Virus record (IMG/VR): IMGVR_UViG_3300022205_000001
Coordinates: 64,001 to 128,000 of that record
Reading direction: 5' to 3' (one strand)
Source of the DNA: a virus
Taxonomy: Duplodnaviria > Heunggongvirae > Uroviricota > Caudoviricetes
Length of the DNA stretch: 64,000 bases
Shown: positions 1 to 64,000 of the stretch, piece by piece
Layout of the letters: each line of letters begins with the position of its first letter
Numbering within the stretch: the first letter of the stretch is position 1
The notes under the pieces: generated by a model
Told to the model about the DNA's origin: nothing
The model's database searches: none
The model's input: the letters and a program-made list of their open reading frames with translations, nothing else
Made by a program: the position numbers and the translations under genes

Positions 1-254
1 ATTTTTGTGCGAAAAGTATCAATTCCTGATTCATCCGACCCGTTGATCACCAGGTAGTCACATCCGATTTCATTGCACATAGCTTTGGCAATGGTCGTTT
101 TACCGACACCGGCACCACCAGTCAACAAGAGATTTGGAATAGTTTTCAAACGAACGTACTCAGCGAATGGATGCTTGAGACGTTCAGGGAGGATACAGTC
201 CTCAACTGTTTTCGGTCGATACTTTTCTGTCCACAAAATATGCTGCGTACTCAT
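1..254 (-). CDS. gp44: clamp loader large subunit, N-terminal part (runs off the window; missing from the ORF track)
   Basis: Manual translation: MSTQHILWTEKYRPKTVEDCILP...LLLTGGAGVGKTT...INGSDESGID, i.e. the RFC-type WxEKYRP box plus Walker A; directly downstream of gp45. Confidence 0.95.
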   Translation of the reverse strand, partial: MSTQHILWTEKYRPKTVEDCILPERLKHPFAEYVRLKTIPNLLLTGGAGVGKTTIAKAMCNEIGCDYLVINGSDESGIDTFRTK

Positions 255-278
255 AACACCTCACCCATGTCAAAAAGG

Positions 279-959
279 TTACGCTTTCTTAGCTTCCAGC
301 GCCACCCAATATTGAAGCTTTCTTTCTGCATGTTCAAAGAGAGAAATTCCCTTCGCGGAAATTGTCACTTTGTATGGACCCGGCAACATCTTCCAGTTTT
401 CGGTCTTGTAGACAAAGGATACTGGATCACCGGAATAGTTATCGATTTCGAGGTTGTTGGTGTGAGCGGAATCGTCAGCACTATCGGATGCTCCGATGAA
501 CAACTTTCCATCTTTTCCAGTGACCGCGATATTTGGGCTTGCCAAAACGGAAGCCGCTTTAAGCACCCAATTGAAATCATCTTCGGAGAGAAGGAAGGAC
601 ACAAGAGAGTTATCGTTCTTTGGAAGAGAGAGTTCTTTCCCTTCCGGTGGGGTCTTGATCATTTCTTCGTTGCAGCATCGATAGGTAATTTTGCTGCGGT
701 TGTTGTATCCCTGAATGATCAGATTGTTGCCATCCAAGTAGAGTTCCGGTGGAGTCTTATGGATAGAGAGAATGGAAAGAAGTTGGTTCAATTCGTAAAT
801 CCCAAACGTAGCGGGGATTTCTTCATCAATCGTTGCCTCGGCAACAACTTGCTTTCCTGGGTTGATTGTGCGAAGAATATTTCCCTTCCTGAACATAATA
901 CCTGTGTTCAATGAAGAGAAGTTCTTGAGAATTTCGAGTGTGTGTTCCGAAAGCTGCAT
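279..959 (-). CDS. gp45: sliding clamp (DNA polymerase processivity factor)
   Basis: MQLSEHTLEILKNFSSLNTGI...FGIYELNQLLS...LQYWVALE matches the T4-type clamp pattern; adjacent to gp44. Confidence 0.93.
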   Translation of the reverse strand: MQLSEHTLEILKNFSSLNTGIMFRKGNILRTINPGKQVVAEATIDEEIPATFGIYELNQLLSILSIHKTPPELYLDGNNLIIQGYNNRSKITYRCCNEEMIKTPPEGKELSLPKNDNSLVSFLLSEDDFNWVLKAASVLASPNIAVTGKDGKLFIGASDSADDSAHTNNLEIDNYSGDPVSFVYKTENWKMLPGPYKVTISAKGISLFEHAERKLQYWVALEAKKA

Positions 960-989
960 GAGTCACCTCACAAGTTAATAATAATGAAT

Positions 990-1018
990 AGTATACACTA
1001 CTTCGCTGCAATTGTCAA
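990..1018 (-). promoter_or_regulatory. sigma70-type promoter upstream of gp45
   Basis: TTGACA (1018-1013), 17-bp spacer, TATACT (995-990); overlaps the 3' end of the kinase gene. Confidence 0.8.
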
Positions 1019-1624
1019 GTCATGCATCATGGTATGTACCATTGTCTTCAAATCGGTAAGTGTACCTCCATTGGTAATGATATAGTCCATCTCTTGACCA
1101 ATCCAGTCCCATTCAGACAAGTGAATGCCTGATTCTTTCATAGCTAATTCGGCACAGGGGTCACCTTGATTTGCATCTAATGCACATTGATACCAATCTG
1201 GTTCCGGTCCTCGTTTCACCCGAACAATGATACCTCCGTTCTTACGAACAAGTTCAACTTCATTCTTGAAGCGAACATCGGTAATCACAACATCTTTTCC
1301 TTGGGCCCGTTTGAGTAAGGAGACAACCCAAATATCTTTATGGAACACGTCTCTTCCCGCTTCTGTTCCCATCAATTGAAGCGCAAGACGAGGTGTAAAG
1401 GGATACCCAAATTTCTCTGACCAGAAAGGATCAGGGATTTCCCTCCATTCGCGGGATTCTTTTGTTGCCCCTTCTAACATCTGCCGGTCCCACCCAAAGA
1501 TTGCCGCGACAGCATCTTTGAGTGGGTTAGCAAATGCATCTCGCACGAATCTATAATTATCACGAAGTATGTCACCGACGGTACCTTTCCCACTGCCGAT
1601 GAACCCACATATTCCGATTAACAT
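998..1624 (-). CDS. gp1: deoxynucleoside monophosphate kinase
   Basis: MLIGICGFIGSGKGTV P-loop, FANPLKD, PRLALQLMGTEAGRD, VVITDVRFKNE, H-x-SE; start moved to 1624, where ATG overlaps the upstream stop (TAATG). Confidence 0.9.
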   Translation of the reverse strand: MLIGICGFIGSGKGTVGDILRDNYRFVRDAFANPLKDAVAAIFGWDRQMLEGATKESREWREIPDPFWSEKFGYPFTPRLALQLMGTEAGRDVFHKDIWVVSLLKRAQGKDVVITDVRFKNEVELVRKNGGIIVRVKRGPEPDWYQCALDANQGDPCAELAMKESGIHLSEWDWIGQEMDYIITNGGTLTDLKTMVHTMMHDLTIAAK

Positions 1625-2418
1625 TAGAGCCTCCCTGTCAACTCTGCAATCTTCGGCATGTTTCCTGTGAAAGCGTAGGTGCCAACATGTTGGGTTTGAA
1701 TCCACGGACACAACCACACTTTTCCACCAATCGCCCTCCACCACTGACAGAACATGTAGTCTTCTGAGAGGTATCGTTCACTCTGAGGATCGATCACGGT
1801 GTCGAAGTAGGCATGGATGTACCGAGTACCATCAAAGTTTTTCTGTCCAACATGATCAGGCTTGTATTTCTTCTGTGGATACGCGGCCGCCCACTTCTCA
1901 AACACTTCACGTTTGATCATCATGTATCCGGTACCGATTTCCATAACTTCCAATGGCTCAGAGACTTGGAAAGTTTGGGTGCCCTTCACGACATTGAACA
2001 CATAATCCCCGACCAAGTTTTCAAGTTCTTTAGGATCAAGATTCGGATGGTTGCGAGCCGCTGTTGCGATATTATGCCAATTGATAGCTTTCTTAGGATA
2101 AGGGGCCCCAATAACATCCTTATCCAAAGCAAGCATGGCAATGATGTCTTGTGGATTGTAGTGAATGTCGGAGTCTAGAAACAGGAGATGGGTGAAATCT
2201 GATCGAAGGAATTCATCAACGAGGTAGTTACGGGCTCTAGTAATGAGTGATTCGTTGAAGATAAAAGAGAAACGGGATTGAATACCATAGTGTTGAAAAG
2301 CCGTCTGAAGATCAAGACTGCTTTTCATATACATACCATGGCACTGCCCTCCATACATCGGAGTGGCAATGAACACTTTGTATTGTCGTAGCACATTCAA
2401 GTCAATTTGTATTTCCAT
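1624..2418 (-). CDS. GT-A fold glycosyltransferase-like protein
   Basis: VFIATPMYGG start, ESLITRARN, HLLFLDSDI (DxD), GTGYMMIKR, YLSEDYMFC and a late His (TQHVG): the GT-A/GT2-like motif order. Confidence 0.75.
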   Translation of the reverse strand: MEIQIDLNVLRQYKVFIATPMYGGQCHGMYMKSSLDLQTAFQHYGIQSRFSFIFNESLITRARNYLVDEFLRSDFTHLLFLDSDIHYNPQDIIAMLALDKDVIGAPYPKKAINWHNIATAARNHPNLDPKELENLVGDYVFNVVKGTQTFQVSEPLEVMEIGTGYMMIKREVFEKWAAAYPQKKYKPDHVGQKNFDGTRYIHAYFDTVIDPQSERYLSEDYMFCQWWRAIGGKVWLCPWIQTQHVGTYAFTGNMPKIAELTGRL

Positions 2419-2449
2419 AGAAACCCTCCATAAAATGTATTACCTACTC

Positions 2450-2944
2450 TTATGTATCTGATTTGATAGTTCGCATTCTTACGCGAGCCTCACATAACAT
2501 CGATCTACTTATCTCTGCCATAGCTTGCCAACGAGGGGATGTTGGGGCTTGCCAACATACAACTTCTTTGATCCCTGCTTGGATCACAGCTTTGCAACAT
2601 TCTGGGCATACAGCAGGAATCATGAGAGTGGGCCATACGTAGATGGTGCACCCCTGAAGAGGTTTATCAGCATTGAGGATAGCGTTTAGTTCTGCATGAA
2701 CGATAAATTTATATTTGGTTTCCCTGTCCTCATATCGTTCAGGAAGATCATCTACTCCTCTAGCAAACCCGTTATATCCCATACCGCGGACAATTCTGTG
2801 TTTGTCAACAATGACTGCACCGACTTTGGTGGAAGGGTCTTTCGATCCTGAGGCAACATACTCAGCGAGTCCCAAGAACCAGGAGTCCCAAAATCCTATT
2901 GGCCGATTGAAATTTTTTTGATCTGAATGGAATGCTTGAGACAT
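2450..2944 (-). CDS. dCMP deaminase (deoxycytidylate deaminase family)
   Basis: SKDPSTKVGAVIV, GYNG, HAELNAILNA and P-x2-C-x2-C zinc motifs; start moved to 2944, which has a GAGG RBS. Confidence 0.92.
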   Translation of the reverse strand: MSQAFHSDQKNFNRPIGFWDSWFLGLAEYVASGSKDPSTKVGAVIVDKHRIVRGMGYNGFARGVDDLPERYEDRETKYKFIVHAELNAILNADKPLQGCTIYVWPTLMIPAVCPECCKAVIQAGIKEVVCWQAPTSPRWQAMAEISRSMLCEARVRMRTIKSDT

Positions 2945-2960
2945 GTGTACCTCACAAACG

Positions 2961-2995
2961 AGAAAACGGAGGCCTCCCATTGCAAGAGGCCTCCG
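2961..2995 (-). terminator. intrinsic terminator
   Basis: 10-bp stem CGGAGGCCTC/GAGGCCTCCG (2967-2995) followed by TTTTCT on the minus strand. Confidence 0.75.
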
Positions 2996-3033
2996 CCGTA
3001 AGACTGAAACGAACTAGGATGTTCGTGTCTTAA

Positions 3034-3303
3034 TTATGCCTGCACTTCGATGCCACGGGCATCACAACGTTCAATAAAAGACATTGAAGGAGTACCGAGA
3101 CGGTACACATTCACGGTGCTTCCGTCACTGCGCCGCTTGGTGTTCAAGTAAATAGCATATCCTTCATTGCGAAGGGCAGTCACGATGGGAGCGACATTTT
3201 TGACACCGAAATAGTTCTTTGCCTGAGCGGCACTGAACGTATTGCGACCACTGGTCTTTTGAAGGAATGAGAGAACCCGAGACTTAGCTGACGTTTTAGC
3301 CAT
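3034..3303 (-). CDS. small winged-helix-like putative DNA-binding protein
   Basis: Basic protein; NTFSAAQAKNYFGVKNVAPIVTALRNEGYAIY resembles an HTH plus wing; GAGG RBS before MAKTS. Confidence 0.55.
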   Translation of the reverse strand: MAKTSAKSRVLSFLQKTSGRNTFSAAQAKNYFGVKNVAPIVTALRNEGYAIYLNTKRRSDGSTVNVYRLGTPSMSFIERCDARGIEVQA

Positions 3304-3444
3304 AACACACCTCATAATACATCGGTCCAGGAAAAGGAGCGGACCTAACCTCCAACATTAGAAGCACTACACAATCAAAATGAATTGACCGTTACATAAA
3401 GCACCTCCTGACACTTTTCCCTGTTTTACAACAGAAGCAACTAT

Positions 3445-3473
3445 ACTATAACACACTTAGCAATCAATGTCAA
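3445..3473 (-). promoter_or_regulatory. sigma70-type promoter with extended -10
   Basis: TTGACA (3473-3468), 17 bp, TGt-TATAGT (3450-3445). Confidence 0.8.
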
Positions 3474-4627
3474 GAACTTTTTTGTGACTCCATCCTATTA
3501 TCCAATACCACACTGCTATCAAGCTTGCTATACAAATCCAAGAATGACTTTTTGGTATCATTGTCGAATCGATTGAGACAATAGGTGATTGCCTTGATTT
3601 TACTCTCAAAAATCGGGAAGGCAGTAATGATCTGTACCAATCTACGAGTAGATACCACTTCGTCACCCACTCCATCCTCAAATGCTTTTCGGATGGTATT
3701 TGCCCAGGTGACAAGATTAGAGACGAAATCATCGTCAATCTTTCCGGCAGACTCCAATTCTTTCTTGAGAATCCTCTTCTCAATATTAGCAGGAGGCCAT
3801 TCTTGTTCAAACATGATCGGAAACCGTTCAAGGAATGCTTCGTTGAGAATGTTGGTATACATGTACCGACCACTCTCCGAACCTTTCCCCTTTGTGTTTG
3901 CCGTCACAATGACATTGAACCCATGTGCCGGATGTACCACTTCACCTTTCTTCTTAAGAAGAAAAGGTTTTCCTTCCAAAACTCGTTGAAGTGTTGCAAG
4001 GTTCTGGGCACCGAAGTCGATTTCATCAATGCAGAGAATCGCGCCACGCCGAGCCGCAATGGTGACTGGTCCATCACGCCAGACCATATCATTGTTAATT
4101 AGGACATACCCGCCCAACAGATCGGTCTCGTCGGTTTCGGGGGTCATACTGTAGTGGATGTATTCTCTCCTGAGTTGAGCACACGCTTGTTCAGGAGCCA
4201 TGGATTTTCCGTTACCAGACAATCCGGTGATGAACACTGGACAGAACATCTTTGATTCAATGATGGTCTTCAAATCCTCAAAGTTTCCGAAGGGAACATA
4301 ATTCTTGTAATGTTCAGGAATAATGGACTGTTCCTCAAGTGTCGTCACCAATGAACGAATGACTGATCGAGGAGTCAATTCTGCTGTAGTGTTTACAGGA
4401 GCCGTAGCCTTAGGGGCGACTTGTTTATGAGTCTCGGTAGTGATGGTGGCGCCTGGTACTTTGAACACACCACGGCTCATGCGGTTCGTTTCGTCCTTTG
4501 TGAACCATTGGGGAATTTTGATACCATGCTTATTGCAAAGGTTTCTCAATTCCGGTTTTGTAATGGTAGCCTTTCCTGTTTTCTGCAACAGTTTCAGGAA
4601 ATGTTCTCTGGCTGCCTTGTAATCCAT
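3470..4627 (-). CDS. MoxR/CbbQ-family AAA+ ATPase (often labelled CobS-like)
   Basis: GLSGNGKS Walker A, LCIDEID Walker B, ETDETDLLGG, TANTKGKG, NEAFLERF; start moved to MDYKA, which has an AAGGAGG RBS downstream of the promoter. Confidence 0.9.
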   Translation of the reverse strand: MDYKAAREHFLKLLQKTGKATITKPELRNLCNKHGIKIPQWFTKDETNRMSRGVFKVPGATITTETHKQVAPKATAPVNTTAELTPRSVIRSLVTTLEEQSIIPEHYKNYVPFGNFEDLKTIIESKMFCPVFITGLSGNGKSMAPEQACAQLRREYIHYSMTPETDETDLLGGYVLINNDMVWRDGPVTIAARRGAILCIDEIDFGAQNLATLQRVLEGKPFLLKKKGEVVHPAHGFNVIVTANTKGKGSESGRYMYTNILNEAFLERFPIMFEQEWPPANIEKRILKKELESAGKIDDDFVSNLVTWANTIRKAFEDGVGDEVVSTRRLVQIITAFPIFESKIKAITYCLNRFDNDTKKSFLDLYSKLDSSVVLDNRMESQKSS

Positions 4628-4655
4628 GTCAGATGCCTCCTTATTGTTATTCATA

Positions 4656-4684
4656 AGTATAACAGTATCCGGTATATTTGTCAA
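4656..4684 (-). promoter_or_regulatory. sigma70-type promoter with extended -10
   Basis: TTGACA (4684-4679), 17 bp, TGt-TATACT (4661-4656). Confidence 0.8.
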
Positions 4685-4705
4685 GTGTTAGTTTCCTCAA
4701 TATAA

Positions 4706-7111
4706 TCAATGAGTTTCGAGTTGTGAAATCATCTGAATGAAACGGCTTACGAGAATGCGACTCGTTGACTTCGTTTTCGATGCCTTTTTGTATGCATTCA
4801 ACAACCGACCTGGCGTCCATGCCCTTTCCTCTTCCATCGTAAATGCTTGCGCCTGAAGTTCCTTTTCTCCTGGAATGAAATAGAACCTATTGTACCCAGG
4901 GGTATACGATTCAATGAACTTGTTGCTTTTCAATTCTTCCTGTAAGGTCTTTTCTAATAAAATGGCGTCTTGGTTGTATCTAGAAAAAACTACACGTTTC
5001 CCATTCTTATCATGGTAGTATTTTTCAAGGGCACCCCCTAAAGAGTGGTGTCCTCGACCTCCAACAATAAAGAATCCAAACACACCACTTTTAGCCGTCA
5101 TCTGGAACCAACGCATAAGGGCTTCACGTAGATTATGGGAAACGTCACGATCATCAACTAGAATTGAGATTTTTTCTTTAGGATCAGTGATATACAATTT
5201 CCAGAATTTCAGACAGTCCCGGTGTCCTTTATCGTTATACATATATTCTATTCTGTTGGCATCCCCATCATGGACAAAGATGGTATTCACAATATCTAAC
5301 CGATGCTTCTCTCTGAATTGCTGCACGATCTCACGGGCCGCAATGATCGTTTCACATAACGGGGTGGAACCTGTGTGTGAAAGAGTCGGGAACTCCGTTG
5401 ATAAATGTTCTCGCGTTTCCATCATTTGAATCAGTAACAGATGGAGTGCGGCGGCTGATTTGAATTCCAAGGCAGACATTGAAGAGTTGAACATTTCTTG
5501 GAACCATATATCCTCAAGGACCAGGTCCTTTGCCTTTTTACTAAACTGTTTTTGTGTGTTGGTTTTTATAGGCAGATCCGTAAAGCTATACGCCGCAAAA
5601 GGGATGTTGACTTTCTTACAGAACATCGCAAGAATGAGAATTTGCTCCATTGCTCCCTTGAGGTGGGGATTCATTGATCCAGATCGATCTAGGATCAACA
5701 CCAACCCGTGGGACTTCCCTTTAGTGGACTTGACAACCTGACGAAAAATATTATCATCCAATCGATATCGAGCAATCTTCTTGATATCGATATCCCCGGT
5801 GTCGGATACTTTAGTGCGCCCGTATGTCTTTGCGGCCTTCCGCATTTCAAATTCTTTCACAAGCAGCATGATATAATCGTCATTCTTCTTATTGAAGTCC
5901 ACATATAACTTCAGGGCACGTTGCTTTTGATTGAGGTTCTTCAATAACGCTTGTGAAAGAATGGCGTTGGTTGTCTTTGCAGGAATAATAATTTCCTTAA
6001 GATTCGGGGTAGGGATCGTTGCATAAAACACATCCTTTTGCCCTGAAGAATCCACTAATCCTTCTTCCCTTGCGCGGAATTCTTCGTCAGTGAAAGAACG
6101 AGGGATAAACTCCTCATTCTCATGTGACCGAGGATCACTACCACACTGGTCACTATCCTCACCAGTTTCATCTTCCTCTTCTACATCATCATTGGAATCT
6201 TCTTCGCTTTCTTTTTGTTCCTTTGTAGAGTGAGAATCCTCTTCCCCCTCACCTTCTTCGTCGCCATCTTCCTCTTCGCCCTCTTCATCACTATCATTCT
6301 CCGTATCAGAAGTGGACGGTTCCCCGGCGTCTTCATCGTCGGATGAATCGGAACTATCGTCAGTATCTTCTGTTTTCTCGTTTTCTTCTGCTTTGGAGGT
6401 TTCCCCTTCCCCCTCAGTTGTTTCTTCCTCTCCTACATCATCAAACTCTTCGCCGCTTTCTTCTTGCTCCTCTTGTTGCTCTTGTTCCTCGTCTTCGGAC
6501 TGCATTGTTTCTAGCATGTCCTGCTTTTTCTGCGTCTGTTGTTCTGTTTTGGAGTATTCAAACAGCCGGGTAGCAAGATCAACTACTTGTTCCCATGTTT
6601 CAGTCTGCATCAGTTCATCATAGAACGGCTGTTCCTGTGGCGTAAATGTGATATCAAACGTCCCGGTGCCACATTTTGCAACAAGATTCAACTTATCGAT
6701 CAAATACATGTTTTTGATACGATTTTCCGTTATATGACCGAAAAACCGTCGTTTGACCAAATCTTGATAGCCCATGACCATGGGCTTACGAAGACCTGGG
6801 TATTTGCTCTTGATTAGACGTTCAATACGGGCATCTTCGACAACATTCAAAAATCCCTTGAATCGTTTCTTTTTCAGATCATGTGCATCAATCGCATCAT
6901 GCCATCCCTCAGGTGGGGTGTGTAGGGCATGACTGATTTCATGACCGAGAAGAAGGTCATAGAGATTTCCATCCATGTCCTTCCATGTAGGACAGGTGAG
7001 GATACGAGTTTGAAGATTGAAGTAAGCCGTGCGAGCATACCGATGTTCGACCGTGATATTTTCGGTCGCCATGAGTTTTGCGAGCATTGATTTTGTTTCG
7101 AGTGTAAACAT
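4706..7111 (-). CDS. metallopeptidase-like domain + acidic linker + vWA domain protein (MoxR partner, CobT-like)
   Basis: HEISH (HExxH) followed by NVVEDARIE; long D/E tract at about 6100-6500; MIDAS motifs DRSGSM, TP and HDG. Confidence 0.85.
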   Translation of the reverse strand: MFTLETKSMLAKLMATENITVEHRYARTAYFNLQTRILTCPTWKDMDGNLYDLLLGHEISHALHTPPEGWHDAIDAHDLKKKRFKGFLNVVEDARIERLIKSKYPGLRKPMVMGYQDLVKRRFFGHITENRIKNMYLIDKLNLVAKCGTGTFDITFTPQEQPFYDELMQTETWEQVVDLATRLFEYSKTEQQTQKKQDMLETMQSEDEEQEQQEEQEESGEEFDDVGEEETTEGEGETSKAEENEKTEDTDDSSDSSDDEDAGEPSTSDTENDSDEEGEEEDGDEEGEGEEDSHSTKEQKESEEDSNDDVEEEDETGEDSDQCGSDPRSHENEEFIPRSFTDEEFRAREEGLVDSSGQKDVFYATIPTPNLKEIIIPAKTTNAILSQALLKNLNQKQRALKLYVDFNKKNDDYIMLLVKEFEMRKAAKTYGRTKVSDTGDIDIKKIARYRLDDNIFRQVVKSTKGKSHGLVLILDRSGSMNPHLKGAMEQILILAMFCKKVNIPFAAYSFTDLPIKTNTQKQFSKKAKDLVLEDIWFQEMFNSSMSALEFKSAAALHLLLIQMMETREHLSTEFPTLSHTGSTPLCETIIAAREIVQQFREKHRLDIVNTIFVHDGDANRIEYMYNDKGHRDCLKFWKLYITDPKEKISILVDDRDVSHNLREALMRWFQMTAKSGVFGFFIVGGRGHHSLGGALEKYYHDKNGKRVVFSRYNQDAILLEKTLQEELKSNKFIESYTPGYNRFYFIPGEKELQAQAFTMEEERAWTPGRLLNAYKKASKTKSTSRILVSRFIQMISQLETH

Positions 7112-7311
7112 TATACCCCCTTTAGGACGAATTCAGCAAATGATGTTTTGCAAGCTTGTTGTGTGTTGGGGTTAGTGTAGAGAATATCGAAGTATTGAAT
7201 TCCGTACTTCTTTCCAGCATCACCAATGACGATGCCCGTTTGGTGATACATCATGGAAGGGACGGTATGAGTGACACGAGAACCTATGGGGAATTTCGCT
7301 GTTTTCTTCAT
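7111..7311 (-). CDS. hypothetical protein (66 aa)
   Basis: First ORF after the 7318-7346 promoter; its stop overlaps the start of the vWA gene. Confidence 0.6.
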   Translation of the reverse strand: MKKTAKFPIGSRVTHTVPSMMYHQTGIVIGDAGKKYGIQYFDILYTNPNTQQACKTSFAEFVLKGV

Positions 7312-7317
7312 AGTATA

Positions 7318-7346
7318 AGCATAACATAACGAGGTTCCCGTGTCAA
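7318..7346 (-). promoter_or_regulatory. sigma70-type promoter with extended -10
   Basis: TTGACA (7346-7341), 17 bp, TGt-TATGCT (7323-7318). Confidence 0.72.
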
Positions 7347-7364
7347 GTGGGGATAAGTGATTGA

Positions 7365-8948
7365 TTATTTGGGTTTTTGGAAGATATAGATCGGCTCAAA
7401 CTTGCGCCATGATCTCTCAACGCGGCAGGAATTCTTGAATTTTGGTTTTCCGGTCGTTTCATCGACCCGATTGCCGCCCGGAGTCTGGGCGAGCGTCATT
7501 TTGAGCGTTTCCACATGTTTCATACCGAGTTGTTCTAAGATATCACAAGAATCCTTTTCAAGAGGAAGATTCTCCCCTGAGAAAACAGCATCGGCAATGT
7601 TCCATGCAAGATATCCCCCCGGTCTAAGCCACAAAACCGCCGTTTGGAGGGTCTTTTTTAAAAATCCGTCTCTCCATGCATCATATTGAGAAAACCGCCT
7701 ATATGACTGGTTAGGATCATTAGAGTATGCTTCCTTAGCGAAATATGGTGGACTAGTGAAGACGAGACTCAGCTTACCCTGGTATTTTTGAAATTCTGGA
7801 TCAAACTGCATCTCTTCTGATCCTTTTTGCCAGAATTGGAAACCGATATGATCAATTGGGCATACAAGTGAGCCTGGTTTGACATGTTCGCGGAAGAAGT
7901 CTACGATTTCATGGTATTTCGTTCTTCCTGGGGTTGTATTGTGGTCTGTGTTTGGATCATTTCCCAGGTACACGAGGTGCCTGGTATCCATGGTCGATAA
8001 CGCACCCAATAATCTCCCACCCCAACCAGAAGATGGGTCCCACACATAAATGTTCTCTTCGTTCTTCCATTCCTTTGTGTATGTCTCGTAGATGTATTTG
8101 GCAACGAGTGGAGGGAAGTTCACGGCATATTGACAGAACGATACTCGAAACGCTTTCAATCCAACCGGGAAGAGTTTTTGTCCCTTTGTGAAGACACGAA
8201 TTTCATAGACCTCTGATCGGTCCCAATCTACATTGGTCTTACACTGTTCAGGGATAAGAGGGCCGAGTGTTTCGATCTGAGAGCGAGTGATTCTCAAATT
8301 TGATTTCGTGCGGAGTTCTTCATTGTAACCAGAATAACCAGTATCTTCGGACACCGGGCAGAGCCAATACTCCACTTTCTTGCGGGTTCGATACTTCTCC
8401 GATTCAAATTTCACAATCCAATCGTTTCCGGTAGCAGCATAGGGGATGTGATCAACGGAGTTATCGGATGCTCGTACCGGGGTCGAATAGCTGTAGAAAC
8501 TATCACGCTTGAAATGTCGTGAGGCATAGGTGATGAATGTGTCGAGTAATTCATCTTGTGCAAAGTAATCATAGATGGATTTCCCCGCATTCACATCCTT
8601 AGTATAGTTGATCCGCGTCTTCATCATGGTGGGGAAGAATTGATTGACGGCATTCCCCACTACAAAGGTGTTGTGAAGCACATCATAGACCCCGGTATCC
8701 ATGTCTCGCGCAAGAATTTTTCCAGGAATGACTCTCTGGAGGTCATTGAACTGCTCGGCAATTTCACTCTTTGAAAATCCGACACGAGGGGGCTGACCGT
8801 GTTCATCCCATAGGCGAGTGACTTCTTTGCGAAGATCGATCACCCACTGACGAAATTCCTCTTTTGACATCCAAAGGACTTCTTCAAATGTCTTGTTGAC
8901 CGGAGAGCCTAGAAATTCAGTGTTCTTCTCATAGAACCATTGTGTCAT
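7365..8948 (-). CDS. SAM-dependent amino-(N4-C/N6-A) DNA methyltransferase-fold protein with long N-terminal region
   Basis: Motif I-like WDPSSGWGGRLLG, motif IV FTSPPY, motif VI-like LRPGGYLAWNI, C-terminal FEPIYIFQK. Confidence 0.8.
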   Translation of the reverse strand: MTQWFYEKNTEFLGSPVNKTFEEVLWMSKEEFRQWVIDLRKEVTRLWDEHGQPPRVGFSKSEIAEQFNDLQRVIPGKILARDMDTGVYDVLHNTFVVGNAVNQFFPTMMKTRINYTKDVNAGKSIYDYFAQDELLDTFITYASRHFKRDSFYSYSTPVRASDNSVDHIPYAATGNDWIVKFESEKYRTRKKVEYWLCPVSEDTGYSGYNEELRTKSNLRITRSQIETLGPLIPEQCKTNVDWDRSEVYEIRVFTKGQKLFPVGLKAFRVSFCQYAVNFPPLVAKYIYETYTKEWKNEENIYVWDPSSGWGGRLLGALSTMDTRHLVYLGNDPNTDHNTTPGRTKYHEIVDFFREHVKPGSLVCPIDHIGFQFWQKGSEEMQFDPEFQKYQGKLSLVFTSPPYFAKEAYSNDPNQSYRRFSQYDAWRDGFLKKTLQTAVLWLRPGGYLAWNIADAVFSGENLPLEKDSCDILEQLGMKHVETLKMTLAQTPGGNRVDETTGKPKFKNSCRVERSWRKFEPIYIFQKPK

Positions 8949-8998
8949 GATTTTACCTCATAATCAAAATGATATTATCTCATATTTTAGGGATAAAG

Positions 8999-9571
8999 TC
9001 AAGCTGCCACACGTTCACAAATCCAACCTTTATGGTGGGGGAGTTTTCCTGAAGCTACCGCGGATAACTTTACTCTTAATAGATTGTTCTCTTTTGAAAA
9101 CTTAGAAAGATTTTTAATTATGAGTGTTTCTCCTACGGGAGATGTTAGTTTATATGTCATTGCCCTGTTAGTTTGTTTTTTGGCAGCCGCAGATAGTTTT
9201 TCTTTCCATTCTTCAGTGAAGGTTCTTCCCTTTAGGGAATCCGATATCTTCTTTCTTTCAGAATCTAACTGCATCCTTCTTCTATTGTTCATAATTACCT
9301 GTTCTGAGGCCGGAACTGAATATCCAGATTTTCCATAATTCCAAGGTTTTCTTCCTTTTGATTTATGTGACAGTAACAATCGTATCAATTCCGCTTTCGG
9401 GGCATAACCAGCTAATCCCTGCCATGCCACATAATCTTCTATTTTATTGTACGTTTCCCATAATATCTTATGGGCTCGCGCATGTTCCTCGACCGTTAAC
9501 GTCTGTATGTTAGAAGGATCATTATTTCCGCCCATATGTCTAGGAATAATGTGATGTTTGTGGATCACCAT
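8999..9571 (-). mobile_element. freestanding HNH homing endonuclease
   Basis: HKHHIIPRHMGG...NIQTLTVEEHARAH HNH core; NUMOD-like HxKISDSLKG-type repeats and a C-terminal YKLTSP...KGW tail; visibly more AT-rich than its neighbours. Confidence 0.85.
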
Positions 9572-9573
9572 GG

Positions 9574-10344
9574 TCAGTCTATATTTCCCGCTACATTCCA
9601 AAAAAGAACCTTTTCTGGTTTTGGATGAGTTTTATACCATTGGACCATTGGATGCCACCCTTTCGCATCATATGTTATTGCTGAATTGAATGGAGGTAAC
9701 TCTTCTTTTTTCACAGAACGATCAAACTTATAGGGAGAACGATGGAATATCGCGGTACCAATTTCCTGATGACTCATAGTATGCCCAACAGAAACTACAT
9801 GCACTCTCGCGTTTGGCCATGCTTTCTGTAATCCTCTAGATAGGGTGCCACTTGATCCTACTGACCACACATCATCAGGGGCAAAGGGAATTTGTTCATG
9901 ACACACTTTGACGATGCTATCTAATACAGTTGGATGCTCAAGTCCGATGGGTAGCACAAAACGATTTGTGGGGTCGGTTTCTGTATATTCTCGCGCTCTA
10001 GCCTTAGTGACATTTAACATTCCATTATCTATAAAATGGTAAATTGATCCGAGCTTCATGCCTTCTTTTTGAAACGGATGCAGCTTCGTCATGTCTCGTT
10101 TTGCCATAAACAAATGAACAGACTTTCCGTATCGCTTGGCAACGACCGGGAGACTGATTTGAGCGTAGCCTGTTGCGGGGCATGATCCGAAGACGATTTC
10201 TTTTTGAGGAATTGATTGGACCAGGAAGTCAACGAACCGCGCTTTGCTGCCGTATCCTAGCAGATCATCCCGAACGACCATGAATCCATCATGGTCTACA
10301 ATCTGAATAGGGGGATTGGGGTCTTTCCATTCATTAAAGTTCAT
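9574..10344 (-). CDS. PLP-dependent enzyme, fold type II (ACC deaminase/D-cysteine desulfhydrase/TrpB-like)
   Basis: VVRDDLLGYGSKAR (Schiff-base Lys), VGSSGTLSRG phosphate-binding loop, YDAK, C-terminal LFWNVA. Confidence 0.8.
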   Translation of the reverse strand: MNFNEWKDPNPPIQIVDHDGFMVVRDDLLGYGSKARFVDFLVQSIPQKEIVFGSCPATGYAQISLPVVAKRYGKSVHLFMAKRDMTKLHPFQKEGMKLGSIYHFIDNGMLNVTKARAREYTETDPTNRFVLPIGLEHPTVLDSIVKVCHEQIPFAPDDVWSVGSSGTLSRGLQKAWPNARVHVVSVGHTMSHQEIGTAIFHRSPYKFDRSVKKEELPPFNSAITYDAKGWHPMVQWYKTHPKPEKVLFWNVAGNID

Positions 10345-11471
10345 GATACAATCTTTTCGAGAAGTTTCGGGGTAACAATCACATCCACCACAAGATGGAT
10401 ACGCTCAATTGGAGCCCCATTGTAGACTTTATGAGGCATACGGGTATCAAGCATCCAACATTCCCCCACTTTCATATTCACATCTACACGCCGATCATTG
10501 GTGTTCCATGACGTGAAAATGACTTCAGGTGTCGTTGTAATAGGCCAGTGAAGACGAGCAATTTTCCCCAATCCATTTCCAGCATCAGGATCGACTTGAT
10601 CGGTATGTCGCTCAAGTTCCCCACCCCCAGGTGTCAGCTTCATGAAACGGATTCGGTGGATATCCCCATCGAGCCAGGCAATCAGTTCGTCCACTTCAGG
10701 GAAGAGTTTACGAAGTGGGGTGTCCTGCATAACGAAGACATCATCCTTATGTTCCTCTTTCCACTTGTCGCTCATTTCTATCGGCTTCGCAATGAAATGA
10801 GGATCGGCAGAATATCCTCGGAGTGAGAAAGCGGACCAGGACTTTTTGACATTGTATTTGGAGTAGTGATTCTCAAATGTATCCCCGAAGTCTTCCAATT
10901 TTTCACGAATGGAGTCAATGAGCTTCGTATCTACATCTGCTAACTTCTTAATGTTCACCAGGTCTTCGGATGGAACACCTAGTATCGCTCGTTTGTCGAA
11001 GTTGTATTTGTTGTCACGAAACCAAATAGAAAACACTTCCCCAAACGAGGTGATCTTGGAACACACATAACGAAATCCTGCTTCTTGGGCAAGTTGATGT
11101 TGTTCCATATCTGCTGCCCAGGTGTGTAGCCAAACATTCTCATTGTGGTAAGAATTGAGGAAGGTGAGTAAGGCAACATAGTCGCCGCAAAGATGCTTGA
11201 TGGTAAGATCCCCTGGTAACTTGATCGTCACCAGGGGTCCGTTGGAATACATGGATACCGGTGTGCGGACTTTGGACCGGGTTACTACCCCCATTGCTTC
11301 ACCATGGAGGTAGGATACCGTTTTCAACTGTTGTTTGTGTAGCGCCTCCGCAATGTTATTCTTTTTGAACTGGGCAAAGGGAGACGCTGCACGGTTATTG
11401 TACGGCTTATATTTCGCTTCAATCGATTTCAAGAAACTAATGTCGTATCCATGCTGCCATGATTTCATCAT
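10341..11471 (-). CDS. fusion of a GNAT-like N-terminal domain and an Asp/Asn beta-hydroxylase-type 2OG-Fe(II) oxygenase
   Basis: C-terminal half: LERHTD (HxD), ARLHWPITT, GECWMLDTRMPHKVYNG (distal His), RIHLVVDV. N-terminal half ends VWLHTW...AQEAGFRYV, resembling GNAT motif B; that call is less certain. Confidence 0.7.
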   Translation of the reverse strand: MMKSWQHGYDISFLKSIEAKYKPYNNRAASPFAQFKKNNIAEALHKQQLKTVSYLHGEAMGVVTRSKVRTPVSMYSNGPLVTIKLPGDLTIKHLCGDYVALLTFLNSYHNENVWLHTWAADMEQHQLAQEAGFRYVCSKITSFGEVFSIWFRDNKYNFDKRAILGVPSEDLVNIKKLADVDTKLIDSIREKLEDFGDTFENHYSKYNVKKSWSAFSLRGYSADPHFIAKPIEMSDKWKEEHKDDVFVMQDTPLRKLFPEVDELIAWLDGDIHRIRFMKLTPGGGELERHTDQVDPDAGNGLGKIARLHWPITTTPEVIFTSWNTNDRRVDVNMKVGECWMLDTRMPHKVYNGAPIERIHLVVDVIVTPKLLEKIVS

Positions 11472-11477
11472 ATACCT

Positions 11478-12116
11478 CTATGTTGTCGGCTGCTCCTCTT
11501 TCTGTTGGACAGTTTCCTGAACATTCATACAACTGATTACCCCGGCGCGGTATGAAGTCAATGTATTAGTGACACAGGCATATGCATGAAGAGTGCCCTG
11601 CTTATCAGCCGTCCACTGAAGAGTATTAGTTGCGGCGAATCCATATAAACCGCCGGTCTGAAATGCATCAATGTTTGCCCCCAAGAACACAAACTGCCAC
11701 TTGTATGTGGTTTCTTGAGTTTTCACTCGTGATTTCACATCTTCAAGAGTATATGTGCGGGAGGAGTTTTCAAATCCGTCAGTGACCACAACTACCACAA
11801 CCTTATCAGGACGTTGAGACTCAGATAACCCAGCAAGCCAACGACCTTCTCCGTCAATTGCCTGGCAGATGGCATCATGGAGTGCAGTGCCCCCTCGTGG
11901 GGTGTAATTGATCTTGTTCAACGGTTCAAATGTTAGTCTATCATGAAATCCACCAACAAACGTAGAGAACTTATACACTGCTGTCGTAAAGTCTCCTGGT
12001 TGGAGTTTTTGTTGACGGACCAATTCGTTGACGCCTTCAATCGTTTGATCCCAAATCGAGCCCATAGAACCTGATTCATCGAGAATCAAGATGAAATGTG
12101 TGTAGTCTTTCTTCAT
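11478..12116 (-). CDS. stand-alone vWA domain protein
   Basis: ILILDESGSM, GGTALHDAI and VVVVTDGFENSS MIDAS motifs. Confidence 0.88.
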   Translation of the reverse strand: MKKDYTHFILILDESGSMGSIWDQTIEGVNELVRQQKLQPGDFTTAVYKFSTFVGGFHDRLTFEPLNKINYTPRGGTALHDAICQAIDGEGRWLAGLSESQRPDKVVVVVVTDGFENSSRTYTLEDVKSRVKTQETTYKWQFVFLGANIDAFQTGGLYGFAATNTLQWTADKQGTLHAYACVTNTLTSYRAGVISCMNVQETVQQKEEQPTT

Positions 12117-12712
12117 GTGCGACCTCCCAATTTACGCTTGAATTCCATGATACGTTCAATCTTCTTAAACATCTTCTGGCGCTTCTTCTTTGCCATCTGA
12201 AGGGTGAGACTCCCCACTTTACTAGTGAACACTTTCCCTTCTAGATGATCATATTCATGCTGGAATACCCGCGCCGTGGCACCAGTGTAAACTTCTTCCT
12301 TTCTTTCTCCAGTGAGGGTATAATATTCGACCTTGATGGTTTTCGGTCTGGTGACAGGTAATACTAACCCAGGGTATGTCAAGCATCCCTCTTTGTCCCG
12401 TACCACTTCCTCTGAGGTTTCGAGGATCTTTGGATTGATTACCACAATACCTCCAACCATCACGAACATTCGACACAAGACCCCACATTGATTGGCGGCG
12501 AGTCCTGCGCCTCCATATTTGTTCATTGTTGCAATGAGACGTTCAGCCAATTCCTCTAAATCCTTCGGAGGAGCCGTGAAGTCCACGTCCTTTGTCGCTT
12601 TGTGCAAAAAGGGATTACTATCATTATACAACGGCAGCAATTCAGCCGTTTTCTTGATGATTTTCGGTGCGGCATCTGTGTTGTATGTGAAAACTGGCGG
12701 CGTGGTTTCCAT
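12113..12712 (-). CDS. def: peptide deformylase
   Basis: GLAANQCG, EGCLT and HEYDH, the three PDF signature motifs. Confidence 0.95.
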   Translation of the reverse strand: METTPPVFTYNTDAAPKIIKKTAELLPLYNDSNPFLHKATKDVDFTAPPKDLEELAERLIATMNKYGGAGLAANQCGVLCRMFVMVGGIVVINPKILETSEEVVRDKEGCLTYPGLVLPVTRPKTIKVEYYTLTGERKEEVYTGATARVFQHEYDHLEGKVFTSKVGSLTLQMAKKKRQKMFKKIERIMEFKRKLGGRT

Positions 12713-12722
12713 GATCACCTCA

Positions 12723-14435
12723 TTATATTACAATACGTGAAAAGTTTTGTTGTTTCGTAAACTTCACTACATGACCAAATTTATCCTGAAGAATATCCCC
12801 GCGGTGTGAGATTACAAATACATTCGTTCCATCCAAGTGGTGAAGGATTTTCATAAGTTCTTCCGCACCCGTGTTGTCGAGTGACGAGTCAAACACTTCA
12901 TCCAAAATGAGCAGATTCGTATTTGCTGAGTTCTTCAGTTTTGCAACGGCTCTCCATGTCAACATAAGTGCCATGTCAATTCGTTGCTTTTCTCCTTCAG
13001 AGAATGATGCATAGGAGAAATCATCACGATACCGTGACTTGATCGTTTCTTTGAACGCTTCATCTAGATTGAAGTTCACGAAGAAATCCATTGAAGCGAG
13101 GTATTTATTCACCATCATATTGATGATTGGCAGGTATTGTCGGATGATCTTTGTCTTGATCCCCGTATCTTTCAGAAGTGCGCCTGCGGCGTCATAATAT
13201 GCAATCTGCTCAATGATCTTACGTTTAGCTTCTTCAAGAGCGTCCAATTCTTTCTTATGTTCTTCAAGTCTTTCCTGCTCTCGCCCAGTAGAATCGTGCT
13301 TCGTTTCCAATGAAGCAATTTTCTCCTCTAGTTTCTGGATGAATTTTGCAATTTGCGCCATAGAGGTTGAAAACTCTGCCAGGCGAACGGAATGTGTGGC
13401 AATGGTCTGTTCAATCCCCCGAATCTCCGCAATCCTCTCCTGATACGACTTGAATTTTTCTTCCAATTGAGTTAGACCCCCTTCACACTCTCCAATTTTT
13501 GAAGACAAGGAAGTCAACTGATCTGTCTTGAACGCTTCATTGATTTCCTGAATACAGGTCGGACAGGTCGTTTCTGTCTCGTAGAACTTTTTGGTCTTCT
13601 TGTGCTTCCCAAGATTCTGTTCAATTTGGGCTTCCAATTGAGTCATTTTCTTGAGTGTCTTTTCAATCTTATCCTTGTCACTGATCTTTGCTTTAAGATC
13701 GCTGACTGTTCGTTTCATGATAGCGGTTTCAGCATTCAACCGAGAAATCTCTTCCTGGTGTGTGTTGATTTCTTGAGTATATTCCTTCTTCAGATTTTCA
13801 GCATCCTGTTGGGCTTCGTTCATGTATCGGGTTTGCATCGCAATTTTCTCTTGCGCCCCATTGATCAATACCGTGTTCTCACCCTTTTGCTGCTGAAGAA
13901 GAGAAATCTTCGTCTTGACCAACCCATTCATGAGTGAGAAAATCTGAATGTCGAGTAAGTCTTCGATGATTGCCCGTCTATCAGAAGATGATAGCTGCAT
14001 AAACGGGGTAAAGGATGCAGAACCAAGAATGACAATCTGTGTAAAGGATTTGAAGTTCAACTTTAGAATAAACTTCTCTAGATGTTCCTGATAGTCTTTC
14101 GATTCAGCATTCTGGTTCAACAATGTTCCATCACGATAGATCTCAAAGATATTGGGCTTGATGCCACGAATAATCTTGAATGAGTGATTCTCAGTGCGGA
14201 ATTCGACCTCAACCAAAGTTTCCTTCTGATTGATCGAATTGATCAATGAGGCTTTGTTGATGTTCCTGAATGGACGGTTGTACAAGGCAAAACATAATGC
14301 ATCCAACATGGTCGATTTCCCTGACCCGTTTTCTCCGACAACCAATGTATTCTGGTTACGGTCCAGGGAGATTTCTAACCAATAGTTACCTGTTGAAAGA
14401 AAATTCTTCCAACGGAGGGTTGTGAAGTGTAGCAT
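12723..14435 (-). CDS. gp46: recombination endonuclease ATPase subunit (Rad50/SbcC-like)
   Basis: GENGSGKS, CPTC zinc hook within coiled coil, FSEGEKQRID signature, LLILDEVFD. Confidence 0.97.
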   Translation of the reverse strand: MLHFTTLRWKNFLSTGNYWLEISLDRNQNTLVVGENGSGKSTMLDALCFALYNRPFRNINKASLINSINQKETLVEVEFRTENHSFKIIRGIKPNIFEIYRDGTLLNQNAESKDYQEHLEKFILKLNFKSFTQIVILGSASFTPFMQLSSSDRRAIIEDLLDIQIFSLMNGLVKTKISLLQQQKGENTVLINGAQEKIAMQTRYMNEAQQDAENLKKEYTQEINTHQEEISRLNAETAIMKRTVSDLKAKISDKDKIEKTLKKMTQLEAQIEQNLGKHKKTKKFYETETTCPTCIQEINEAFKTDQLTSLSSKIGECEGGLTQLEEKFKSYQERIAEIRGIEQTIATHSVRLAEFSTSMAQIAKFIQKLEEKIASLETKHDSTGREQERLEEHKKELDALEEAKRKIIEQIAYYDAAGALLKDTGIKTKIIRQYLPIINMMVNKYLASMDFFVNFNLDEAFKETIKSRYRDDFSYASFSEGEKQRIDMALMLTWRAVAKLKNSANTNLLILDEVFDSSLDNTGAEELMKILHHLDGTNVFVISHRGDILQDKFGHVVKFTKQQNFSRIVI

Positions 14436-15508
14436 TATTGTGCCGCCATTTCATTCATCGCTTCAGTGTACAAATCCTGAAGCATTGATTTGAGTTTATC
14501 TGCATCCACGTTGCCTGGTAACTGCATCGCATCGACACACTTACGGATGATCGTCACGGTGTCTTCTGCTTGGTTGATTGTTGTAATCGAGTCTAGCTTA
14601 TTTTCAGTGTAATCCTCAACAATCGTCACATCCAATGGTCCGATCTTGTATAATCGATCCATTACGGTATCAAAGAGATACGGATTCTGTTTTCTGATCA
14701 CTACCACTTTGACATACGAATTCACATAGGGAACGAAATCCTGGTTCTTCCAGAATTCGTAGTTTTGGATACTATCATCATAGTCGAGCTTATAGAATAG
14801 TCTATACGGATTTTCGATAAAAGTCAACTGTTTTGTTTCGGTATCGAAAATATGAAATCCCCGTTGATCTTTATAATCTGCCCAAGTGATTTCGTACTGA
14901 TTGCCAAGATAGTAGATTACTCCATCACTTGATTTGTGATGGAAGTGACCACTAAGGACCAGATCGAATCGATCAAAAATAGATCGTGGGTGACCATCCA
15001 TACAAACATTACCCCGATCCATTTCAAATCCAGCAATTTCAAGGTGTCCGAACACTGTGAGGGCAGGAGTGTCCTTCAAAAACTGTATGGTGGAATCATA
15101 GTTGCCGCTGTTGATCCAGGGTACAAGTGCTACGTCTAACCCTCCATAGTTGACGGTTTCTGCTTCCTGGAAAATGCGAATATTTGGGTATCTGCCTAAC
15201 AGTTCACTCAATGCGTTGACTTTATTTGTGTTGCGGTAATAAACATCGTGATTACCACACAACATGTCAACCGGCATACCCATCATATCCAATTTGTCGA
15301 AAAAGTCTGTTTGCCACTTATGCCAGATGGCAAAGTTGATGAATTTCCGACGATCAACAACATCCCCTAGGTGGACGATTTTGTCTACACGGTGCTTTTC
15401 AAGTGCAGGAAAGAAGATATTGTCCCAAAACCGAAAAAAGAAATCGTTGATTTGGGGATTGTCACCGCGGGCCCCGGCATGAGTATCAGAAATAAGAGCT
15501 AACCTCAT
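14435..15508 (-). CDS. gp47: recombination endonuclease nuclease subunit (Mre11/SbcD-like)
   Basis: DTH, HLGDVVD, GNHD, GHLE and SGHFH phosphoesterase motifs. Confidence 0.97.
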   Translation of the reverse strand: MRLALISDTHAGARGDNPQINDFFFRFWDNIFFPALEKHRVDKIVHLGDVVDRRKFINFAIWHKWQTDFFDKLDMMGMPVDMLCGNHDVYYRNTNKVNALSELLGRYPNIRIFQEAETVNYGGLDVALVPWINSGNYDSTIQFLKDTPALTVFGHLEIAGFEMDRGNVCMDGHPRSIFDRFDLVLSGHFHHKSSDGVIYYLGNQYEITWADYKDQRGFHIFDTETKQLTFIENPYRLFYKLDYDDSIQNYEFWKNQDFVPYVNSYVKVVVIRKQNPYLFDTVMDRLYKIGPLDVTIVEDYTENKLDSITTINQAEDTVTIIRKCVDAMQLPGNVDADKLKSMLQDLYTEAMNEMAAQ

Positions 15509-16020
15509 AATCTGCTGCCTTTCTGTCTATTTTCTCTTTGAGTAATAATCTGTAAGTTATCTTGATGGTGTAATCCTCCATGAACTATGGGGATTTTGTG
15601 ATCTACTTCATATGGGATTCCTGTCAGTTGAGTTAATTTTCTTGCCTCTTCATAAATCGATAGAATTATGATATTGTTGGCACCTGATGGTGTTTGATTT
15701 TTGATTTTGCTTCTTCTTCCGCTTTGGTATGCAGCTTGATATACTTCAACTCGTTTTCTCTGCATCGCTACCTTTTCTGGATTGTTTTTTCTCCAACGAG
15801 AAAGACGATTCTTTGATTTTTCTGGTGTATGATACTTATTGATGGTCCCATCATACAGATTGCGTTTACTTCTTTCAATGTGACACTTAACGCAACCAGA
15901 ATAAGTTACTGATTTGATTGTTGACCCGCAATTCCTACATGGGACACCATTATAAGTCTTATCTCCCTGCATCTTAGCAATGAGTTTATCCTTATGTGAG
16001 GGAGAATATTGATTAGGCAT
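15505..16020 (-). mobile_element. freestanding HNH homing endonuclease
   Basis: N-terminal CxxC...CxxC; C-terminal YEVDHKIPIVHGGLHHQDNLQIITQRENRQKG; AT-rich. Confidence 0.85.
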
Positions 16021-16580
16021 TACTTGTCACCTACGAACCGAAGGATGCTGCTTGCTGAGAGTCTTGTCTTTCGTTTGGCGTTCCCGATCTTATTCTTTTG
16101 CTGTTTACTATTCTCAAATGTGCGGATGAATTCCTCGATGTTCTCGTAGACTTTGAATTGGTGTTCCTCTTGACCAATTTCCGCTGCACTTTGATTGACC
16201 TCTTGGAGGAGTCCTAGTTGCTCCGTTGCTTTATACTTAGCGTAGAGTTGTTTCTTTTCAGTTCCAATTCGTCGCAAGAATGCAAAGTAGATGATCTGTG
16301 TAAAATACGCAAATGGGTTTTTTGATTTTGCTGGGTTGAAGTTATCAACCGAACGGAGGCAGTTTTCTACTGCATCAGAAACCATGTCTTCTCGAAATGT
16401 GTAACTCGCAAAATTGGGCTTTCGTGCCAAGTTTTCGGCAATCTTCAAAAAACAACTTCCGATATAATCATCGACAATGGGAACGGGGGCACGTTTCTTT
16501 TTAGATTGACGCACGAGTTCTTTGTACCCTATGAGGGCATTGAGAAATTCCTCGTTGTTGACATAATGATCTTGTGCCAT
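16020..16580 (-). CDS. gp55: late-transcription sigma factor
   Basis: HYVNNEEF, IGSCFLKIAENLARKPNFASYTFREDMVSD, NPFAYFTQIIYFAFLRRI. Confidence 0.96.
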   Translation of the reverse strand: MAQDHYVNNEEFLNALIGYKELVRQSKKKRAPVPIVDDYIGSCFLKIAENLARKPNFASYTFREDMVSDAVENCLRSVDNFNPAKSKNPFAYFTQIIYFAFLRRIGTEKKQLYAKYKATEQLGLLQEVNQSAAEIGQEEHQFKVYENIEEFIRTFENSKQQKNKIGNAKRKTRLSASSILRFVGDK

Positions 16581-16588
16581 AGTCCTCC

Positions 16589-17074
16589 TTAATTAGTCAC
16601 GGTAGGGTCGCCCCATTCATTATGAATGTCATCGAATAGTTCGACCAGTGCGTCTGTTAGCTGAGAGTCTAACGAACGCGGTGATTTCTGTTGGTGTTCT
16701 TTTGATGCTTGGATTCTTTTGTTGTATGATTTCTCAATCTCTTGCACTTGTTTATCGAAGATTTTTGAGAATGCCTCTTGTTTCTCAACTTCTCCCGCTG
16801 CCCAACTAGTATAGAACTTTTGCATGGCATCAGAAATCTGTATTTCTGCTAGGATATTCTTGGTATCCAACAGTACCGCAATACCATTCATAAGTTCAAA
16901 TGGCACCCATGGTTCCAACATAAACCCCAAGGGTCCATGATTTGATCGTTGATGGAAAAGACGAGCGGGCAAGAGAACTACCAGGTGACTGTTATGAATG
17001 ACGCCGTTTGTTCTGACAATCACAATATCATTTGTGGTCAACAAATATGTTCTAATTGTTTCCTTGTCGGACAT
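16589..17074 (-). CDS. hypothetical protein between uvsW and gp55
   Basis: 161-aa ORF with GGAGG RBS and its own sigma70 promoter. Confidence 0.75.
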   Translation of the reverse strand: MSDKETIRTYLLTTNDIVIVRTNGVIHNSHLVVLLPARLFHQRSNHGPLGFMLEPWVPFELMNGIAVLLDTKNILAEIQISDAMQKFYTSWAAGEVEKQEAFSKIFDKQVQEIEKSYNKRIQASKEHQQKSPRSLDSQLTDALVELFDDIHNEWGDPTVTN

Positions 17075-17094
17075 ACTGTACCTCCATATCTTGT

Positions 17095-17123
17095 ATTATA
17101 CACGAGCCACTACCCCAAGTCAA
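17095..17123 (-). promoter_or_regulatory. sigma70-type promoter
   Basis: TTGACT (17123-17118), 17 bp, TATAAT (17100-17095); overlaps the end of uvsW. Confidence 0.75.
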
Positions 17124-18597
17124 TAAGATATTGTTTGAACAGTAATTTTTCTTCATTGTAGGTGGTGGCTCTAGCGGCAAAGTGTTGGAGAAGGAAGTTT
17201 TCACGCTTTCCAATTCTCAGGTCGTCTACGATATCGAATAGAGTGGCATGTGTTTTCCCTTCAGCTTTTCGGAGCCCTCTCCCGATGGATTGGAGGTTAC
17301 GAATTCTGGATTTTGAGGGTCCAGCGAAAATGACATTATGAAGATTTCTAATGTTGATACCTGTGCTGAATGTTCCATAGGATGCAACAATGATGGCATT
17401 CGTGCTTTGCTCAACAATTTTACGAATTCGTTCACGCTCCTCGGTATCAATCTCACCATGGACAAAGAATACACGATCTGCCCCGGCATGTTCTTTGAGG
17501 TCTTCGTAAATGACTTTCCCATGTTTCTCTACTAACTGGAAGAGAATAAGAGTGTTTCCTGGTATCGACAGTGTAAGATTGCGAATAAACTTAGTCCGTG
17601 GAGGATACGCAATCACCGCTTGATACTCTTCTTGATACGTGGCTTTTCTCTTTTTCCCACTAGGATCGGTGATAGTGAGTGCCGTTTTGCAGAATTCTTG
17701 TGGATACTTGAGTACCAGACATTTGATTTTAAGATCGGAGATGATGCCGGCATCCATAAGTTTTCTGGTTGTCGTTGCCTGGAATACATTTCCAAACATC
17801 CCCTCAAGGGCTAACTTATGTACCTTCCACCCATCTAATGTCCCGGTCGTTCCTATGCGGACACTTGCATTGGTCATTCGATTCATGAGTTGAGTCAGTG
17901 AGGTGGCCTTGAATTGGTGTGCTTCGTCACCAATCATGAAATCAAACTGTGTCATGTATTCAGGAGTCTGCATCCACATGGATTGCCAGGTAGAAATGGT
18001 CAAGTAGTGGTTGGTGAATTTCGCTTTTCCTGCATAGATTCGATGAACAAACTTCTCCACATTCCAACCATAGTCTTTCAAGTCACTGTAGAGTTGTTCA
18101 ACAAGGGATGTGGTGGGAACTATGATAAGACCCTTCTTGTGTGTTTGTTCTAGAAATCGTGAAATGAGATAGATCAGCAGGGATTTCCCCGATGACGTGG
18201 GTGACAGGACAAGCGCCCGGCGATTGCGGATTGCTTTAGCAAATGCTTCAATTTGATGATCATAAGGAGTGTGTGGTAACTGGAGACGTTGCGCGAATGC
18301 TTCAGCTTCAGTGATGGAAAAATTCGTTGTCAGTAGAATGTTATCGTCTATAGATAGCTGATACCCACGATCTGTGGCAAACTTTTGAAGATATGCAATC
18401 AGTCCATATGGCAACGTATAGAATCGACGGTCAAATAGACGGATTTTCCCATCCCATATTCCTGCCTTGAATTTCGGTTGATACTGATAGCCTGGAGTAA
18501 AGAAGGAGAAATAGTCTGAAAGTTCTTGTGCAACATCATCATCACAAGACACGTAGAGCATCGCTTCGTCTTTTTTCGTAGCAAGAATATGTGACAT
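17110..18597 (-). CDS. uvsW: UvsW SF2 DNA helicase
   Basis: WDGKIRLF, SPTSSGKS, DEAH, GTTGTL, QSIGRGLR. Confidence 0.96.
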   Translation of the reverse strand: MSHILATKKDEAMLYVSCDDDVAQELSDYFSFFTPGYQYQPKFKAGIWDGKIRLFDRRFYTLPYGLIAYLQKFATDRGYQLSIDDNILLTTNFSITEAEAFAQRLQLPHTPYDHQIEAFAKAIRNRRALVLSPTSSGKSLLIYLISRFLEQTHKKGLIIVPTTSLVEQLYSDLKDYGWNVEKFVHRIYAGKAKFTNHYLTISTWQSMWMQTPEYMTQFDFMIGDEAHQFKATSLTQLMNRMTNASVRIGTTGTLDGWKVHKLALEGMFGNVFQATTTRKLMDAGIISDLKIKCLVLKYPQEFCKTALTITDPSGKKRKATYQEEYQAVIAYPPRTKFIRNLTLSIPGNTLILFQLVEKHGKVIYEDLKEHAGADRVFFVHGEIDTEERERIRKIVEQSTNAIIVASYGTFSTGINIRNLHNVIFAGPSKSRIRNLQSIGRGLRKAEGKTHATLFDIVDDLRIGKRENFLLQHFAARATTYNEEKLLFKQYLIDLG

Positions 18598-18600
18598 TGT

Positions 18601-19065
18601 TTAATGACTACCCGCAATAAATTTTTCCCATGACAACAGGTCACGGAGTTGATAGGTTCGTGCGCCTAATTCTTTAATGATGGATTGGCAGATCTCAACA
18701 ATCTCTTCGTGAATATCGAGAATCCGCTTGGCGCTGAGAATGTCTGGATCACTCTCCAAGTATGTAGCGAAGTCTCCTTTGAGGGTGTAGGGGAAAGGGG
18801 TCCAGTTATATTTCTTGAGGGCTTCTTGGTCAAGCCTTCCTGAGTAGTATTCATATTTGATTCGCTTGAGTTTAGCGAATACTCGATTTGCCTCTTTGAA
18901 TGCCCGACGATGAACAGAGAGAATTGTCATGTATTTGGAGTGAAGGGACCCCGTTACTGATAATGCTTTATCGAGGGCAACGGGGTCAAGCTTTGAATCC
19001 TTCTTCCACTCTTCTAAGAGGGCGTCAATCTGGGCTTGCGTCGGATTTTTTGTTTCGAGGATCAT
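18601..19065 (-). CDS. uvsY: recombination mediator protein
   Basis: LHSKYM, KYEYYSG, PFPYTLKGD, YLESDPD, RTYQLRD...WEKFIAG; synteny. Confidence 0.9.
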   Translation of the reverse strand: MILETKNPTQAQIDALLEEWKKDSKLDPVALDKALSVTGSLHSKYMTILSVHRRAFKEANRVFAKLKRIKYEYYSGRLDQEALKKYNWTPFPYTLKGDFATYLESDPDILSAKRILDIHEEIVEICQSIIKELGARTYQLRDLLSWEKFIAGSH

Positions 19066-19076
19066 GAGGTCTCACA

Positions 19077-19613
19077 TTATACAATAGGTTCAATGTCAAA
19101 GAAATCGTATCGAAACGTCACATCTGAAGTTAGGGTATCTTCCTGGTCATAGGTAGTGGAGAGCACAATATCACTGAGAGAAACTGGAAAACAGTTCACA
19201 AACTTGACTCTGAATTGGGGATTATTCTTAGTGTTGAGCACGGTCAATTGTAAGTCAGAGAATTGAGGCATTGGCTTCTTCCATGCACCATAACGTTGAT
19301 CGAGGTCTCGGTATTGGTTGAAATCCTTCGGGAACGTCAGTGAAGTCATCCACTTGAAGATGCTGAGCCATCCCTTAAAGTTTTCATCTATAATGAACGT
19401 AACGGAGAATGGGTTCAAGATCGCTTTATCACCAGGTGAATAGAGATCGATGAATGGGGTATTTCTTGGTGCTTCCCCAATTGAGATACCTGGGATATTG
19501 ACGGTCTGGCACCAATATTGAATGTCCGGCAAACATGACGCTTGTAGGACAAATTTATTCGATGGAAGAATATTTGGATTTGATGGGGTATCTGATATTG
19601 ATGGAATGCTCAT
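19077..19613 (-). CDS. gp3: tail completion/tube terminator protein
   Basis: gp19-like fold motifs (YWCQTVNIPGISIG, FIIDENFKGW, FVNCFPVSLSD, VTFRYDFF); sits next to uvsY as in cyanomyoviruses. Confidence 0.85.
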   Translation of the reverse strand: MSIPSISDTPSNPNILPSNKFVLQASCLPDIQYWCQTVNIPGISIGEAPRNTPFIDLYSPGDKAILNPFSVTFIIDENFKGWLSIFKWMTSLTFPKDFNQYRDLDQRYGAWKKPMPQFSDLQLTVLNTKNNPQFRVKFVNCFPVSLSDIVLSTTYDQEDTLTSDVTFRYDFFDIEPIV

Positions 19614-20143
19614 TGTTGTTCTTCCTTTAGCCAATTAAATACAACTTGGTGGGCAGTATTGTCGCCCGCAACATGGAGGCAAGTGTTTATGGTCCCTATG
19701 GCGGATAACATATGTTCAATACGTTTATCAATCCCTTTCGCTTCTTCTTCTGTTTGATTTCTGCCGTATTCACGATATGGTTTTACACGAGTAATGATCA
19801 CTGAGCGATTGTCGTATCGTGTGAACAACTGAACCACAAGATCATGAAAGGATGCCGGCATTTTCGAGTCATATTGCATGGCATAGATCGAAGAGAGAAG
19901 GAGTGGGCTGTCAGTGATAACATAGTCTACTTTTTCTTTGAGCACGTGGAGCCGATGATGTTGCTTGGCAAGGATATAGAGTTGATCGTCTAATTCTCTA
20001 TGTCTCCCTGCCCAAACCATATCCTTTGCATATTCAGTTACCAGTTCTACTTTCATGCCAGCATTCTTCATGAGAAAGAAGAGTCCCGCTGCGGTAGTAG
20101 ATTTTCCTGCACCTGGCCCTCCAAACAAGTTAATCACGATCAT
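19610..20143 (-). CDS. P-loop kinase/ATPase (NadR-type AAA_28-like)
   Basis: INLFGGPGAGKSTT, ELVTEYAK, VITDSPLLLS, GRNQTEEEA. Confidence 0.75.
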   Translation of the reverse strand: MIVINLFGGPGAGKSTTAAGLFFLMKNAGMKVELVTEYAKDMVWAGRHRELDDQLYILAKQHHRLHVLKEKVDYVITDSPLLLSSIYAMQYDSKMPASFHDLVVQLFTRYDNRSVIITRVKPYREYGRNQTEEEAKGIDKRIEHMLSAIGTINTCLHVAGDNTAHQVVFNWLKEEQQ

Positions 20144-20144
20144 A

Positions 20145-20525
20145 TTAGGCGTCCCCCTCTGTCATTTCTTCATACCATAACCCATCATCATCCGAATCGA
20201 GTTCACGTAATGTGGTCATCAGTTTAGTTTTCTTGATGGTTCCATTAGGTGTCAAGATCATAAAGTGATACTCGATAACGATTTTGTTGTCCTGATAATA
20301 ACCCACTTCTATTGTGAAGTATCGTGTTCCGTCTTTATCACCTTCTGCCCGAGTGATTTTATGGACAGTAGGAATATCTTTGTGGATTGTGTTGATCCAT
20401 GTTTTGATCAATTCGGTATAATTGATCTGTCCTATGGTGGGGATTTCTTCGGCATGTGCAAGAAATCCAGGCACACATATGGTCATGAGTAACGCAAGTG
20501 TCAGAGAAATAATGGGTTTGGTCAT
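20145..20525 (-). CDS. hypothetical exported protein with signal peptide
   Basis: MTKPIISLTLALLMTICVPGFLAHA-EE: basic n-region, hydrophobic h-region, AxA cleavage site; start placed downstream of the promoter. Confidence 0.6.
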   Translation of the reverse strand: MTKPIISLTLALLMTICVPGFLAHAEEIPTIGQINYTELIKTWINTIHKDIPTVHKITRAEGDKDGTRYFTIEVGYYQDNKIVIEYHFMILTPNGTIKKTKLMTTLRELDSDDDGLWYEEMTEGDA

Positions 20526-20544
20526 ATTTGCAACTCCAATACAC

Positions 20545-20573
20545 ATTATACTATATGTAGGGGTGTTTGTCAA
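20545..20573 (-). promoter_or_regulatory. consensus sigma70 promoter
   Basis: TTGACA (20573-20568), 17 bp, TATAAT (20550-20545). Confidence 0.88.
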
Positions 20574-20583
20574 GTGCTGGAAT

Positions 20584-20619
20584 AGAAAAAGAAATGGGGA
20601 CCCCTTGCGAGGTCCCCAT
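20584..20619 (-). terminator. intrinsic terminator after the major capsid gene
   Basis: ATGGGGACCTC-GCAA-GGGGTCCCCAT hairpin (GNRA loop) followed by TTCTTTTTCT. Confidence 0.88.
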
Positions 20620-20646
20620 CTTTGTGAGGCAGGTATCAACAATCTC

Positions 20647-21987
20647 TTATGAGATGTTGTTGATCTTGAATGCGCGGTAGTAGACGTTTGACTTTGCAGT
20701 CAAGTTACCTTCGCCCTGTGTCAAACCTTCTGCGAATGGGTTGGCAACGAGCCCGTAACGGGTCTTGAAACCAATCTTCGGCTGGAAGGTGTTGGTGTCG
20801 ATGGCGCGGACCATCTGGAGAGGAACGTATGGGCAGTAGAAGAGTCCTGCGTCAAAAGCGTTCTGTCCCTTGTAACCAACCACTGCAAATTCAGATGACT
20901 GAACTGCCGGGAAGTAAGGATCAATATAGACCTTGTAGCGACCGAGCAAGGTACCTGCGTAGGTGTTGCCTGTGTCATCTACATTCAAGGAAACATTGTC
21001 CTTCAATGCGCCAGCGTAGTCGAGGAGTCCTGCGAGCGCAAAGGCGCTGGCGACATCTGACGAGCAGATGACGATGTTGCCCTTGCCACGACGAGTCTGC
21101 TTTGCGATAGCGTTTGCTTCGCGCTCGATCTGGTAGCCGAGACCCTTGATCTTTTCCACCATCCAACGACCGTTTGAGTCAGTGTCGAGGTCGAAGGTAC
21201 CTGTTTTGGTGGTACCAACCTGACATCCGATCTTTGCAACAGTGTAGATGGTACGGATCACTTCACGGTTAATTTCAGACAACACTTCTGCGGAGAGAAT
21301 GTTGCTCAATTCCGTTTCAGCATCCAAGCCATGAACTGCCTTCAAATCCTGAGCCAATTCCAAGGTGTATTCTGCCTTCAAAGCACGAGTCTTTGCAGTA
21401 ACAGTTACCTTTTCAATGGAGAAGCCCATTTCGCTGAATGCCTGTCCACCGTTAGAACCCATACCTTCTGCTGTTGCTGTGGAAACACCTGCACCAGTAG
21501 TCATTGTGCTTGCAAAGACGTTCCCGTTACCAAGAGCCGTATCGGATGCCAATGAAATAGCGGTCTGTGCGCCCGTACCGGTCCAACCTGTGTTGGCTTC
21601 ATCGAAGAACGCTTCACCCAAACGGTTGGTTGCGTTGGCATAGTTGGAACGCATTGCGAAGATCAATCCCGTAGGACCGGTCATTGGCTGAACTCCGCAC
21701 ACATCATACGCAATCAAGTTTGGAAGTGAACGACGAACCAAGCTGATAAGGATAGGATCGTAACCAGCCATAGGACCCGTTGCTGTTGCGGAACCAGTCA
21801 AACCACCACCAGTGGAGTTCACTGGAGCAGCTTCGTGCAACATCTTTGCTTCTTCATGCAATGCTTTTGCCTGGTTTTCCAAGACAATAGCAGTGACCGC
21901 GCGGCGGTGCTTATCTGTGATCTTAGGTAGGTTCTCAACATCGAGAACCGCAGCCCATTTCTTTTCGAGTTGTTCTGATAAAAACAT
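20647..21987 (-). CDS. gp23: major capsid protein
   Basis: DPILISLVRRSLPNLIAYDVCGVQPMTGPTGLIFAMRS, KTRALKAEYTLELAQDLKAVHG, FQPKIGFKTRYG. Confidence 0.99.
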   Translation of the reverse strand: MFLSEQLEKKWAAVLDVENLPKITDKHRRAVTAIVLENQAKALHEEAKMLHEAAPVNSTGGGLTGSATATGPMAGYDPILISLVRRSLPNLIAYDVCGVQPMTGPTGLIFAMRSNYANATNRLGEAFFDEANTGWTGTGAQTAISLASDTALGNGNVFASTMTTGAGVSTATAEGMGSNGGQAFSEMGFSIEKVTVTAKTRALKAEYTLELAQDLKAVHGLDAETELSNILSAEVLSEINREVIRTIYTVAKIGCQVGTTKTGTFDLDTDSNGRWMVEKIKGLGYQIEREANAIAKQTRRGKGNIVICSSDVASAFALAGLLDYAGALKDNVSLNVDDTGNTYAGTLLGRYKVYIDPYFPAVQSSEFAVVGYKGQNAFDAGLFYCPYVPLQMVRAIDTNTFQPKIGFKTRYGLVANPFAEGLTQGEGNLTAKSNVYYRAFKINNIS

Positions 21988-22019
21988 GGTTGAACTCCTT
22001 AGTTTGGTTTAGTTAACTA

Positions 22020-23105
22020 TTAGCGGAAATAACGCTTGATCGAATCTGCAACGGCAGCAACTTCCGGTTCAATGACTGGAGTTACTGTCTTCTTGTCTTC
22101 ATCAAGAGGTTCCTGAGCTTCGGTCAAGACTTTCGACTCAACCTTCTTCGGGGAACTCACTGGGAAGTAGTTTTCGCGGATTGTCTGTACCTTCTGAGTA
22201 TATTCACTCTCTGCGGTGAATTCTACACTCTCTGCGAGTGTCTTAACTTTCTCAGCTTGCGTCTGTGTCAATCCTTCACAGACGGACTTTAAAATATCGT
22301 CCTTCTTAGCTTCCATCAACTGCTTCTGCAAGTCAACATTCTTGCCGACCTGTTCGTTCAACTGACCAGTCAAGTCTTCGATCTTCGTGGCAAGTTCATC
22401 GACCAAATCCACCTTCTCAGAAGGGATGTCGATATAGTGTTCAGCGAACAAGTTGCGGAGGCCTTCGATAAATTCTTCGGTCAATTCGGAACGAATGCCC
22501 TTTTCAATGGCGAGTTCGTTTTCCTGCATCCACTGTTCAACCACATAGTTGAGGTAATCATTTACCGCAGTGGTCAATTCCGACTGAATACCCGTGACAG
22601 CTTCTTCTAGTGCCTGGTTATATTGTGCTTCAAGCCCCTCAACGATTGAGGCAACCTTATCGGAGACGCGAGCTTCATAAATCGTACCGACTTTTGATGC
22701 GAATTCCTTTGAGACGTTCGATTCGGAAGCGAGAATCTTTTCAACATCTTCCTTCAATGACTTCTTCCAGCTTTCGGACAAGTCACCAGCGGCAAGACCT
22801 GCTTCAATACGAGACTTGATTGTAGATGCTTCGCCTTCAACTTCGGCGCCCTGAGCGAGAGGATCAATTTCCGTTGCTCCCCCCTCAACCTTATGAAGAG
22901 GTTCCTTCTTATCGGAGCCAGGCTGCTTACCAGGAGGGGTAGCTTCCTTAGCATGTGGATCTAATGGGCCGGAAACGTTTGACTGAGGTGTAGTTCCTCC
23001 CAAATCCTGCACTTCGCCTGGTGCTTTGTGCATCTCTTCCTTGGGTGCGCTACCCTGGCTCTGCTTCAAAATTTCTGCGGCTGCTTCCAAGAGTGTCTTT
23101 TTCAT
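22020..23105 (-). CDS. gp22: prohead core scaffold protein
   Basis: Acidic coiled coil with YLNYVVEQWMQENELAIEKGIRSE; immediately upstream of gp23. Confidence 0.93.
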   Translation of the reverse strand: MKKTLLEAAAEILKQSQGSAPKEEMHKAPGEVQDLGGTTPQSNVSGPLDPHAKEATPPGKQPGSDKKEPLHKVEGGATEIDPLAQGAEVEGEASTIKSRIEAGLAAGDLSESWKKSLKEDVEKILASESNVSKEFASKVGTIYEARVSDKVASIVEGLEAQYNQALEEAVTGIQSELTTAVNDYLNYVVEQWMQENELAIEKGIRSELTEEFIEGLRNLFAEHYIDIPSEKVDLVDELATKIEDLTGQLNEQVGKNVDLQKQLMEAKKDDILKSVCEGLTQTQAEKVKTLAESVEFTAESEYTQKVQTIRENYFPVSSPKKVESKVLTEAQEPLDEDKKTVTPVIEPEVAAVADSIKRYFR

Positions 23106-23134
23106 GTAGAATCTCCTTAACTGAACGTGAAAGT

Positions 23135-23142
23135 TATTTATA
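23135..23142 (-). promoter_or_regulatory. T4-type late promoter (gp22-gp23)
   Basis: Exact TATAAATA. Confidence 0.8.
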
Positions 23143-23168
23143 AAAATTGAGATTTTGACCTGCCGACA

Positions 23169-23819
23169 TTACAGTTTTCTCATGAACTGTTCAAACAACT
23201 GCACCGCAACTGCTTCAATTTCCCTGCTGCTTGCTTTTGTGATCGCTTTCTTTGCTGCTGCAACATCCTGTTCAACATACCTACCGTCAATGAACATCCA
23301 TTCACGTCCTTCCATGATACCCTGGACAAATGCATCAGGCGCAGAAGGATCGGCAACAATGTCTGCCGCAGTAGCAAGCTGGAAATCATCTTCCACGAGG
23401 CTGACTCCATTAGGACCAGAGGAAACAGAACCCAACCCACGAGTGGATACGCCAATCTGAGCGCCTTCGTCTAGAAGGTTCTGAACGATTTTTCCATAGG
23501 GGGTGTCGAGAATCTTCGCTTTTCCGTAGAAGTTTGTTCCTTCAGGACGAAGGATCTTGATCATGTGGGAGACACGTTCCAAGTTGATCGTGGGAGAATT
23601 TGGGTGACCCAATTCGCCGAATGCACGATTTTCCTTAATGTACTCCTTATTGTAGCGTTCTGATTCACGCAACAAGGTATCAAACTTATACTGGCGACGA
23701 TTCTTGTTCGGAATGTCAGCCTGCATAAAGATACCCTCGATGAAGTATCTCTTCTTTCCTGTTGAGTCAGATTCCGTAAGGAATTTGACTTCTGTAACCA
23801 TTTCTTTTATAAGTTTCAT
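23169..23819 (-). CDS. gp21: prohead protease
   Basis: IEGIFMQA...NKNRRQY, GELGHP, GVSTRGLGS, AADIVADPSAPDAFV. Confidence 0.97.
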   Translation of the reverse strand: MKLIKEMVTEVKFLTESDSTGKKRYFIEGIFMQADIPNKNRRQYKFDTLLRESERYNKEYIKENRAFGELGHPNSPTINLERVSHMIKILRPEGTNFYGKAKILDTPYGKIVQNLLDEGAQIGVSTRGLGSVSSGPNGVSLVEDDFQLATAADIVADPSAPDAFVQGIMEGREWMFIDGRYVEQDVAAAKKAITKASSREIEAVAVQLFEQFMRKL

Positions 23820-23826
23820 GGTATCC

Positions 23827-24183
23827 TTATAGTGTTTCAGTGTCTAGGGTATATGTGGCGATCTTCTTACAACTAATTAGTGCCGTTCCACCATTTGTAA
23901 TAGTGACCAGCACATTGGCAGCAGCACTATTCGCAATGGCCAATTCATCATGGCTCCAAAAACCGCTTTGTGAAACGTTCAGCACTACCACACCATCTCG
24001 GCTGATTGTGAGTGAACCAATTGTCGGCTGAACACTCCACTTCACGGATGTGATAACAATACCGGTGACCGTTTCTCTGGAGGTGTTCGCAGAGAATGCT
24101 GTCAATGCGAGATTTGGTGTCGCGCCGTCAACAACGCGAAGTTCCGAAGGCTGTCTGAGTCTGTTGATTAGTTCGTATGCCAT
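23827..24183 (-). CDS. hypothetical protein in head cluster
   Basis: 118-aa ORF with RBS, tightly packed between the core genes and gp21. Confidence 0.7.
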   Translation of the reverse strand: MAYELINRLRQPSELRVVDGATPNLALTAFSANTSRETVTGIVITSVKWSVQPTIGSLTISRDGVVVLNVSQSGFWSHDELAIANSAAANVLVTITNGGTALISCKKIATYTLDTETL

Positions 24184-24192
24184 ATGTTCCCC

Positions 24193-24597
24193 TTACTTGA
24201 TCCCCATAGCCTTGCGCTTCCTCATGGAGAGTTTGCGCTTTCTGAGTGTTTGCTGCAAATGTGCTCGTCTTTTTCGTGCTGCCCTACGCTGCACGATTCG
24301 TGCGCGGATACGTTTCGCAACTGGAATTCTCTTGAGTTTCCCTCTGCGAAGAGTGAATCCCTTTACGGCGGACTTGCGAATGTTTCGTTGCACTTTCCCC
24401 TTGCGGATACGACGACGAATCAACATCGTGCGTCCCTGTCGCATGACATTCGCTTCAGCAAGTGGACCGTAAAGCTTTTGTGCAAGTTCTACCCGAAATG
24501 CCGTTATTCTATCTTCTACCAGCTTATTTAGAGCCTTGCGTACCAGGCTTTCAGCGAGCACAAAATCTTTATGAGCAATGCTGGAAACCAGTTCCAT
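24193..24597 (-). CDS. basic prohead core protein (gp68-like)
   Basis: Arg/Lys-rich C-terminal half after a LAE motif; ATG overlaps the upstream stop. Confidence 0.65.
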   Translation of the reverse strand: MELVSSIAHKDFVLAESLVRKALNKLVEDRITAFRVELAQKLYGPLAEANVMRQGRTMLIRRRIRKGKVQRNIRKSAVKGFTLRRGKLKRIPVAKRIRARIVQRRAARKRRAHLQQTLRKRKLSMRKRKAMGIK

Positions 24598-25079
24598 TAC
24601 TTTACCTGCTTCCAAGCAAAGTCCACCATCTTGTGAAACTTCTCTTTGGAATGTTCTAGATGATCGGAAAATTTCTTCTTGTTCTCATCATTCAATGCGC
24701 CGTGAACCGTGAGCAATGCTTTTGCAGTCGTTGGATCTACCTTTGTCTGCTGTCCGTTCTTGTGACGCAATGGTTTAGTTGTTTGGAATTCCTTGACTGA
24801 ATGAAGATGACTGATCGCATCTTCATGAAGCTGTTCAGGTTCTTCTTTTAGAGATGTGGGCGTGATGGTATCAGTGTGCCCGGCACCATAAGGGATACTG
24901 AAATATTGATCCAACTTATCGTTGTAATACAACGCCACATAGGTATGATTCGGAAACTGACGAATAGATTGTCGGCGCAATACAAGGATGTTCGGAGGCA
25001 TACCCACCGAAACGTTCTCGTTGATGGGTGATTCCGTAGCTTCACTTAATGTTGCGCGGAGATCCTTAAACTCTTTCAT
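24597..25079 (-). CDS. hypothetical head-cluster protein
   Basis: 160-aa ORF containing LSE/INE/LHE motifs resembling gp21 cleavage sites. Confidence 0.65.
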   Translation of the reverse strand: MKEFKDLRATLSEATESPINENVSVGMPPNILVLRRQSIRQFPNHTYVALYYNDKLDQYFSIPYGAGHTDTITPTSLKEEPEQLHEDAISHLHSVKEFQTTKPLRHKNGQQTKVDPTTAKALLTVHGALNDENKKKFSDHLEHSKEKFHKMVDFAWKQVK

Positions 25080-25084
25080 TTCTA

Positions 25085-25507
25085 TTACTTCTTCTTATCT
25101 TCTTCTTCGTCCTTCTCGTCCTCATCATCTTCTTCGTCCTTCTCGTCCTCGTCTTCTTCATCCTTCTTATCTTCTTTGTCCTTATCTTCCGTTTCTTCAG
25201 ACAATTCAACCGAAGGGGAGAAGATGTTCTGGGCGATGAACTGCTTGTATTCATCTAGTGCGACTACAACACGCTGATTGAGAAGATCGTTGACAAGGTT
25301 CGTGGCATCAGCAAAATTCTGGTCCGCCACCATTGCAACAACACTATTGATATAGGGTTCTTGTTCTTCATGGACGCTAGCCAACTGACGCTTAGGAGCT
25401 ATTGACATTGAGCGTTTGGTAACTTTCTTTGCCGCTGCGGCAGCACCTAATGCTTTCTTTGCGGCTTCTGAACGGGCTTTTACGGCTTCTGGTGAAAAGA
25501 ATGACAT
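25085..25507 (-). CDS. acidic prohead core protein (gp67-like)
   Basis: Follows the portal gene; D/E/K low-complexity C-terminus with a near-tandem 27-nt repeat; GATAAATA at 25538-25545. Confidence 0.65.
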   Translation of the reverse strand: MSFFSPEAVKARSEAAKKALGAAAAAKKVTKRSMSIAPKRQLASVHEEQEPYINSVVAMVADQNFADATNLVNDLLNQRVVVALDEYKQFIAQNIFSPSVELSEETEDKDKEDKKDEEDEDEKDEEDDEDEKDEEEDKKK

Positions 25508-25540
25508 GGTGTTTCCTCCGGTTATGTCTGATGAATCTAT

Positions 25541-27235
25541 TTATCGTTTCGGCGTCTTTGTTGTTGTTTTTGCTACTTGTTTATCCAACCCAGGGGTCAA
25601 GGATTCGGTGCCTTCCTCTTGTGAATCTACGGTATTATCGAATGGTTGTGGAGCAGGTAATTGCTGTTGACCATCCTGCCCAGGAGGTAAGGGTTGACCG
25701 TCTGGTCCCATTGCAGGTAATGGTAATTCTCCGCTCTCCTTTTCTTCATCGATTTCCTTCTGCATCTGTTGGATTTCTTCTTCAGAAAGATGTAAGACAT
25801 TGCGTTTGACCCAGGAATTTGAATAGTATAACCCAATGTAAGGTTGCACTTGAGTCAATAATGTGGTACGCTCGCGGAGCAATTCGGCATCCCGCATTTC
25901 GGAGAAATTGTTGTCATTCTTGTATGTGTAGGAAATATGTTCGCGGAACTTCTCCCAATCTTCTTTAGAACACACCCCTGTCAACACCAACTCTTGCCCG
26001 AGTGCATCACTGAACAAACGGCTAAATTTGGATCGGAGTCTATGAATGAACTTGAAAAATTTGACTTCATCACGAGTGATTTCTGCAACACGGCCGAGTC
26101 CAACAATACCCCCACCCTGCTGTTGACTGTCAAGACGACCAATCGGAACATTCAATGACTTATAGAGTTTCTTTTGGAAATACTCCACGTCTTCCAACTT
26201 ACCGAGATTTTCTCCACCAGGCAATGTCGTAATTTCTGTTCCCTTGGACCCTTCACGGCGAGGGAGCCAGAAGTCCTCCAACATGGACAAGTGCTTACGT
26301 TCATCACGAAGTTCACCAGTATTTGCGTCATAGACCAATTTGTTACGATATTTGGACATGACATCTTTGAGATACTGTTCCGCTTTCGCTTTTGGAAGAC
26401 TGCCCACGTCAATGTAGAATATGCGGCGTTCAGGCGCACGAGAGAGACGATAGATCACAATCGCGTCTTCGATCATGCGTAGCTGATTGAGGGGCTTAAT
26501 AGCTTTGTGCAGCCATCCGATCACCATGGTGCATTTTGCATCCAGCAACCCAGATGGAACGAATGCAATAGAATCAGGGGAAATGCGAGTCCCTTGGTTG
26601 ACGGATGCAGTATACGATTGTGCCGTCAATCCGCGGTCATTGTAGACATAGTATTCAGTTGTGGCCTTGATGAATTCCACGCCGCTCTTAGGTTCTCGAT
26701 CCTTCAATACTTCACGAACTTTGCGAATTTTGCGAGGATCAATGTAGCGGAGTTCTTGAATTCCTTCTTTCGGCTTATTTTTATCGACAACGATTTGGAA
26801 ATACAACCGTCCGTCAATGTACCAACGCTTGAAAATATCTTCCCCAAGGTCTCGAAAGGAGAGCATGGTTTTGATTTTATCAAACGCGATTTGGATCTTT
26901 TTCTTGATGGCGTCGGAGACTTGGAGTTGTGAAAGATTGATATCGACAATATTACCATCCTCATCCTGGGTGATTGCTTCGGTGACGATTTCTTCAATCG
27001 CTTCGGAGCATTCAGAGTGTAGGGACATTTCCCGATATCGAGTAATGAGTTCTAGTTCGTTACGGACGGAACCTTCAAGGTCAACATAGGTGCCGTAATA
27101 CGAACCTTGGGTAATAGTTATCGCGCCATCTTCCACGTCCTTTTGCGGGAGAACAAGAACGGGTTGAGAAGGCTTTTCGACCTTGGTAACGTCAGGAGTT
27201 TTGCCGATGGAGTAACCGAATAGTGTCCAGGCCAT
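25541..27235 (-). CDS. gp20: portal protein
   Basis: WYIDGRLYF, KAIKPLNQLRMIEDAIVIYRLSRAPERRIFYIDVG, EDFWLPRREG; start moved to MAWTLFG, which has an AAAGGA RBS. Confidence 0.98.
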   Translation of the reverse strand: MAWTLFGYSIGKTPDVTKVEKPSQPVLVLPQKDVEDGAITITQGSYYGTYVDLEGSVRNELELITRYREMSLHSECSEAIEEIVTEAITQDEDGNIVDINLSQLQVSDAIKKKIQIAFDKIKTMLSFRDLGEDIFKRWYIDGRLYFQIVVDKNKPKEGIQELRYIDPRKIRKVREVLKDREPKSGVEFIKATTEYYVYNDRGLTAQSYTASVNQGTRISPDSIAFVPSGLLDAKCTMVIGWLHKAIKPLNQLRMIEDAIVIYRLSRAPERRIFYIDVGSLPKAKAEQYLKDVMSKYRNKLVYDANTGELRDERKHLSMLEDFWLPRREGSKGTEITTLPGGENLGKLEDVEYFQKKLYKSLNVPIGRLDSQQQGGGIVGLGRVAEITRDEVKFFKFIHRLRSKFSRLFSDALGQELVLTGVCSKEDWEKFREHISYTYKNDNNFSEMRDAELLRERTTLLTQVQPYIGLYYSNSWVKRNVLHLSEEEIQQMQKEIDEEKESGELPLPAMGPDGQPLPPGQDGQQQLPAPQPFDNTVDSQEEGTESLTPGLDKQVAKTTTKTPKR

Positions 27236-27266
27236 GAATATCCTTTGTTTCACATGAGATGAGACG

Positions 27267-27296
27267 GTGCGGAGAATACTGAACGATTCTCCGCAC
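27267..27296. other. 11-bp perfect hairpin between gp19 and gp20 (no U-tract)
   Basis: GTGCGGAGAAT, 8-nt loop, ATTCTCCGCAC. Confidence 0.6.
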
Positions 27297-27314
27297 TACT
27301 ATCTCTACTTATCA

Positions 27315-27869
27315 TTACAGAATCACGGTGTTGTCTTTTGCAACACTTGTCCACGTCTGGTAGGCCAGCGTGACATTGAATTCTTCAATGGTGTCGTTTG
27401 ATCCCCAATCCACATCGATTGGGCTTACGTCAACGGGGAAACAACCGGAGAATGTATATTCCTTGAGTACCCCACCGGTCTTTGCGTATTGTCTTACGCG
27501 AGCGTCAGTGGTATATCCGAGCGAGTTTCCTGCCCAGAGATCACGAATGTTGCTGACGTGTCGGTTGATACCGTTCATCCACTTCTCGAAAGCATTGCGG
27601 ACTGAGAAGTCTTCGTCATTGATGATAGAGAGGTTCCATTCGGGGAATGTTCTGTTTCCGGCAAGCTTCGTTTCACGACCAAAGTAGAACACCGGAACCT
27701 GTCCGATGGTCGACCCAGGCAATGACGCGGTCTTACACATGAACGTCAATTTACGTTGAGCGTTCCCTGGATTGATAGCGAATGGGAATACCATTGACAC
27801 TTCAAACAGATTCGGACGGGCACCGTCACCTTGTAATTCTGATCTGAAAGCAAATACATTGAATGGCAT
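27315..27869 (-). CDS. gp19: tail tube protein
   Basis: GDGARPNLFEV, GRETKLAGNRTFPEW, FPVDVSPIDVDWG, IEEFNVTLAYQ. Confidence 0.97.
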   Translation of the reverse strand: MPFNVFAFRSELQGDGARPNLFEVSMVFPFAINPGNAQRKLTFMCKTASLPGSTIGQVPVFYFGRETKLAGNRTFPEWNLSIINDEDFSVRNAFEKWMNGINRHVSNIRDLWAGNSLGYTTDARVRQYAKTGGVLKEYTFSGCFPVDVSPIDVDWGSNDTIEEFNVTLAYQTWTSVAKDNTVIL

Positions 27870-27899
27870 AGTAGCTCCTTATAATTCGTACACTATCCC

Positions 27900-29795
27900 T
27901 TAGAATTTTCCGACAATTTCGTCAAACGAAACGCCAGTTCTGACTGCAACGAAATTCAACTGGATGAAGTTGATGCTTCGTGCAGGCTTGATGTAGATGT
28001 CTCCAACGAAACGGTTGCTATCAATGACTTCAGGAGTGTTGTTTGTGGTGTCACAGACAACACGGAAATCATAGATACCGCGACGACCCTGCACATCACG
28101 AAGGAACGGCTCAACTACGGCTACGAACTGGGCTCGCGTGAATTCATCGTTGAATTCAAAGAGACTGAACTTCGATGCACGAGCGATTGCTTTTTCGAGC
28201 ACAATGAACAAACGACGAACGTTGATTCTATCGAATGCGCTCGGCTTGCTGTACAAGGTCTTATCCCCATAGAGGACTGTTCCATCGCCAGGGAAGCTGA
28301 CCACTGGGTTGATTCCATTCTTGTAAAGTGTGTCACGGTCCGACTTGGTCGGGTTCCATGCCAACTTCACTACGTTCTTGATCTGTCCGCGCTCATATCC
28401 TGCAATCGAGAACCATGGATCGCGGGTTGTGTCGGTACGAACCGCGCATCCTGCCACATCACCGTTGAGTGGTAAGTAGCGGTACGTGTCGTTGTACTTG
28501 TCATACTGGTACTTCCAGTTTCCATCAAGGAATGCAAAGCTGGAAGATGGTAACAAGTTGCGGAATGTCACAATAGAATCAGTTTCGCTGCCGGCATTGT
28601 TGACGGCCGAAGCGCGAGACGGAGACAAGAACACAATACAATCCTTACGAACTTCTGCAATATTGGTGATCAAATAGATTCCAACTGTTGAGGAAACTTC
28701 TCCTGCGACGAGCAAGGATACGTCAACCACTTCAGCGTTGACATACAAGTCCCAGGCACGTTGCAAGTCGCCATCGGAAACTGCGGCATCCACTCCACCA
28801 CCGAGTGACAAGCTACGTCTGAGCACAACGTTGGTGAACGTTGTACCTGTTGCGGTGTTCCCCCAGTTTGTTCCGAGGGCATCATGGTCACCCCAGTAGA
28901 TGTAGCGTGACTTGTTGAATAGGACCGTTGGATAGTAGATGGATGATCCATCATTGCTCTTGGCGTCAGAGGCCTTAGAAACAAATGGGTATTTTTCCAA
29001 AACGGTTCCCGGTACACCGGAAATGAGTCCGTCTTCATCGATAACGATAACGTGCAATTCGTCACCAGAACCAAGCTTCGTGCTGACGTAGCTTGACGTA
29101 CCAGGTGCTGAATCAAACTGATCGGCATACTCCCACTTGCGGAGGATCGCTGTGCCACCCGTAACGGCATAGGTCAATGCGGTGTTGACGACGATTGCTG
29201 TGGCGTTGACTGAAGATACCTGGAGATATGGGTTGCTTCCGACCTTTACATAATCTCCCTGCACCACATAGTTTTCTGCACTGCCTGTAGTGTTGATCGT
29301 CAAATCCCCAATGGATGCGGCGTTGGCTGTTGCTGCATTCTGGAAGGTGACGTTGCTTGCGAACACGTTTGCACTTCCACAGACGCCGACTTTCAAGCTG
29401 TTTCCGAGTGCGCCTGGGTAACGAGCAGCGAATTCTCCGAAGGTACCCTGACCAGCAGCATACGAGTTTTCATACACAACACTGTTCTTGATCTGAAGTG
29501 CTGCGAGAGAATTTGCTGTTGCGTTGAGTGTGCCAGTGTTTGCTGCACGAGTCACGCGAAGGTTATTACCATAGGACAAGAAGTTTGCTGCGGTAAAGAA
29601 CGAGGTATAGGTGTTTGAGTCCGGCTTTCCGAATCGATCCACCAATTGCACTTCGTTATCAATCAGGACACGTTCTTCGACTGGCCCCCAAACAAATTGA
29701 CCAACAGTGGCTCCGGCCGTTGTCGAAACGGTAGGAATAGCTGTTGTAAGATCGACTTCCGATACATTAACGCCAGGTGATAGCTGAAAGCTCAT
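27900..29795 (-). CDS. gp18: tail sheath protein
   Basis: QLSPGVNVSEVDLT, FDRINVRRLF, FVGDIYIKPARSINFIQLNFVAVRTG. Confidence 0.98.
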   Translation of the reverse strand: MSFQLSPGVNVSEVDLTTAIPTVSTTAGATVGQFVWGPVEERVLIDNEVQLVDRFGKPDSNTYTSFFTAANFLSYGNNLRVTRAANTGTLNATANSLAALQIKNSVVYENSYAAGQGTFGEFAARYPGALGNSLKVGVCGSANVFASNVTFQNAATANAASIGDLTINTTGSAENYVVQGDYVKVGSNPYLQVSSVNATAIVVNTALTYAVTGGTAILRKWEYADQFDSAPGTSSYVSTKLGSGDELHVIVIDEDGLISGVPGTVLEKYPFVSKASDAKSNDGSSIYYPTVLFNKSRYIYWGDHDALGTNWGNTATGTTFTNVVLRRSLSLGGGVDAAVSDGDLQRAWDLYVNAEVVDVSLLVAGEVSSTVGIYLITNIAEVRKDCIVFLSPSRASAVNNAGSETDSIVTFRNLLPSSSFAFLDGNWKYQYDKYNDTYRYLPLNGDVAGCAVRTDTTRDPWFSIAGYERGQIKNVVKLAWNPTKSDRDTLYKNGINPVVSFPGDGTVLYGDKTLYSKPSAFDRINVRRLFIVLEKAIARASKFSLFEFNDEFTRAQFVAVVEPFLRDVQGRRGIYDFRVVCDTTNNTPEVIDSNRFVGDIYIKPARSINFIQLNFVAVRTGVSFDEIVGKF

Positions 29796-29846
29796 GTTTT
29801 GACTCCTTAAAATGGGTAGGCGAGGGCATTCAAGTATTTACTTGGT

Positions 29847-29854
29847 TATTTATA
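29847..29854 (-). promoter_or_regulatory. T4-type late promoter (gp18)
   Basis: Exact TATAAATA. Confidence 0.8.
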
Positions 29855-29858
29855 ATTT

Positions 29859-31586
29859 TCAGGTGTTATACCCTCGACTAGAGTATTGTTCCAACATCCA
29901 GTCCAGTTCTTCTCGTGATGACCCTTTTGCCGGAACCCAAATGTCACCATCTTGAACAGAGAACTTTTCTTCTAATCCGGTATCTATGATCCCCACTGGC
30001 ACTAAATCATCTTCCACCATCTGGTTTTGTTCTTTTTCGAGGATTTTCCTAAGGTTATTTTGATCCGGCTGACTGTCCCTAATATACTTTTGGGTCATGA
30101 GCCAGCCGAACATCACAAGACACATCACCAGATCGTCATGCTTCCCTTCTTCCGCTTTGTATGTTTGAAGCTGTTGGGTAAATGTAGAGAATTCTGAGAT
30201 AGTGGTGAAATCGTTTATGATCAATTTGTCCTGTTCTATCAATAACTTGAGGTTCTGACACCCAATGCGTTTTACCGATTCAGTCATGCGAAGACCGAGA
30301 CGCATTTGCTTTTTGAAGCCTCCGGTCACCTTTGCCCCCTGCTTGGTGGACGTTTCAATCTTGAACACATTTTCATACTCTAGATCATGGTGTAACATGT
30401 CTACGATCTGCTGTCCGTTATCGTTGATTTCCACTAACACAAACGCATGGTTGTAACGAACCGCCGCATTGTAAATGATATTAGGATAAATGATCGGGGC
30501 AACTGTATGACTATGATACACTGCCACTCCAGTATACGGAACAGTTGTTACGTCAATGACCCAAAACGCCGAAGCATCTCCTCCGATTCCTCGTGCAGGG
30601 TCCACACAAATCACATAGGCATGTTCATCTTTAGGATGCTCGTATACTTTCCATCCTTCTTCTTCAGCTATAGGTTTCTTCATGACTAATTTGCCGAGTT
30701 TTGCTCCGTCAATGAGAGTATTACTCGATCCAAGGAAGTCACAGAGCACTTCTTGTCGGAACTTGACTGAACCTAGGGCTCGTTCTTGTTCCTTCAGCCA
30801 GGCACCATCGCGTCCAGGCATACGGAACCATTCGTAGAAGAGTGGTATAAAGTCATTATTTTTATTGACGGCATCAGTCCAGAACTCATAGTAATGGTTC
30901 AACCCAAGAGGGGTCGATGCAATGAGAATCTTTGTTTCCTTTCCAGATGAAATCGTTGGATAGATGGATGTGAAGAAGTCTTCAGCAATGTTGTTTGGAA
31001 CGTGAGCAAACTCGTCCAAAAACACAAGAGACAAGGAGAAACCACGGATGGCGCTAGAACTTGTTGCCGCCGCAAGAATACGGGAACCGTTCTCAAGAGT
31101 AATGGAGCGTTTGTTCCACTCAAGAATACCTTGCTGTATCCAGAGGGGTAGATTTTCATACATGAGTTTGATGCGCCCAAGAATTTCTTGAGCAATAGGC
31201 GCCTTATTCGCCATGATCGCACATACTTTATTATCATGGAACAGGACATACCAAAGGAAGAATCCTGCGGTCGTGGCAGTCTTTCCCATCTGACGAGGAA
31301 GGCGGACGATAACTTTTCGATGGGCTTGGTAAAAACGGATGATATCTTCTTGATAATCGAATAGTTCAAAGTCAATCATACCACGATCAACATGAATGAT
31401 CTTACAGTAGTGCTTGATGAAATAGACCGGGTCTATCGAGCACCTGACCCACTCGTTGACTTGATCTTGTGTGAAGGAATATTGAACACCGACCGCTTTA
31501 AGACGAGGGTTCTTGAGGTAGAACTTCTCCCCCACCGGCTTGATCTTGAACGATTCGGTCTTCTTTTTCTTTGGTGTTGTTGGCAT
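29859..31586 (-). CDS. gp17: terminase large subunit
   Basis: YLKNPRLK, PRQMGKT Walker A, LVFLDEFAH Walker B, VDPARGIGGD, HDDLVM nuclease motifs. Confidence 0.98.
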   Translation of the reverse strand: MPTTPKKKKTESFKIKPVGEKFYLKNPRLKAVGVQYSFTQDQVNEWVRCSIDPVYFIKHYCKIIHVDRGMIDFELFDYQEDIIRFYQAHRKVIVRLPRQMGKTATTAGFFLWYVLFHDNKVCAIMANKAPIAQEILGRIKLMYENLPLWIQQGILEWNKRSITLENGSRILAAATSSSAIRGFSLSLVFLDEFAHVPNNIAEDFFTSIYPTISSGKETKILIASTPLGLNHYYEFWTDAVNKNNDFIPLFYEWFRMPGRDGAWLKEQERALGSVKFRQEVLCDFLGSSNTLIDGAKLGKLVMKKPIAEEEGWKVYEHPKDEHAYVICVDPARGIGGDASAFWVIDVTTVPYTGVAVYHSHTVAPIIYPNIIYNAAVRYNHAFVLVEINDNGQQIVDMLHHDLEYENVFKIETSTKQGAKVTGGFKKQMRLGLRMTESVKRIGCQNLKLLIEQDKLIINDFTTISEFSTFTQQLQTYKAEEGKHDDLVMCLVMFGWLMTQKYIRDSQPDQNNLRKILEKEQNQMVEDDLVPVGIIDTGLEEKFSVQDGDIWVPAKGSSREELDWMLEQYSSRGYNT

Positions 31587-32010
31587 TCAGTTGTGCCTTC
31601 TGTTGTTTCATCATCTCCTGTAATTCTGTGGTTGATCCCACGAATACAGCTTTTTCAATATGGTTGTGAACCTCACCGCCCTCAGTCGGTTCCCCAGTCA
31701 ATCCCCGTTCACTTTCATGAACTTTCATAAGGTCATGATTCAGTTCGGCGACGGTCTTCAGTAAATTTGCGAGCACTTCGTACGATCTTGGGGTTTGCAC
31801 GGCGCTTGTTACAGTAATCAACTGTTCAACTGCCCTGGCTCCTTGTGCAATAAGAACCCGAATATTATTTCGGGCTTCTAATCCATCATCCGCCACAGTA
31901 TTGTGTGTTTGTGCCGAAAGATTTGGTGCAGTGATCGCCGGCGGCAAAATGGCAGTATTTGCATTAGAGAAAGGAAGGTCATCTTTCAAGATTTGGAGGA
32001 TGTTGTTCAT
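31498..32010 (-). CDS. gp16: terminase small subunit
   Basis: PRSYEVLANLLK...LMKVH...AVFVGSTTELQ; lies between gp15 and gp17. Confidence 0.85.
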   Translation of the reverse strand: MNNILQILKDDLPFSNANTAILPPAITAPNLSAQTHNTVADDGLEARNNIRVLIAQGARAVEQLITVTSAVQTPRSYEVLANLLKTVAELNHDLMKVHESERGLTGEPTEGGEVHNHIEKAVFVGSTTELQEMMKQQKAQLNANNTKEKEDRIVQDQAGGGEVLPQEPSS

Positions 32011-32013
32011 AAT

Positions 32014-33048
32014 TTAAGCCACAGTATCAGGGTATTCTGTTATGTATGTAGTGTAACCATAATCCGTATTCGCATTTGCGGTAATTGGATTCTGATAGAT
32101 CCAGATTTCGGCATCTTTCTGAGGAACAAGTTCTGTTGATTGAACGGTCCAATGGGCTCCAGTTTCCAGACCCCATATGTTATTGTTCACCAGAAGCGTT
32201 CCGGTTGATTGTGTCAAGTATAAGGTATTGGTTGATGGCACCCACGCATACACCTTGCCTGTTATTCCGAGATTTGGTTCACGGATGATTTCAGATTCTT
32301 TGAAATCAATGGACCCACCGGTTACAACAATTTTCTGGATAAGTGGATTGGTACTATCAGTATACAAATTGACGTAGATTCCACCTGTAATGGCTGCATT
32401 GGGATCTTGTGTATTTGCGGAGACGCCCATGATGATTGTGGTATTTGACGTTGGTCCGAAGAGATAGGTTTTTGCAGTGAACTGGAAATCCCAGGTGATC
32501 ATTCTGGTCCCATCTTCAAATGATCCTTGGTAATTGTTTTCTTCATGCACACTCGTAAGAATGATCGGAATATCCTTCACGATGCCCAGTTCTTCAGAGA
32601 GTGTCGCACTGATGGTATAATCAGGGGTGAAGAATGGTAATATTTGTTCAACGACCTGAAGTCCATCTTCGATGTTTCTGACATACAATGAAAGACCAAA
32701 ATCAATGTTGTATGGTATACCCACATACTGTGCAACAGGAATTCCGTTCCTCATGACACGATGCTTGATGGAAGACTGCTGCTTTCGTGCCGAATCATAA
32801 TTCATTGATAGAATCTCAAATGACAAACGGGGCAATGTAGTCGCAATCGACTTCGTGAGGGTTGGGTCAGAGAATAGTTTCGTGACGAATTTCTCTTTCG
32901 GCGCATATGCCAATGGGCACTTGATACGCTCTTTCTTTGTCAACCCATCGACCGTTTCACGTTCAATGAAAATGTCATTGAAGAGTGACCCGAAGAGGGA
33001 GACATGCTTTCTGATAATTCTGTGATAAAACGGGTTATGTCCAAGCAT
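32014..33048 (-). CDS. gp15: tail sheath stabilizer/terminator with C-terminal extra domain
   Basis: FYHRIIRK...FGSLFNDI, PLAYAPKEKF, LPRLSFE, QILPFFTP, WDFQFTAKTYLFGP. Confidence 0.93.
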   Translation of the reverse strand: MLGHNPFYHRIIRKHVSLFGSLFNDIFIERETVDGLTKKERIKCPLAYAPKEKFVTKLFSDPTLTKSIATTLPRLSFEILSMNYDSARKQQSSIKHRVMRNGIPVAQYVGIPYNIDFGLSLYVRNIEDGLQVVEQILPFFTPDYTISATLSEELGIVKDIPIILTSVHEENNYQGSFEDGTRMITWDFQFTAKTYLFGPTSNTTIIMGVSANTQDPNAAITGGIYVNLYTDSTNPLIQKIVVTGGSIDFKESEIIREPNLGITGKVYAWVPSTNTLYLTQSTGTLLVNNNIWGLETGAHWTVQSTELVPQKDAEIWIYQNPITANANTDYGYTTYITEYPDTVA

Positions 33049-33947
33049 TATGGATTACCAAATGGGTTAGTTTCAGTGAAGTCCAGGATATCATTCGATT
33101 CCGTTTCAATGACTTTGTTGTCGGCACTATCATCATTCTGTTGACCAAGTGGAGTATTGGTATCAATGGATGAAACTGCCCATGATGCCCCACTGTTTGC
33201 GCCGTTGACGTTTGCGGTATTTGAAAATGCTCCATTGACCATTGCGACACCTAGTGTGGTATTGGAGGAATACCAGACAACAGCTTTTCCGAATGCATTA
33301 GCCGTTACAAGCGTGCTACCCTGATACACAATTTCCGTGTTAACGGTGTCAAAAGACCCTGTTCCTCCCGCAGTTAGTACCAAATGCGTAAGCTGCAAAT
33401 CATCGAGAATTTGACTGTCCACGGCTTCAACTCCAGTGGAAATTTCTTCATGTGAGAACACATACTGTTTCAACTTCAATGCATAGACATAGACATTACC
33501 CCCACGACCACGACCTAATGTATAAAACATCGCCTGGTTATTTTCGTGTTCGACATGTGTGATCTCAAAGAAATTTTGCATCATCGGCACAAACACAAGA
33601 TCCCCTTCTCGTGGTCGTACCAATGAGGGAATTGTGAAATTGAACCGTCTGCGTGAAACGAGTAACGACATGTCATCTCGTATTTCCAGCCCAAACTTTG
33701 TGATAAGATCCTGTTCCCCTTCCATTGCAGTGGTATTTTCCAAATACATCTCAATAGGATAAGCAGAGGTAAATTGTTTGAGTTGTTCTTCCCCCATCAG
33801 TTTATCGATTTGATCCCTCGATTCACGCGGCAGATAATACACATCCATTGAGTGTATTTTCAGTGCCTCGATAACCAGATCCTCAATAAGCAACTGCTCT
33901 TGTGTGATCCGATCTGGAAAGAAATTGAAATAATGATTTGTTGGCAT
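33048..33947 (-). CDS. gp14: neck protein
   Basis: EQLLIEDLVIEALKIHSMDVYYLPRE, KFGLEIRD, RPREGDLVF, DFTETNPFG. Confidence 0.95.
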   Translation of the reverse strand: MPTNHYFNFFPDRITQEQLLIEDLVIEALKIHSMDVYYLPRESRDQIDKLMGEEQLKQFTSAYPIEMYLENTTAMEGEQDLITKFGLEIRDDMSLLVSRRRFNFTIPSLVRPREGDLVFVPMMQNFFEITHVEHENNQAMFYTLGRGRGGNVYVYALKLKQYVFSHEEISTGVEAVDSQILDDLQLTHLVLTAGGTGSFDTVNTEIVYQGSTLVTANAFGKAVVWYSSNTTLGVAMVNGAFSNTANVNGANSGASWAVSSIDTNTPLGQQNDDSADNKVIETESNDILDFTETNPFGNP

Positions 33948-33956
33948 AGATTACTC

Positions 33957-35120
33957 TTAGTGTATCAGAAGGTATGTTCCAAGAACATCGCGTCGGTTCG
34001 CGGCTTCATCGCCGTGTCCTGGCCACACAAGCACATTCCAGTGTGGTGCAGTGCCGACAGGCTTTTTCATCATTTCATCATATGTGATGATGGTATCAGT
34101 TGCAATACTATACTTATGGGCAACCCGGCGCTTGAATTCGTCTAATGCATGGGTGTCCTTGAATTGCATACGACCGTGAACATCTTTCAACAACTTCTTC
34201 CCATCACGAGCAACAAGATCAGTAAACATTTCTTTCGGAATGACCTTGCTGTGCTTGGTACGGGTGATATCAATCAAACGTTCCTGTGAGGGCTGTGCGC
34301 CTTGACTGAAATTGATCAAGAAGTTTGCTGGCTTCTGTGAATGAGCAACACTGGCAATCTTCGTGTAGGCATAGAATTCGATATCAGGGAATGCTCGTGC
34401 TACGTCATACGCTAAGTCAAGATATTGTGGACTGAAGAAATCTCCAGCATCATGCCATCGAACAACGATCTTTGTGCCCTTCTTGGCAGCTTTGCGATGG
34501 GCATCCGCTAATTCCTTTTCGAGTGCATGTTTGAAACCATCTGGATCATTGAGTAAGAAATTGAGGACGCGAGACGCCCCCAAACTAGAAGCTTTCCACT
34601 GCACGTATCCGCCCTTCATGGCATAACAGAATACTTTACATGCACCTGCTCCAGGACAGGTATCTACAACGACAAACTCTCCTGCTTTTTCATCGACCGC
34701 TAGCCCCTTGAGTGCCGGAAGACCCACGTTGAAGTAGATGCTGCTGGTACCATCACTGTGCTGCATCTTTTCGTTTTGCTTCATAATGACTTTGGGACGA
34801 GTCATGATGGAGTGCTTTAGCTTCTCGGTATCGTAGTCTTCCCCGGCTTCCCCTTTGACTTGAACGTTTCCGGCGTGAATGTAGGGAAGTTCATATTTGT
34901 CCTTTGGTCCCTTTTCTTTCTTGACGACACGACCAAGATACGCTTGCAATTCATCATGTTTCAAGGTGCGTACTGTAGCGCCCAAAAATGGAGCATAGGC
35001 CTCCTCAAGTTCCGCAAGATAGCTCTCCTTGAGGAATTCAGGTAGCGACATGATCGTGAGACCATTCTTTTTCTTAGTTTGCTTAGTGGTTTCGACAATA
35101 AATCCAGCGAATGAGTACAT
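33957..35120 (-). CDS. GP88-like protein with CX5CX3C motif (putative Fe-S/radical-SAM-like)
   Basis: TCPGAGACKVFCYA, VRWHDAGDFFS, FYAYTK; has an AAGGAG RBS. Confidence 0.6.
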   Translation of the reverse strand: MYSFAGFIVETTKQTKKKNGLTIMSLPEFLKESYLAELEEAYAPFLGATVRTLKHDELQAYLGRVVKKEKGPKDKYELPYIHAGNVQVKGEAGEDYDTEKLKHSIMTRPKVIMKQNEKMQHSDGTSSIYFNVGLPALKGLAVDEKAGEFVVVDTCPGAGACKVFCYAMKGGYVQWKASSLGASRVLNFLLNDPDGFKHALEKELADAHRKAAKKGTKIVVRWHDAGDFFSPQYLDLAYDVARAFPDIEFYAYTKIASVAHSQKPANFLINFSQGAQPSQERLIDITRTKHSKVIPKEMFTDLVARDGKKLLKDVHGRMQFKDTHALDEFKRRVAHKYSIATDTIITYDEMMKKPVGTAPHWNVLVWPGHGDEAANRRDVLGTYLLIH

Positions 35121-35130
35121 GGTAGCTCCT

Positions 35131-36096
35131 TTATCCGATCATGAAATCGTTTGGTAAGGTATTGAATTCGATAAACTGTTCTCGTAGCTTCTCAATTTCC
35201 GCAGTCGCTTCATCGTAGATCTGCTGTCCGTTCAATAATACGCCACCAGGCATTTGGATGCCCCCGAACTTCTTCATGTTCTCTCCCCACTGCTTTTTGA
35301 TGAAGAGATACCCCAAATCTTTGAGCACACGGTCATTCCAGACATCTTCATTCGCGTCAATGTATGCACTGGTAACTGCTTCCGTAGTTGCCCAGGTGGT
35401 TGAGACATTCATGCCTGTGTTGGCATGGATACCTGTTATCGTAGTCGCATAGGTCCCATTGGCGGTTTCAAAATGTACTTCATCACCTTTTATGAGTTGT
35501 GAGTCAAATGAGGTACCGGTACCACTAATCGTATTCGCACCCCCATTCAATGTAATGGACCCACTCAAAGTAATACGGTCTGGATTGATGATTCCGTAAC
35601 ATTCGATGAGAATGTATGTCCCAACTGCTAAGTTTCCATCCCAATTCACATCCAGCATGAGACGATTCTTATGACGATGAAACCGCATTTGTGGGCTACC
35701 GGAGAATAAGAGATTCAAGGTACGAAGATGTTGCATGGTGATGGTGTATGGAACATAAGAAACGGAAGTGAAATCATACAGGTCATGCAAACGCAATTGA
35801 TAGCGTAAATCGAACATGTTCACAGAAGCCGATGATCCATCGAAATCTAGTACACCTGTCACACCCCAAATTCGGTCAGGAATGAGGATGTAGCGTCGGT
35901 CTCGATCCTGTTGAGTGATCTGGTGTTTGAGATAGAGTTTTTCCATTCCATCATAATGATAGTCTTGCCAAAATTCCAATGCTTCGTCTACACGGTCATC
36001 CACCTGATCATCGTCAACGTTAATTTCAATGACCGGGTGACCGAGTTTACGCTTGCAGTAATCGATAAATTGTGCTCTAGTATGTGGATGTGCCAT
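35131..36096 (-). CDS. gp13: neck protein with inserted beta domain
   Basis: RAQFIDYCKRKLGHPVIEINVDDDQVDDRVDEAL, QWGENMKKFGGIQMPGGVLLNG. Confidence 0.95.
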   Translation of the reverse strand: MAHPHTRAQFIDYCKRKLGHPVIEINVDDDQVDDRVDEALEFWQDYHYDGMEKLYLKHQITQQDRDRRYILIPDRIWGVTGVLDFDGSSASVNMFDLRYQLRLHDLYDFTSVSYVPYTITMQHLRTLNLLFSGSPQMRFHRHKNRLMLDVNWDGNLAVGTYILIECYGIINPDRITLSGSITLNGGANTISGTGTSFDSQLIKGDEVHFETANGTYATTITGIHANTGMNVSTTWATTEAVTSAYIDANEDVWNDRVLKDLGYLFIKKQWGENMKKFGGIQMPGGVLLNGQQIYDEATAEIEKLREQFIEFNTLPNDFMIG

Positions 36097-36107
36097 AATA
36101 CCCCTAT

Positions 36108-36272
36108 TTATGTGATAATCATAATTCGTCGTCTAGTAGCTGGAGGTTCGGTTTGAACTGAGGTTGTCACATAATCCTCAGCCCACCACCCTTCTTCTAC
36201 AATCTGTATATCAAACCAAGTGTTAGATACCACAGATGGATCAAACCATCCGTCTCCAATTGAATTTGCCAT
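36108..36272 (-). CDS. 54-aa Trp/acidic small protein (absent from the ORF track)
   Basis: MANSIGDGWFDPSVVSNTWFDIQIVEEGWWAEDYVTTSVQTEPPATRRRIMIIT; fills the gap exactly. Confidence 0.6.
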   Translation of the reverse strand: MANSIGDGWFDPSVVSNTWFDIQIVEEGWWAEDYVTTSVQTEPPATRRRIMIIT

Positions 36273-36273
36273 A

Positions 36274-37236
36274 TTAGTAGGTAACCTGCGCGGCTAAGAA
36301 AAATGACCCATTACGTAATGAGGATCTACTTGACGCAACTTCCGATGCGTGCATGAGTTGGATGCTGTATACATTATGAGGAATTCCACTTGTAACGGTA
36401 AATGGGGAGGCAGTTCCTCCTGCTAAAAATCCAATCCCATATGAGGTAATTGCTGGATTCGTGCCTTGAGCAATGATGAATCCACTTGACCCAACTCTTC
36501 CCCCGGCAGCTTTTGCGGCTCCAGTGACACTTTGTGTAACTGTGGTAATTGCCGACGAACTCATTGTTAAAGCCCATGAGGTATCTCCTCCGGGCATATT
36601 AACATCAAACCCAAAAATTGACCCCGTTGTGGTTGCCACACTTTGAAAAAATGGTATAGAAAAAAATATGACAGGGGGATACGCACTTCCTGTTTTTCCG
36701 TACAGTTTTCCTCCACCCGGTAATATTAGTGACGCCCCATCCACCCCCTGTAGACTTTGAGTATACAAGCATGAATTATTCGTCATACCCTTTAGCACTA
36801 CTGTTTGTATTATTCGTGGGCGACCGGTGGTTTTAAATCCATTTTTCCCATTGTATTCAATATAGTCCCCCCACCATGTTCTAGCGGAATAGAGTCTATA
36901 CGTAGTGCCATCAGCATTATAGAGGACTTGCAAGTTCGCAAATGATTCGGCCACTGGCACGGTTCCGGTAGTTAATAGATGAGTCTCGTCACCATTTCTG
37001 ATATGCAGATGATTAATATTACGCTGGATGCCGGTACCAGGAGCACTGACAATCGTGGTGTTTGCACTAGTTTTGATGGTGGTATTACTGTAATACGTTT
37101 GTCCGACTACCCCATTAGCGGCATATCGGTCAGTATATTCCACCTGTACCACTACGTTTCCTTGATAGCCTAAAGCTTCCCAAGGAAAGGAAACGGATAA
37201 TACTAAAGTGTCTGTGGTATTTGCTAGAATAATCAT
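36274..37236 (-). CDS. putative tail/receptor-binding protein, paralog 3 of 3
   Basis: MIILANTTDTL N-terminus and ASEV...GSFF C-terminus shared with neighbours. Confidence 0.6.
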   Translation of the reverse strand: MIILANTTDTLVLSVSFPWEALGYQGNVVVQVEYTDRYAANGVVGQTYYSNTTIKTSANTTIVSAPGTGIQRNINHLHIRNGDETHLLTTGTVPVAESFANLQVLYNADGTTYRLYSARTWWGDYIEYNGKNGFKTTGRPRIIQTVVLKGMTNNSCLYTQSLQGVDGASLILPGGGKLYGKTGSAYPPVIFFSIPFFQSVATTTGSIFGFDVNMPGGDTSWALTMSSSAITTVTQSVTGAAKAAGGRVGSSGFIIAQGTNPAITSYGIGFLAGGTASPFTVTSGIPHNVYSIQLMHASEVASSRSSLRNGSFFLAAQVTY

Positions 37237-37237
37237 A

Positions 37238-38128
37238 TTACCTTTTTATATGAGTCCATCCCTGAGCGTTTACTTCTTTCCAAATTCGTAACCATGATCC
37301 TTTGTATACTACGAGAGCATTGGCTACAGTTACTTCCGGCATAGCCATCATATAGAAATCCTCTTCCACATATTCTGTTTGAATAAATCCCGCCGTAAAT
37401 CCTGGGGAAATAGTAGTTCCTGGTCCAGTGGTTTGTGCGGTGATCGCGGTGTTTGTGTTGAGTTGAAATCCCATTGAAACGGCTGCTGCGGTAGGGCTTG
37501 ACGTGACCGTATCCATATTAGCGACTGCCACATCATACCATACCCCTTTACTCATCCCGACAGCAAATTGTGCTCCTGTGGTCGTTGCATTGGTAGAATA
37601 TAAACCATAGAACAAAAAGAAATATTTTGAACGAGCTTCAAGGGTACACCGTAAATTTGGTATCGGTGTCCAAGTGCCTGTTGTTGCATAGGTACTATTT
37701 TGTTGGGTAATGAATGCCCGTGGTTTATAGATTTGACGGTTGAACTCAGTAAATCCCTTATCTTCATGATACATTACTCCACACCCAGCATCTAATTTAG
37801 TGGCATAAAGAGTAATGGGCCAAGCTCCAGTATTTTTATTAAGAATTACAACTGAAGTATTTCCATCTACAAAAGTATCGTTGTACAATAAATCGCTAGA
37901 AATCATGTTAATATGTTTGATATTTCTAATGGTATTTGCAGGTGGAGGCGAACATACGTTTGCCGTAGTTTCACTCGTCCCTCTAAAAATGGACAGTTCT
38001 CGGTCTACGTTACTAATACTCCCTGTAGATAAATTTTTATCCACATATGTGACCATACAATGCACATTGTATGCGACTATAGAACCAACCGTTAATGAAA
38101 GGTATTCATTTGCTTGTAAGATGATCAT
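37238..38128 (-). CDS. putative tail/receptor-binding protein, paralog 2 of 3
   Basis: MIIL...TYVDK...PPxNxxRxIxxI, ATTTGAQFA, PEV...GSW. Confidence 0.6.
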   Translation of the reverse strand: MIILQANEYLSLTVGSIVAYNVHCMVTYVDKNLSTGSISNVDRELSIFRGTSETTANVCSPPPANTIRNIKHINMISSDLLYNDTFVDGNTSVVILNKNTGAWPITLYATKLDAGCGVMYHEDKGFTEFNRQIYKPRAFITQQNSTYATTGTWTPIPNLRCTLEARSKYFFLFYGLYSTNATTTGAQFAVGMSKGVWYDVAVANMDTVTSSPTAAAVSMGFQLNTNTAITAQTTGPGTTISPGFTAGFIQTEYVEEDFYMMAMPEVTVANALVVYKGSWLRIWKEVNAQGWTHIKR

Positions 38129-38131
38129 TGT

Positions 38132-38962
38132 CTATCCTGTCGGGTGAAAAATATTGAACCATGACCCAAAGACTGTGGTAGCTGCCGATGCCGCAACTTC
38201 AGTTGCCGATTGCACGATAACATATGTCGGAGAGGTTCCGCTGATTATTGTACCCGCAATTAGCCCAAGTCCTGCTGCCAATCCTACTCCTGTTGTTTGT
38301 AGTCCCAACATCCCATTAGATGAATCAGATGTTCCTGTAGATAATGCGGCAGCGGTTGCGGATACCGTTACCGTATCAATCATTCCAACACGAATAAATG
38401 TAGGAGCGGGAGATGCCCCAATTGCAAATCGTGCTCCGGTTGTGGTTGCTGCCGTTGTATGAGTTATTGCTCCTAAAAATCCAACTATAGTGTTAGGACT
38501 CACTGGCATACCAAGTCCGGTGTCTCCTAATGTATTCGCTGCTGTTTGGACACTATTAGTAGTAATCGTAGAAAACCGGTCATTCGTAATAGTATTTTCT
38601 GCAACTTTAAACCCCTCATCTTCCGTATAGACTAAGGATTCCCCCACCAATAACAGTGGGCGATAGAGCATATAGGTATTGGCACTGGTTGAATATTTCA
38701 AGGTAACTTCAACTGATTGGTAAGCATTCGCATTTGTGATACAAAGAGATTGAATGCTTCGGACATTTCCTGACGTGGGCGCATTCACAATTGTTGTTTC
38801 GGTGACTGTATCAATTTTCGTTAATTGACGATCTGCAACCCCCACTACACCTGTAGAAGTACTACGGTCCACATAAGACGCCACTACCTCAAGATTTGCG
38901 GTTGAGGTGAATGATGAAGGAATAACAATAAGAGTGTCAGTAGTGTTTGCAAGTATAAGCAT
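38132..38962 (-). CDS. putative tail/receptor-binding protein, paralog 1 of 3
   Basis: MLILANTTDTL, SYVDR, ATTTGARFA, ATEV...GSWF; GATAAATA at 38968-38975. Confidence 0.6.
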   Translation of the reverse strand: MLILANTTDTLIVIPSSFTSTANLEVVASYVDRSTSTGVVGVADRQLTKIDTVTETTIVNAPTSGNVRSIQSLCITNANAYQSVEVTLKYSTSANTYMLYRPLLLVGESLVYTEDEGFKVAENTITNDRFSTITTNSVQTAANTLGDTGLGMPVSPNTIVGFLGAITHTTAATTTGARFAIGASPAPTFIRVGMIDTVTVSATAAALSTGTSDSSNGMLGLQTTGVGLAAGLGLIAGTIISGTSPTYVIVQSATEVAASAATTVFGSWFNIFHPTG

Positions 38963-38970
38963 ATGCGTAT

Positions 38971-41900
38971 TTATCCCTGAGTATATTCTATTGTTAACGC
39001 AAACTGATCGGCTGACGATGTAATAGTTGGGAACCGAAGTGTTACATAATTATTGGCTAGAACTACCGCATCAGAAAATGTTGTGGTAAACACTCCGTTC
39101 GTGGTATTTGCACACACTACATCTCCAGTGATAGCTGTTCCAAGAATACCTGTAGCACGAGTATTTGCGTAATTAAGCGCATAGGTCACATTTGGAGTGG
39201 TTCCTTGAACGTGGGATATCACTCGTGTCACCGTCAATTGTTTACTCGTCCAAAAGAATGTGATGTTATCTGTCACTGCCGGTGAAAACACAGAAATACT
39301 TTTTGACTGGGTATTAGCTGTGGTATAGGCACCATTGGCATGATCCCTAGCGGTCTGGGCTAATGTGGCCCCAGTGTTCGCCTGGTTGAAGGCACCATTC
39401 GCATGAGCATACGCACCATTTGCCGTGTCTCTGGCGAATTGGTCAATTGCCGACCCTCCTGTCGCCACAATTTCAATAGAGCCTTTATCATTGTTGACAA
39501 GGATTCCGGTTCCTGCGGTGATTCGGTTGATATCATATCCGCCAGATACAGTGTTGGAAATGAGGATAGCCCCATTCAATCCAATCGCGGTTTGTCCGGT
39601 TCCTCCGCGAGCGATAGCAAGGGTTCCAGAAGTCACTTGCGAGGCGGCAATGGCAATGGCAGTATTGGTGACACTGGTGACATGACCACTCGTATTGACC
39701 ACAAATACAGGAATGGTTGCAGCATCTCCATAGCCGGTTGCGGTAACACCCGATGCGGCATGGGACACAATACCGGTAGTCGGGTCGTAATTAATCGGAG
39801 CGGTGTTGCTAATGTTGGCTCGGATTTGTGTTGCCGTATAGATCGCCGTATTCGCATTGGCATAAGCGGCATTGGCTCGTGCAAAGGCAGCATCCGCATT
39901 GGTGGTCGCTATGTTTGCCTGGGCATAGGCACTTGCGGCAACGGTGTTTGCGGTATTGGCTTGATTGAACGCGCCATTCGCATGATCTCTAGCGGTCTGT
40001 GCTAGAGTTCCCGCTGTGTTAGCTTGAACAAAGGCGGCATCAGCGTTTGCCGTTGCAATGTTCGCTTGTGTATAGGCACTTGCGGCTACTGTGTTTGCGG
40101 TATTGGCTTGATTGAACGCAGCATTCGCATGATCTCGCGCTGTTTGGGCAAGTGTTTGATCAACCGTGACATTGGATGCACTGGTAATATGCCCTCGTGC
40201 ATCAATCGTTATCTGTGGAATTGAGGTTGTAGTACCATAGGTTGTAGCTGTGACGCCTGAAGTGGCATGACTAATGATACCGGTAATTGGATCATAATTA
40301 ATCGGAGCGGTGTTGCTAATGTTGGCTCGGATTTGTGTTGCCGTATAGATTGCGGTGTTGGCATTGGCATACGCGGCATTGGCTCGTGTAAACGCTGCAT
40401 CCGCATTGATGGTTGCAATATTGGCTTGAGCATATGCTGAAGCGGCTACTGTGTTTGCAGTATTGGCTTGGTTGAAGGCACCGTTGGCATGAGCATATGC
40501 TCCATTCGCCGTATCACGCGCAAATTGGTCAAGCGCCGAACCGCCAGTTGCCGCAATCGTAATAGTCCCTCGGTCATTTGTAATGGCAATTCCTGATCCT
40601 TGAGTTAAGGGACGAAGATCAAACCCACCTGAGACCGTATTACCGATGAGGACTGCCCCATTTGTTGTGACCCCAGTATTTGCTACAGCGGTATTGGCTT
40701 GATTGAAGGCACCGTTGGCATGATCTCGTGCTGTTTGCGCCAATACAGTTCCAACATTCGCTTGTGTAAATGCACCGTTGGCATGATCTCTAGCAGTTTG
40801 GGCTAATGTGGTCCCAGTGTTCGCTTGTGTAAACGCGCCATTCGCATGATCTCTAGCAGTTTGCGCCAATACAGTTCCAACATTCGCTTGAACAAAGGCA
40901 GCATCCGCATTGGTGGTTGCGATATTGGCTTGATTGTATGCAGAGGCGGCTACTATATTAGCAGTGTTGGCTTGATTGAAGGCAGCATTCGCTTGATCTC
41001 GTGCAAATTGATCTGTGCCACTTCCCCCAGTAGAGGCAATAGTAATAGTATCATTTGGGGCATCGGTAGTAATGACGATTCCCGATCCTGCAACAAGTGT
41101 TAATGTATCAACATTAGAGTCTGCTACGACATTGGCTTGTCCTGCAACATTGATTGTCACGAATGCATTTTGAGCAACGGAATTGGCTTTTGTGTATGCC
41201 GCATTCGCTTGATCTCGTGCCCATGCATCAGTGGCTCCCGCCCCAGTTTCAATAGCTACATTACTGACTGATACAATATGTCCTTTATCATCCACTACGA
41301 ATACTGGTATGTGGGAGGAATCCCCATAGCCTGTTGCCGTGACTCCAGAGACGGCGTGACTGATTACTCCAGTAGTAGAGTCATATCGGATGGGGGTGGT
41401 ATTGGAAATGTTGGCGCGGATTTGTGTTGCCGTATAAATGGCGGTATTGGCATTCGCATAGGCAGCATTCGCTCGTGTAAACGCAGCATCGGCATTGGTG
41501 GTTGCGATGTTTGCCTGAGCATAGGCAGACGCCGCTATAATGTTGGCAGTATTCGCCTGGTTGAAGGCAGCATTCGCTTGATCTCGTGCGAATTGATCCT
41601 GCCCGGAGGGTAGTGCAATTGCCGTATTCGTGATTGCGGTGACATGTCCCTTTGCGTCAACCGTAACAACTGGAATATGTGTAGTGTTACCATACGTAGT
41701 CGCTGCAATTCCAGAATTCGCATGGGAAATGACGCCAGTGGTCGAATCATAGTTGATTGGTGTTGTATTGGAAAGATTTGCCCGAATTTGACTAGCAGTA
41801 TAGATCGCCGTGTTCGCATTACTAAACGCAGCATCGGCATTGGTGGTTGCGATGTTCGCTTTACTGAATGCGGCATTCGCTTGATCTCGCGCAAATTGAT

Positions 41901-42225
41901 CGGTGGCTGATCCTCCGGTAGCTGCGATATCTATTAAATTATTTGCAGGATCGGTGGTGAGTACAATCCCCGTTCCTTGACGAAACCGAACAATATCTGA
42001 AGTCGTTGTGGCAACAACATTAGCTTGTCCAGCAATATTGACAACCCCAAATGCATTCGCACTTGATCCCCCTCCTCCACCTGTAGCCAAAAATACAATG
42101 GTCCCATTGGCGTGTTTATAGAATAACCGTCCATCGGCACGATTAATTGCCAATTCTCCATTGGCCAAAGTGGTTGGAGTATTTCCTGACGTGGCGCTAT
42201 TTTTAATTTGTACGGTGACGTTCAT
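38971..42225 (-). CDS. repeat-rich tail fibre protein
   Basis: N-terminal LANGELAINRADGRLFYK anchor motif; repeated ARD(Q/H)AN(A/G)AFxQAN helices and four QIRANxSNT...YG...IP...GH(V/I) knob units. Confidence 0.8.
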   Translation of the reverse strand: MNVTVQIKNSATSGNTPTTLANGELAINRADGRLFYKHANGTIVFLATGGGGGSSANAFGVVNIAGQANVVATTTSDIVRFRQGTGIVLTTDPANNLIDIAATGGSATDQFARDQANAAFSKANIATTNADAAFSNANTAIYTASQIRANLSNTTPINYDSTTGVISHANSGIAATTYGNTTHIPVVTVDAKGHVTAITNTAIALPSGQDQFARDQANAAFNQANTANIIAASAYAQANIATTNADAAFTRANAAYANANTAIYTATQIRANISNTTPIRYDSTTGVISHAVSGVTATGYGDSSHIPVFVVDDKGHIVSVSNVAIETGAGATDAWARDQANAAYTKANSVAQNAFVTINVAGQANVVADSNVDTLTLVAGSGIVITTDAPNDTITIASTGGSGTDQFARDQANAAFNQANTANIVAASAYNQANIATTNADAAFVQANVGTVLAQTARDHANGAFTQANTGTTLAQTARDHANGAFTQANVGTVLAQTARDHANGAFNQANTAVANTGVTTNGAVLIGNTVSGGFDLRPLTQGSGIAITNDRGTITIAATGGSALDQFARDTANGAYAHANGAFNQANTANTVAASAYAQANIATINADAAFTRANAAYANANTAIYTATQIRANISNTAPINYDPITGIISHATSGVTATTYGTTTSIPQITIDARGHITSASNVTVDQTLAQTARDHANAAFNQANTANTVAASAYTQANIATANADAAFVQANTAGTLAQTARDHANGAFNQANTANTVAASAYAQANIATTNADAAFARANAAYANANTAIYTATQIRANISNTAPINYDPTTGIVSHAASGVTATGYGDAATIPVFVVNTSGHVTSVTNTAIAIAASQVTSGTLAIARGGTGQTAIGLNGAILISNTVSGGYDINRITAGTGILVNNDKGSIEIVATGGSAIDQFARDTANGAYAHANGAFNQANTGATLAQTARDHANGAYTTANTQSKSISVFSPAVTDNITFFWTSKQLTVTRVISHVQGTTPNVTYALNYANTRATGILGTAITGDVVCANTTNGVFTTTFSDAVVLANNYVTLRFPTITSSADQFALTIEYTQG
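39788..40350. repeat. 56-bp exact direct repeat within the fibre gene (39788-39843 and 40295-40350)
   Basis: TAATTAATCGGAGCGGTGTTGCTAATGTTGGCTCGGATTTGTGTTGCCGTATAGAT occurs twice, 507 bp apart. Confidence 0.9.
40697..40895. repeat. 54-nt (18-aa) tandem repeat, about 3.5 copies
   Basis: QAN(V/T)GT(V/T)LAQTARDHANGAF(T/N) repeated in frame. Confidence 0.9.
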
Positions 42226-42437
42226 TAGAATGTCCCCGCATCGATTTGGACAGTTTCAAACTGTCCGTTTGTGGACGAGTACGCAAGAACAAACCCATCT
42301 TGCACCCCTTGGATACTCACATCTACCAAATCTGATAACCTGGTAACTGAAGTAGCCGGTTGGACGACGGCAGTAGATTTTCCCCCCTTGACTTGAGCAA
42401 CGATAGGAGCGGGAGATGTAACGATGACAGTAGACAT
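42225..42437 (-). CDS. small tail-fibre-associated protein
   Basis: 70 aa; RLSDLVDV...DGFVLAYSSTNGQF resembles the fibre LxDLxDV motif. Confidence 0.6.
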   Translation of the reverse strand: MSTVIVTSPAPIVAQVKGGKSTAVVQPATSVTRLSDLVDVSIQGVQDGFVLAYSSTNGQFETVQIDAGTF

Positions 42438-42769
42438 TATCTCGTAACTCCTGGATTTACAACAATAATTCCTTCAATAACTCGTTGAACAGTTCCGGTA
42501 TTCCCTGTGAGAGTCACATCATAGACATAACGCCCCGGTGTCAAGTTTCCTGTGTTTGCAGCGGTCATAGAGAGAGACAGAGTACCATTGGGACCATCAG
42601 TAATCGTAGTGGTAATGGTATTGGATCGTGTGGAATAGAAGGATTTCCGCATGACAGTGTTTGCGGTTGACCCAACGAGGTTTTGAGGTGTGCCGGACGA
42701 TCCTTTGACGGTAATCGTGCGGGAAAATGTAGCGTATTGTTCGATTTCTAATGGGACATAGCCTGCCAT
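42437..42769 (-). CDS. small Ig-like/BppU-like tail-associated protein
   Basis: IEQYATFSRTITV...LTPGRYVYDV...RVIEGIIVVNPGVTR; TATAAATA at 42801-42808. Confidence 0.6.
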   Translation of the reverse strand: MAGYVPLEIEQYATFSRTITVKGSSGTPQNLVGSTANTVMRKSFYSTRSNTITTTITDGPNGTLSLSMTAANTGNLTPGRYVYDVTLTGNTGTVQRVIEGIIVVNPGVTR

Positions 42770-42811
42770 GATACTCTCCTCGTAGGTAGACGATAGAGAG
42801 TATTTATATGA

Positions 42812-44746
42812 TTAGAATGTGATGGACGTTACATAGAGGTCGGTAGAGGTATCAGCTTGATAGGCAACAATTCGTTGTGTGTCCCCCAATTCTATTGGCG
42901 TCATTGGATAAATTTGACCATTTCTGGATTGGTTATGTATTACTCCCCTTGGAGTAAATGATGGGTTCGTAAAGTTGGTGACCGATGTAATTGCGGAGGT
43001 ATATGTTCCTGATCCACCAAACGCACTAATGCGTTGTACCGCAAGAAATTGGGCTGTACATTTAATAGGAGGAACAACATATGATAAGTCTACATATACC
43101 TCTCCTTGAGGAGAGGTATTGCTAGTCCATGCCCACCAATCAGAATCAGTCCCGATTATTATGGTTTTATCTACTTGTTTATAAGATTTGAACCGACTTT
43201 GTGCATTGGTGACGGCGTAACTGATTAATGCCTTTTGTGTGTATCCACTTGGAAGAGTTATCCCATCCCCATACTGATCACAATAAATCTTAAAGAACAA
43301 ATCTGCGGGTCCAGGTCCCCCACCACCTCCAATATTTGCCGTAACTGACCAATGTTGGGCAACCGCATTCCAACTATGACATTGACCATACCCCAAATAA
43401 ATACTTAGGTCTTGGGAGGCATTATACCCAACAGAGTCCATCCAGTTTCGTTGATTTGCATCAGTCAATGGGGCAGTATTTCCATAGATAAGAAATGCAT
43501 TTGCATTGAGTGTAACTTCAGGCTGTCTATCAGTATTCACCACAAAATGATACCGTCCTCCTTGTGTTAGAGTGGCACGGGTATCAAAAATAAACAACAC
43601 ATCCCCTGCACTAGAAGACCCTCCAATAATCCCTCGTTCAAGTGAAGCGAGGGTTCTACTTGTGGCAAGTACTGCCCCACTAGCATTTCCCGTTCCATCA
43701 TCAGGTTCAAGGGTAATCCAACAATTCCCTGTTGGAATTAATTGTGTTCCAATTCGGAGTTGTACGCCATAGACTTTAGCTGTGAGTGAAGGGATAAAAC
43801 TTTGTGATATTTTGGTGATATACCGAGTGAATGGATTGGTGCCACTTGTCGCATTAAATCCAAGAAAAGCAATTTCAGTATCCAATGCTTCATCCCAATG
43901 TTGGTCCAGAACCCGTTGCTTCATCCGATATAGAAGTAAAGCTTTATTTCCATTAGTAGGATTATAGATCGCGTATACGGCATACCAGGTATTTGCTGAT
44001 AAGGCGCTGGAAGCGTCGATTCCTCCAGCCCCACTACTCATCAGATTCGCGGTAAGATTACTCCATCCAGAGATGTAATCCCCATTCTCCATGACAATAA
44101 CATTCGCGTGTTTGAGGAGTAATGTCGTAGCCGATTTATAGGGGTGATAATGCGTCCCAATCACGAGCCCCGATGTTTCCTGTGGCGTTGGAGCATCTTC
44201 CCAGGACACCTTGATATTAGAAGATGTATTGACGGTCAACACTTGCCCATTGCTACCTCCCGCTAACCGATGAGCGGTGTTTGGACTAAATCCCACCAAT
44301 AAATCCCCTTGTTGTAGGAACAAGTTTGCTGTCGTATCAAATCCACTTCCGCCAGAAATTGAAGTAATCGCATTATCCACATATTCTTTTGTGACGACTC
44401 CGGAGTTAGAATCCGGGCTCCCCGTTATGATTCCATAGGTGACCGTTGCTAGATTGATCGTACCATTCCCAATCGTAGTGGTATTCGCGGTAAGAACATT
44501 TGCAATCAGATTATTGATCGTCGCCGTATCGCAAAACGCATTATCAATGTTCATGGTTGTTGCGTTCAATGAGGGGAATTCATAGACCACATCATATGAT
44601 TGATTTGCGGTGTTATACCGAACTTCTCCACCCCAATCCACCATATTAGCCACTACGTCTACTTTATAGCTGACTTCAGATTCACCGATAGGTTCGGGTA
44701 CATTGGGAGAAGGAAGCTGTGGTGTGGGAACCCAAGTAAATGGCAT
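42812..44746 (-). CDS. virion/tail appendage protein, paralog D
   Basis: MPFTWVPTPQ start; GDLLVG..NT..RL..G.NGQVLTV; ANTWYAVYAI; LPSGYTQKALISY. Confidence 0.7.
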   Translation of the reverse strand: MPFTWVPTPQLPSPNVPEPIGESEVSYKVDVVANMVDWGGEVRYNTANQSYDVVYEFPSLNATTMNIDNAFCDTATINNLIANVLTANTTTIGNGTINLATVTYGIITGSPDSNSGVVTKEYVDNAITSISGGSGFDTTANLFLQQGDLLVGFSPNTAHRLAGGSNGQVLTVNTSSNIKVSWEDAPTPQETSGLVIGTHYHPYKSATTLLLKHANVIVMENGDYISGWSNLTANLMSSGAGGIDASSALSANTWYAVYAIYNPTNGNKALLLYRMKQRVLDQHWDEALDTEIAFLGFNATSGTNPFTRYITKISQSFIPSLTAKVYGVQLRIGTQLIPTGNCWITLEPDDGTGNASGAVLATSRTLASLERGIIGGSSSAGDVLFIFDTRATLTQGGRYHFVVNTDRQPEVTLNANAFLIYGNTAPLTDANQRNWMDSVGYNASQDLSIYLGYGQCHSWNAVAQHWSVTANIGGGGGPGPADLFFKIYCDQYGDGITLPSGYTQKALISYAVTNAQSRFKSYKQVDKTIIIGTDSDWWAWTSNTSPQGEVYVDLSYVVPPIKCTAQFLAVQRISAFGGSGTYTSAITSVTNFTNPSFTPRGVIHNQSRNGQIYPMTPIELGDTQRIVAYQADTSTDLYVTSITF

Positions 44747-44754
44747 ATTCTTAC

Positions 44755-46557
44755 CTAGAATTGAAAATCGGTGATGTATACATTAGACCCTGCGACATTG
44801 GAACGAATAAGAAGTACTTGATGTTCAAGTACTATGGGGGCATATAGCCGTACTCCATACCCTCCTGGCACTGATCCAATTCCATGTGTATTTGCTGTCG
44901 TGTACCCTTTCGTTGGGACAAAAGTGATGGGCATATCCGTACAGTCAAATCCCCCAATCGGAAGATGAAGACAGGAAGAATCAACATGACGCACTTCTAT
45001 TTTTGCGACCCCATCACGAGGCGGAATACATCGTGACATGTCCACGGCTTCTATTCGTCCGGTTTCTGTGGAACCGGCTCTCCATTCTGATGCAATAGAT
45101 GTGATAATATGACGATCTTTTTGAAGAAAATATTGAAGATTTCCCTCAGCATCCCGTCTCACATATCCAAGCAAACAGTACTTATCATATCCTCCAGGCA
45201 GAACAAGATCCGTAGCTGAAATATTTTCTATAAACACTTTGAACCATAAATCATCAGGTCCGCCGACTGACGGAGGAAGTCTCCACGAACTGGTATTGAC
45301 ATAATACTCCACAGCATACCCACTCCCATATGTATTCGCTGTTATTCCACGAATGGTAATATAGTTTGAATCACTATAGACATAATCTCCAGTGAGAACG
45401 ATATGGTATAGTGTTTGTGCGGTGACTGATACGGAATCGGGAAATATGAATCGGATTCGTGATTGATCGGTTGCAATTCTTCCCGCATCAAATGGGTAGG
45501 TGGTTGCTAGGGTTGACCCAGGAAATCCATTATCATCTGATCGGAGTTCCGCCCAAATAATTCCTGACGGTGAACCTGTTGCAAAAATTTCAAACTCCAC
45601 GGAATGAATCGGTCCACTATTGGCAGAGACAAAGGATTGCCCGATATAATCAAGTGGGGTCGTTGCTCGTCGGAGTTGGCGATTCTGATCTGACGTGGTG
45701 GTACAGTTTGCTTCTTGAGTAATATTGGTAGACTGGTGAAAAATAAGATTGTCCAAATCATTCACTTCATCCCGAATTGCATATAATTCATACCATTGAG
45801 AGTTTCGTGGGGTCCCGGTATCTAAGCCCCCGGCTCCTGATACCGTGATATCACAGACCATATTGCTCCACCCTCGTCCATGACTCCCATCATTAAAAAG
45901 AATATCATCACATCTGCGTAACCATACTTGGGTGTTTTGTTGATTCCGGTCCCGATGTGTTTGAAGCCACAATCCACTAAAATACTCTGCCCCTGTTGTT
46001 GATCCAATAGTTTTCCATCGCAATCCTGTTGAGTCAGAATAATCTACTGTCAATACTTGTCCTGCTGATCCTATAGGCAACCGTGTCGCAGTATTAGCAG
46101 AAATTCCTACGAGAAGGTCTCCTGCGGCATCAATAATATTTTGCAAATCACTTCCACTGGCAGGCACATTTGCGACCATGGTATCAAGATACTCTTTTGT
46201 CGCAATTTCACTATTTGAAGTGGGATTCCCGCCCATTGTGCCATATTCAATCGTGAGCGTATTACTAATCACATTTCCGATAGTTGCGGTGTTGATTGTT
46301 GCAACATTGACGTTTGCACTAATAGTGATCGTCAAATGACCTATCATAGCATTTGTCAATGTGATAGTGTTCACATTCATTTCAGGAACAACATACACCA
46401 CATTGTATTGGGTATTGGGGGTATAGTAAATGAGCGACCCACCAGCATTCACGGTATTCGCTACCTTGTCTACAAGCGTAGAGGTGGCGTCTTCCCCGTA
46501 GGATAGGGGAGGTGTTGGGGGAGGAGTTTGTGGTTCATTGACCCAGACAAATGGCAT
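44755..46557 (-). CDS. virion/tail appendage protein, paralog C
   Basis: MPFVWVNEPQ start; same shared modules; YIGQSF. Confidence 0.7.
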   Translation of the reverse strand: MPFVWVNEPQTPPPTPPLSYGEDATSTLVDKVANTVNAGGSLIYYTPNTQYNVVYVVPEMNVNTITLTNAMIGHLTITISANVNVATINTATIGNVISNTLTIEYGTMGGNPTSNSEIATKEYLDTMVANVPASGSDLQNIIDAAGDLLVGISANTATRLPIGSAGQVLTVDYSDSTGLRWKTIGSTTGAEYFSGLWLQTHRDRNQQNTQVWLRRCDDILFNDGSHGRGWSNMVCDITVSGAGGLDTGTPRNSQWYELYAIRDEVNDLDNLIFHQSTNITQEANCTTTSDQNRQLRRATTPLDYIGQSFVSANSGPIHSVEFEIFATGSPSGIIWAELRSDDNGFPGSTLATTYPFDAGRIATDQSRIRFIFPDSVSVTAQTLYHIVLTGDYVYSDSNYITIRGITANTYGSGYAVEYYVNTSSWRLPPSVGGPDDLWFKVFIENISATDLVLPGGYDKYCLLGYVRRDAEGNLQYFLQKDRHIITSIASEWRAGSTETGRIEAVDMSRCIPPRDGVAKIEVRHVDSSCLHLPIGGFDCTDMPITFVPTKGYTTANTHGIGSVPGGYGVRLYAPIVLEHQVLLIRSNVAGSNVYITDFQF

Positions 46558-46560
46558 AGG

Positions 46561-48459
46561 CTAAAACTCTATGGTTGCAGGCATTAGTTGAATTAACGTC
46601 GTGGCTAGAACCGCTGAAACAGCTTGTTCCTCAGCAAGTATCGGATTGGTAAAATAAAATCCCGTTCCTGGAGGATTGTTGGCGTAAATAACTCCATCAG
46701 TCTCTACTGTTCCGAGTGTGTCAGCCCCCGCCCCCTCATAGGTATTTGCCGTCAATGCTGGGGCATTTAATTCACCAAATATATTGAAGGGAGATCTTGC
46801 CCCCGTACATAGATAACTGATTTGCACGAGACAGGGAACTGGAGGTACCCCAATTCCTAGATGAAGGGTGAACATACGAGTTACAGGGATACTATATGGT
46901 TGGTCAAATCTCACATATCCGCTCCCTGACACATAATCAATAAATCTCCAATCCCAATGATGTAAGGTGATAATTTTCCGATTACGTTGGGTGTATTCGC
47001 GGAATGTTCCAAAGTGCCCGGTGGACACATAACTAATCAGACACTTTTGGGTATACCCCGTTGGCATCACCACTGGAGTGTTGTTGGCTTCAATGAATAC
47101 ACGAAAACCAACATCAATCATACTTATTGTTGGCCTCCAGCTATTGGTATTTGCACTAAAACTTCTTGCGTTTCCTCCAGTGTATGCCTCAGTTGCAGTC
47201 CCATAGATTACCGTATGATGGGCAGCATTGGCTCCATTCGCAATTGGATAATCGGAGTGATACACAAGGCAGTAGTTACCGTTTGCGGTGACGGTATAGG
47301 GATCACGGAAAACAAATCGTAATCGTCCAGGTGCGGTAGATCTTGGTAATTCTCTCGTCATCCTATAATTAGTTGCAGAAAGAATGACTCCATCCGCATT
47401 TCCTGTCCCATCCTGAGCCTGAAGTGTTAGCCAACAATTTCCGGTGGGATCACCAGAACGAGCAATGGCCATTTCCGCACTGGTTACTTTTCCGGTAATG
47501 GGGGCAACAAATTGCTGTGCGACAAATAATGTGGTATCATCACCAAGAAATGCACGTCTTACTACTTCTGGTGTTGTTGAAGGAACTGAGTCAGTAATGT
47601 ATACCCATGGGCGACGATCTAGTGCTTGATGAAATAATAGCCCTCGGCTTTTGGTAGTCGGATTCCGAATGGCATAGACTTCATACCAGGTATTCGCAGT
47701 AACCGTTCCGGTATCGAGCCCATTGACGCCATTGACGAGAATATCAGCCGTAGTGAGGTCCCAATTTCGTGTGACCTTGCCATCATCCATTACAATTTCA
47801 TCGGCTTGGTGTAATTGTACTCGTGTGTTGCAGAGAGGGTAATCGGTATGCGTCCTGACAAATATATTTTTGAATGAGGATTTGTCTCCCGTCCCTCCCA
47901 CAGACGACCATCGAACTTTTGTGTTGGGGGTTGGAGACATCACTAATATTTGTCCGTCGGTTCCTACGGCTACACGATTTGCCGTATTATCGGATACCCC
48001 CAGTATCAAGTCCCCTGCGGCTTGAATGAGGAGTTGGAGGTTACCTCCTTCGGGAGTAGAATTTGCAATCAACGCATCCACATACCCCTTCGTGACCATG
48101 TGCAGATTCGCCGTACTATTCCCGGTCATATACAGCATCACAGTATTGAGAGAGTTTATGGATGCATTTCCGATTGCTGCGGTATTGATAGTGAGAGAAT
48201 TGGCGGTCACAAGATTGGCAGTAATATTTCCTCCCGTCAAATGATCGGTGTGAAGATTACTGACATTCAGAGGAGTATACCGATAGAGTACATCATACCC
48301 TACATTCAGGGTATTGTAGGAGAGAACCCCCATTGGAGGGGGATGGACTTCAACCGTATTCGCTACGAGTCCAACTTGGTTTGAGACCGTGTTGGACCCG
48401 TAGAAGAGAGGATCTACTTGAGGTGGTGTTTGTGGTTCATTGACCCAGACAAATGGCAT
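46561..48459 (-). CDS. virion/tail appendage protein, paralog B
   Basis: MPFVWVNEPQ start; same shared modules; VAQQF. Confidence 0.7.
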   Translation of the reverse strand: MPFVWVNEPQTPPQVDPLFYGSNTVSNQVGLVANTVEVHPPPMGVLSYNTLNVGYDVLYRYTPLNVSNLHTDHLTGGNITANLVTANSLTINTAAIGNASINSLNTVMLYMTGNSTANLHMVTKGYVDALIANSTPEGGNLQLLIQAAGDLILGVSDNTANRVAVGTDGQILVMSPTPNTKVRWSSVGGTGDKSSFKNIFVRTHTDYPLCNTRVQLHQADEIVMDDGKVTRNWDLTTADILVNGVNGLDTGTVTANTWYEVYAIRNPTTKSRGLLFHQALDRRPWVYITDSVPSTTPEVVRRAFLGDDTTLFVAQQFVAPITGKVTSAEMAIARSGDPTGNCWLTLQAQDGTGNADGVILSATNYRMTRELPRSTAPGRLRFVFRDPYTVTANGNYCLVYHSDYPIANGANAAHHTVIYGTATEAYTGGNARSFSANTNSWRPTISMIDVGFRVFIEANNTPVVMPTGYTQKCLISYVSTGHFGTFREYTQRNRKIITLHHWDWRFIDYVSGSGYVRFDQPYSIPVTRMFTLHLGIGVPPVPCLVQISYLCTGARSPFNIFGELNAPALTANTYEGAGADTLGTVETDGVIYANNPPGTGFYFTNPILAEEQAVSAVLATTLIQLMPATIEF

Positions 48460-48480
48460 AATGACATATTTAGAGTCACA

Positions 48481-50820
48481 TTAGAAACTAATCGCTATCG
48501 GATACAGTTTAAGGTTTTGTGCCGGTACTTTTACGACAACCGCTTGGTGTTCCACGAAAAGTGGGGCAATTGGAGTTGTAGTTGTGCCTCCACTGGTTGA
48601 GGCTTGAATACCTCCCCCAAGGTTTTCACTAAAAGTGGTGGTAAGATCCAGAGCATGAAATCGTCCAATAGCCATTTGCTGGATTGCCGTTGATCCTTCA
48701 ATGAAGACCACACTGCAAGTAATGGGAGGAACGAAGGAATTCAATTCAACAATATCAATCCAACTTGGGGTTGTTCCATAGATAGAATGCATGGCCCCCC
48801 ATTTTTGAGAAATAGAGGCATGGATGGTTCGCTCAAATTGACTACTCTCTTTCAATTTGGATACATCATCAGTAAACACATACCCCAACAAGCATTTTTG
48901 ATCGTATCCAGTCGGCATAGTCACCGTGACGTTGTTCGCTTCCATCTGTGTGCGATAAAAGAATGTATTCAGAGCGAGGGTTTGACCTGGTTGTGTGGTT
49001 CCCTGAATATTCACCCACGAAGCACCAGTATTTCCATATGGCACACCACGGTTGACGCCGTTTGCTCCAATATTCGTGTTTGCGCCAGAGTAAGCAACGT
49101 TAATAAATGCAGTGGTACTTCCCGCGTAATCTGAATTGAAAATCCAGAAGTATGACGTTCCTGCGGTAAGAGAAGTAGTATTGTCAAAGACGAACCGAAC
49201 GTTTGCCCCCGTTGATGGACAACGAGATACATCCATTTTTCTACTGGTTACTAAAGTCGTTCCGGCTGGAACTTCTGCGGTATTTGCTTCAAGTGTTACC
49301 CACATATTTCCTGTTGGGGTTCCTGTCTTCATTAGCTTGAGATCAATGCTTGCAATGTTTCCTGTGACATTCGGGGTGAAACTCTGAGCAAGTTTGATAT
49401 ACAAGTTAGATGTATTGTTCGCTCCCAATGAATTTAATGCCGTAGTTGCGCTTGCCATAGGCCAGAACGTATTCACAAAGGTATTCTGATCTGGTTTACG
49501 ATCTAGGGCACGATGGAGAATGAACCCTTGTATTCCCGTTGACCGTTGACGAATAGCATAGACTTCATACACGGTGTTGGCATTCGCAGACCCACCATCT
49601 AATCCATTCACTCCAGAGGCAGTGATATCAATTGTTGAGGGAACTGTCCAGTTAGACACTATTTCTCCATCATCCATCGTAACTTCATCTAGACGATAGA
49701 CGATGAGTTGTGTACCATTTGCTGATTTATCTGCAAGAGAGGTGGTCATAGTAAAACCACGGAATCTTCCCGCTGCACGATTTGCCCAACGTAACCCTGT
49801 GGTTTGATTGGTATCAACGATCAACGTCTGTCCGTTAGATCCTGTTGACAGCACCCCAAAAGTATTTGCCCCAGTACCAGGAATCAAGTCACCTTTTGCG
49901 GCATAGGTGATCTTATTGACAAGATTCCCACCCGCCCCAGTATCCGCATAATTCTTGGTTGCAATACCCAAATTGGTTGTTGGATTTGCTGCCATGGTTC
50001 CTGTCGTCAAGTTTGCCGATGATGCATTCAACGTGGCTGCGGTCAAATTAGAAATATTAGCCGTGGAAGTATTCAAGGTAATAATATTCGCTAATACTGC
50101 ATTAGCAAATGGGGTGTGCAATACCGATCCGACATTAAGAGTCGTGACATTGGACAACGAAAGATTCATCGCTCCAACATTGAACGAGGTGACATTGGCA
50201 TGGGACACATTGAGGGTTCCTACTGTCGCTCCAGTAATATTCGCAGTAGATGAATTCAATAATGTCACATTGGCATTTGTTACGGTAGTAAGAGTTGCCG
50301 TCAAGCTAGTTGCTTGGAATGTTCCAGTCACCGTTGCGTCAGTGATATTTGCAAATGAGGTATTCAATACTGGAACTGTGAGACTGGTTACTGATAAGGT
50401 TGTGATAGCCAGAGTTCCAATATTAGCAGACTGAGCATTCAATGAGTACACATTTGCTCGATCATCCACTTGGATGAAATTGACATTCGCATTTGTCGTG
50501 GTTACTCGTGTCGCAGAAATATTACCGATGGTAGCTCCACCGATGTTGGCGACGGTAAGGTTAGCGACTGACGCATTAGCCGTGGCTATCGTGATATTGG
50601 ATACATTACCCGTTGAGAGGTTCAACGTTCCAACATTCGCCGTGGTAATCAACGCCGTGTTCCCGACATTGATCCCTACATCAGGATTGGAGAATGTCCA
50701 ATTCGCATTGGAGACAACCGCCGGTCCATCCGTAAAATTATTGGCAACCGCAACAAGACCGGAAACGGTAGTTACTAATTGTCCGAATGTATTAGCCAAA
50801 GAAATCTGTTCTATTGCCAT
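48481..50820 (-). CDS. virion/tail appendage protein, paralog A (fibritin-like N-terminal anchor)
   Basis: MAIEQISLANTFGQLVT start, long N/T/A-rich repeat shaft, then the shared modules (LAQSFTP, MPTGYDQKCLLGY). Confidence 0.7.
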   Translation of the reverse strand: MAIEQISLANTFGQLVTTVSGLVAVANNFTDGPAVVSNANWTFSNPDVGINVGNTALITTANVGTLNLSTGNVSNITIATANASVANLTVANIGGATIGNISATRVTTTNANVNFIQVDDRANVYSLNAQSANIGTLAITTLSVTSLTVPVLNTSFANITDATVTGTFQATSLTATLTTVTNANVTLLNSSTANITGATVGTLNVSHANVTSFNVGAMNLSLSNVTTLNVGSVLHTPFANAVLANIITLNTSTANISNLTAATLNASSANLTTGTMAANPTTNLGIATKNYADTGAGGNLVNKITYAAKGDLIPGTGANTFGVLSTGSNGQTLIVDTNQTTGLRWANRAAGRFRGFTMTTSLADKSANGTQLIVYRLDEVTMDDGEIVSNWTVPSTIDITASGVNGLDGGSANANTVYEVYAIRQRSTGIQGFILHRALDRKPDQNTFVNTFWPMASATTALNSLGANNTSNLYIKLAQSFTPNVTGNIASIDLKLMKTGTPTGNMWVTLEANTAEVPAGTTLVTSRKMDVSRCPSTGANVRFVFDNTTSLTAGTSYFWIFNSDYAGSTTAFINVAYSGANTNIGANGVNRGVPYGNTGASWVNIQGTTQPGQTLALNTFFYRTQMEANNVTVTMPTGYDQKCLLGYVFTDDVSKLKESSQFERTIHASISQKWGAMHSIYGTTPSWIDIVELNSFVPPITCSVVFIEGSTAIQQMAIGRFHALDLTTTFSENLGGGIQASTSGGTTTTPIAPLFVEHQAVVVKVPAQNLKLYPIAISF

Positions 50821-51059
50821 TAGTGTTTACCTTTAAGAGACGTAATCTCACCGATAAGTTTCTTGAGTGATTCAATTTCACTTTCTAAAAAAGTGAGACG
50901 TGATTTTGTTTCTTGTGCTTCACGTTTAGCCTGGATAGTCCTACGCCGACCTTCTTTGTATTTTCGCAGTCCATCGGTATCCGTACTGAGGACTGCGTTG
51001 GTTCCCATATCACGCACTAAATCGGTATTTTTGATCTGAACTGTATTTATAGCACCCAT
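50820..51059 (-). CDS. small conserved protein after the large virion gene
   Basis: QIKNTDLVRDMGTNAVLS followed by a coiled coil. Confidence 0.7.
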   Translation of the reverse strand: MGAINTVQIKNTDLVRDMGTNAVLSTDTDGLRKYKEGRRRTIQAKREAQETKSRLTFLESEIESLKKLIGEITSLKGKH

Positions 51060-51069
51060 TGGGTACCTC

Positions 51070-54000
51070 TTATGATAGGGACGGGATTGCGACAACCCGG
51101 AAGTCCCTAATTCGCGGTACGCGAGTTGTATCCGTGGTTGTCATGACGATCTTGATTGCAAAGTACTTGAACGAGGTGAACGATCCGTACTGCACCCGAT
51201 CATCGGCCACATTGTCTGATCCAGGAGCATACACATATTCTTTGATATCTTCCTGGTTCAAGGAGACGTTGTTCTGCCCCTTCACGATTGTCATAAGCTG
51301 ATAACCCTTGTTATCAAACGTATCAGAGTCATCGGCTGACAAGATCTTGTAGTATACGTAGATGTTTGCAACGGATGGCTTGTATGCCCCGAAGTATACG
51401 CGGAAGTCTCCGGCATCCATTCCATCGGCTAACGTCACCATACGAGTGATGTATCGCGCTTCTGCCGGTCCCCCTGCTGGCTGATCTTCTCCCATCACCA
51501 CGATGTTTGCGGAAAGCGCAGTGTTTCCACTCAAGGTGATCGTTGGAGTTGTTGTATATCCTGATCCCTCAACATCCACAACAACGTTTGCGAGAATGCT
51601 ATTGTTGCTGTCGATCTGAGTGTTTGCAATGTAGGCATTTGCTCCACTTCCACCCCCACCACTAATGGTCAGTGTCAAGTTGGCAGCGGTTGCCCAGTTG
51701 GTGCTTGAGCTAATAACAACGGCGGAAGAGTTATCCAATCCCAAGTTGTTACACAAGTTCTCAATTGCCAATACAGAAAGACGATCCATGTCTACAATCG
51801 GAGATACGTCACGACTTTCGGAAGACAAGAAAATACGCAACTTGAATGACGATACATCGCTTGTAGCCACACGGCGACCCAACGTATCATCGAAGTAGAC
51901 GTTTTCCTGCAACGGAATTGATCTGTTTTCCTGTTTGACTCCTGTGGCCAACGTTGTAGCAGCTTCCGAGTCAATTGATGTGTTCGGTAGCAACAAGTTT
52001 CCAGCAGTCACATAGTAACAATCCAGTGGCACGTTTGCGCTGATTGGATTTGCTGACGACAACTGGAATTCCAAGTTAGCTTCAACAGTCGAATCAAAGG
52101 TTGCCTTGATCAAACGGAATGTCAAGTCTTCTTCCTGGATCGGGTTCCAGGTTGTCGAGTTCTGTGATTTGAAGAAGACTCCCAAGTATGGCTGTGACGA
52201 AATCAATCGGTCAGTTCCGAGGATCTTGTCTCCCATACGAGAGATATAGACTTCATACTTGACCGAATTGGCCATGAGGACGATGCAATATTCTGCCCCC
52301 TGCTGCAAGTATACTGGACCACTGAAACGAACTTCAGTATAGATTGTTGCGTCATCGAGTGGGTTGTTTCCTGCGGCATAGACGGCAGCCAATTCATCCT
52401 CAGAGACCACGTTGCAGTCTTCTGCATTGATTACGATGTCTGATCCAGGGATAACCTGTGAAGAGTGTGGGAATCCATTCACAACAGGTCGCAATTGCAA
52501 TCCCATTGGAATGTTCGGGTCCACGCTCTTGATCAACAAACGCACCCCGGTCAACATGATACCTGATGGATATTTTTCCTGGTCCACCAAGAAGGTTTGT
52601 GCGAGTGGGTCCCAGTATCCAATCAAACGCTTTCCAACCACCGTATCAGTGACCTTTGTGGTATGGACTGTACGAGTGTCTTCCAACAAGGTGCGCTGAA
52701 TGGTTGGGACACGGGTTGAAATCAACGTGTTTTCTTGTGTCTGCATCATTCCCTGAGCCACATACTTCACGGTTCCGTTTGTACCTGAACCCTCCACACT
52801 TCCATTGAGAGAATCCACAAGTGTGAATGGACGTTCACCTGTACGGAAACTTAACGTATTGCTAGATGGGATGATGAATACGCCGACAGTTTCTCCACGA
52901 TGATCGGTGCGGAATGCACCGATAGAGTATGTCGTTGCAGTATTCGGGGTCGTTGTGAGTGCTGGGCTAAATGTCACATTGCGAGTGACATAATCGAATG
53001 CCGTGATTGTGGATTCTTGACCCAATCCAGCACCAGAGGTGAAGTAGATCTTCTCACCAACGAGGTTCGTATTTGCAATCCCGTTGTTAGCGTTTGCCAT
53101 GTCATGCTGAAGAATGATGCTGCTCAAATTCGGGGCAGTCACGAATCCAGAGAAGTGGTAGTATCCAGAGATACGTGAGTTGGCTCCGCTAGTTTCTCCG
53201 ATTAAGAATGTGGAGTTGGTTGAGTGAACAATGTAGGAGTTGGCCACATTGTCATCATCTCCACCTTGGACTGACACAACTGTTACGTTGCTGTATCCAT
53301 TTTCGTTACGGCTCAATACAACTTGAGCGAAGGCAGTGTTTGCGCCACGAGCCGGGTCGTATACACGAACCGTTTCAGAATCCTGATAATCGTCCTTATA
53401 ACGGACTGTTGGGTTGTTGACTTTGATCACGTTTGGACGGTTGCAGTATGTGGTCACTGCTGTTTCATCGAAGAATGCATAGAGTTGTGTATTCGGGGCG
53501 AACATCTTTCCAAGGAACAGGACGCCGCGTGAACGAATCGTTGGGATAATTGATACGTCAACGACACGGTTTCCGATGGACTGAGTGATCGTCTGAGGAA
53601 CGAATTGAGTTCTTACACCAGTACGCACCTGCTTCTGTGTCACTTCGTCAACTGAACGTTTGACAACGTTTCCGTAGACATTGACGCGGTGCCCCAAGTG
53701 TCCGAGATATCCTCTCCAGCCCGGATTAATGATCTGGTCACTCTTGTGAGTTACACCAGTCCATGTGGTCTGCCATGAATTCCAGACTGTTCCAAATCCA
53801 CTGTTCGGGTTCGATTCAACAGCTTTCGTGATAGCATCCCATGCGTCATTGTCCCCTTCCATGTTTACATGGACATCAGGCAACTGGTTCGTGTCAATCC
53901 AGGTATCGGAAGATGGGTCCAACTTGATGTTTCCAATGAACGATACCGTGTTGAATGGGTTGACATTCACTGCGGCGGATGCAATAGATTGATCCAAGAA

Positions 54001-57000
54001 TGTAGATTCAGTGAACGGTAGAGAGACAAATGCTCCTACACGATCATAGTTCTCTGATCCCGATGGATTGAATTCCAATGCAAGAGATTCAGTTCTGAAT
54101 GGAGGACGTAATTCCTGGTTTTCCTGATCGATTGAGCACTTATAGTCAGTGTTCAATACGTCACCCACACCGTGACCAGTGAATGCATCTACGAGGATAC
54201 CGTTCTTGAAGCGGTTGGCACCAGTATCGTCAGTGATTTCCTGGTTCTTGGCCGCTTGTTCCAAAAGGGTCAAAGAGGTGTAGTATTCAAGTGTGCTGAT
54301 ACGCTGTTCCAATGTTCCGATATCGCGCATCGTGTAGCGGCGGTTATCAGTGTACTTCTGGCGGATATCACGTAACGATGCTGTGTACGGAGGCAATACC
54401 AACGTATACAAGGTCATCGCATTGTCTTTATCCGAAGGAGCAATAGGATTCAATGATGGAAGACCGCGGAGTACTTCAAATACTCGATCACGAGTCAAGA
54501 CAATCTTGTCAACACGAGCCAAGTAGTAGGAGAAGTCTGTTTCAAATGCTTGTCCTGGAATACCAAGGATACATTCGTCATAGATCCCCAAGAAATCTCC
54601 ATCCTGGCGACGAGGACGAAAATCAATACAGTCACGCAACTGATATTCAAATCCTGTGGTCGGTGATGTGTAGGATGGGATATTGGCATAGGTGATGTTG
54701 GCGGACTGGTACGAGTCCACTGTCAAATACCCTTGACCAGAGTGTGCGAGATAGTCTACGTAGACCACCACGTTTCCGGTTGGTCCCGCAACCCCAGGCT
54801 TCAAACGGATAGATGCATGATCGTAGACGTTATCCCTTTGTCCATTATCTAATACGTAGCTGCTGGTCATATCGGCAGCGATTGACACGTTTCCATCGGT
54901 GATGGCATTTCGCCCCGTATCATAGACCTTACGTAAACGAAGAACGTCAGACGTGAAGATGGACTGAGACTTAGATGGATCTTTGAGATTCAACCAGGCT
55001 GCTGAGTTAGCGTAGAATGTGATCTGTGCACCGTTTGCTCCCGATGCCTGAGAGTACCACTGCACCAATCCGTTGTTCGCATCTGGAATCTGGATACCAC
55101 CACTGTTCAATCCACTTGCTACGTTTGCGACTCGTTGGGTCTTGCTACGAATCAAATTGCCGAGCGAGTGTGAGTATGGAAGCTTGACTTTTGCGTAGAC
55201 ATCCGCAGACGAAGCACTGAACATATTGGGAACAGTGATCTGCCATGTCGATGTGTTACTTGTCGTGGTAACGGATACTGAGTTTCCATCTGGATTACCG
55301 GACGAAAAGTTAATGACCTGGTTGTTGGCAATTGGAGATCCAGTGTTGTTACGAACAACGACAAGAAGATTATCCATTGCGTCAGACCCAGACAACGGAG
55401 CACCGTTGACCGCAGAGGTAATACCTGCTGCGCTTGTGATTGTTGCTACGTTCTGAGTGAACTGTACACCAGTGTAGGCTTTGAATCCATAGTATTCACT
55501 ATTCGTAAGAGGAGTTCCGCCAACCACATCTTGTGGTGCAATGAAGGCATACGGAAGTTCCAATATTGCTCGGTTGAATCCTGTATCAGAGAGATAGGCT
55601 CCACGGTATGCGTCTTCCGCCAATGAATACTTGCTGCTAGTTGCAACATCCATCTTTGTCGAAAAGACGTGCTGGTTTGTGGTCGTGTTTGCATAGACGA
55701 TAGATTCTGCATCCTTGAATTCGTAGTCAAGGCGGAATCGAGTCATGGTACCAGGGATACCGAATGAGAATTCATCTCCTGCTTCCAACGTAGCTTTGTT
55801 GTTCGGTCCATCATAGGAACCGATAACGTGTGTTTCTGAAAGAGAGGAGCCAGCGTTTGTGGTGATAGTAAGTTTGACACCAACATACGCATTAGACACA
55901 ACGGAGAAGTTCGGTGCCAAGTATATGGTATTTGCTGTTCCTGTTGCAGAACAGTTGCAGACTAAACTTTCTCCAATGTTCGCATCGATGGTATAGGCTC
56001 TCCAAACACCAGTCGAAATGGAGGTTGCATTTGCGCCAGTTTGATAATCCAATGCACGAATCTTGACAGTTCCAATGACGGTATTCGTAGCTGCGGCCGC
56101 ATTGGATACATTGATATCAGCGTGAGCCACACAATGGATTGTACCAACCTGGAGGGTCTTAAATGGGATTGGACCTGCCATGTTCGTGACTTCAAGCCAA
56201 TTCTGATAATCGATAGTCGTATTGTAGTTCGTGACGTTTGCGACATCGCGGGCTCGTTCTGCCTTAATGTAATATGGAGCGAGCGTTTCAAATTCATATC
56301 CCTGGACATAGGCTTTTCCAGGCTCAACAACGATGTTGAATGCGTTAGCATACGTCTCGTGAGGTTCTGTAGCAATCTTGAATGGACGAACCGTGAATGA
56401 TCCAGATTGGTCATTCGTGCGACGAGCAAGAGTATCTTCCAAGACTGAATAGGTTGGATAGACAATCTTCTTTGTCAGGTTACCATCTTCAACCCGAAGC
56501 AATTCAATGAATTTGGCATCATCATCAGACGTGAGTGAACGTTTTGTAAGCGTGAGGGAGATCTTATAGCGATCTGCTCCAGGTGCCTGATAATTCGTAG
56601 CCCCCAATGCAGGGTCAAGGAGGGTTGTGTCGTCAATAGCGGTAACGATGGATTCTTCCTTTTCCAATCCGATACGATAGGAAGGAGTGGTTCTGTATGC
56701 ATCGAGGATTACCGTTTGTGGGGAAACTTGAACGAAGTATCCATCAACAAAGAAAACTCCAGTGTCAATACTGCAAATAGAGGAGTTCCCAACAATCGTG
56801 TTACTGGTGACCCCAGTGAGCCCAGACAAACTACCAAGGATACTGACAGATGCCGTATTATCATCGGTAGAGATTGGGTTGACAGCAGCAATATTGAAGG
56901 TCTGTCCCGATGTGTACTTAATAACCAGGGTGACTGGTGTGGTCAACGTAGCTTCTTGGGCGGCGATAACATAAGCGCGGACACCTTCTCCATCACCGTC

Positions 57001-57297
57001 CACAATGAATTTTCCAATATAATCATTGATATCAACAGATTCGCCATTTGGGTCAGTGGATTCAACACAGACATACTTGGTCTTGCTTGTTTCCAACATG
57101 GTCTGGCCACCAGTGACGATGGAACCATTCTGGAAAACGTTACGAGCGAATTTGGCGACTTGATCCTGAAGGATTGTCTGACTTTGCGTTAATTCACGAG
57201 CCTGAACAGGAAAACTTGGACGATACAGGATTTTGTGGAAGTTCTTTGATTCGTCAAAATCGTCGTAGTAAGGGCTCTGAGAGATATCGATTGCCAT
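51070..57297 (-). CDS. large baseplate/virion structural protein (DUF4815-like)
   Basis: SPYYDDFDESKNFHKILYRPSFPVQARELTQSQTILQDQ, RFKNGILVDAF, DPLAQTF, PRIRDFRVVA; TATAAATA at 57330-57337. Confidence 0.85.
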   Translation of the reverse strand: MAIDISQSPYYDDFDESKNFHKILYRPSFPVQARELTQSQTILQDQVAKFARNVFQNGSIVTGGQTMLETSKTKYVCVESTDPNGESVDINDYIGKFIVDGDGEGVRAYVIAAQEATLTTPVTLVIKYTSGQTFNIAAVNPISTDDNTASVSILGSLSGLTGVTSNTIVGNSSICSIDTGVFFVDGYFVQVSPQTVILDAYRTTPSYRIGLEKEESIVTAIDDTTLLDPALGATNYQAPGADRYKISLTLTKRSLTSDDDAKFIELLRVEDGNLTKKIVYPTYSVLEDTLARRTNDQSGSFTVRPFKIATEPHETYANAFNIVVEPGKAYVQGYEFETLAPYYIKAERARDVANVTNYNTTIDYQNWLEVTNMAGPIPFKTLQVGTIHCVAHADINVSNAAAATNTVIGTVKIRALDYQTGANATSISTGVWRAYTIDANIGESLVCNCSATGTANTIYLAPNFSVVSNAYVGVKLTITTNAGSSLSETHVIGSYDGPNNKATLEAGDEFSFGIPGTMTRFRLDYEFKDAESIVYANTTTNQHVFSTKMDVATSSKYSLAEDAYRGAYLSDTGFNRAILELPYAFIAPQDVVGGTPLTNSEYYGFKAYTGVQFTQNVATITSAAGITSAVNGAPLSGSDAMDNLLVVVRNNTGSPIANNQVINFSSGNPDGNSVSVTTTSNTSTWQITVPNMFSASSADVYAKVKLPYSHSLGNLIRSKTQRVANVASGLNSGGIQIPDANNGLVQWYSQASGANGAQITFYANSAAWLNLKDPSKSQSIFTSDVLRLRKVYDTGRNAITDGNVSIAADMTSSYVLDNGQRDNVYDHASIRLKPGVAGPTGNVVVYVDYLAHSGQGYLTVDSYQSANITYANIPSYTSPTTGFEYQLRDCIDFRPRRQDGDFLGIYDECILGIPGQAFETDFSYYLARVDKIVLTRDRVFEVLRGLPSLNPIAPSDKDNAMTLYTLVLPPYTASLRDIRQKYTDNRRYTMRDIGTLEQRISTLEYYTSLTLLEQAAKNQEITDDTGANRFKNGILVDAFTGHGVGDVLNTDYKCSIDQENQELRPPFRTESLALEFNPSGSENYDRVGAFVSLPFTESTFLDQSIASAAVNVNPFNTVSFIGNIKLDPSSDTWIDTNQLPDVHVNMEGDNDAWDAITKAVESNPNSGFGTVWNSWQTTWTGVTHKSDQIINPGWRGYLGHLGHRVNVYGNVVKRSVDEVTQKQVRTGVRTQFVPQTITQSIGNRVVDVSIIPTIRSRGVLFLGKMFAPNTQLYAFFDETAVTTYCNRPNVIKVNNPTVRYKDDYQDSETVRVYDPARGANTAFAQVVLSRNENGYSNVTVVSVQGGDDDNVANSYIVHSTNSTFLIGETSGANSRISGYYHFSGFVTAPNLSSIILQHDMANANNGIANTNLVGEKIYFTSGAGLGQESTITAFDYVTRNVTFSPALTTTPNTATTYSIGAFRTDHRGETVGVFIIPSSNTLSFRTGERPFTLVDSLNGSVEGSGTNGTVKYVAQGMMQTQENTLISTRVPTIQRTLLEDTRTVHTTKVTDTVVGKRLIGYWDPLAQTFLVDQEKYPSGIMLTGVRLLIKSVDPNIPMGLQLRPVVNGFPHSSQVIPGSDIVINAEDCNVVSEDELAAVYAAGNNPLDDATIYTEVRFSGPVYLQQGAEYCIVLMANSVKYEVYISRMGDKILGTDRLISSQPYLGVFFKSQNSTTWNPIQEEDLTFRLIKATFDSTVEANLEFQLSSANPISANVPLDCYYVTAGNLLLPNTSIDSEAATTLATGVKQENRSIPLQENVYFDDTLGRRVATSDVSSFKLRIFLSSESRDVSPIVDMDRLSVLAIENLCNNLGLDNSSAVVISSSTNWATAANLTLTISGGGGSGANAYIANTQIDSNNSILANVVVDVEGSGYTTTPTITLSGNTALSANIVVMGEDQPAGGPAEARYITRMVTLADGMDAGDFRVYFGAYKPSVANIYVYYKILSADDSDTFDNKGYQLMTIVKGQNNVSLNQEDIKEYVYAPGSDNVADDRVQYGSFTSFKYFAIKIVMTTTDTTRVPRIRDFRVVAIPSLS

Positions 57298-57341
57298 GTG
57301 TTAGTCCATCTCCTATAAAGTAATAAAACTATTTATATGTG

Positions 57342-58688
57342 TTATTGAAATCCTATGACCAGCTTAACTGACTCTGCTTGTCCTGTTACTCGTATAACCG
57401 GGGCTCGATTTTCGACGTAAATGATATCTCCCGTTTCACATTCCAAATCTGGGTCAGTGTATGAAATTACTGTCCGTGAAATACCAGACGATGCTCCAAT
57501 GAGCAATGCTCCCGTTACCGGAGTTCCCTGACGATTCACACATTCAACGGCATTTGTCATGATATCCAATACATTTGCGGAGAATGTGGAATTAGATGCC
57601 GCATTGCCCTGGTATATCAGTTCGTCTTTTGTATATGAGGGTCCAGACGTGAGAATAATCTGGGTTGACATCGAAACTGCAATATTTGCGTTTGCGTGAG
57701 ATACCGCACTGCTTTCCCCATATTTATGTGGTCTCAATAGGACTGCAACTTGACGGAAATCGTTGTTTGCATTGATTTTCCCACCCTCTGTTGAGTCAGT
57801 TTCCCCAATCTTCACAGCAATCATAATTGTGTTTGCGCCCAATTCTCTTGCTGGATTGAATCCATGCCCACCATACGGCGACAAGACCATGCGAACATTT
57901 GCGCCCGATCCCGATCCAGCAATTGTAGTACGTGCGTTCTGGCGGGTATACCCTGATCCACGGTTTGTCAATGAAATAGAAGAAATGTTTCCATTAGCAT
58001 GAACATTGACACTTGCATTGCCGCTTGACCCTGATCCTGTGATCGTAATTGTTGTATTGGTATTGGAATACCCCGACCCTTCTGATACGAGCACTAAGCG
58101 CGAAATTGCCCCTGCGACTAAGTTATTTGCGTATCCAAAGTAAGATGCTGACTGTGAAAATGGAACTGGAATCCAGTCTGTTGTTAAAAATTTACTCGTT
58201 GCTGGAACCTTATAGAGATACTTCCAAGTGTATCCATCGCCCGTTGTGGTAAACCCATTAGCTACCGTGTAGTTATTCGCAGGCTCGATAGTCGAGAGTG
58301 CACCATTCGCATTATCGATACACTTGTACACATTCCCACTTGACGTATACACATACAACGAATTGGCGGCGTACAGTTGCGACTGGGTATTCTGGGCATC
58401 ATCATATTGGGTATAGACGATATTGGCTGCCCAGTTTCTTCGTGGAATAACAAGAAAAATATCGTTCCCTGTGATCTTTTTTCCACCGATAAAATCGTTA
58501 TGAGTGACAAAACGTGATACTTCAGTATCATCGATAGCTATCGCATTGTCTCCGTTTGCCCATGCTTCAGGTTTACCGAGCATGATGTACCCAACGGAAG
58601 CACCGTTTGCAGTGGTCACGAAACTATCGTAGAAAATGAAAGCTTTTTCGTATCCTAGTGTATATGACACATTTGAGTAATTCGGCAT
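57342..58688 (-). CDS. gp8: baseplate wedge subunit
   Basis: VIPRRNW, NVYKCIDN, DGYTWKYLY, NDFRQV, GDIIYVENRAP; TATAAATA at 58709-58716. Confidence 0.93.
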   Translation of the reverse strand: MPNYSNVSYTLGYEKAFIFYDSFVTTANGASVGYIMLGKPEAWANGDNAIAIDDTEVSRFVTHNDFIGGKKITGNDIFLVIPRRNWAANIVYTQYDDAQNTQSQLYAANSLYVYTSSGNVYKCIDNANGALSTIEPANNYTVANGFTTTGDGYTWKYLYKVPATSKFLTTDWIPVPFSQSASYFGYANNLVAGAISRLVLVSEGSGYSNTNTTITITGSGSSGNASVNVHANGNISSISLTNRGSGYTRQNARTTIAGSGSGANVRMVLSPYGGHGFNPARELGANTIMIAVKIGETDSTEGGKINANNDFRQVAVLLRPHKYGESSAVSHANANIAVSMSTQIILTSGPSYTKDELIYQGNAASNSTFSANVLDIMTNAVECVNRQGTPVTGALLIGASSGISRTVISYTDPDLECETGDIIYVENRAPVIRVTGQAESVKLVIGFQ

Positions 58689-58721
58689 AGTTCCTCACCC
58701 GTTAAGGGTATTTATACGTGG

Positions 58722-61073
58722 TTAAGAAGAGGATTGATAGGTATTTGCTATGTTCACCTGTGGTGGAGTACCTGTAACCGATATCTCTTCGTTGATCAGA
58801 TATTCTCCGCGCAATTGCATACCAGCAGGGTGCAATAAGTCTTTCAAAATTGACTTATACTTACTGAGTTCTGTTTCAGATCGAATAATGTAGGAGTAGG
58901 TGCTGTAGTACCCACCACTCTCCAACCGCTGGTCTGAACTTAAAAATCCTTCTGTTGTTGAGAAACGTCCAGGAGCCGTAAATAGATTGCTCAACATGAT
59001 CGCAACCGCAGTGGCTTTTCCGTTCCCCTTCGTTGAGAGATCGATTGTTGGAGCAGACTGATACCCATATCCATGACTAGTGATACGGATGGAACGAATC
59101 TTCCCTACAGGTTCTTGCGTCTGTGATGATAATTCAAACTCAGCCCCACCGGACAACACCAATTCTGCTAAAATATTTGCTCCTGAGGCAAATGGATTGT
59201 TCGATGTAACATGCACAGTCGGTAGCGCATTTTGACGGTAATTCATCCCTCCGATAAAGTATCGACCATACACTCCCATCTTTCGATTTGTGGAGGTTCG
59301 CGTGAGCGCCGTATTAACAATCAAATGGGTATCATTGGTGATCGATGTGACATAGCTCGATTCACTGTTGATTTCGATTCGGTCATTCGCAAACAATTCT
59401 GTGGTAAAGTATGTTCCCGTACCAATAACTTCCGTGTTGGAGACAGAAGGAGTTACATTCACTGTTCCGGTGACACGAGAGGGTCTAAAATTGACAGTCT
59501 TGATCCCACTATTCGCAACATGGAGGCTTGTAACTTCCGCAGCCGCACCAATCCCAATTCCTACACCAGGAATGTTCTCAAAGGAGACTTCATCCCCAAC
59601 TTGATAGTTAACGCCCCCATTTGTTACATTCATCTTTCCAAGAATGCCGAACCAGTTTAATGTGACATTCGCAGTAGCAACGTTTCCGTTTGCAGTATTA
59701 CCAGTCACCGTGACAACTAAAGGATCAACAGCTAAAGTTGGTGCAGTATTGAACACGGCGGTGCTGCTAGTGATGATCAACTCTGTAATTGGACCCAAAC
59801 GCTCAACTGAATATTTTCCGAGAATGAAATCAGTAAATGCGGTGCTCATAACAGTGTTCGCATTCTCAGACAGCCCAGGTGGGAAATAGTAATTGCTATC
59901 AGACATTGTGGTGTTCGCCCACAGCGATAACACATCCTGGACAATCGGATATGAATTTGGATGCACCGCTTCCGAGGTATCCACACTCAAGACGTAGGCA
60001 TTCAATCCTGTATTTGGCAGTGATGTGATGTATGCGGGTTGACCAATTTGATATCCCACTCCACCAGTTACGACACGAATATTTGAAATCAGTGCAGTGA
60101 ATACGGAGTCAACAATAGCAGTCGCAGAATTCTGTGGAAATCCTCCGGTAATCGTGACCACATCACCGACGTTGTAGGATTGTCCCCCGTTCGTGATTTC
60201 AATGTCGATCAAATATGATATCAGTCGAGCGTAAATATCCACATATAGACCATTGTCTACATCATAGGTCCATCGCCCACGGAGCACTTCTGATTGTGAA
60301 AATGTGCCAAGGGGATTGCTAACCAAAAGGTCTAATTGAGTAACTTCATCAGCAATGATTTCCTGTAATGATTCTGTGACAGCAGATGCCCCTGATGTTT
60401 GTCCGTTGAAACGAACAATGATTTCGCGGTTTGCAAACAGATCAATGAGGTCCGATCCACTGTATGTGACTTTTATAACCACATTGGAAGCAGGCGCACT
60501 ATCGAAAATGATGTACGGTTCATTGGGGGAATGTCGATATCCTGATGATTGTAAGACTCCATCCAAATACACAGTCGCATCGGCACCACGCGAGTCATCT
60601 AATGCCCGAAAACGTGTTGTTGTGCCATCCCCCGTTTGAATCGTCCACATCGTCGGATCAAGACGAAGAGAAGTCATATTGACCCATCCACTACTCGATG
60701 CACGAAGCACACTGGTGTGCGGGTAATACACTTCGATATTCTGCCCATACAAAAGACGGAACAAGAGTTTTATGGATTTCTCCGTACCCTTTGACCGATA
60801 GAGTTCTTTTGCATGTTGAATGAAGAACGTTGGGTTACTGAGTTGAGCAGACGAGAACAATGGAAGGAACTGGTTGATGAAATAACTTTCAAAGTCATCT
60901 AATGTTTCATCGAGGTCAATAGCATCAGGAAGAGACTTACTCAAGTTCATCACTTGCCCAGACGAATCCATCCATGCGTAGTAGGCTTCTACGAATGCAA
61001 CAAAGGTGTCATAGTTGCTTCTGATAAATTCAGGAAGCTGTTGTCGAATGAGTAATGAGACTGTATTAGCCAT
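58722..61073 (-). CDS. gp7: baseplate wedge initiator
   Basis: QQLPEFIRSNY..FVAFVEAYY, YRSKGTEKSIKLLFRLLYG, YYSTYSYII, KDLLHPAG. Confidence 0.88.
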   Translation of the reverse strand: MANTVSLLIRQQLPEFIRSNYDTFVAFVEAYYAWMDSSGQVMNLSKSLPDAIDLDETLDDFESYFINQFLPLFSSAQLSNPTFFIQHAKELYRSKGTEKSIKLLFRLLYGQNIEVYYPHTSVLRASSSGWVNMTSLRLDPTMWTIQTGDGTTTRFRALDDSRGADATVYLDGVLQSSGYRHSPNEPYIIFDSAPASNVVIKVTYSGSDLIDLFANREIIVRFNGQTSGASAVTESLQEIIADEVTQLDLLVSNPLGTFSQSEVLRGRWTYDVDNGLYVDIYARLISYLIDIEITNGGQSYNVGDVVTITGGFPQNSATAIVDSVFTALISNIRVVTGGVGYQIGQPAYITSLPNTGLNAYVLSVDTSEAVHPNSYPIVQDVLSLWANTTMSDSNYYFPPGLSENANTVMSTAFTDFILGKYSVERLGPITELIITSSTAVFNTAPTLAVDPLVVTVTGNTANGNVATANVTLNWFGILGKMNVTNGGVNYQVGDEVSFENIPGVGIGIGAAAEVTSLHVANSGIKTVNFRPSRVTGTVNVTPSVSNTEVIGTGTYFTTELFANDRIEINSESSYVTSITNDTHLIVNTALTRTSTNRKMGVYGRYFIGGMNYRQNALPTVHVTSNNPFASGANILAELVLSGGAEFELSSQTQEPVGKIRSIRITSHGYGYQSAPTIDLSTKGNGKATAVAIMLSNLFTAPGRFSTTEGFLSSDQRLESGGYYSTYSYIIRSETELSKYKSILKDLLHPAGMQLRGEYLINEEISVTGTPPQVNIANTYQSSS

Positions 61074-61075
61074 AG

Positions 61076-63112
61076 TTATCGTATCGAGACTGAAATTCCG
61101 ATAGCCGTTGGGTCATCAGAATCAAGAATGAGTAATTGGTTGCGTTGCGTTTCAATAATTGATGAATCTGGCTGCACACTGATACGAACATCCCCTTCAT
61201 CAGTGAGGGATTCAAGCACTGCAAGGTTATTGATAATTACTTCCCCCGTATGATAATCAATCGTTCCGATTTCTGGATCGATATCAATTTTCTCCGAGAA
61301 TGTGTTGTAGTAGAACAGCCGGATTGTTCCATACTTTGACTGCAAGACTGCCGATGCGGCTCCCTCTGATCCATCTCCAGTAATGGTCACAATGGCAGAA
61401 GTATATCCACTTCCACGTTTTGTGACGGTGATTGACTCAATCTTGCCGTTTACAATCTTCGCTTCTGCGGTCGCTCCTGATCCATCACCTGTGATCATGA
61501 CCGTTGGAGCCACGGTATAATTGTAGCCTGGATTTGTGACGGTGATTGAATCGATACCAGTTGACGAATTGAACACTTCTTCAAGGTATGCTGTTCTTTG
61601 AGTACCGGTATTGTCGTTGACCACAAATGCTGTAGACTTCAAGGCATGTTGAATTGGTGCGTATCGCAATGCGGTTCCGAAGTTTATCGCATAGGTAACA
61701 CGAGTGTTTAGTGTTGGAGTAAAACGCTTCTCCAATCGAACCGTCGTGTCTGATCCAATAATCGCGGTAAGAGAATCGTCAACGGCCCGTCCAAATTTAG
61801 AAATAACAAAACTTGCTCCGAACTGATTGAACGTATCATCACAATATGTAATGATAGCATCACGCACAGTCGAAGCGATTTGTGTTGATGTGAGAAGAGT
61901 TTCTTTTCCATCCACTTCAACATTCGTTTCAAACTTTAGATACACATAGTCTGGATCAACTAACACTGGGGTAATCGTCAAGATGGTGAGCGGGGAGAGA
62001 GTTGTTTCGATGATACGGGACTTCTCCGCATTATTCAATACCACCCCTTCCTTCGGAGCAATGGAGATATACACTTTTCCGTATACTGGAGGAATGTTAT
62101 CTTCTCCACCCCACACGAACACACTCTGGATGTATGGATATCGTGCCTTTAGAAGGACTTCATAATCTTTCTGTGTGACTGCACGGTTCTGTGCGGTATA
62201 TGCTAATGGGGCATTTGCACGAATATCATCATCTGTTTCCCGATCTGCTCCACCTGATGCCGCAGAGACGGATGAAACAATAACGTTAGAGAAACCGCCG
62301 ATTGCGCCTGTAGCAAACGAATTCGCTTTGTTTGCGAGTTCCCCGACCGTTGTCAAATACGAAACAAGAACAATGTTTCCGTTCGATAATGCTTTCGAGA
62401 TTGCCCCGTCACCGAACGTGACTTTGTATTTGTTGTCTGCGGTTGGAGACAAATAATACACAGCAGAATTGGCAGTCGTCTCGGTAATATCAGTTGACAG
62501 GGTATACACTTCAGATGAAGTATTCACGTCAGACACCTGGACGGTCACGAGCATGGTATCCGTATCAATATCGTCATTTGGAAGATCAAACTGTGATTTT
62601 GGATTTGTCAATGCATTATATGTGAACGTAGCAAGTTGCGGGGTACCTGCTTTGAGTTCAAGATCTGAAAAGGTAAAGACTCCAGCTTCCTTATAGACGG
62701 TTTGTGCGCCAGCGTTCACGAATGTGTAGTTGACGCCATCGATAGATTCAGATTGAAATTCCGTGAATCGTTCTAATGTCAACACTGATTGTGTATTCCC
62801 ACCAGGAGGAGTGACTACGACATCTACGATAGCAGTAGGCGCTCGTCTCGATACTGGCAGATAGTTGAGTGATTTAGCATGAGAGAGGATAGAATTTCTC
62901 AACTGTGCGGAATCCATAAACAACTCATTTGCCATCATGTTATAGTACACAGAGTTGTAGTATGTGTTATACGCAAGGAGATTGATAAGAATAGAAAGGG
63001 CTGAACCTTCAAAGTTGTAATCAGTGAATGTGGATTGCGAATTCAAATAGTTTTTGAGGTTCGTCTTGATATTCTCAAACTCAAGTTCTGAGATAATCAG
63101 CTTTTCTGGCAT
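61076..63112 (-). CDS. gp6: baseplate wedge subunit
   Basis: ELEFENIKTNLKNYL..Q..FTDYNFEGS, QNRAVTQKDY, VWGGEDNIPPVYGKVYISI. Confidence 0.96.
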   Translation of the reverse strand: MPEKLIISELEFENIKTNLKNYLNSQSTFTDYNFEGSALSILINLLAYNTYYNSVYYNMMANELFMDSAQLRNSILSHAKSLNYLPVSRRAPTAIVDVVVTPPGGNTQSVLTLERFTEFQSESIDGVNYTFVNAGAQTVYKEAGVFTFSDLELKAGTPQLATFTYNALTNPKSQFDLPNDDIDTDTMLVTVQVSDVNTSSEVYTLSTDITETTANSAVYYLSPTADNKYKVTFGDGAISKALSNGNIVLVSYLTTVGELANKANSFATGAIGGFSNVIVSSVSAASGGADRETDDDIRANAPLAYTAQNRAVTQKDYEVLLKARYPYIQSVFVWGGEDNIPPVYGKVYISIAPKEGVVLNNAEKSRIIETTLSPLTILTITPVLVDPDYVYLKFETNVEVDGKETLLTSTQIASTVRDAIITYCDDTFNQFGASFVISKFGRAVDDSLTAIIGSDTTVRLEKRFTPTLNTRVTYAINFGTALRYAPIQHALKSTAFVVNDNTGTQRTAYLEEVFNSSTGIDSITVTNPGYNYTVAPTVMITGDGSGATAEAKIVNGKIESITVTKRGSGYTSAIVTITGDGSEGAASAVLQSKYGTIRLFYYNTFSEKIDIDPEIGTIDYHTGEVIINNLAVLESLTDEGDVRISVQPDSSIIETQRNQLLILDSDDPTAIGISVSIR

Positions 63113-63113
63113 G

Positions 63114-63503
63114 TTACCTTACCTTTTGGAGAATGAAGTCCACTTTGAATGGATCTGGAAACGTTGAAATGAATACACGAAGCATGACATTATACTGATT
63201 TTCGTCTTCATCAGGAGTCACGATCAAAGACTGAATGGTTGCTCTCGGTTCAAAGTTTTCAATTGTTTCTTGAATGAAACGAGAAATGTCACGGGCCGTG
63301 AATTCTGACACATTCTCAAACAATAATCGCCGCAAATTGCTTCCTACATCAGGTTGAAAGGGTGACTCGTAGTGATTCATTTGAAGCAGGTGCATAATTG
63401 ATTGCACAACAGCATTTGCATCCGTCTTTAGGACAAGATCCTTTCTGACAGGATGTATTCCGAAATCCAATGAAAAATCTTGGTAAATGATCGTGTTTGC
63501 CAT
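63114..63503 (-). CDS. gp25: baseplate wedge/sheath initiator
   Basis: YQDFSLDF..HP, ESPFQPDVGSNLRRLLFE, IENFEPR; TATAAATA at 63510-63517. Confidence 0.95.
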   Translation of the reverse strand: MANTIIYQDFSLDFGIHPVRKDLVLKTDANAVVQSIMHLLQMNHYESPFQPDVGSNLRRLLFENVSEFTARDISRFIQETIENFEPRATIQSLIVTPDEDENQYNVMLRVFISTFPDPFKVDFILQKVR

Positions 63504-63512
63504 AATGGTTAT

Positions 63513-64000
63513 TTATATGGTCTTCTTTCCTAGAAGATTCAAAAATCCTCCAGGATTGGTATTGCTGATTGTATCAAAAACAAAGTGGGCGCAAGCATTT
63601 TCGTTCAAGGCTTCCAGTGCTAACCCTAATGCGGCATTCTGTAGCTGATTGACGCAGTTATGAAGAAATTGGGAGTCTTTATTCATGATCCCGCGCACCC
63701 CATTCGCTATCTGTGACATAAGATCGGCAATATCTGTCACAGTCGCCGCTCCACGCTCAAGCCTCTGTAGCAAACTGGCAACTGACGCTGAATAGGAGTT
63801 GAATGTATCCTGGGAGAATAATCCAGTAGCACCCCCGATTACGGCGAGACAATCGGAACCTGCATTCATGATTGTCATCATATTCTGCATCTGTAGTCCA
63901 ATGGACAAAATTTGTTGCAGACCAGGTGCCTCGATCCCCTGACTTTTCAGGATGCCGGATAGCCGTCCGGTGTGCATAAGAAAGTTTCCAAGAGAAGTCC
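63513..64000 (-). CDS. hypothetical protein, C-terminal part (frame stays open to the window edge)
   Basis: Frame is open upstream of the listed Met (TSLGNFL-MHTG); no recognisable motif. Confidence 0.6.
   Translation of the reverse strand, partial: TSLGNFLMHTGRLSGILKSQGIEAPGLQQILSIGLQMQNMMTIMNAGSDCLAVIGGATGLFSQDTFNSYSASVASLLQRLERGAATVTDIADLMSQIANGVRGIMNKDSQFLHNCVNQLQNAALGLALEALNENACAHFVFDTISNTNPGGFLNLLGKKTI

Follow-up and report, generated by a model that had tools for sequence, protein, structure and literature searches.

Three neighbouring enzyme genes in a T4-like phage raise the question of what a methyltransferase-type enzyme, a PLP enzyme and a two-domain hydroxylase might accomplish together. 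The source is an uncultured phage with a complete genome of 168 kb, and the stretch analysed here (the window) covers 64,000 nucleotides of it. An earlier sequence-only reading had described three enzyme genes running in one direction with overlapping or abutting ends, interrupted only by an HNH gene, and the ORFs and junctions are found just so. The features of the locus are as follows.

10341-11471, minus strand: hydroxylase (HYD), 376 aa, intact ORF; GNAT-fold N-domain and Asp/Asn-hydroxylase-type 2OG-Fe(II) oxygenase
10989-11447, minus strand: GNAT-fold N-terminal domain of HYD (model residues ~8-160)
10350-10976, minus strand: cupin/DSBH oxygenase domain of HYD, with the H288-x-D290...H346 triad and R356
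9574-10344, minus strand: compact fold-type-II PLP enzyme of the M6 gp52 family (phrog_7093), 256 aa, intact ORF
8999-9601, minus strand: HNH/NUMOD homing endonuclease gene between the PLP and MT genes (PF01844, phrog_655)
7365-8948, minus strand: PF01555-type amino-methyltransferase (MT), 527 aa, intact ORF
7368-8141, minus strand: catalytic SAM-binding domain of MT (residues ~270-526)

An ATGA overlap joins the end of the hydroxylase gene to the beginning of the PLP gene. Just 2 nt beyond the PLP stop codon (TGA, 9576-9574) lies an ATG at 9571, probably the start of the HNH gene, as opposed to the TTG at 9601 given in the ORF list. Upstream of the MT start are 50 nt of spacer that contain a GAGG ribosome site. 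The HNH homing endonuclease is a mobile intruder outside the pathway; its gene was matched in only 2 of 80 related loci, and in one relative (locus L004) a GIY-YIG gene occupies its position. As all long genes in the window lie on the minus strand, co-directionality alone carries little weight. The module sits in an early/middle replication-recombination block, with all seven T4-type late promoters located elsewhere. The slot that it occupies, between gp46 and a CobT-like gene, varies among these phages (peptide deformylase, vWA, HNH, GIY-YIG, dCMP deaminase, YAcAr and further genes are found there in relatives), so that synteny is also weak evidence when taken alone.

The catalytic motifs that had been read from the sequence, HxD...H in HYD, DDLLGYGSK in the PLP enzyme and DPSSGWGG/TSPPY in MT, are all present and are invariant across 44, 36 and 28 homologues, respectively. 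In MT, motif I (304-311) precedes motif IV (398-402). The Pfam score of MT against PF01555 (26.1 bits) falls slightly below the 26.7 cut-off, and the family is matched by 28/28 MT homologues, whereas no Pfam family covers the ~270 residues at the N-terminus. Structural neighbours of MT in the Atlas are viral N4-cytosine-type and ParB-linked DNA methylases, together with TRM11-like RNA methylases at low TM, and the catalytic domain aligns with methylases of Bacteroides, Vibrio and Staphylococcus phages. The SPPY motif typifies enzymes whose target is an exocyclic amine, mostly N4 of cytosine and otherwise N6 of adenine. MT thus shares SAM motif I and the catalytic (S/D/N)PPY with the beta-class N4-cytosine/N6-adenine DNA methyltransferases, but differs from them in its motif order, its long N-terminal region, its borderline score and an obligatory tie to both amino-acid-tailoring enzymes wherever these occur.

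The PLP enzyme matches phrog_7093 (E 8.7e-32), and K34 of the DDLLGYGSK motif is invariant along with a GSSGT stretch (163-167). Its model (pLDDT 94.9) most resembles an ACC-deaminase homologue (1j0a) and D-Cys desulfhydrase (TM ~0.75). Profile comparison in hhalign identifies M6 gp52 as a homologue (probability 97.4, E 1.1e-11 over 223 columns), and gp52 itself matches phrog_7093 at 2e-159 across its full length. Decarboxylation of C-alpha-glycinyl-thymine in DNA by M6 gp52 has been proven by experiment (PMC8989533).

HYD had been read as a fusion of a GNAT domain with a 2OG oxygenase, and the two halves fare differently. The oxygenase is matched by PF05118 above the cut-off (E 9.8e-10, 38.9 bits), a family present in all of the ~650 HYD homologues, and R356 is as invariant as the H288-x-D290...H346 triad in the alignment of 44. 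The N-terminal domain of the AlphaFold model (pLDDT 93.4) superposes in VIA-align on the acetyltransferase 2pc1 (Z 12.2 over 141 residues) and on the further GNAT acetyltransferases 2fia (Z 10.8), 3bln (Z 10.7) and Naa60 (Z 10.1), but no Pfam GNAT match was obtained in the 44 homologues and no Q/RxxGxG/A motif was seen by eye in their alignment, leaving the domain with no recognisable loop for acetyl-CoA; the 'GNAT' label thus refers to the modelled fold only. For the oxygenase domain the best structural match is L-proline cis-4-hydroxylase (4p7x, Z 15.8, 24% identity), followed by a nucleoside-antibiotic hydroxylase (7v4p, Z 15.5) and AspH (Z 15.2), such that the closest folds are hydroxylases of amino acids or of peptide Asp/Asn. 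A member of the same family, gp4 of Mycobacterium phage LilMcDreamy, aligns with HYD from where the GNAT-fold domain ends through to the C-terminus (probability 99.85, E 1.2e-30) and directly follows a gene for an ADDT amino-acid:DNA transferase (PF18724, 2.7e-12). Its cluster, gp1-gp4, comprises ParB, TET/JBP-like, ADDT and hydroxylase genes, with no MT or PLP gene nearby, and the adduct presumably arises from the transferase acting on oxidised thymine. Clusters of the ParB and TET/JBP-like type have been described (PMC13229309).

The case for a single functional unit of three enzymes rests on gene fusions and on strong conditional co-occurrence. A search for longer homologues, with domain order confirmed by Pfam, recovered MT-HYD-PLP triple fusions (1081-1191 aa) and MT-PLP double fusions (620-800 aa) in other genomes, orthologous to the window proteins and from unrelated genomic settings. 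One triple fusion (P0248) shares 30%, 37% and 45% identity with MT, HYD and the PLP enzyme, its MT part aligning with the MT catalytic domain at E 7e-28. In Microcystis phage Mae-JY30 the ParB, MT and PLP genes adjoin, and in gp1 of Erythrobacter phage R6L (vB_EliS_R6L) the PLP domain lies nested between MT motifs I and IV, behind a ParB domain. These two systems contain the same PLP family (33-38% identity; phrog_7093 at 1.7e-38 and 4.1e-55) and the same order of motif I before IV, and are annotated just as 'DNA modification methylase'. They differ from the present locus in their ParB N-domain and CPPY motif, where the present MT has a different ~270-aa N-terminal region and SPPY and the PLP enzyme has a gene of its own; no hydroxylase homologue was found in either phage.

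The co-occurrence anticipated for T4-like phages is indeed observed. MT lies within 10 kb of the PLP gene in 30 of 35 well-flanked loci, and in the long records where it does not, it is present elsewhere on the same record (3/3). HYD is accompanied by MT in 41/41 loci. Background T4-like loci of the same gp46 neighbourhood carry MT in only 2 of 29 cases and none of the trio in 27, giving Fisher p values for the enrichment of MT of ~1e-10 for PLP and ~2e-17 for HYD. Among related phage contigs, PLP and HYD are essentially never seen without MT. The reverse does not hold, as MT is present and PLP missing in genomes with completeness ratings of 100% and 95%, and a 100% complete genome has PLP with MT but no HYD of this family. 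All four combinations (MT; MT+PLP; MT+HYD; all three) are found in complete or near-complete genomes and are intermixed across the MT tree, with no fewer than 16 changes of state, and sister MTs on branches of only 0.03-0.04 changes per column differ in their helpers. MT is thus the core, and PLP and HYD are add-ons, each dispensable independently. Functional coupling of the three enzymes is very likely, although the single pathway of the sequence-only reading stands as a non-obligate unit.

That reading had also noted the absence of a 5-hmdU kinase and an amino-acid:DNA transferase, and the absence extends from the window to the complete 168-kb genome, where no match to PF18724, Tet_JBP, ThyA, M6 gp51 or M6 gp54 was obtained and no amino-acid:DNA transferase, TET/JBP oxygenase, ThyA-type enzyme or M6-type 5-hmdU kinase was detectable. 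MT is the sole transferase always alongside the helpers. This gene content supports a chemistry that differs from the known thymidine pathways. The hypermodification systems of M6, ViI and PaMx11 (Lee et al. 2021, PMC8989533) share with this locus a logic of optional tailoring applied to a first adduct, and of pathway genes found fused in metagenomes, and M6 gp52 is a homologous PLP enzyme that decarboxylates amino-acid:base conjugates on the DNA polymer; the PaMx11 pathway also has an acetyltransferase (PMC8989533). They differ in that their 5-hmdU precursor route, kinase and transferase are undetectable here, where a SAM-dependent amino-methyltransferase-type enzyme stands in for them, and in that the published pathways are without an Asp/Pro-hydroxylase-type oxygenase.

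We tentatively propose, with less than even confidence, that the locus encodes an MT-anchored DNA base-modification module with two optional tailoring enzymes acting on a SAM-derived, amino-acid-type side chain. MT would transfer the 3-amino-3-carboxypropyl arm of SAM, instead of the methyl group, to a DNA base with release of methylthioadenosine. The gp52-like enzyme would then remove the carboxyl group from this alpha-amino-acid side chain, still attached to the polymer, and leave an aminopropyl group. Hydroxylation of the side chain would fall to the proline/aspartate-hydroxylase-like oxygenase, and its GNAT-fold domain may acylate the free amine or merely hold the substrate. The parts of this proposal differ in strength: the target is probably DNA, a mark bigger than methyl is close to an even call, and the SAM arm specifically is a rather doubtful identification. 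Of the two routes suggested beforehand, methylation followed by oxidation and acylation fits poorly, because it leaves the PLP enzyme without a role and PLP+MT genomes without the hydroxylase exist. Aminocarboxypropyl transfer followed by a PLP step fits best, although, given that M6 gp52, a decarboxylase, is the closest homologue of characterised function, decarboxylation is likelier than the deamination then envisaged; the closest solved folds, which are deaminases and desulfhydrases and include no decarboxylases, count against this. Chemical precedent is given by TYW2, Tsr3 and TapT, SAM-dependent 3-amino-3-carboxypropyl transferases of RNA, of which TYW2 has a class-I methyltransferase fold, is related to the methylase Trm5 and passes the aminocarboxypropyl arm of SAM to RNA. 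The parallel with MT is one of proposed chemistry, and we know of no downstream PLP or oxygenase tailoring in these systems. In the 5-carboxymethylcytosine system of Synechococcus phage S-B43 (CmoA/CmoX/CmoY; PMC12783734) a methyltransferase-type enzyme likewise adds a non-methyl group that is then tailored, but CmoX is a C5-cytosine enzyme using carboxy-SAM from CmoA, whereas MT belongs with the exocyclic-amine (PF01555) enzymes and its module is without a CmoA-like gene or amide ligase.

The rival that survives best is plain methylation, which we regard as unlikely though a serious contender. MT would be an ordinary N4-cytosine/N6-adenine DNA methyltransferase, and the helpers would act on the amino-acid end of SAM/SAH or on another small molecule, for example relieving product inhibition or changing the SAM pool, with fusion to MT only through the common cofactor. 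The MT motifs are fully canonical and no sequence feature sets the enzyme apart from a plain m4C/m6A methylase; it stands without helpers in many relatives and in most bacterial matches; and helper gain and loss around an almost unchanged MT is what dispensable helpers predict. We know of no PF01555 enzyme that transfers a group other than methyl and of no DNA base that carries aminocarboxypropyl or aminopropyl, and neither was found in the literature. Nonetheless, plain methylation leaves no role for an amino-acid hydroxylase with a GNAT-fold domain, and we know of no methylase that is coupled to a PLP-based route for clearing SAH or SAM. The closest characterised PLP relative works on DNA-bound amino acids, a HYD relative adjoins an amino-acid:DNA transferase gene, and the nesting of PLP inside the R6L MT catalytic domain suggests a shared active-site region as opposed to bulk metabolism.

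A PLP domain nested or fused beside the SAM site would also fit a cofactor-first order, in which PLP decarboxylates free or MT-bound SAM, MT transfers aminopropyl from decarboxylated SAM to the base, and the hydroxylase acts on cofactor or product. Spermidine synthases transfer aminopropyl from decarboxylated SAM to amines, aminopropyl transferases have the class-I methyltransferase fold, and CmoA/CmoX are precedent for a phage making altered SAM for a methylase-type enzyme. This order is improbable, since closely related sister MTs occur with and without the PLP gene and MT would have to accept both cofactors; moreover, gp52-family enzymes are proven on polymer DNA, not on free cofactors. A target in RNA (tRNA, rRNA, mRNA ends) or in a phage or host protein is likewise improbable. 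Some sources auto-name the fusions 'tRNA A37 N6-methylase', a VP39-like cap 2'-O-methylase domain is present in distant fusions, a hint that some viruses may target RNA, and TRM11-like enzymes are among the MT neighbours, yet the nearest named MT relatives are DNA methylases, R6L and Mae-JY30 tie the PLP family to the DNA-binding domain ParB, kin of both helpers are found in DNA hypermodification clusters and the genes lie amid replication/recombination genes. Finally, three unrelated accessory genes in a hypervariable insertion slot downstream of gp46/gp47, as its many other occupants and the dispensability of either helper might suggest, are a very improbable account. It is largely refuted by the fusions in unrelated settings, and against it also stand the absence of helpers without MT when most background loci lack the whole trio, and one genome in which PLP has shifted 37 kb away and MT is still present.

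No description of the MT/HYD/PLP trio was found in the literature. Returning to the tailored side chain proposed above, the four gene combinations would yield four related marks, and a plausible driver of this variety would be selection for diversity imposed by host nucleases. Because relatives of the helpers occur in pathways that tailor DNA-attached amino acids and the trio is fused elsewhere, the module points to an undescribed chemical mark on phage DNA.

The window comes from a virus record that is complete at 168,076 bp and has direct terminal repeats. The source phage is T4-like; near the module it carries recombination nuclease genes of the gp46/gp47 type and genes for a peptide deformylase, a dCMP deaminase and a dNMP kinase. 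The module comprises a PF01555-type amino-methyltransferase (MT), a compact fold-type-II PLP protein (the PLP enzyme) and a protein that joins a GNAT-fold N-domain to an Asp/Asn-hydroxylase-type 2OG-Fe(II) oxygenase (HYD), the last two being referred to here as helpers.

Genes of the module and its surroundings, in the order of transcription on the minus strand (window coordinates)
12723-14435, minus: gp46-like
12113-12718, minus: peptide deformylase
11478-12116, minus: vWA protein (small, separate; phrog_7371)
10341-11471, minus: HYD, 376 aa
9574-10344, minus: PLP enzyme, 256 aa
8999-9601, minus: HNH endonuclease
7365-8948, minus: MT, 527 aa
7111-7311, minus: 66-aa ORF
4706-7111, minus: 801-aa CobT-like protein
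3470-4684: MoxR/CbbQ-type AAA_5 ATPase

The HYD stop and the PLP start overlap in ATGA. For the HNH gene the probable start is the ATG 2 nt past the PLP stop; ahead of MT there is a 50-nt spacer that contains a GAGG site. The HNH gene (8999-9601; HNH/NUMOD) is a homing endonuclease gene between the PLP and MT genes and is scarce among relatives. On a related contig (L004) a GIY-YIG endonuclease on the opposite strand takes its place at the same junction, which may be a recurrent homing site. The T4 late promoter TATAAATA occurs in seven copies in window 23135-63517, all on the minus strand and confined to the structural-gene block (1.6 expected by chance; seven reached in no shuffle), and a scan for sigma-70-like promoters and terminators gave nothing above chance. 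The 5.2-kb region returned zero matches in a nucleotide search against 50,697 phage records. The module is flanked by the AAA_5 ATPase, the 801-aa protein and the small vWA protein (window 3470-7111 and 11478-12116); the 801-aa protein combines a very acidic repeat region with a CobT-like vWA end (phrog_459 'peptidase'), and its gene comes after MT in many relatives. Further consecutive genes occupy window 998-2980 and encode a dNMP kinase (998-1744), an Anp1-like glycosyltransferase (1624-2418) and a dCMP deaminase (2450-2980); the same Anp1-like/kinase pair directly follows the PLP gene at one related locus (L036).

The motifs from which the sequence-only reading had recognised the operon are all present and invariant among homologues. 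MT shares with the PF01555 N6/N4 DNA amino-methyltransferases both the SAM-binding motif I (D/E-x-F/x-x-G-x-G), which reads DPSSGWGG at 304-311 with D304, P305, S306, G308, W309 and G311 invariant in 28 homologues, and the catalytic motif IV ((S/D/N)PP(Y/F)), which reads TSPPY at 398-402 and is invariant in the same set; motif I lies ∼90 residues ahead of motif IV. SPPY is the form usually seen in N4-cytosine methylases. The window MT scores 26.1 bits against PF01555, just below the gathering cut-off of 26.7, and the family is matched by all 28 homologues (E <= 0.05; best 2.4e-07). For the N-terminal ∼270 residues no Pfam family was found in a search of the 28 homologues, and the structural neighbours of the Atlas model include ParB-methylases, with an overlap too small to call. 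NCBIfam gave no meaningful family for MT, the PLP enzyme or HYD, single-sequence PDB searches returned nothing useful for the PLP enzyme or MT, and profile searches (A3, A1) against PDB sequences gave no relevant match. Two uncontrolled prediction runs for a complex of MT with the PLP enzyme both scored 0.00 and bear neither way.

A Pfam search with the PLP enzyme gives no match. Its relationship to gp52 of Pseudomonas phage M6 emerges from profiles: residues 18-252 match phrog_7093 (E 8.7e-32), which M6 gp52 itself matches across its whole length (2.2e-159), and hhalign aligns the window PLP family with gp52 over 223 columns (probability 97.4, E 1.1e-11). The two share a lysine and a C-terminal PFP...YD.KAW...FWN block, with K34 of the PLP enzyme aligned to the lysine of the gp52 SK motif. 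The Schiff-base lysine of gp52 is K36 (PMC8989533). The predicted model (pLDDT 94.9) adopts a fold-type-II PLP fold closest to the ACC-deaminase homologue 1j0a and D-cysteine desulfhydrase (TM ∼0.75 to 1j0a and 4d8w), and K34 and the glycine-rich phosphate loop G163-S-S-G-T167 are invariant in PLP homologues. The whole-length profile match, fold, lysine and phosphate loop thus place the PLP enzyme in the same family as M6 gp52, an experimentally characterized PLP-dependent decarboxylase that acts on C-alpha-glycinyl-thymine in polymer DNA; decarboxylation of an amino-acid:base conjugate in polymer DNA has been shown for gp52 and ViI gp226 only (PMC8989533). The family comprises 897 clusters at 50% identity (E <= 1e-10), with members on contigs of uncultured viruses, in three cultured phages and on some contigs from bacteria, and the cultured-phage members are annotated merely as 'DNA modification methylase'. 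Among the best 150 of the 897 clusters, ∼30 exceed 400 aa and are, because of this length, probably fused.

HYD matches PF05118 with 38.9 bits (cut-off 22.6), as do 44 of 44 homologues, and its model (pLDDT 93.4) has two domains. The C-terminal domain (DSBH) is closest to L-proline cis-4-hydroxylase 4p7x (Z 15.8, 24% identity), the enzyme also found weakly in a single-sequence PDB search (1.5e-4), and further matches include a nucleoside-antibiotic hydroxylase and human AspH (Z 15.2). The iron triad H288-x-D290...H346 is invariant among homologues, and the likewise invariant R356 is a candidate for the basic residue that would hold the 2-oxoglutarate C5 carboxylate. The N-domain has a GNAT fold: 2pc1 matches model residues 9-155 over 141 of 173 residues (Z 12.2), and further GNAT structures score Z 10-10.8. 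Judged by eye, the alignment lacks motif A for pyrophosphate binding (Q/R-x-x-G-x-G/A), which would follow strand 4: the segment after strand 112-117 reads WAADMEQHQLAQEAGF and is free of conserved glycines. No Pfam acetyltransferase is matched in the 44 homologues (E <= 0.05); PF00583 is found in 71% of the members of one related Atlas cluster. The proposed GNAT/2OG-oxygenase fusion is thus upheld for both domains at the level of fold, and the acyl transfer that the name implies finds neither an acetyl-CoA loop nor a Pfam match.

The sole cultured-phage relative of HYD is gp4 of Mycobacterium phage LilMcDreamy (probability 99.85, E 1.2e-30). Its gene is directly 3′ of gp3, which is annotated 'hypothetical' and scores 2.7e-12 against PF18724, the ADDT family of amino-acid:DNA transferases; upstream of gp3 lie the ParB gene gp1 and then gp2, annotated 'queuine tRNA-ribosyltransferase', for which the sole Pfam match is a weak one to Tet_JBP (E 0.0022; gp2-gp3 span 855-2665 of locus L006). 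Such a layout has been described for ParB-dependent T-dioxygenase clusters (PMC13229309), and gp1-gp4 together look like an unannotated thymidine hypermodification cluster. With gp52 and LilMcDreamy gp4, both helper families thus include relatives from pathways in which amino acids carried on DNA bases are tailored.

Relatives vary in what occupies the slot behind gp46, many other genes being found there, and synteny by itself is weak evidence for a shared function; strong evidence comes from conditional co-occurrence and from fusions. Of 35 IMG/VR loci in which the PLP gene is flanked by 6 kb or more on each side, 30 carry MT within 10 kb of PLP, and MT is present at all 41 HYD loci with enough flank. 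In a background of 29 T4-like loci fetched via gp46, 27 lack all three module genes, most with the same neighbours retained (Fisher p ∼1e-10 for PLP and 2e-17 for HYD), which rules out a trivial co-occurrence through MT as a core gene of these phages. The five PLP loci without a nearby MT do not stand as counter-examples, as MT is found elsewhere on all three of the records long enough to judge. In the reverse direction, PLP is near 17 of 53 MT loci and HYD near 16 of 42; MT occurs without a PLP gene in genomes rated 100% and 95% complete. HYD is ruled out as an obligate partner by one 100% complete genome that carries PLP and MT without this HYD and holds just an unrelated 209-aa cupin fragment. 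In the MT tree the four gene states intermingle and change at least 16 times, and gene state differs between sister MTs whose branches are very short (0.03-0.04 changes per column). The co-occurrence expected of the trio therefore holds in one direction, the helpers implying MT, and fails in the other, MT being often without PLP or HYD; MT is therefore the core, with PLP and HYD as independent, MT-dependent add-ons.

A search for longer PLP relatives yielded triple fusions of 1081-1191 aa with PF01555, PF05118 and PF00291 in the order MT-HYD-PLP, and MT-PLP fusions of 620-800 aa. The parts of one fusion (P0248) are 30% (MT), 37% (HYD) and 45% (PLP) identical to the window proteins. The settings of the fusions differ and include small islands with integrases, one case near type IV CRISPR genes and one near a Type ISP restriction enzyme. 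Together with the conditional co-occurrence (PLP implying MT, HYD implying MT), these fusions bear out the claim that the three enzymes are linked. Gp1 of Erythrobacter phage R6L is a ParB-methylase that has the PLP domain nested within it, between motifs I and IV, and in Microcystis phage Mae-JY30 the genes for ParB, MT and PLP are adjacent. The window lineage is T4-like, with a non-ParB MT and all module genes separate.

Several related arrangements were observed alongside. On two bacterial-type contigs (L089:7340-18043 and L088:188-13648), MT-PLP or MT-HYD-PLP fusions sit on small integrase islands, one beside a 1636-aa Type ISP restriction enzyme and one near type IV CRISPR genes (Csf3), and short conserved unknown genes overlap the fusion gene at both ends. 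A small YunG-like protein is encoded between HYD and PLP in relatives (L003:4934-5347, L004:4480-4899), and one 794-aa protein (P0257) fuses Asp_Arg_Hydrox, YunG and PLP; the YunG-like protein is a possible fourth component, not present in the window. In one phage group (L061:9057-12114; L075, L086, L062, L080) the gene that follows PLP overlaps it at the start and encodes a protein of 451 aa that matches glycosyltransferase group 1 below threshold (GT1; E 3.3e-05; 23.9 bits, cut-off 26.4); a uracil-DNA-glycosylase-family gene precedes PLP, MT lies ∼37 kb away on the same record, and the group may represent a further, sugar-adding branch of the pathway.

The complete 168-kb genome contains no match to PF18724 or M6 gp51 (amino-acid:DNA transferase, ADDT/aGPT-Pplase) and none to M6 gp54, PF00303 or PF12851 (5-hmdU kinase, ThyA-type, TET/JBP), although very distant forms could escape such searches. 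The lack of a 5-hmdU kinase and of an amino-acid:DNA transferase, noted earlier for the window, thus extends in detectable forms to the whole genome, and in contrast to the 5-hmdU-based thymidine hypermodification clusters this phage has no detectable amino-acid:DNA transferase, M6-type kinase or 5-hmdU source. Of the transferases, only MT is a constant companion of the helpers. PLP enzymes require a free alpha-amino acid, and the sole amino-acid moiety in a SAM-binding enzyme is the methionine-derived arm of SAM. We infer a route in which MT would transfer the 3-amino-3-carboxypropyl group of SAM to the exocyclic amine of a DNA base, the PLP enzyme would decarboxylate the adduct to aminopropyl, HYD would hydroxylate the chain, and the GNAT-fold domain would acylate the amine or merely bind the substrate. 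For the PLP step, decarboxylation is preferred to the deamination suggested earlier, as the characterized homologue M6 gp52 is a decarboxylase and elimination on such an adduct would remove it. This route would be the most economical, because the PLP enzyme needs an alpha-amino acid, the SAM arm is the sole candidate and MT the only constant transferase, and it would yield a sensible product for each of the four observed gene combinations. TYW2 is a precedent for transfer of the SAM arm. A further precedent is the CmoA/CmoX/CmoY system (PMC12783734), where a methylase-type enzyme of a phage transfers a carboxymethyl group. We tentatively propose that a PF01555 'methyltransferase' may have been recruited to place the SAM arm on a DNA base, with a gp52-like decarboxylase and a GNAT-fold/hydroxylase protein tailoring it combinatorially.

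Plain methylation by MT, with the helpers directed at a cofactor, is also possible: MT looks a perfectly ordinary amino-methyltransferase and is frequently alone. If MT methylates only, its obligatory pairing with the PLP enzyme and the hydroxylase would still want explaining. A route that begins with the cofactor, via decarboxylated SAM, seems improbable. It would be similarly surprising if the target were other than DNA, a reading hinted at by the VP39-like cap-methylase domain in some distant fusions. Four such proteins (P0278, P0279, P0275 and P0276; 1051-1353 aa) combine a VP39-like cap 2′-O-methylase (PF01358) with PF01555 and PLP domains, a related protein lies on a 715-kb 'uncultured virus' contig, and they are possibly an RNA-cap-directed version in large viruses. 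Mere co-location of the three genes is largely refuted, as the fusions speak against it.

Full-text literature searches gave no description of the trio, of a PLP-methylase pairing or of an aminocarboxypropyl DNA base. All amino-acid-derived DNA marks known to us arise from 5-hydroxymethyl-pyrimidines, whereas here amino-acid-tailoring families pair with a SAM-dependent amino-methyltransferase-type enzyme. The module is best grouped with phage DNA hypermodification that involves amino-acid tailoring, and its chemistry may, though less likely than not, be categorically new; its three proteins are small and soluble-looking. Hypermodification of phage DNA blunts attack by restriction enzymes and CRISPR nucleases and has been a source of new enzymology and tools. 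Transfer of the SAM side chain by MT would mean a new class of natural DNA base and would add a reaction to those of a very large enzyme family. In that case many 'DNA methylase' genes would be mis-annotated, and methylome calls by sequencing would be misread in such phages. The proposed route, if true, would give aminocarboxypropyl-, aminopropyl-, hydroxy- or possibly acyl-substituted cytosine or adenine according to the helper set, and would extend widely across uncultured phages, T4-like and other, and bacterial mobile islands.
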